Part shown: piece after piece, positions 1-24,169 of the stretch | Layout: each line of letters begins with the position of its first letter | Numbering within the stretch: the stretch's first letter is position 1 | NCBI GenBank assembly: GCA_001563335.1 | Contig: LRSL01000023.1 | Coordinates: 1 to 24,169, forward strand | Direction of reading: 5' to 3' | DNA length: 24,169 nt | Origin: Candidatus Thorarchaeota archaeon SMTZ1-45 | Lineage (GTDB): Archaea; Asgardarchaeota; Thorarchaeia; Thorarchaeales; Thorarchaeaceae | Program-made: the position numbers and the translations under genes | Notes under the pieces: generated by a model | The model's database searches: none | Seen by the model: the letters and a program-made list of their open reading frames with translations, nothing else | What the model was told of the DNA's origin: nothing

Positions 1-2
1 CA

Positions 3-785
3 GATTATTTCTTGGCTTTTGCAATCAATTCTGCAGCTTTCATATTCTCTGGATTTGCCTTACGCAGCATCAAAACAAATCTAATCCCTAGTCGAGTCGT
101 TGATGATAAAGATTCACTATTATCACAGATTAGACAAGGTACCTGCTATGTTATTGGAAATTCAATTCTCTCATTCCTCTTTGTATTTGCAATGCTCCTT
201 GCGGTTTCATCAGGAATCCTGAATGCACTCTTTATGCCATATCTTGAAGGAGAGCTCGCTTTAGGCTCTTCTCAGGTTGGTCTAGTATTAAGTGCTGGAG
301 CTGCATCTGGAGCTGTTGCAGCCATATACTTTAGTCGCAAGAAAAGGATCAATAGTCCACTTTATCTTGTTGCGGGAGCAGGACTCCTGGCTGGTATTGC
401 TGTCTTTGCACTTGTACTAGCATTCGACTTAATGACTGTAATGATATCTTGGGCGATGATTGGTGCAGTAGATGTTGTTCTAAACATCCCCTTGACTGTT
501 CTTATGCAAGAGCTTGTTGAAGATGAACTACGTGGTCGTGTGTTTGCACTTCTCAATGTAGCATTCACTGCAGTTCAAGTCATTGGTATGGGAATTGGTG
601 GTGTCTGGGCTGAAGCTATTGCAGCAACAGGACCCCCTATGATTGGTGCAGCTTTTGCGCTTGTTTTTGTTTCAATACTCGGTTTTGTTGTTGTTGCAAG
701 ATTGAATCTCCATGCTTTATTATCAAAATCTAAAGAAGAAGAGTCAGAAATTTCACAAGAAATTCTAGTTGAGATAGCTGCTTGA
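3..785 (+). CDS. MFS transporter, 5'-truncated (C-terminal part)
   Basis: The frame is open from the window edge (GAT TAT TTC TTG...). It has multiple hydrophobic TM segments and the MFS loop motif 'MQELVEDELRGRVFAL'. 'FAINSAAF' is typical of the end of the N-terminal MFS bundle. Confidence 0.85.
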   Translation, partial: DYFLAFAINSAAFIFSGFALRSIKTNLIPSRVVDDKDSLLSQIRQGTCYVIGNSILSFLFVFAMLLAVSSGILNALFMPYLEGELALGSSQVGLVLSAGAASGAVAAIYFSRKKRINSPLYLVAGAGLLAGIAVFALVLAFDLMTVMISWAMIGAVDVVLNIPLTVLMQELVEDELRGRVFALLNVAFTAVQVIGMGIGGVWAEAIAATGPPMIGAAFALVFVSILGFVVVARLNLHALLSKSKEEESEISQEILVEIAA

Positions 786-797
786 TTTTCAAGCAGC
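777..797. terminator. Perfect 9-bp inverted repeat at a convergent gene junction
   Basis: GCTGCTTGA-TTT-TCAAGCAGC overlaps the MFS stop codon and is followed by a pyrimidine-rich tract (ctctttctc). It lies between the converging MFS and kleisin genes. Confidence 0.5.
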
Positions 798-811
798 CTC
801 TTTCTCATTAT

Positions 812-1471
812 CTAGGTGATATCAATCTCTGAAACTGAAGGTTTCCAAATTTCTCTAGTGTCTGAATCGTAATGCAACCTTCCCTTGGAAACCAAGATGA
901 CTACATAGAGAAAGTGTTTCAAAAAGATATCCAAGTCATCACTCATCACTATGTCATCAAACTTTGTCTTCTTGTCCTCAGGAATTGTAGCTAGAAATTC
1001 GTCCAAGTCCTCAAGAAAAACAGAGTCTTCTGTTTCAAGAGCAAAACCATTTGGGAGCGCTGAAATTTCCGGAACGGACTCTTTTACTGGTTTTCTAGAC
1101 ATCGCATCAATTAAACTCACAACTCGATGTAATGCATCTCCAAGCGAATCTTGTTCGAGATGCCCGACAACAACTGGTTGTTTCTTTGTGACTAGTCTAG
1201 CAAGATCTCTCATTGAAAGATCTTTGAGACAGCTAACATATACTTCTGGAGCTGCAAGGATTCTTGCAAGTTCCTGAACACGGGTTACCTTCGAGCTCAG
1301 TATCTCGTTAAGCATCTCATCAATATCAATTCGGCTATCTATCTTAGCTGCTAACTCCTGAAGGTCTCTGTATGCTTGAGTTAGACGGAGTTCAAGAGGG
1401 TCAACCTCGCCTGCACGAACAGCTTGCACCATGTCAAAAACACTCTTTGCAAGACTTTCAGTTCTGCTCAC
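812..1471 (-). CDS. Kleisin (ScpA-like) subunit of an SMC complex
   Basis: It lies 13 nt downstream of the SMC gene on the same strand, with a GTG start preceded by GGAAGTGA. N-terminal 'GEVDPLEL' resembles the ScpA 'iDPwdi' motif. C-terminal 'TKFDDIV...FLKHFLYVVILVSKGRL' resembles the kleisin C-terminal winged helix. Confidence 0.7.
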   Translation of the reverse strand: MSRTESLAKSVFDMVQAVRAGEVDPLELRLTQAYRDLQELAAKIDSRIDIDEMLNEILSSKVTRVQELARILAAPEVYVSCLKDLSMRDLARLVTKKQPVVVGHLEQDSLGDALHRVVSLIDAMSRKPVKESVPEISALPNGFALETEDSVFLEDLDEFLATIPEDKKTKFDDIVMSDDLDIFLKHFLYVVILVSKGRLHYDSDTREIWKPSVSEIDIT

Positions 1472-1484
1472 AATCTTTCACTTC

Positions 1485-4400
1485 CTATTGTGCCTTGAAT
1501 TTTGGGCTCTCAATTATTATAGAGGGATCAACTCCATTTGGAGAAACTACACCTAATATCTTATCAGCATGTTTCAATAGATGCGTACTCTTTGCAGGAG
1601 TCAGTATTATGAACTGACTACTTCGAGACGCATCATGAAATAGACGGCTAACCAACTCTGTGTTTGTTGCATCAAGGAATGTGTCAACTTCATCCATCAC
1701 ATAGACAGGCGCTGGATTGAATCTTTGAAGAGCAAGTATCAATCCAATCGCAATTAGAGATCTCTCTCCACCTGAACCTGCACTGATATCACCAAAACCC
1801 TCAGTTTTAATTCTTGATTTGAATTCAACTCCATAGTTTCCATCTCTTATTGCAAGAGCGAATTTGACACTTCCTGGAAATTGAACACGTCCCAATACTT
1901 CGTTCACACCTTTCTCCACTTTTCGAAGAGTTTCATTCATGCCATTATGATATTGCTCTCTAATGCTACGAACAGCAGACTCAGCTTCATCAAGCTCTTC
2001 ACCGAGCTCAGAAACACGTTTGACGAGTTCATTGAGTCTTCCTTTCAATTGATTCTCTGTATGTGCTACTGTTTCCGAAACATCTTGGTAGTCATCAAGA
2101 ATGTGTCTAAGTTTGATGAGTTCATTTCTGACAATGTCAATATCTCGAATGTTATCTGGCTTGGTCTTCCCTTGAAGATCTTGTTCAACTAATTCTATAT
2201 CATACTCTAGGTTTGTTAGTTGTCTTTTTGATTGCAGAACCTCAAGTTTCCTTGTCTTAACAAGTAGATTGAGTTCAATTAACCGTTCACTAAATGTGCG
2301 AATCTTATTCCTTATTTCAGAGATATTGTCTTTGATCTGTGATTGCTTATTCTTTGCATTCTCTCTATCTCTACGCATAGATTCTATATTCTCAAGAATT
2401 GATGAAACTGTATTCTTTGATTGTTTGATTTCTAAACGTAGGTCAGTTAGACTACTTGATATTATCTCAATAACCTCTCTGACTCTTTTAAATTCCTGCC
2501 GCTTAAGCTCTTCATCCTTCTCAGAAGCATGAGCTTTGTTGTCTAATTTTGTCAAGTCACTCTGAAGTCGTCTATGTTTGGTTCGTATTGCTGATTCCTG
2601 TCCTACCAATCTACTCCGTTCAGGAGGCTGTGTGCTATCTAATTTTCTTAGGTTTCTCTCAGCTTTCCCATAATCTCGTTGTAGATCCTTCAATTCATTA
2701 TCAATAGTCACGATTCTTTCTTGGAGTTCCGGAATACTCTCGTTTAGCTTTCGACGGCGTTCCCATGTTGAGCCCCAGCGAGTCATCTGACTGATCAGTT
2801 CCATTGCTTCCTCTCGTTCGTTTGAGAGAATTTCCAATCTTGCCATAATGTCTGTGACATGTTTTCGCTCTACTGTAAGGTCTTTCTCCATCTTTGTCAT
2901 CTGTGTCTGAAGTGGTGCAGTTGAAACCAATCCTGATGGTTCACTTTTTGGATGATTAACTATTTGTTCGTTGTTCGGTATAGTGACAGATCCATCTTGT
3001 GTGACAACTCTAAGATTTTGTTTTATTGCTAATCGAGATGCAACTTGAGAGTTCTTGACAAGTAAAAAATCACCAAACACTCTACTTAGGAGAATCTGGA
3101 CCTCTGCTTTTGCATTAAGTCTGTCCCATAACCAGTCCTCTACTCCTACTCCTTGAGGCAATTCAGGTTTCTGACGTGGTTTTTCATCTCTTAGGAGGAT
3201 TATTGGAGAAGGGGCTTCCTCCTTATTTCTGAGTTTAAGTAAAAGTTGATAGTCGGAATAGTCTGTTGTAATAAATGCCAATGGAAGGTTGCTTGATAGA
3301 ACTCCCTCAACTGCAGCAGAAATATCATCATCAGCTGTAAAGAGGCTAATGAGTGGTCCTTTCACAGTTTCTAAATTATGCTCTTGAATTGCTTGATCAA
3401 GAGATCGAACTGACTCAGGTATGCGTTTAGACGATTCTGATAACCTGATTTTGATGTCATCAATATCTTTCTGAAGTTGGGCTACCAGACTGTTTTTTCT
3501 GAATCTTTCTTCATTTAGAGTAGTAATCTCCCGTTCTAGCTGAGATTTCCTGTGTTCTAGCTCTTTTGCATCTGTTTCTTCTATTCTATCCCATATATGT
3601 GACCATTTACTTTCTATTGCTTGCAGTTCTGCCTCCTCGATCTGAAGTCTCTCACGGAGACTTCTCATGAATAGATCTTTACCTTCTATTTCGGCTTGAA
3701 GCGCTTTGTAGTGACCATGTGCTTCAGCTCTTCTGGTGTTCCATTCAGCGAATGCTGCTAGTTCATCCTGTATTCTGGTTCGTTCCTCCTCTAACTCCTT
3801 AATCTCCTCACGGAGTTTCTTCTGCTGTTCCATATAACGTTCTCTTGCAGCAGACAGTCTTTCCAAATCTTCTTTCAGCTTCTCCTCTTTTCGTTTCTCG
3901 AGCTTCAAATTATTCTCAAGATGTCGAAGCTCAGTTATGTGCTTCTTAGAATCTCCCTCAAGCTTTGCAAGGTTCCTTTCTTCTTCGTCAATCTTTGCAT
4001 CAATTCGACCGAGTTCTGAATGAATGTTTGATATTCTTGTTTCAAGATCCGTGCTCTCATTCTCCAGTTCAGAAACCTGTTCCTCGATTGACCTTTGCTC
4101 CTCTAGTACACTTACGAGACCAGACTCTTTGGTTTCAATCTCATTCTTTGTCTGCTTTATTCTATTCACGAGGTCTTTGAAACTCGCCCACAGCAGTTCA
4201 TGTTCTATCTCCCTCTCTTGATTTTGCAGAGCTCTCTTTTTCTCAAGTCTGGAGAGATCGTGTTGGAGTAGCTCTAATTCTCGTTCAACTGTTCTTGACT
4301 CTGTAAGTGCAGCATCGAGCTTTTGGCGACTCTGGATGACTTCGGTTTCCTGGAGTCCAATCCTATCACGAAGAGCGTCAAGTCCTGTTCCCTCTTCCAC

Positions 4401-4853
4401 AAGTTGCCTTACTTCAAAAGGATCCATTTCTCGGATTGCGTTGATTCTCTCCTGTGGCATGAATATCAGTGGGTTGTCTGTTTCAAGTCCTAGAGAGCTT
4501 ATCATCTGCTTGTGTTCTGCTGCTTTGACTCGTTTCCCATCTACATATGCACGGGGTATGCCATCTCTGTCAATCCTTCTTAGGAATTTGCGGCTCTGTC
4601 CATTTACTTTTACAGAAATTTCAACCTCTGCAGCGTTTGCACCATGTCGGATGAAATCACTCCATTTGCTATACCGATTTTCTCTTTGATTAGAACCTAG
4701 TGCGAATTTTAATGCGTGGAAAATTGAAGTCTTCCCTGAACCATTTGGTCCTGCTAATACTGTGAGTCCTCTATCGAACTCCACTCTTCCTTTATAGAAG
4801 GATAGGAAATTCCCCAGTCTAACTGATTCGATATTTACTGTTATTTCACTCAT
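1485..4853 (-). CDS. smc: SMC ATPase with hinge, Smc5/6-like
   Basis: Walker A GPNGSGKT (about 4728-4751), Q-loop 'DNPLIFMPQERI', two long coiled coils, central hinge ('KGPLISL...AAVEGVL...FGDFLLV...VVTQDG'), signature SGGERS (about 1758-1775) and Walker B/D-loop 'VYVMDEVDTFLD'. Confidence 0.93.
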   Translation of the reverse strand: MSEITVNIESVRLGNFLSFYKGRVEFDRGLTVLAGPNGSGKTSIFHALKFALGSNQRENRYSKWSDFIRHGANAAEVEISVKVNGQSRKFLRRIDRDGIPRAYVDGKRVKAAEHKQMISSLGLETDNPLIFMPQERINAIREMDPFEVRQLVEEGTGLDALRDRIGLQETEVIQSRQKLDAALTESRTVERELELLQHDLSRLEKKRALQNQEREIEHELLWASFKDLVNRIKQTKNEIETKESGLVSVLEEQRSIEEQVSELENESTDLETRISNIHSELGRIDAKIDEEERNLAKLEGDSKKHITELRHLENNLKLEKRKEEKLKEDLERLSAARERYMEQQKKLREEIKELEEERTRIQDELAAFAEWNTRRAEAHGHYKALQAEIEGKDLFMRSLRERLQIEEAELQAIESKWSHIWDRIEETDAKELEHRKSQLEREITTLNEERFRKNSLVAQLQKDIDDIKIRLSESSKRIPESVRSLDQAIQEHNLETVKGPLISLFTADDDISAAVEGVLSSNLPLAFITTDYSDYQLLLKLRNKEEAPSPIILLRDEKPRQKPELPQGVGVEDWLWDRLNAKAEVQILLSRVFGDFLLVKNSQVASRLAIKQNLRVVTQDGSVTIPNNEQIVNHPKSEPSGLVSTAPLQTQMTKMEKDLTVERKHVTDIMARLEILSNEREEAMELISQMTRWGSTWERRRKLNESIPELQERIVTIDNELKDLQRDYGKAERNLRKLDSTQPPERSRLVGQESAIRTKHRRLQSDLTKLDNKAHASEKDEELKRQEFKRVREVIEIISSSLTDLRLEIKQSKNTVSSILENIESMRRDRENAKNKQSQIKDNISEIRNKIRTFSERLIELNLLVKTRKLEVLQSKRQLTNLEYDIELVEQDLQGKTKPDNIRDIDIVRNELIKLRHILDDYQDVSETVAHTENQLKGRLNELVKRVSELGEELDEAESAVRSIREQYHNGMNETLRKVEKGVNEVLGRVQFPGSVKFALAIRDGNYGVEFKSRIKTEGFGDISAGSGGERSLIAIGLILALQRFNPAPVYVMDEVDTFLDATNTELVSRLFHDASRSSQFIILTPAKSTHLLKHADKILGVVSPNGVDPSIIIESPKFKAQ

Positions 4854-4856
4854 CTA

Positions 4857-5996
4857 TTATCTTCCCATTATTCTATGAAGTCGATCGCTGTTCTTTTTAG
4901 CTCTGAGAAGTCTTGTTAGCCGATCCTCGGCAGAGCCATTCAGAAGGAACGGATGCCTACTGAGAAACTCGCGGTCCTTGGCAGACAAAGGCAATCCTTC
5001 ATTCAAAACCTCAATCACACGTTGAGTTTCAGCATAGTCTTCTCCTACGGCCAAAAGGTAGAGCTGGTCCAGAAACTCTTCTGGATATTCTTCAATCAGT
5101 TTACTAATTTCTGGTTGACGAGTGCCCCTTGTCTTTCGGATTAATTCATCAAGAAATTTGGTGTCACCAAAGGCGGCAACTCTGCTTTGCTCAATAAGCT
5201 CCTCAACCTTCTCTCTTGACATTTCTCCACTTTTAGTCATCTCTTGCATGTATAAGCTCATTGCAAGATGCTTCACATCTGAGAAACCCCACCCATCGGT
5301 AAGTTCTGCAATCACTGAAACATCGAATTCATCACGACCCTTCAGAACTTGTTCAAGCACACGAACTCTATCATCAAAGGTTGCCCCTTCAATAATATAG
5401 GTCCTATCGAATAATGAGAGCAATTCTCTCTCTATCTGATCTGGTCTTGTTGATGCAGCAATAGTGATTACTTCCTCTGCACTCCACCTAGTGGTTTTGA
5501 TTTCTTCCTGAATAACCACAGATTGAATGGAATCTCTGGGTGCAATAGCTTCTAGCTTTCCTATATAGAGTAATGCAGGTGAATTTCTACGAGCGAACTC
5601 AAACCCTTCTCTAAGTGCATCACTACTCCTTTTATTCTCATCAAGAACTCCTTCCATCTTGAACTGAATGATTTTTATTGGCACCTCCCGTGCGAGAAAG
5701 TATGGAAATGCACAAAAATCACAACCTGAAGGTCCTAGAAGTAAAACTCTTCCACCAAACTCAAGTCCCCGCTCGTCCATCTTGGTTTTTAGCGCATCGT
5801 ACCGTTTGATAATTTGAAGAAACTCGGAGGCAAAGTTTACAACAGAGTATTGGTCTATCTGCTCCTTTGGAACCTGCTCCGGTGTGATTAGGGTCACAGT
5901 TTCAATGAATCTTTTTCCTTCGCCCAACCTTGAACCACCCCACTGAGTGCTGGCTTCTCGGTCGTTACCCTGAAAGCATATTACATCTTCGGACAT
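4857..5996 (-). CDS. Classical-clade AAA+ fold protein with degenerate catalytic motifs (probable pseudo-ATPase)
   Basis: It aligns by eye to Cdc48/PAN/FtsH-type AAA domains: 'VLLLGPSGCDFC' (Walker A position), 'FEFARRNSPALLYIGKLEAI' (Walker B position), 'ITIAASTRPDQIERELLSLFD' (SRH) and 'IAELTDGWGFSDVKHL' (lid). Confidence 0.8.
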   Translation of the reverse strand: MSEDVICFQGNDREASTQWGGSRLGEGKRFIETVTLITPEQVPKEQIDQYSVVNFASEFLQIIKRYDALKTKMDERGLEFGGRVLLLGPSGCDFCAFPYFLAREVPIKIIQFKMEGVLDENKRSSDALREGFEFARRNSPALLYIGKLEAIAPRDSIQSVVIQEEIKTTRWSAEEVITIAASTRPDQIERELLSLFDRTYIIEGATFDDRVRVLEQVLKGRDEFDVSVIAELTDGWGFSDVKHLAMSLYMQEMTKSGEMSREKVEELIEQSRVAAFGDTKFLDELIRKTRGTRQPEISKLIEEYPEEFLDQLYLLAVGEDYAETQRVIEVLNEGLPLSAKDREFLSRHPFLLNGSAEDRLTRLLRAKKNSDRLHRIMGR

Positions 5997-6069
5997 AGTA
6001 CAATTCCGCGCCGAACTATATTGTCACTATATGCTTCGAGTATCATTCTCTGCCAATCTTGCTAGAGGT

Positions 6070-7011
6070 TTACTTCTTTCCAGTTCTTAATCGGAAAGAA
6101 GAGATAATCCACACTGGGATGGCAACTCCCAACCAGATAATGGCGTCACCGATGGTTGCCAAGACATAGTTCTGGCCACTAGGATCCAGCCAGAGCTGCC
6201 CCAAGGTCATCATTTTAACTATTGGGAATATCAATAAGAAACCAAAGATTCTTTGGAGCGCCACCTCATTTACTCTGGATGCATATCTAGGTCCTATCAT
6301 GCCCCCAACTATCATTCCAATGCCCATTGTCAAACTATAATACAAGAAGATACTCAGTTGTTCAGTTTGCATTAAATAGATGTAGTTAATCACAGAACCC
6401 ACAGAAGTCGTGAATATCATAGTGAACATTGATGTAGCTGCAGCTACAATCATCCTGAATCTCAAGATGATACATAACACTGGTACAATGATAGTTCCAC
6501 CACCAAGACCTAGTAATCCTGCTGAAACTCCAGCCATAAAGATTGCTAATATTGCCGCTGCTAGTTTCTTTTTAGTTAATTCCGAAAATCTTAACCTCTT
6601 CATAATACCATTATCGTTTTTCCTAGTGTCACTTATAGCAAAAAGCAATTTTAGAGCGATTGGGAATAATATTATTCCAAAAACATAGCGCAGGACATGC
6701 GCATGAGCAGCAATGGTTCTGAAAACGATACCAAAATAAGTACCCGGTATTGTAGCAACAACCGAAAGGACACCTACCCTATAGTCTATCAGGTGGGGAT
6801 TATGTCTATAATAAGCTCCCGTGCTTACGACTGCTACAAAGAGGGCTGAAAGTAGGGATGCTGCAGATGCAATCTCCGCAGTGAGTGCAAACAGAATGAT
6901 GAGAAGAGGAGTCTTGAAAGCACCCCCACTGATTCCGGTCATTGCAGCGACGATTCCTATAGCAACTGAAATCCCCACAATAAGAACGAATTCAATAATG
7001 AGTTCCTGCAC
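6070..7011 (-). CDS. TauE/SafE-family (sulfite exporter-like) membrane protein
   Basis: Highly hydrophobic, with an internal repeat carrying 'GISGGAFKTP' and 'GLGGGTIIVP' and with 'AAATSMF'. These are hallmarks of TSUP/TauE transporters. Confidence 0.85.
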   Translation of the reverse strand: MQELIIEFVLIVGISVAIGIVAAMTGISGGAFKTPLLIILFALTAEIASAASLLSALFVAVVSTGAYYRHNPHLIDYRVGVLSVVATIPGTYFGIVFRTIAAHAHVLRYVFGIILFPIALKLLFAISDTRKNDNGIMKRLRFSELTKKKLAAAILAIFMAGVSAGLLGLGGGTIIVPVLCIILRFRMIVAAATSMFTMIFTTSVGSVINYIYLMQTEQLSIFLYYSLTMGIGMIVGGMIGPRYASRVNEVALQRIFGFLLIFPIVKMMTLGQLWLDPSGQNYVLATIGDAIIWLGVAIPVWIISSFRLRTGKK

Positions 7012-7173
7012 AAGAATCAGTCCTGATTTGCTGTTCCTTTAGATAACCACATCAAATGCCTCCACTATGCGCATCTCTGTCCCTTTTGTGTGTTGTGACT
7101 AGCATCATTCGCGCCGTTCTGTGCGAGGTTCATAAGTGTTAAGACTGACAATATCTCGTGGTAGGTGGTTCCA

Positions 7174-8883
7174 ATGAGTCAGAGTGAGAAGCTTCGAGGA
7201 CTGGTTCTGAAAGTTATGTCCACTGTAGAGAGTAGAGGTCTCTTTGTTCACTCGTCAGACCTTGAGATAAAATATAATGATCCTAGTTCCAAGAAGCCAT
7301 CAGTAAAATCAACCCGATTCCCCTTGATTGTTGGATCGTGTATCCTAAATGCACTAGTTCCTAGGTCCGCGATGCTTCTTGTTGGTGGACATGGAGGCGG
7401 GAAAACAACACTTGTCAAACTATTAGGTAGAATGATGACTGGAAGGTCTCTCAATGAGATTGAGGATGGAATTCTCCGTGGACATCCAATGTTAACTGAA
7501 GAGAAGATGGTCGCAACACTGAAACCTGGGCCTTTGATGAAAGAGGGTATTGAGTTAGTTGTCTGGCGTCAATTTGTAACAGATTTCTGGAAAATTATCG
7601 ATGAGGTGAATAGGCTCACCCCACATGCTCAAAATATTCTGCTCTCTCTTCTAGCAGAGGGTGAGGTCAAATACTATGATGAGATAAAACGTTGTGAAGA
7701 GTACTGTCTTTATGCGACATTGAATCCAACGGATGCTGGAACATTCGATGTTGGACCACCATTTCTGGATAGATTTGGAATAGCTGTTCCAATCACAATG
7801 CCAAGTGTAAATGATTTGGAGCTCATTCTCGCTACCAGAGATGAGCGACTCTTTGGTTTTGATGAACTCTGGCAGGTTCCCGCAGTTCTCACAGAAGAGA
7901 ATTTGTTAACAATCTGGAATCTAGCTGACAAGGTGCATGTGTCATCTGAGGCGTCTGAGTTCATGCGATCACTCGTGAGAGAGTTTGGAGCATGCATTCG
8001 GGTTGATAAGAGTCAAGCCTCAGGTCTTACTGTTGAAACCGGTCTTTGTGATGGCTGTCATTTTGATACAGCCAAGAGTGTCTGTAATAAGGTGATAGTC
8101 CCTCTGAGTGTCCGTGCTGCAAAGGATCTCAATAGATACTCTAAAGCTGCTGCATGGTTGGTCGGAGCACAAGAAGTCACAGTGGAGATGGTAAAGTCTT
8201 TAGCTCCCCTTGTCTTTTGGCATCGTACACAATTCACTAGAAATGAACTGGAACGTTCCCCCTATTATGGAGATGTCTATGCTTATGCAACCCATCTTGT
8301 TGAATTAGCAGCATCTAGATTTGTGCAACGGGCACCAGCAATTGCTATTATGGACAAACTGAAGCAAGGCCAAGAGAGTAAAGACGCATTTGATGAACTC
8401 AAAGAGATGGCAAAAAGCGATCTTCTAGTTCGTTTGGATTATACTTCATTAGCAAAACAACTGAGAAGGCCTGGATACACTAAGACAGTGAAGGATATTG
8501 ATAAGGGTATTAAAAACCATGATGTGGATGAGCTGACGAAGATATATGATAACCTGCTAATCGATACTGAGTTTCCAAATAGGAGCATGCTTATGAAACA
8601 GGTTTCAGATGCTCTTCATAGGCTCACTTTAACTCAATTTGCGATAACCTTTGACCAATGGCAAGATCTCTGGACTTTAATCAGCATTCAATATCCAAAA
8701 TTGACTAGTGTTCTCAAAGAAACTCTCTCCCCTCCAAAGAGGAAAGTTGTTCGAAACGATGGGCTTACTGTTGTAATCTACACGACTGGTGACTCCCCTG
8801 ATTCTGCAGTATTTCTCGAGATTTCTGGAGGTACAGATGCGTTGAATCTAAAGAAAGAGATTCAGAAACAGATAGGAGAGTAA
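7174..8883 (+). CDS. MoxR-family AAA+ ATPase with C-terminal extension
   Basis: Walker A GGHGGGKT, Walker B 'IIDEVNR', sensor-1 'ATLNP', Arg finger 'FLDRF' and sensor-2 'LSVRA'. It is adjacent to a vWA gene. ATG 7174 is preferred over GTG 7165 because GGTGG (RBS) lies just upstream. Confidence 0.85.
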   Translation: MSQSEKLRGLVLKVMSTVESRGLFVHSSDLEIKYNDPSSKKPSVKSTRFPLIVGSCILNALVPRSAMLLVGGHGGGKTTLVKLLGRMMTGRSLNEIEDGILRGHPMLTEEKMVATLKPGPLMKEGIELVVWRQFVTDFWKIIDEVNRLTPHAQNILLSLLAEGEVKYYDEIKRCEEYCLYATLNPTDAGTFDVGPPFLDRFGIAVPITMPSVNDLELILATRDERLFGFDELWQVPAVLTEENLLTIWNLADKVHVSSEASEFMRSLVREFGACIRVDKSQASGLTVETGLCDGCHFDTAKSVCNKVIVPLSVRAAKDLNRYSKAAAWLVGAQEVTVEMVKSLAPLVFWHRTQFTRNELERSPYYGDVYAYATHLVELAASRFVQRAPAIAIMDKLKQGQESKDAFDELKEMAKSDLLVRLDYTSLAKQLRRPGYTKTVKDIDKGIKNHDVDELTKIYDNLLIDTEFPNRSMLMKQVSDALHRLTLTQFAITFDQWQDLWTLISIQYPKLTSVLKETLSPPKRKVVRNDGLTVVIYTTGDSPDSAVFLEISGGTDALNLKKEIQKQIGE

Positions 8884-8889
8884 TCTATT

Positions 8890-10623
8890 ATGTCGAGAGT
8901 TTCTACCGATTCCTCCTCAAATAGTGATTTTATAGAATTAGCACAACGAGCGTGGGAACAAGCTCTCATTGATTTCTATCATCCTCCCCTTCCAGAACCA
9001 GAGATAGAGAATATAGCAGATGCAGCAAGTTTCTTCTATATTGATTCCGAGAGTTGGACAATTCACCTCAATACTGCAGGTGTCCCTCATTATATGGATG
9101 CCAATGAAGCAGAGCCATATTTGAGGTCAGTCTGTCATCACGAGATTCAGCACTATCTTCTTTGTCCTTATGATGGAGTTACCAATGGGTTTATGTTTGC
9201 TGCAGCTCGAAGAAAGGTCAACGATTCAACAGCAATGTTTGTCTGCAATCTCTTTGCTGATTTAGTTGTTGATTCCAAGCTGTTGAAAAAGTATCCATTA
9301 TTGACACACAGTCGTATCAATGCGTCAATCCATGAATCTGCTCTTAGAGTGCGAGAACATAGTCCACTCTGGATTCTGATAGTTGCTACTTATCGGGCGA
9401 TGTGGGGATTTCCAATTCCTGCTCTAGCTAAGGTTGATGAATCCACATCCACAGCTGCAACCGCAATCGCTAATGTCGCTTGGAAGTCTATTGATAATGA
9501 GATGCGATGGGCAAAAGCCTGCGAAAAGATAGCTAAAATCATTGCGGATTGGATGCCTCAAGATAATGAACAACTACCTGGATGTGGGCTAGATAAATCA
9601 GGAAAAGAAACAGCTGGAGATACAACAGCAGACAGAATCACTATCTGGATCCCACTTGATGTAGATGCAATAATGGGTAATCCAATTGAGGTCAGAAATG
9701 GCGACTTGGCTCGTAAATGCTTGCAGAAAGAGTCATCTACGGACCAAGAAGCTGAGCTGGAAGATTTAGCTATAGATGTTGAACAACGTGGTGGTAATCT
9801 CGAAGACCTAGAGGGTGTTTATCTAGCCGCTGGATTTGGTGACCCTCGAGAATCATGGATTCGTTTCTGGTATCGCGCTAAAGCGAAGGGTTTGTTGCAG
9901 TTTGATGTGAAAGAACGAAAATACTCAGGTAGTTCTCCCCTCTCCCCTCAAACTTGGCGCATGGGTGACCCCATTGAGGACTTGGATATTGTTCAATCAC
10001 TCCAATCTTTCCCAATAATAATACCTAACATTTCTACTCGAAAATGGCTGAAAACAATGTCAGATGGAACGACTCAGTCTAAGTCATTTCCAGATATGCT
10101 TGTGGTGATTGACTCCAGCGGTTCAATGACTTGGGGAATGAACCCGAAGTCAATCAGTGGTCCATATCACACAGCATTGGTCGCAGCTTTCGCTTCAATA
10201 GATGTAGCGTGGAGAATGGGTTCCAGAATAGCTGCAATCAATTTCTCAAGTGATAGCAGAGCAAGTAAATGGTCCACTTCTAAGGTTGAGATTGAACGTA
10301 CTCTACTCACCTATCAGGGAGAAGGTACAGTTGCTCCCGTGAAAAAAATCACTGAATTATGTCAATCAGCTGAATCAAATGTCATGGTGGTTATTATGAC
10401 TGATGCTGAAATCGTCAACTGGGAGAAGTTTGTGGACTTGGTTCGTAACCTTACCAACCAAGGTCATAGATTGTTCTTATTTCATATTTCTGCTAGTCGC
10501 GAGAAAAAGAGCTTAGCCCAACGAGCCTTGGAAGATGCTGGTGCAGTTATATATCCAATCAAGTCTGTGAAAGACTTACCTGGTCTAGTCATTAGAGAAG
10601 TACGCAATATGTACCGACTATAA
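8890..10623 (+). CDS. HEXXH metallopeptidase-like domain fused to a C-terminal vWA (MIDAS) domain; MoxR partner
   Basis: 'HHEIQH' followed by 'NLFADLVVD' (zincin-like third-ligand region). MIDAS DSSGS at 10111-10125 plus 'GT' and 'MTDAE'. Starts 6 nt after the MoxR stop. Confidence 0.85.
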   Translation: MSRVSTDSSSNSDFIELAQRAWEQALIDFYHPPLPEPEIENIADAASFFYIDSESWTIHLNTAGVPHYMDANEAEPYLRSVCHHEIQHYLLCPYDGVTNGFMFAAARRKVNDSTAMFVCNLFADLVVDSKLLKKYPLLTHSRINASIHESALRVREHSPLWILIVATYRAMWGFPIPALAKVDESTSTAATAIANVAWKSIDNEMRWAKACEKIAKIIADWMPQDNEQLPGCGLDKSGKETAGDTTADRITIWIPLDVDAIMGNPIEVRNGDLARKCLQKESSTDQEAELEDLAIDVEQRGGNLEDLEGVYLAAGFGDPRESWIRFWYRAKAKGLLQFDVKERKYSGSSPLSPQTWRMGDPIEDLDIVQSLQSFPIIIPNISTRKWLKTMSDGTTQSKSFPDMLVVIDSSGSMTWGMNPKSISGPYHTALVAAFASIDVAWRMGSRIAAINFSSDSRASKWSTSKVEIERTLLTYQGEGTVAPVKKITELCQSAESNVMVVIMTDAEIVNWEKFVDLVRNLTNQGHRLFLFHISASREKKSLAQRALEDAGAVIYPIKSVKDLPGLVIREVRNMYRL

Positions 10624-10717
10624 TTCTCCTTATACACTACCCAAACGCTTATCTCAGTCATGAGGTCGCAACGCACGTCACTCGGACCGAACCGAGCCCT
10701 CTAGAGGCAGTGATTTC

Positions 10718-11560
10718 ATGTATAAGATCCTCTTCAAACAGGTCTTGAATCCCGTCACAAAAATGATGGTCATTGACGCTCCAGAAATCGCTAAGGTGTG
10801 TAAACCCGGTCAGTTTGTCATGATACGAGTTAATGAAACTGGAGAGAGATTTCCTCTCACGATTGGCGACTTTGACCGAGAAAAGGGCACTATCACAATT
10901 GTTTTTCAAGAGGTTGGTAAATCAACCATGCTACTAGGAAGTCTAGGGAAAGGCGATGAGATTCTAGATTTTGTGGGTCCTCTTGGGAAACCCTCTCCGA
11001 CAGACAAGAAGTACGGAACAGTCGTTGCAATCGGTGGTGGATGCGGAAGTGCAATTGTATTTCCAGTTGCTAGAGCTTTCAAGGAGGCTGGGAATTTTCT
11101 TATCACAATCAATGGTGCTCGGAGTATGGACCTTCTTCTTTATAGAAACGAAATGGAAGAAATCAGTGATGAAACCTATGAAACCACTGATGATGGATCA
11201 TGTGGAGTACATGGATTCGTGACCACGGTTCTTTCTGATTTGATCTCTCAAGGTCGACAAATTGATCTAGTCTTTGCCGTGGGCCCCGTTCCCATGATGA
11301 AGTTTGTATCGAAGACCACTGAAGCAAAGAAGATACCCACTTTAGTGAGCCTCAATAGCATAATGGTTGATGGGACTGGAATGTGTGGCGCTTGCCGTGT
11401 CAATGTTGGTGGACAGATGAAATTCACCTGTGTTGATGGACCTGAGTTTGATGGTCATCAGGTTGACTTTGATGAGCTTATGGGACGTCTGAATGCATAT
11501 CTTGAGCAAGAGGCTATTTCTGAGAAACAATGGGTTGAAGAGCATGGAGGTACAGCTTAA
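10718..11560 (+). CDS. nfnA: Electron-bifurcating transhydrogenase small subunit NfnA (SudB-like)
   Basis: 'PGQFVMIR', 'ERFPLTI', 'GPLGKP', 'GPVPMMK', and the [2Fe-2S] motif 'DGTGMCGACRV...TCVDGPEF'. Its stop overlaps the next start (TAATG). Confidence 0.9.
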   Translation: MYKILFKQVLNPVTKMMVIDAPEIAKVCKPGQFVMIRVNETGERFPLTIGDFDREKGTITIVFQEVGKSTMLLGSLGKGDEILDFVGPLGKPSPTDKKYGTVVAIGGGCGSAIVFPVARAFKEAGNFLITINGARSMDLLLYRNEMEEISDETYETTDDGSCGVHGFVTTVLSDLISQGRQIDLVFAVGPVPMMKFVSKTTEAKKIPTLVSLNSIMVDGTGMCGACRVNVGGQMKFTCVDGPEFDGHQVDFDELMGRLNAYLEQEAISEKQWVEEHGGTA

Positions 11561-12993
11561 TGTCGGAGGAGACGGGACAAACTACCACAAAGAAACGTGA
11601 GCGGCCTCCGCCGACAAAGAAAGTTCCTATGCCAGAACAAGACCCAATTCTGAGAGGTAAGAATTTCCAGGAGGTAGCTCTTGGCTATACTGCTGAGCAG
11701 GCAGTAGAAGAGGCTAACAAATGCCTGCATTGCCGCAACCCAAAATGCATCAGTGGTTGTCCAGTAGAAGTCGATATCAAAGAATTCATTGAACTCATTC
11801 GAGAGAAGAAATTCATGGAAGCTGCTCTCAAAATCAAGGAAACCAATAGTCTACCGGCTATTTGTGGTCGTGTATGTCCTCAAGAAACTCAGTGCGAAGC
11901 ACCCTGCATTTATGGTATCCGAAATGAACCAATTGCAGTTGGTCGTCTTGAGCGTTTTGTTGCAGATTACGCACGGGCACATGGCGAACCGCTTCCAAAG
12001 TTGCCTAAGAAGAATGGAAAGAAGATTGCTGTCATTGGTTCGGGTCCTGCCGGTCTGACCTGTGCTGGTGATCTCATAAAACTAGGTTATGATGTCACAA
12101 TTTTCGAAGCTTTCCACAAGCCTGGAGGTGTTCTTATTTATGGAATACCTGAGTTCAGGTTACCTAAGGAAATTGTTACCGCTGAGGTGGAATACCTCGA
12201 GAGGATTGGCGTCGAAATCAAATATAACCATGTCATTGGTAAGATTAGAACTGTAGTCGAATTGATGAATGAAGATGGTTATGACGCGGTCTTCCTTGGG
12301 ACTGGAGCTGGTGCGCCTAACTTCATGAGAATACCTGGAATGAATCTGGTTACAGTATTTTCAGCAAATGAGTTCCTAACCAGAGTGAATCTGATGAAAG
12401 CATACGAATTTCCTAAATATGATACCCCTGTTCGAATTGGTAATCGTGTTGCTGTCATAGGCGGTGGAAATGTCGCCATGGATGCTGCGAGAACATCCCT
12501 TCGATTAGGAGCAGAGGAAGTCATTATTGTCTATAGGCGCTCTCGAGATGAACTTCCAGCTCGTCTTGAGGAAGTACACCATGCAGAGGAGGAGGGCGTG
12601 CAATTTCGTCTTCTCACGAACCCGACTGAGGTAATAGGAAATGAGAGGGGTGAAGTCATTGGGATGCAATGCATCAAGATGGAACTTGGGGAGCCAGACG
12701 ATTCTGGAAGGGCTCGTCCTATACCTATTGAAGGATCTGAGTTCATAATGGATGTGGACACGGTAATCGTTGCTATTGGTAACTCTCCTAATCCAATTAT
12801 CCCACAGACTACCCCTGGCCTTGAAGTCACTCGATGGGGCACCATAGTCATAGACGAAGAAACAGGTATGACCACTCTTCCTGGAGTTTTCGCTGGAGGA
12901 GATATCGTCACAGGTGCCGCTACAGTAATCAGTGCGATGGGTGCTGGCAAGCGAGCAGCTCGGGGAATTCACAAGTACATCTTTGATGAATAG
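11560..12993 (+). CDS. nfnB: Electron-bifurcating transhydrogenase large subunit NfnB (SudA/GltD-like)
   Basis: Fe-S motifs 'CLHCRNPKCISGCP' and 'CGRVCPQETQCE'. FAD Rossmann motif GSGPAG, NADPH motif GGGNVAMD/YRRS, and C-terminal 'FAGGDIVTGAATVI'. Paired with nfnA. Confidence 0.9.
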   Translation: MSEETGQTTTKKRERPPPTKKVPMPEQDPILRGKNFQEVALGYTAEQAVEEANKCLHCRNPKCISGCPVEVDIKEFIELIREKKFMEAALKIKETNSLPAICGRVCPQETQCEAPCIYGIRNEPIAVGRLERFVADYARAHGEPLPKLPKKNGKKIAVIGSGPAGLTCAGDLIKLGYDVTIFEAFHKPGGVLIYGIPEFRLPKEIVTAEVEYLERIGVEIKYNHVIGKIRTVVELMNEDGYDAVFLGTGAGAPNFMRIPGMNLVTVFSANEFLTRVNLMKAYEFPKYDTPVRIGNRVAVIGGGNVAMDAARTSLRLGAEEVIIVYRRSRDELPARLEEVHHAEEEGVQFRLLTNPTEVIGNERGEVIGMQCIKMELGEPDDSGRARPIPIEGSEFIMDVDTVIVAIGNSPNPIIPQTTPGLEVTRWGTIVIDEETGMTTLPGVFAGGDIVTGAATVISAMGAGKRAARGIHKYIFDE

Positions 12994-13002
12994 ATACTCT
13001 TT

Positions 13003-13021
13003 GGAGCTCACTATGAGCTCC
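13003..13021. terminator. Perfect 8-bp inverted repeat at a convergent gene junction
   Basis: GGAGCTCA-CTA-TGAGCTCC lies between the nfnB stop (12993) and the methyltransferase stop (13028). Confidence 0.5.
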
Positions 13022-13027
13022 TATGTT

Positions 13028-13708
13028 TCATTTTTCTACATCTATCTCACAGAAAACACTTGATTGATTTACTTCGACAATCTCGGCTTTTAGTTCTAAT
13101 AATGAAGTGAGTGCTAGGAAGTCTTCTTCACGAAACGTTGTTGATTTGAATCCATCCTTGCAAACAATGATTCCTTTTTTGGTTTCATTCCAGTCAATCT
13201 CCCCCAAGAGCCCTTCCTTTGCTTGGACCACAAACCATTCGAGTCTATGTTTCCAAAATTTGTCTGAGTAGCTTGAGAAGAAACATTTTCCTCCATTCTT
13301 GGTCACCCGGATAGATTCCATAACTAATTTCTTTGGTTCAATTTTAAACGCTGAAATTCCATTCTGAATGCAGATGGTCTTGTGGAAGGTATTATCATGG
13401 AATCCAAGAGTAGCAGCATCCATTTGGTATAGGTGACACCTAGACTTTTTCTGTAACAACACTTTTGCTAATTCAAGGCTGCTCTTTGAACTATCAATAC
13501 CCGCAACCATGTGAGATCTGCCCGCAAGATGTTCAAGAACCCTGCCATAACCACACCCAAGCTCAAGTACATCATCAGTTTGATCAATGTGTGTTAGGAC
13601 ATGTGTAATCTCCGCCTCCAAATATTCAACAACCCGTGATGATGCTATATCATAACATTTCTTCAGCTTGTTCGCAGAGAGTTTTGATTCATAGTATTGA
13701 TCTGTCAA
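13028..13708 (-). CDS. Class I SAM-dependent methyltransferase
   Basis: Motif I 'VLELGCGYGR', 'GIDSS', 'QMDA' and 'RVTKNGG'. TTG start preceded by GAGG/AGGA. Substrate unknown. Confidence 0.85.
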   Translation of the reverse strand: MTDQYYESKLSANKLKKCYDIASSRVVEYLEAEITHVLTHIDQTDDVLELGCGYGRVLEHLAGRSHMVAGIDSSKSSLELAKVLLQKKSRCHLYQMDAATLGFHDNTFHKTICIQNGISAFKIEPKKLVMESIRVTKNGGKCFFSSYSDKFWKHRLEWFVVQAKEGLLGEIDWNETKKGIIVCKDGFKSTTFREEDFLALTSLLELKAEIVEVNQSSVFCEIDVEK

Positions 13709-13737
13709 TCAAGTTCCTATCCTCGATAAATCCAATG

Positions 13738-13808
13738 GTGATGAATTTTCCGAGCTGAGAATGAATTGATATAGGGGGTCGTCCACAGGATACACATTCC
13801 CAATCTGA
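13738..13808 (+). ncRNA. Candidate box C/D-like sRNA or K-turn element
   Basis: Consensus box C GTGATGA (13738-13744), a 10-nt spacer, CTGA (13755-13758), a degenerate C'-like ATGAATT, and a second CTGA (13805-13808). The second spacer is longer than typical and there is no clear terminal stem. Confidence 0.25.
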
Positions 13809-13819
13809 GCGTGAAGGAT

Positions 13820-15334
13820 ATGGAGAAGAATCCAATCACAACTGAGGAAATGCGCATTCTTGAATTAAACGCGCAGTATCTTGGTGTGACTCATAGCATG
13901 CTGATGCAAAATGCTGGTCGTGAAGTGGCTCGAGTCGTCGAAAGTACATCAAAGGTTGAAGGAAAACATATTGTTATAGTGTGTGGCCTTGGTGGAAACG
14001 GAGGCGATGGAATTGTCGCCGCTAGATATCTTGATGAAGCGGGTGCAAATATTGATGTTCACCTTCTTGGGGATGCGAAAACAATTACGAATAGAGATAC
14101 ACTCCACAATTGGGATATTCTGAACAATCTTCATGATATCTTAAGTTCTGAGTTGTTAACAGAATCTGCTGTAAAATCATGCAAGTCAATTAAGGAAGCT
14201 GATATCCTAATAGATGGAATTATGGGATTTGGTCTTCGTACAAAACTAAGAGAACCACTGTTTTCAGCTGTGAAAGTAATCAACCAATCTCCAGCTATCA
14301 AGTACTCAATTGATGTTCCTAGTGGAATTGATTCTGAAACAGGAGTTGTTCATGGTGTTGCAGTCAAAGCGGACCATACAATAGCACTTCATGCATCAAA
14401 AGTTGGAATGAGCCATGCTAAGGACTATATTGGGAAACTTCATGTTGTTTCGATTGGCATTCCAAAAGAGGCAAAATATACCTGTGGTCCTGGAGATCTG
14501 ATTCCCTTCAAACAACTACGCACAGCTCATTCAAAGAAGGGGGATTTTGGTCGAATACTTGTTGTAGGGGGAAGTGATGTTTATTCAGGAGCACCAGCAC
14601 TCGCAGGAATGGCAGCTCTTAGAACTGGTGCTGACCTCGTGAGTGTATTGGCTCCTGATCCAGTTGTTTCAGCTATTAGATCGTATAGTCCAAATCTAAT
14701 GGTAAGAAGTATGGGAACTCAGTTGTTGCTCCCAGAAACAGTGACCAATGTTGTGGAACTTGCCAACCAAGCTCATGTTGTTGCTTTAGGTCCGGGTCTA
14801 GGATTAGAACAACAGACAAAAGTTGCTGTCACCTCTATTGTTGAACAACTTGTAAAGTCGAAGAAACCGCTAGTTCTTGATGCTGATGGTCTCAAGGCTT
14901 TGGCATCTTCTGAGCTCAAGCTGAATCCTGAAATATCTGTCCTAACACCTCACTGGGGGGAGTTGTCTATTCTGATGGATGAGAATTTAGGGGATGCAAC
15001 ATTGCTACCTAATAGAGTTGACCAAGCAGCCGCTTGTGCAAAGAAGTATAATTCAGTCATACTTCTAAAAGGTCCAATTGATGTGATAGCTGATCCTGAT
15101 GGACAAATAAAGCTGAATAGAACTGGTGTCCCTGCGATGACAGTTGGTGGAACTGGTGATGTGTTGACTGGTATTGTAGCTGGCTTATTAGCAGGTAATT
15201 CTTCCGCATTTCGAGCTGCAGCAGCAGCAGCTTTTATTTCCGGAGTAGCTGGAGAGTTGGCTTTTAACGAGCGTGGTGACCATATCGTGGCAACTGATTG
15301 CATTGAAAACATCCATTGTGTCTTCGATAGATGA
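13820..15334 (+). CDS. nnr: Bifunctional NAD(P)H-hydrate epimerase/dehydratase (YjeF/Nnr)
   Basis: YjeF_N motifs 'LMQNAG', 'GNGGDG' and 'DVPSG'. Dehydratase-domain motifs 'KGDFG', 'GPGLG', 'DADGL', 'TPHWGEL' and 'GGTGDVLTG'. The start is either GTG 13811 or ATG 13820. Confidence 0.92.
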   Translation: MEKNPITTEEMRILELNAQYLGVTHSMLMQNAGREVARVVESTSKVEGKHIVIVCGLGGNGGDGIVAARYLDEAGANIDVHLLGDAKTITNRDTLHNWDILNNLHDILSSELLTESAVKSCKSIKEADILIDGIMGFGLRTKLREPLFSAVKVINQSPAIKYSIDVPSGIDSETGVVHGVAVKADHTIALHASKVGMSHAKDYIGKLHVVSIGIPKEAKYTCGPGDLIPFKQLRTAHSKKGDFGRILVVGGSDVYSGAPALAGMAALRTGADLVSVLAPDPVVSAIRSYSPNLMVRSMGTQLLLPETVTNVVELANQAHVVALGPGLGLEQQTKVAVTSIVEQLVKSKKPLVLDADGLKALASSELKLNPEISVLTPHWGELSILMDENLGDATLLPNRVDQAAACAKKYNSVILLKGPIDVIADPDGQIKLNRTGVPAMTVGGTGDVLTGIVAGLLAGNSSAFRAAAAAAFISGVAGELAFNERGDHIVATDCIENIHCVFDR

Positions 15335-15351
15335 TAGGACAACTTATCCTA
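15335..15351. terminator. Inverted repeat filling a convergent junction
   Basis: The minus strand reads TAGGATA-AGT-TGTCCTA (7 bp with one U-G pair). It spans the entire 17-nt gap between the nnr and PPAT-DPCK stops. Confidence 0.4.
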
Positions 15352-16341
15352 CTATTGTATTACTGGCATTTGTTCAAGTAGAGCTCGTGCAACTTGTTTG
15401 TTTTCCGGGTTAACCGGAATCCAGACAATCCCTACATTTGGTTGACCATAGAGCACTACTGATTTATCCGAAGCAAGAAGAACAGCGGGAAAACCCATCA
15501 AATCCTCCTCTCCTTCCACCAAGACCAAAGAGTTTGCTTCATCATGAATGGCTGTATCGATAACAGACCATGCCTCTGGATAAATGACCGCAGGGGGATT
15601 GTATATTGTGTAAATTATGTCTCCAGTAAAACGCTCTTCAAAAGGGCCTCGCTTAGTAATACCATCCACAATCATGACATGCGGTGTATATCTCTCTGCG
15701 AGTATTGTGCCAACAGTCACGTCTCCAACAGCAATTACACACTCAGGTGAATCATCCTTTAGTTTTGACACAACTCTTTTCTCAGGTTCTCCATCTACTG
15801 CTGCGAATACTTCACCCTTTGGAGCTTTCAAACCTGATCTCCCTTTCAACGGGAGTTCCCTTGGTGGTTCACTTGTTCCTCTTAGGCGGCGTCCCTCTCT
15901 GTCTATTTCTCCCAAGCGAATCCTGGCTGATGCTAGCTTCCCTCCATCATGAGCACGAACAGGCTTTAGGTATTCCATTGTGTCATTCATACCCATTTTC
16001 TTTTTTCTAATGTCTAATGCACCAGCTTCAATCTCAGTACAACAAGGGCCTTCATACATCATGAATGTGACATCTTCTTTAATTGACAAAAGATCATCGA
16101 ATTTTGTAACAGTCTTGACTGATACACTATTTTCAAGTTCGGTTCTTTGTAGATAGTCCTTCAAGTTTTTTTCTCGGATTTCAATTGGTTGAATAAGCTT
16201 TTCAAGTTCAAGGCCTTTACCTACAAGCTCACCGCCAGTGACACAAGCGATTGGATTTGGCATCTCGGAAAGTCGGTCAATCATAACCTGATGTCCAATA
16301 TGAAGGCGGTCAAATAGGTTGAGACCCCAAGTACTAACCAT
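15352..16341 (-). CDS. Fused phosphopantetheine adenylyltransferase-like (HxGH) domain and GTP-dependent dephospho-CoA kinase (DUF359)
   Basis: N-terminal 'FDRLHIGH' and 'KLASARIRLGEIDREG' (nucleotidyltransferase, PPAT-like). C-terminal DUF359 motifs 'VGDVT', 'IVDGITKR', 'NPPAVI', 'VEGEEDL' and 'VLYGQPNVG'. Confidence 0.82.
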   Translation of the reverse strand: MVSTWGLNLFDRLHIGHQVMIDRLSEMPNPIACVTGGELVGKGLELEKLIQPIEIREKNLKDYLQRTELENSVSVKTVTKFDDLLSIKEDVTFMMYEGPCCTEIEAGALDIRKKKMGMNDTMEYLKPVRAHDGGKLASARIRLGEIDREGRRLRGTSEPPRELPLKGRSGLKAPKGEVFAAVDGEPEKRVVSKLKDDSPECVIAVGDVTVGTILAERYTPHVMIVDGITKRGPFEERFTGDIIYTIYNPPAVIYPEAWSVIDTAIHDEANSLVLVEGEEDLMGFPAVLLASDKSVVLYGQPNVGIVWIPVNPENKQVARALLEQMPVIQ

Positions 16342-16476
16342 CTATTTCACAACACTCTTTCCCTACTGGAGCACTTAATATCTTGCTTGATTTAGATAAT
16401 CAACCTATAGGTTTGACTTCAACACTTGAAACACTTAATACACACGTTTCACTTGAACCCTACAGAATATTGACAA
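16342..16476. promoter_or_regulatory. Divergent promoter region with palindromes and repeats
   Basis: CACTTAATA occurs at 16372 and 16432, giving a TATA-like element for each direction. Inverted repeats lie at 16387-16403, 16402-16413 and 16418-16430. Confidence 0.45.
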
Positions 16477-17193
16477 GTGCCGAAGGTGAAAATACTAGCA
16501 GTTGCAGATGTTCATAGCCCAAGATATCTTCAAGAGTTTATCACAGCTCTAGACCAACATGAACAACCAGATGTGTTCTTGTTTGCAGGGGATATGATAA
16601 ATCGGGGAAATGCAGAGGAGTACAAAAAGGTACTAGATATTATTGAGAGGAGATTCGGTGATACACTTCCTATTGTAGGTTGTTTTGGTAATGAGGAGTA
16701 TAATGAGGTTCGAAAAGAAATATTCTCAATTGTGGGAGATCGAATGATTCTTCTGGATGAGAAGTCAATCATTTTGGAATCAAATAGTTTGAAAGTTGGA
16801 ATTGTTGGCACTCAGGGTTCTCTTGACAAAGCGACAAGCTGGCAACGAAGAAACATTCCTAGTGTCAAAGGTGTATTTGAACGAAGGGCAAAGAGAGCAT
16901 CATCCCTCTTGAAGAAGATGAAGGACAAGGCAGACCATCGAATTCTCTTGATGCATTATAGCCCCTGTCTGGAAACCTGTGAGGGTGAAGACACCAAAGC
17001 ATTCTCTTGGCTTGGTAGTAGAAAATTCTACACTGTAGTTGTTGAACAACAACCTGACTTAGTTGTTCATGGACATGTTCACAATTCTACTAGACATGAA
17101 GTGAGAATAGGTTCAACAATAATCAGGAATGTAGCGTTGCCAGCTGTTGGATCAATCACAGAGTTGAACCTTTGGAATGCTAACCTAGTCTGA
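16477..17193 (+). CDS. Calcineurin-like metallophosphoesterase (copy 1)
   Basis: Motifs 'ADVH', 'AGDMIN', 'FGNEE', 'MHYSP' and 'HGHVH'. Confidence 0.88.
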   Translation: MPKVKILAVADVHSPRYLQEFITALDQHEQPDVFLFAGDMINRGNAEEYKKVLDIIERRFGDTLPIVGCFGNEEYNEVRKEIFSIVGDRMILLDEKSIILESNSLKVGIVGTQGSLDKATSWQRRNIPSVKGVFERRAKRASSLLKKMKDKADHRILLMHYSPCLETCEGEDTKAFSWLGSRKFYTVVVEQQPDLVVHGHVHNSTRHEVRIGSTIIRNVALPAVGSITELNLWNANLV

Positions 17194-17203
17194 AGGATTG
17201 AGA

Positions 17204-17878
17204 ATGAGTCCGGTCAAGATTGCTGCTGTAGCAGATGTCCATAGTCCACGATTTCTCGACGATTTCAAAAACGCTCTTTCCAATTGTACTCCACCTGATC
17301 TCTTACTTTTTGCAGGTGATATGATCAGTCATGGCAAAGCAGAGGAATACATCAATGTCTTAGATGTTGTAGACTCTGAGTTGGGTTCTGGTTTCCCAAT
17401 CATTGCTTGTTTTGGGAATGAGGACCCCGTAGAGATAAGTGATGAAATTCAATTCAATATAAAAGATAGACTAGTTTTCTTGGATGAAGAATTAATCACA
17501 CTCTCATTAACTGATTATCAAATCACAGTAGTTGGAATATCTTCAGTCAGTTCTGAGTTGTATGAAGCTCAATCAAAAGATATTGCAGAAATACGAGCCA
17601 ACTTTGAGGATCGTTCATTACGTGTTTCAAAACTTCTTCAAGATGCATCCAAGGCTTCGGACCTTGTCGTTCTTTTGATGCACTTCAGTCCGCTTCTTGA
17701 GAATATTTCTGCCGAGTTCTCGTGGTGGATATCAAAAGCAGTGGAAAAAGCTCCACCTAATCTGATTGTTCATGGTCATGTCCATGACTCAATAAGAACT
17801 AAGATAAAGATAGGGTCCACGATTATTAGAAACGTAGCCCTTCCTGCAACTCATTTCGTCACAGAACTACTTTTTTGA
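17204..17878 (+). CDS. Calcineurin-like metallophosphoesterase (copy 2, tandem paralogue)
   Basis: Motifs 'ADVH', 'AGDMIS', 'FGNED', 'MHFSP' and 'HGHVH'. It shares 'VADVHSPR' and 'IGSTIIRNVALPA' with copy 1. ATG 17204 aligns with the copy-1 start (the ORF track gives TTG 17198). Confidence 0.85.
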   Translation: MSPVKIAAVADVHSPRFLDDFKNALSNCTPPDLLLFAGDMISHGKAEEYINVLDVVDSELGSGFPIIACFGNEDPVEISDEIQFNIKDRLVFLDEELITLSLTDYQITVVGISSVSSELYEAQSKDIAEIRANFEDRSLRVSKLLQDASKASDLVVLLMHFSPLLENISAEFSWWISKAVEKAPPNLIVHGHVHDSIRTKIKIGSTIIRNVALPATHFVTELLF

Positions 17879-18309
17879 TCTTTCTTCAAGTCATGTCCTG
17901 TGACTTTCATCGTGGGCTCAAACTTGTACCCGTATACAATGACCCCACCGTGTCCAAACTCCTTGATTTTTCGGAAGCACGCCCGAACTCGCATCCCGAT
18001 TTTCACATCTTCTGGGTCAACATTGACAATCTGAGCAGTAAGTCGAGTTCCTTCATCAAGCTCAACCTGGGCTATCACATATGGGATTTGTCGTTTGAAA
18101 TCCTCTGGTGCTTGGCGTACTATGGCGAACGAATAAATCGAACCAAGTCCCTTAAACTGATAATCAACAAGTCTACCTTTTCGCCGACATTCTGGACAAA
18201 CAGGTCTCGGTGGGAAATAGAAGGTTTTACATGTTTCACATTTGTTCCCCTGAATATTATAGATTGATCTGATTCTTCTCCAGACTCCAGCTACTCCTTG
18301 TTCAGCCAT
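17851..18309 (-). CDS. DUF35 Zn-ribbon/OB-fold scaffold protein of the thiolase-HMGS complex
   Basis: 'CETC...FPPRPVCPEC' zinc ribbon followed by an OB fold ('PYVIAQVELDEG', 'IGMRV', 'YGYKF'). Third gene of the operon. Confidence 0.92.
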   Translation of the reverse strand: MAEQGVAGVWRRIRSIYNIQGNKCETCKTFYFPPRPVCPECRRKGRLVDYQFKGLGSIYSFAIVRQAPEDFKRQIPYVIAQVELDEGTRLTAQIVNVDPEDVKIGMRVRACFRKIKEFGHGGVIVYGYKFEPTMKVTGHDLKKDQKSSSVTK

Positions 18310-18315
18310 TTTTCT

Positions 18316-19476
18316 TCATCTCCCAAGAATGTGCACAATTGATGTTGCCCCTGTACCGCCTATATTAACTGCAAGTGCTTTTTCTGCCCCATCAACTTGC
18401 CGTTTCTCAGCATCACCTCGAAGTTGGAGTGCTAGCTCTACTATCTGCGCTACACCTGTCGCCCCAACTGGATGACCTCTCGCCTTAAGCCCTCCAGAGG
18501 TGTTGACGGGAAATTTACCGCCAATCTCAGTGATGCCTTCATCCAATGCTTTTCCACCTTCTCCTTTCTTAGCAATTCCTACATCCTCAGTGAGGATGAT
18601 TTCGCCAATGGAAAAGCTATCGTGAAGCTCAAACACATCTATATCTGTAATTTCTAGCATTGCTTCTTGCAGTGCTGATCTTGTCGATTTTATAACAGCA
18701 TCCATCCTGGTGATGGATGGTCGATCATGAAGCGCTAATGTATCGCTATTTTGTTCAGAAGCTTCGATATACACTGGAGTGTCAGTGTACTTCTTTGCAA
18801 GATCTTCACTACACATTACGAGCCCAGCAGCTCCATCAGTAATTGGCGCTGAGTGAAGAACTCTTAGCGGATCGGCAAGGAGACCAGAATTCATAACCAC
18901 CCCGATGGGCACTGGGCGTTGGAACTGAGCCCAAGGATTATGGGCTGCATTAGCATGATTCTTTACTGTTGGCTTTGCAAGTTGCTCCTCAGTCGTTCCA
19001 TATTCCATCATGTGCCTACGCGCCATAAATGCATAGAGTGCTGGAAATGTAGCTCCAAACATGCCCTCCCATTCCCAGTCAGCAGCAACTGAGATTGTGT
19101 TCATAGCTTCTGTCTGGTTAACATCACTCATCTTTTCAGTACCAAGGACAAGCATTACTTTATGTTCTCCAGACTTGATAGCCATGTACGCATGTCTAAC
19201 AGCAGCGCCTCCACTTGCACATGCAGCCTCCACACTATATGCTGGCATATCACCAAGTCCACCCATATCCGCAGCTTGAGCACCTAGATGTTCTTGACCT
19301 GTGAATCTCCCTGCGCTCATGTTTCCAATTACTATACCATCAATATCCGCCCCACGAACTCCAGAGTCAAAGATTGCATACATACCAGCTTCTAACGTGA
19401 TATCTCTAAGGTTCTGATCCCACAGCTCGCCAAATTTATTCATTCCAACTCCAATAATAGCTACTCTATTACTCAT
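18316..19476 (-). CDS. Archaeal acetoacetyl-CoA thiolase (mevalonate pathway)
   Basis: Catalytic 'EAACASG', 'ELHDSF', 'GHPVGATG' and 'NIGG'. RBS GGAGGTG upstream. Lies between HMGS and DUF35. Confidence 0.93.
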   Translation of the reverse strand: MSNRVAIIGVGMNKFGELWDQNLRDITLEAGMYAIFDSGVRGADIDGIVIGNMSAGRFTGQEHLGAQAADMGGLGDMPAYSVEAACASGGAAVRHAYMAIKSGEHKVMLVLGTEKMSDVNQTEAMNTISVAADWEWEGMFGATFPALYAFMARRHMMEYGTTEEQLAKPTVKNHANAAHNPWAQFQRPVPIGVVMNSGLLADPLRVLHSAPITDGAAGLVMCSEDLAKKYTDTPVYIEASEQNSDTLALHDRPSITRMDAVIKSTRSALQEAMLEITDIDVFELHDSFSIGEIILTEDVGIAKKGEGGKALDEGITEIGGKFPVNTSGGLKARGHPVGATGVAQIVELALQLRGDAEKRQVDGAEKALAVNIGGTGATSIVHILGR

Positions 19477-19491
19477 AATTACACCTCCATG

Positions 19492-20529
19492 TCAGTCTTT
19501 GATTTTCCGCCGGTATTTGGCATATATTGAATAATCAACATACGTCTTCCGTTCAATATAATCATCGACGGTTGGTACTTCTCCTCGTCTATCCTCAATA
19601 GCATCCTCAACAGTTATTGAGAATGCATCGCTTCCTGCTCCAGAACCATATGCAACCATGAATATCCTGGATTCAGGCTTAGCAATATCAAGAATTCTGG
19701 CTAGTCCAATCATGGCTGAACCTGAGTAGGTATTTCCAATATAACGAACAACAAGACTATCCTCTAGCTTCTCAGGTGGGACATTGAGTTCTGCTCCCAT
19801 TGCTAATGGGAATTTGCCATTTGGCATGTGAAAGACAAAGTAATCGTAGTCATCAACAGTTGTATTTGTTTTCTTGAAGAGTGATTTTGCACCTTCACCA
19901 ACATGTCTAAAGTATGCTGGCTCTCCTGTGAATCGTGCACCGTGGCTTGGGAAGTCTTCTCCTTCGCGTCTCCAGAAGTCTGGGGTGTCAGTTGTGAACG
20001 ATACTGTTTCGTTTATCGTTGCGATGATATTTTTCATACCAATTAGAAATGCAGCTCCGCCTGCAGCAGCGGAATATTCCAATGCATCTCCAGGTCTCCC
20101 CTGTGCTGTATCAGAACCAATTGCCAGCCCAATCTTAATCATCTTAGACTTGACAAGACCCATAGTTGTTTGTATTGCTGCAGTTCCTGCCTTACAAGCA
20201 AATTCATAGTCTGCGCATGTCATGTCATGAGAACAACCAATAGCTTCTGCCACAATAGTGCCCGTTGGTTTGACAGCATAAGGATGAGACTCAGAACCTA
20301 CGTAAATTGCACCAATGTCTGTGGGATCAATTTGAGCTCTTTTTACTGCATTACGCGCCGCCTCAACTGAAATAGTAGCCACATCTTCATCAGGTCCTGG
20401 AACAGACTTCTCAAAGACACCAAGTCCTTTTCCTATTCTTGCGCTATCTTCACCCCAGACTTCTGCAATGTCTGAAGTTTTGATTCGATAGCGTGGTACG
20501 TACACTCCATAACCAACAATACCAACCAT
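19492..20529 (-). CDS. Hydroxymethylglutaryl-CoA synthase (archaeal type)
   Basis: '[11 protein letters not shown]', catalytic 'FACKAGT', 'FHMPNGKFP', 'GNTYSGS' and 'YGSGAGSD'. Confidence 0.95.
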
Positions 20530-20635
20530 GATTATATCCTCAATAAATCGTTAATTGTCGAATTCATATACGTCGCTAGTCTACGTATTATTCTAAGCAT
20601 GTGGTTCCAAGCCCCATATGAAGCTTATTGTTTAC

Positions 20636-20686
20636 CCTCTGAAGGAAATACGACATTCAACGAATGTTGACCTATTCCTTTGGAGG
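20636..20686 (+). other. Long intergenic stem-loop (candidate structured RNA)
   Basis: CCTCTGAAGGAA (20636-20647) pairs with TTCCTTTGGAGG (20675-20686). CGACATTC pairs with GAATGTTG around an AAC loop. Three G-U wobbles form only on the + strand. Confidence 0.45.
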
Positions 20687-20826
20687 ATGCCGATAAATTC
20701 GAGTATCAGTAGCCACTATTTATGAGTAACGACGGTCCATCGATGATTTCTTTTGGACGAATAATGCCTCAAAAAATGTTTGATGCCACGGAGATTAACC
20801 CTATAAGGTAGTAAGAGAATTATGCA

Positions 20827-21033
20827 ATGGTGAAAGTTTTGTCTGACACAATCAGTAAGACTCGAATCAGGGAGCTCATCGTTACAGAACCGAAGACGGT
20901 AGCTGAACTTCTTTATGAGCTACAACTTTCACACAATCATGTTGTCCTTGTTGCAGGAAAGCGAGCTTCTCTTGACTATTTGATTCAAGAGAATGACAAA
21001 GTTGTTGTTCTACCTCTGATTGCTGGAGGATGA
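20827..21033 (+). CDS. MoaD/ThiS/SAMP-type ubiquitin-like protein
   Basis: 68 aa beta-grasp pattern ('TVAELL', 'VLVAGK', 'IQENDKVVVLPLIAGG') ending in di-glycine. TATA-like CTATAAG at 20801-20807 suggests a leaderless transcript. Confidence 0.88.
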   Translation: MVKVLSDTISKTRIRELIVTEPKTVAELLYELQLSHNHVVLVAGKRASLDYLIQENDKVVVLPLIAGG

Positions 21034-22473
21034 ACTCTTTCGTTTTTCAAGAAACCTACTCACTGTGTCAAACTCTAAACCTCGTGGTTTCTCATTGCTC
21101 CGGATGTTTGGCATGTTTAGCGCATAGGCTATCTCATTGAGTATAGTCTGAACTTCTCTAGATGCCTTCTTCTTGCTCATGACTTTGAATTCATCAATAT
21201 GTTCAATTATGGCATCAAGAAGTACTTTTGAGGAACCAGAACTATATTGAGTTGCACTTTTTGGTGCAAATGCAATCTCTTCTGGAACTCCCATGATTTG
21301 TGCAAGTTCCCTAAAAATGATCTTTCTCTGAGGTTGTCTGGCTAAATCTATCTTCCATTCAATTGGTACCGAAAGGGATGTTCTCACAAACTGATTGTCA
21401 AGGTATGGGAAGAAACTCTCGACTCCATGAGCTGCAATGGCACGATCGTCTCGCTCTATATTTGCTTCATGAGTGATTAGTAGTGCATGCCATAAATGGT
21501 GCATCAGCACATCAGGTCCTTCTTCAATATAGGTCTGCACATGCTTTGCATACCCCGCAAAGAGTTCATCTGGACCTTGACCTGAAACAATTGTCGTGCA
21601 TCCTTTTTCAGACGCCTTCTTTGCAGCTAAATAGAATGGAATTGCTATTTCAACATCCATTTGGTTACTTGTTTCTATGGAATAGATGAGCTCAGGAAGT
21701 ATGTTCCATATCGATTGTGAATTCATCTCTACTAAATGCAGCTGCACTCCGAGCAACTCAGCAGCTTTAGTAGCAGCTAATTTATCATGAGCATCTTTCA
21801 AACAGGAAGTAAAAAGGAACGTATTCTTGCACCTTTTGGCCACCTGGACAGCTGCAAGTGAACTATCAACACCTCCAGAGAACAGAACCCCACAGACTGT
21901 GTCATTTCGAAGTTTTTCAAAAACGCTACGCAATGTTTTCTCTAGTATTACAAGGGTTTCTTCCCGTGAGATATCTTTCCTTGGAGGTTTTTCTAAGGAT
22001 GTGAATCTTTTGGTATCAGTCTTTCCATTCCAAGTCCTGATTAAGCTCTGACCTGGTTGCAGAGTATATACTGATGCAAGACCTATATTCCAGAGACTTT
22101 TCTTCTCCGTTGCAAATACAAAACGATTCTTCAGGATTCCATGATATAGAGTTCTAGTACCATCGAGAGATCTAAACAGATTTACCCCTGAGTTATTAAC
22201 AACGACCCCAACTTCGCCAAAAAGATTGGGAAATGACTCGGTGTTGTATTTCGTTTCTGACTGAATGAGGTCCTCATTCCTATCAATAATCATAAGCTCA
22301 TCATCAAGACTTTGAACGGAGCGAGAGCCCAATATCATGCATTTAGAGTCATTATGTTCCACAGTATGAACTGTTTCACATCTTCTATGCTTGATTGCCT
22401 CAGACATCTTCTGAAGCATAAGCTCTGAATCTTTCTCCTCGTTTGCGACAAGTAAACCAGCAATACCTACCAT
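21010..22473 (-). CDS. Asparagine synthetase B-like ATP-dependent amide ligase with a degenerate glutaminase domain
   Basis: PP-loop 'LFSGGVDSS', 'SGQGPDELFAGY', 'FPYLD' and 'PKSATQY'. The N-terminus is MVGIAG (ATG 22473) instead of MCGIAG. Confidence 0.85.
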   Translation of the reverse strand: MVGIAGLLVANEEKDSELMLQKMSEAIKHRRCETVHTVEHNDSKCMILGSRSVQSLDDELMIIDRNEDLIQSETKYNTESFPNLFGEVGVVVNNSGVNLFRSLDGTRTLYHGILKNRFVFATEKKSLWNIGLASVYTLQPGQSLIRTWNGKTDTKRFTSLEKPPRKDISREETLVILEKTLRSVFEKLRNDTVCGVLFSGGVDSSLAAVQVAKRCKNTFLFTSCLKDAHDKLAATKAAELLGVQLHLVEMNSQSIWNILPELIYSIETSNQMDVEIAIPFYLAAKKASEKGCTTIVSGQGPDELFAGYAKHVQTYIEEGPDVLMHHLWHALLITHEANIERDDRAIAAHGVESFFPYLDNQFVRTSLSVPIEWKIDLARQPQRKIIFRELAQIMGVPEEIAFAPKSATQYSSGSSKVLLDAIIEHIDEFKVMSKKKASREVQTILNEIAYALNMPNIRSNEKPRGLEFDTVSRFLEKRKSSSSSNQR

Positions 22474-22478
22474 GATGT

Positions 22479-22883
22479 TCAACCAGAAGTCTGGACTTCA
22501 TTGAGTAAGACTTCTTTTACACCAGTTATTCCCTGCAATCGATCTTTTAGATTACTGACTTCAACGTTCAGTTGTTTTGGTGTGAAATAGCACTCATAGA
22601 AACACTGATCCGCAGCTTGACAGATTCCGCTTGTGAATAGAATATCTTCAAGACCGACTTCCATGAAGACCATTGTAAGCTCTTCAAGAAAGCTCTTGCT
22701 GAGTTTCTCAATGACAAGCTTGAGATACATAACAGTACTACTGTCAACAGGATACAGCTTGACATTGCCATCCTTGACTACGAGGATTGCCAGTCCATAT
22801 TGCTGACCTATTCTATCAACAAATGCCTCTGGCAAAGTGATTCTATCCCCCTTCTCGATTTTCAGTACTCTTGCCTGCGTCAT
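22479..22883 (-). CDS. Putative regulator: AbrB/MraZ-like N-terminus plus ACT-like C-terminus
   Basis: 'LKIEKGDRITLPEAF' resembles the swapped-hairpin 'kvD.kGRI.lP' motif. The C-terminal beta-alpha-beta-beta-alpha-beta pattern ends 'LQGITGVKEV'. The start is either ATG 22883 or TTG 22898. Confidence 0.55.
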   Translation of the reverse strand: MTQARVLKIEKGDRITLPEAFVDRIGQQYGLAILVVKDGNVKLYPVDSSTVMYLKLVIEKLSKSFLEELTMVFMEVGLEDILFTSGICQAADQCFYECYFTPKQLNVEVSNLKDRLQGITGVKEVLLNEVQTSG

Positions 22884-22972
22884 GTCACCCTTTGTCAATC
22901 AATTCTGCCTCCGAAGAGTCACCTGCCATGATACAATGTGGTGATTATATCTCTTGTGGGAGTGACTAATAA

Positions 22973-24169
22973 TCAGTTTCCACGACGAAACCAGCTACGA
23001 ATTTTTACTAAAGCTTCCATCTCAGGCTTTTCCACGACTCGAAGTGCCCAATTTGTTGCATCAGTGATTGAAAATTCGAGAAAAGCCACCTCTCCTTGCG
23101 AGCGGATTCTCTCCATTTCCTGTAACCTGCCAATTAACCAAGCTTTCTTTGATACTGGCATTCTTGAGGTAGCCATATCAAATAAAGCAGGATGTAGATC
23201 AAAAATCAGGGCTCGTTCTTTCATATATTCAAGAACTCCTTCTTGAAGCGCTTGACTGATTTTTTCTCGATCTGTGAAAAACGATGCAGCCACAGACATG
23301 TTGGTGTATTTTTCTGGAATGTTCAAGGCAAATTTGAATGAACGGTTGAATTTGGATAGATGCGTTGCTGCATCAAGGAAGAGTATAGTTTCTGGTTTCC
23401 CTTCAAACTCATCCTCCGAAATCTCCAAGTGCTGGTCAGTTGCTATCTCTTCTTGGTCAATTACAGATTGAATTAGCTGGTCAGTGACTGGTGGAAGATC
23501 TCCATCTTGGATTGATTCAATGGCCTCATAGGTTAGTGTTTCACTCTCCCATTCTTCCTGTTTCTGCTCCTTCTTTTTTTCTTCTTCCTTCATTTTTGGA
23601 CGCCTATGAGGAGGTATATATCCAATTTCCTCAACTAAGTGCTGAAGAACCAAGGGAAGGAACAGATCATAGAGTGTTCCTCTAGTTTCAAGAATTATCA
23701 AGACTGGTTTGAATGATGCTACAGCTTCAACAAGACCAGATTTGAAGTCTAGTGAATCATCAAAGAACCTTCTGAGTTTCTCTTCTGAGTAGCCTCTATT
23801 CACACGTTCTGTCCACTCTGCATAGACATCCTTTACCTCTTGTTTTCTACGATCTTTTATCATATTCACGAACTTACCTAAATACCGGACTCCTCGAGAG
23901 ACTGCAGTAGCAGGACTGATGAATACTGTCATCATCCCAACTGCTTCACCAGCATAATCGCTGGCTTCTGTATCTCGAATTTTGCCCATGACTTCTTCAG
24001 TTAGGGAGGGAGGACCAAGTTTCTCAACAAGTATTTCGATCATCCCTGCAAAGTCCTCAAAAGAAGCATCACCTGGACCAATTCTTTCACCCACTGGTGA
24101 TGCATCAGATAGGACCTCTGCGAATACATTGGGTCTTTTCACAAGCCAATCAAGAGGAACTCTAATTGA
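22973..24169 (-). CDS. Hypothetical protein, 5'-truncated, with a central charged/acidic linker
   Basis: The frame is open to the window edge (TCA ATT AGA GTT CCT CTT GAT TGG CTT GTG...), giving at least 398 codons. No family recognised. Contains the low-complexity segment 'KEEEKKKEQKQEEWESE...'. Confidence 0.7.
   Translation of the reverse strand, partial: SIRVPLDWLVKRPNVFAEVLSDASPVGERIGPGDASFEDFAGMIEILVEKLGPPSLTEEVMGKIRDTEASDYAGEAVGMMTVFISPATAVSRGVRYLGKFVNMIKDRRKQEVKDVYAEWTERVNRGYSEEKLRRFFDDSLDFKSGLVEAVASFKPVLIILETRGTLYDLFLPLVLQHLVEEIGYIPPHRRPKMKEEEKKKEQKQEEWESETLTYEAIESIQDGDLPPVTDQLIQSVIDQEEIATDQHLEISEDEFEGKPETILFLDAATHLSKFNRSFKFALNIPEKYTNMSVAASFFTDREKISQALQEGVLEYMKERALIFDLHPALFDMATSRMPVSKKAWLIGRLQEMERIRSQGEVAFLEFSITDATNWALRVVEKPEMEALVKIRSWFRRGN

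Follow-up and report, generated by a model that had tools for sequence, protein, structure and literature searches.

The window (the whole stretch of 24,169 nucleotides that was analysed) contains an SMC gene with a kleisin gene behind it and, ahead of it, a gene for a AAA-like protein with degenerate catalytic motifs. The question raised by this locus is whether it encodes an SMC system of its own kind or a known SMC complex with an additional partner and, in the latter case, what such a partner might do. The open reading frames at 4857-5996, 1485-4853 and 812-1471 are co-oriented on the minus strand and, read from the sequence, a 3-nt gap separates the pseudo-AAA and SMC genes and a 13-nt gap the SMC and kleisin genes, just as the preliminary description of this DNA had it; its guess of an Asgard host is borne out by the homologues, which are named Thorarchaeota or Promethearchaeota. 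The features referred to below are as follows.

3..785, plus strand: MFS transporter gene, 3' part (Pfam MFS_1); the 5' part is on contig G000:C83
777..797, no strand: 8-bp perfect hairpin, GCTGCTTG-5 nt-CAAGCAGC, between the convergent kleisin and MFS ends
812..1471, minus strand: kleisin, 219 aa, GTG start; family profile match to the ScpA C-terminal winged-helix domain (WHD)
1485..4853, minus strand: second SMC paralogue of "SMC5/6-related" type, 1122 aa; ATPase motifs and hinge intact
4857..5996, minus strand: pseudo-AAA gene, 379 aa from ATG; the database gene call has 356 aa, from residue 24
6070..7011, minus strand: TauE/SafE-type membrane protein (Pfam TauE, E 8.9e-37), between the pseudo-AAA and MoxR genes
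7165..8883, plus strand: MoxR-type AAA+ ATPase, 572 aa (AAA_5 E 7.7e-11, AAA_lid_2 E 1.7e-6), divergent from the SMC operon
8890..10623, plus strand: VWA-domain partner of MoxR, 577 aa; weak Pfam VWA/VWA_2 matches at residues 402-562

The hairpin is a candidate terminator and may serve both the kleisin and the MFS transcripts; no T-run follows it when the sequence is read directly. The TauE/SafE-type gene is probably a lineage-specific insert: the spacing from pseudo-AAA to VWA is ~2.7 kb in most Thor-family genomes versus ~3.8 kb here.

A second SMC paralogue with its own kleisin and KITE

By its domain content the window protein is an SMC proper, with ABC-type head, coiled coil and hinge (Pfam SMC_N, 136 bits, residues 8-1104; SMC_hinge, residues 496-609, E 4.7e-8), and the Walker A (GPNGSGKT), signature (SGGE) and Walker B (MDEVD) motifs can be read in the alignment. 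As a candidate for the canonical archaeal Smc it was rejected, scoring 297.9 bits against the TIGR02169 equivalog model, below the cut-off of 729.4 bits. The genome's other SMC, on contig C55, reaches 878.4 bits against the same model and belongs to a complete canonical Smc-ScpA-ScpB operon separate from the window locus. The search for a second canonical Smc, which the preliminary description had suggested, therefore ended with canonical Smc-ScpAB on C55 and with the window SMC as the second paralogue.

A second, "SMC5/6-related" SMC-kleisin-kite operon of TACK and Asgard archaea has already been described in the main text of van Hooff, Raas, Tromer and Eme (bioRxiv 10.1101/2024.01.07.573240), and that of Yoshinaga and Inagaki 2021 (PMC8665677) also describes this operon type. 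Because the complete canonical operon lies elsewhere in the genome, we identify the window locus as the Thorarchaeota copy of this published Asgard operon; its SMC-kleisin-kite core was already known, and the earlier idea of a distinct, unseen SMC system has to be given up for that core. The "SMC5/6-related" assignment follows from the published two-paralogue scheme and from elimination, the canonical set being elsewhere. Closeness to Smc5/6 was not reproduced for the window SMC by pairwise HMMER, where its head matched Pyrococcus Smc and the condensin and cohesin SMCs at E 1e-17 to 1e-30 and Smc5 or Smc6 more weakly, at E 1e-6 to 1e-16.

The kleisin gave no Pfam match, the ScpA, Rad21 and Nse4 models included. 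Over its positions 138-208, a profile of ten sequences of its family (A5) matched Pyrococcus ScpA in the C-terminal winged helix (4i99_C, E 4.7e-7; 5xns_C, E 3.8e-4), which identifies the C-terminal winged-helix domain by which kleisins bind the SMC cap. For the N-terminal helical domain with which kleisins contact the SMC neck there was a weak match to the ScpA N-domain (6ivh_A, E 0.39), and hhalign of the window kleisin against the genome's own ScpA returned a probability of 12.7%. In relatives, the kleisin gene always stands between the SMC5/6-related SMC and the KITE.

The locus had been described as having no KITE gene, which turned out to be wrong. Contig C83 abuts window position 1 with an exact 18-nt overlap, one MFS ORF runs across the junction, and a profile match (E 5e-33) at G000:C83:1341-1853 identifies a 170-aa KITE-family gene. 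It is on the same strand as the kleisin gene, ~2.1 kb downstream of it and behind the oppositely oriented MFS gene, whose insertion accounts for the separation; the locus appeared to be KITE-less because of the contig break together with this 2-kb insert. For annotation the lesson is that an apparent KITE absence was a window-edge artefact. In 16 genomes of the same genus whose contigs are unbroken, a KITE gene follows the kleisin at a distance of 1.0-4.0 kb, and in most other Asgard genomes the AAA-like, SMC, kleisin and KITE genes are contiguous in that order. The AlphaFold2 model of the C83 protein (pLDDT 87.5) has the tandem winged-helix fold of KITEs, and the best 19 PDB matches listed are all ScpB, JetB, Nse1/MAGE, Nse3 or MukE chains. 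ScpB (3w6j, E 7e-6) comes first, and ScpB and JetB (8as8_C, 8dk1_E) rank above Nse1/Nse3, with E 1.1e-4 for the Nse1/MAGE-G1 structure 5hvq and E 2.5e-4 for the Nse1-Nse3 structure 7dg2.

A AAA fold without its catalytic motifs

The first protein of the operon matches Pfam AAA (E 3.7e-9), and its AlphaFold2 model (pLDDT 86.3), for which FtsH, p97/VCP D2, PAN and Msp1 are the top PDB folds, places it in the classical AAA clade. Besides the AAA alpha/beta domain it has a lid and, at the C-terminus, a conserved helical domain of ~85 aa (window 4860-5114). Active classical AAA+ ATPases carry a Walker A motif GxxGxGK[ST] and a Walker B motif hhhhDE. Compared with these canonical motifs, the P-loop GPSGCDFC and the Walker B segment LLYIGKLE have lost Lys/Thr and Asp-Glu, so that the window protein has neither the Walker A lysine nor the Walker B acids of an active enzyme. 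GxxxxGK[ST] is kept in two of the 77 full-length family representatives; judged by these motifs, the catalytic loss extends across the whole family, and the early reading of the protein as a dead AAA stands. The rare lineages f19 and f28 have an intact Walker A (GRSGTGKT, GPSGNGKT) with DN or EN in Walker B, and Baldr/Jord-type genomes have lost part of the alpha/beta core but neither the lid nor the C-terminal domain.

In this C-terminal domain, polar residues (Q, Y, A, K) are almost invariant. The domain family occurs as a single copy in each of 136 of the 301 Asgard genomes and has 109 representatives among 1.84 billion proteins, the longest of 623 aa and none of them a fused AAA-SMC protein. 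Two candidate AAA-SMC fusions (open frames of 1589 and 1563 aa) were not borne out: ORF calls split the genes at both, and at one of them a TGA stop could be read.

Conservation and possible role of the pseudo-AAA protein

Gene order around the pseudo-AAA gene is conserved both tightly and widely. Within the window's genus, the gene is found in 21/24 genomes (the three without it are 71-92% complete), and its distance to the kleisin is 3388-3417 nt in 18 of the 19 genomes that have both. Among 80 named Asgard loci, labelled Baldr, Hermod, Jord, Hod, Odin, Thor or Loki, a AAA-like ORF stands immediately upstream of the SMC in 79, the sole exception having just 370 nt of sequence upstream of the SMC. 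The C-terminal domain and the KITE occur together in 129 genomes, in 101 of them on one contig and in 100 on one strand; in 82 of these 101 they are 3.9-4.55 kb apart, which fits an unbroken AAA-SMC-kleisin-KITE block with the KITE encoded beside its kleisin. The pseudo-AAA and SMC genes are 3 nt apart in the window and overlap by 4 nt in loci L031 and L033, arrangements suggesting translational coupling. The gene is single-copy, and its identity drops as taxonomic distance grows. The preliminary description had named a lack of conservation beside the SMC as grounds for abandoning the AAA-like protein as a partner; since the gene is conserved there, it passes this test.

We therefore favor, with a probability of roughly 60%, the reading that this is the Asgard "SMC5/6-related" ring operon of Thorarchaeota, with the pseudo-AAA protein as a non-catalytic fourth subunit or regulator. 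A small kleisin together with a tandem winged-helix KITE would close an SMC homodimer, and a classical-clade AAA protein that, to judge by its motifs, has lost ATP binding and hydrolysis would be made ahead of the SMC. We infer that it binds the ring physically, and it might dock through its lid and conserved C-terminal helical domain. Extra non-SMC subunits of eukaryotic Smc5/6 regulate loading and ATPase activity, and by analogy the pseudo-AAA protein might control loading, ATPase activity or turnover of the ring. The operon logic is weaker in the window's genus, because there the KITE lies outside the same transcription unit.

A broader arrangement has to be weighed, since the 572-aa AAA_5/AAA_lid_2 protein and the 577-aa VWA protein next door form a MoxR-VWA-type pair, albeit with weak VWA matches in the window protein (E 0.04-0.06; the L032 orthologue has VWA_2 at E 5e-4). 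MoxR-VWA pairs such as CbbQ-CbbO and RavA-ViaA are chaperone-like. Pseudo-AAA, SMC ring and MoxR-VWA could be one machine, in which a MoxR motor and a VWA adaptor remodel, load or unload the ring while the dead AAA docks. Eukaryotes' closest archaeal relatives would then have an SMC5/6-type ring served by AAA+ machinery, a once-active AAA having become the docking subunit for MoxR and VWA. If true, the ring would have an ATP-driven loader/unloader with no known counterpart among SMC systems in any domain; we regard both the single machine and this wider picture as possible but doubtful.

The VWA orthologue, present in 143/301 Asgard genomes, tracks the operon family by family (f1 66/76, f2 1/1, f7 3/5, f8 1/1, f9 52/68, f24 7/7; 0 or 1 match in each of f3, f5, f12, f14, f22 and f27), a co-occurrence that may merely mirror taxonomy because related genomes are not independent. 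The linkage of MoxR-VWA to the operon also comes in three distinct arrangements. In the Thor family the pair is divergent, head-to-head with the operon, and VWA lies within 5.3 kb of pseudo-AAA, at spacings of 2.7-5.2 kb, in 55/61 genomes; at Baldr/Jord-type loci the MoxR orthologues are co-directional and directly upstream (3/3 in f7, 1/1 in f8); and one f20 contig reads kleisin-KITE-MoxR-VWA, co-directional with overlapping junctions. This recurrent linkage hints at a AAA+-assisted step. Against a single machine, VWA and pseudo-AAA share a contig in 0/50 Loki-type (f9) genomes and are near each other in 0/7 of f24, where one complete chromosome puts 477 kb between them; f19 has the operon with no VWA orthologue in six genomes at the E 1e-15 threshold, and in another f20 genome MoxR-VWA is present with no such operon close by. 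Among the matches listed by a literature search combining MoxR, von Willebrand, SMC and archaea, none linked MoxR-VWA to SMC complexes; those listed dealt with McrBC/CoCoNuT systems.

It is improbable that the AAA-like gene is a mere conserved neighbour outside the SMC complex, whether as a remnant in decay or as a component of other AAA rings, Cdc48 for example. The AAA core is indeed eroding in several lineages, but a decaying gene is not expected to persist as one open copy directly ahead of the SMC at ~20-30% identity across lineages, nor to keep a near-invariant Q, Y, A and K in its C-terminal domain.

Least likely is that the unit restricts plasmids or viruses, in the manner of Wadjet/Mks or Lamassu defence, in place of chromosome maintenance: SMC-kleisin-KITE rings do act in defence, as in Wadjet, and PADLOC gave a partial LmuB match (103 bits) and a weak JetC match (~30 bits) for the SMC and IetA at 22.8 bits for the pseudo-AAA protein, but the kleisin, KITE, MoxR and VWA proteins match no PADLOC model, the operon includes no nuclease gene, the genes around it are housekeeping, and its distribution is single-copy and vertical-looking, unlike patchy defence islands. 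Neither the PADLOC models nor the housekeeping context thus supports the restriction of extrachromosomal DNA.

Comparison with known systems

With the archaeal SMC5/6-related operons, as presented in the main texts cited above, the locus shares a second SMC beside Smc-ScpAB, its own small kleisin, its own non-ScpB KITE and the Asgard lineage. It differs in that three subunits are described there and here a pseudo-AAA gene leads the operon, and in that an MFS gene parts the KITE from the rest in the window's genus. "AAA" is absent from the main texts of both papers (10.1101/2024.01.07.573240; PMC8665677), whose supplements and Figure 4D may show the neighbouring gene; as far as these two key main texts go, the pseudo-AAA first gene appears to be new to the literature.

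Smc-ScpAB has the same three-part architecture, and the C-terminal WHD of the window kleisin is homologous to that of Pyrococcus ScpA; unlike Smc-ScpAB, the kleisin and KITE fail the Pfam ScpA and ScpB models. Wadjet, in which an SMC-kleisin-KITE ring serves defence, is made up of JetA/JetB/JetC-type proteins and the JetD nuclease. Both Wadjet (JetABCD)/MksBEFG and the Asgard locus thus combine an SMC-type ATPase, a kleisin and a KITE with a fourth protein, which is a Toprim nuclease in Wadjet and a dead AAA here, and the Asgard pattern, in contrast to Wadjet, is single-copy and housekeeping-like.

Eukaryotic Smc5/6 (Nse4 kleisin; Nse1/Nse3 KITEs; Nse2 and Nse5/6 accessory) has in common with the locus an SMC, a kleisin, a KITE and an extra non-SMC subunit gene. 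The Asgard locus has single genes for the SMC, which presumably forms a homodimer, and for the KITE, with no RING, SUMO-ligase or Nse5/6-like gene seen at it, and by pairwise similarity it is no nearer to Smc5/6 than to other SMCs. Its extra gene encodes a AAA fold, which to our knowledge does not occur in Smc5/6. The SMC5/6-related complexes of Asgard archaea are regarded as the ancestry of eukaryotic Smc5/6; if the fourth subunit is conserved across the sampled Asgard lineages, the archaeal complex would be richer than the published three-subunit picture, and the pseudo-AAA protein would be a concrete one for studies of loading and regulation.

The SMC operon and its KITE gene

The genome comprises 3.54 Mb in 119 contigs (87.7% complete), the window being contig C23. 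The preliminary description had placed three co-oriented genes in the window, and we recovered all three as minus-strand open reading frames separated by gaps of 3 nt and 13 nt:

4857-5996, minus strand, AAA-like ORF (379 aa)
1485-4853, minus strand, SMC ORF (1122 aa)
812-1471, minus strand, kleisin ORF (219 aa, GTG start)

Pfam and alignment located the Walker A, signature and Walker B motifs and the hinge in the SMC protein, which scored 297.9 bits against the canonical archaeal Smc model (cut-off 729.4 bits). The kleisin had no Pfam match. A profile built from 10 family members matched the C-terminal winged helix of Pyrococcus ScpA (4i99_C, E 4.7e-7; 5xns_C, E 3.8e-4), and its N-terminal match was weak (6ivh_A, E 0.39). 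Upstream of the operon (5997-6069), a TATA-like AATATAG lies ~21-27 nt 5' of the ATG at 5996, a distance that would fit a leaderless transcript; public calls start the AAA-like gene at a TTG 23 codons downstream of this ATG (356 aa). At the other end, a perfect 8-bp hairpin with a 5-nt loop (777-797) separates the convergent kleisin and MFS transporter genes, with the MFS stop codon inside the loop.

The unit had also been described as having no KITE gene, the tandem winged-helix partner of SMC-kleisin rings. Four distant relatives (L030-L033) carry the same trio with a further gene of 145-175 aa behind it, whose product has winged-helix matches. A profile of these four proteins found a single gene in the window's genome, on contig C83 (G000:C83:1341-1853, 170 aa, E 5e-33). 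The two contigs abut within the MFS transporter gene, whose 5' part opens C83 and whose 3' part occupies positions 3-785 of the window: the start of C83, reverse-complemented, shares 18 exact bases with the window start, and the reading frame is continuous across the junction. With the contigs joined, the KITE gene starts ~2133 nt past the stop of the kleisin gene, with which it is co-oriented; the opposite-strand MFS gene lies in between. In the 16 same-genus genomes with unbroken contigs it lies 1.0-4.0 kb downstream of the kleisin gene, again in the same orientation. Modelled with AlphaFold2, the C83 protein shows two winged helices (pLDDT 87.5), and the first 19 PDB matches listed for the model are all KITEs (ScpB 3w6j, E 7e-6; JetB; Nse1/MAGE-G1; Nse1-Nse3; MukE). 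The KITE gene thus only appeared to be missing, owing to the contig break and a lineage-specific insert.

A TFIIB-type zinc-ribbon protein (158 aa; PF08271, E 2.8e-8) is encoded 3' of the KITE gene on the abutting contig (G000:C83:1795-2271), and genome G025, with the same gene order, has a similar 120-aa gene after KITE (L031:2205-2567), so that Thor-type lineages may have a fifth gene linked to the unit.

A conserved AAA-like protein with degenerate catalytic motifs

The AAA-like protein matched Pfam AAA (E 3.7e-9) and, far under their cut-offs, the NCBIfam models of Cdc48, PAN and CdvC. Its AlphaFold2 model, computed from a 35-sequence alignment (mean pLDDT 86.3), has FtsH, the D2 domain of p97/VCP, PAN and Msp1 as nearest PDB folds (E about 1e-11 to 1e-12), which makes it a classical-clade AAA fold. 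The AAA consensus is GxxGxGK[ST] for Walker A and hhhhDE for Walker B. The protein has GPSGCDFC at the P-loop position and LLYIGKLE at the Walker B position; judged against this consensus, it lacks the Walker A lysine and threonine as well as both Walker B acids, in agreement with the proposal that it would be catalytically dead.

The same decay runs through the family. GxxxxGK[ST] survives in only 2 of 77 full-length representatives; families f19 and f28 retain Walker A (GRSGTGKT, GPSGNGKT) with DN or EN at Walker B, and Baldr/Jord-type genomes have lost most of the alpha/beta core while still encoding the lid and the C-terminal domain. The most conserved part is this C-terminal helical domain of ~85 aa. 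As the catalytic motifs are lost and the lid and C-terminal domain kept, the conserved function probably resides in the latter two and not in catalysis. One f19 locus (L039, G063:C1:1908000-1924000) encodes a 459-aa AAA protein with intact Walker A, a short SMC of 835 aa with intact Walker A, signature and Walker B motifs, a 218-aa protein at the kleisin position and KITE, followed by several more co-oriented genes.

The family is small: a search of 1.84 billion proteins down to E 1e-3 gave 109 representatives. The ~85-aa domain is C-terminal in all but four of them (P0162, P0167, P0173, P0216), and the longest has at most 623 aa. Homologues carry the NCBI names Thorarchaeota or Promethearchaeota archaeon; of ten more divergent or atypical representatives, six are named, five as Asgard (Helarchaeales, Sigynarchaeota, Promethearchaeota) and one as "hypothetical protein". 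An ESM Atlas search with the domain was uninformative, every match being at or below 0.81.

Lack of conservation beside the SMC gene, which the preliminary description had named as evidence against its proposal, is the opposite of what we observe. A scan of 185,579 species genomes for an SMC motif of this clade yielded 158 confirmed stretches. The best 80 of these are all labelled as Asgard (Baldr-, Hermod-, Jord-, Hod-, Odin-, Thor- or Loki/Promethearchaeota) or as "uncultured archaeon", and 79 of these 80 have the AAA-like ORF immediately upstream of the SMC gene in the same orientation; in the remaining one, only 370 nt of sequence precede the SMC gene. Of 24 same-genus genomes, 21 carry the AAA-like gene, and its distance to the kleisin gene is 3388-3417 nt in 18 of the 19 with a kleisin match, exactly room for the SMC gene. 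Apparent AAA-SMC fusions in two genomes, G192 and G108 (open frames of 1589 and 1563 aa), were rejected: a TGA stop and a 21-nt spacer separate the two genes in the G192 sequence, and ORF calling splits them in G108. At Loki-type loci, a co-oriented ArsR-family HTH gene (~131 aa; PF01022, E 2e-15; e.g. L063:1780-2169) stands upstream of the AAA-like gene; it occurs in 53 of the 80 loci (L062-L141) and is absent from the window.

Across 301 sampled genomes of the phylum, the C-terminal domain profile found one copy in each of 136. They are found mainly in f1, the Thor-family (60/76), the Loki-type f9 (62/68), f24 (7/7) and f7 (3/5), as well as f2, f8 and f29; the profile found none in f3, f5 (0/28), f12 (0/19), f14, f22 (0/21) or f27. 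The KITE profile found 154 genomes in nearly the same family pattern. A co-occurrence count taking in 146 of these 154 gave 129 genomes with both genes, on the same contig in 101 and on the same strand in 100 of the 101. Of the 101, 82 have a spacing of 3.9-4.55 kb, compatible with an uninterrupted AAA-SMC-kleisin-KITE block, and 15 have one of at least 6 kb, 13 of them in the window's genus.

Genes around the operon

Divergent from the operon in the window, with a TauE gene in between, is a pair of genes for a MoxR-type ATPase and a VWA protein:

7165-8883, plus strand, MoxR-type AAA_5 ATPase
8890-10623, plus strand, VWA protein

Of the 301 genomes, 143 have a VWA orthologue, and they belong to the families that carry the operon. 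Counted without weak and fragmentary rows, the VWA gene is divergent from the AAA-like gene and 2.7-5.2 kb away in 55 of 61 f1 genomes, co-directional and directly upstream of the operon in f7 (3/3) and f8 (1/1), 7.3 kb away in f2, on other contigs in all 50 f9 genomes and unlinked in f24. On one f20 contig (L142, G114:C104:1-4320), kleisin, KITE, MoxR and VWA genes follow one another co-directionally with overlapping junctions; the VWA frame there is short (195 aa) and may be broken, or the contig poor near its end. Linkage in three different arrangements points to a functional tie between MoxR-VWA and the operon, which we put forward as a hypothesis because some families are unlinked and related genomes are not independent.

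Elsewhere in the window, adjoining genes at 17851-20529 encode an OB-fold/zinc-ribbon protein (ChsH2-like), a thiolase and an HMG-CoA synthase-like protein, the three that the initial steps of the archaeal mevalonate pathway would be expected to need. Pfam gave no match at E 1e-4 for two minus-strand ORFs (139 and 389 aa) at 22479-24142.

Assignment, possible role and relation to known SMC complexes

The preliminary description had proposed looking for a canonical Smc in the rest of the genome, and a complete set lies on contig C55: Smc (878 bits in a profile search), ScpA (239 aa; PF02616, 28.1 bits against a cut-off of 24.6) and ScpB (PF04079, 123 bits). Pfam ScpA in the genome-level six-frame search missed this ScpA, which passes the cut-off in an ORF scan of G000:C55:53119-53838, between Smc and ScpB; absence calls based on six-frame family searches thus call for caution.

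According to van Hooff et al. (bioRxiv 10.1101/2024.01.07.573240), archaea have two SMC complexes, each with its own operon: one is related to condensin/cohesin and has ScpB-like kites, the other is related to SMC5/6 and has an Nse4-like kleisin and Nse1/3-like kites. Yoshinaga and Inagaki (PMC8665677) found an archaeal SMC clade to be sister to Smc5+6. With the canonical set on C55, the window operon would by elimination be the second, SMC5/6-related one. The label rests on these two papers, since the phylogeny is theirs and our pairwise rankings do not favour Smc5/6: by HMMER, Pyrococcus Smc and the condensin/cohesin heads are nearer to the window SMC than Smc5 or Smc6 are, and ScpB comes before Nse1/3 among the fold matches of KITE. 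An H-loop difference considered as a Smc5/6 signature was dropped, the genome's canonical Smc also having no histidine there.

Most likely, the SMC homodimer would form a ring closed by the kleisin and carrying KITE. We favor a role in chromosome maintenance because the distribution is single-copy and vertical-looking, the genes around the operon are housekeeping genes, and kleisin, KITE, MoxR and VWA had no match among defence models. The translationally coupled pseudo-AAA may then be a non-catalytic subunit or regulator of this ring, a binding that we infer. A complex prediction of the SMC head (1-210 + 925-1122), kleisin and pseudo-AAA scored 0.00, below the mark, and weighs neither way.

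The terms "AAA", "MoxR" and "Cdc48" are absent from the main texts of both papers, and further literature searches found no description of an AAA-like partner. The proposal of a distinct new SMC complex does not hold for the SMC-kleisin-kite core, which these papers already describe; what is new against their main texts is the conserved, apparently dead AAA partner and, possibly, its link to MoxR-VWA.
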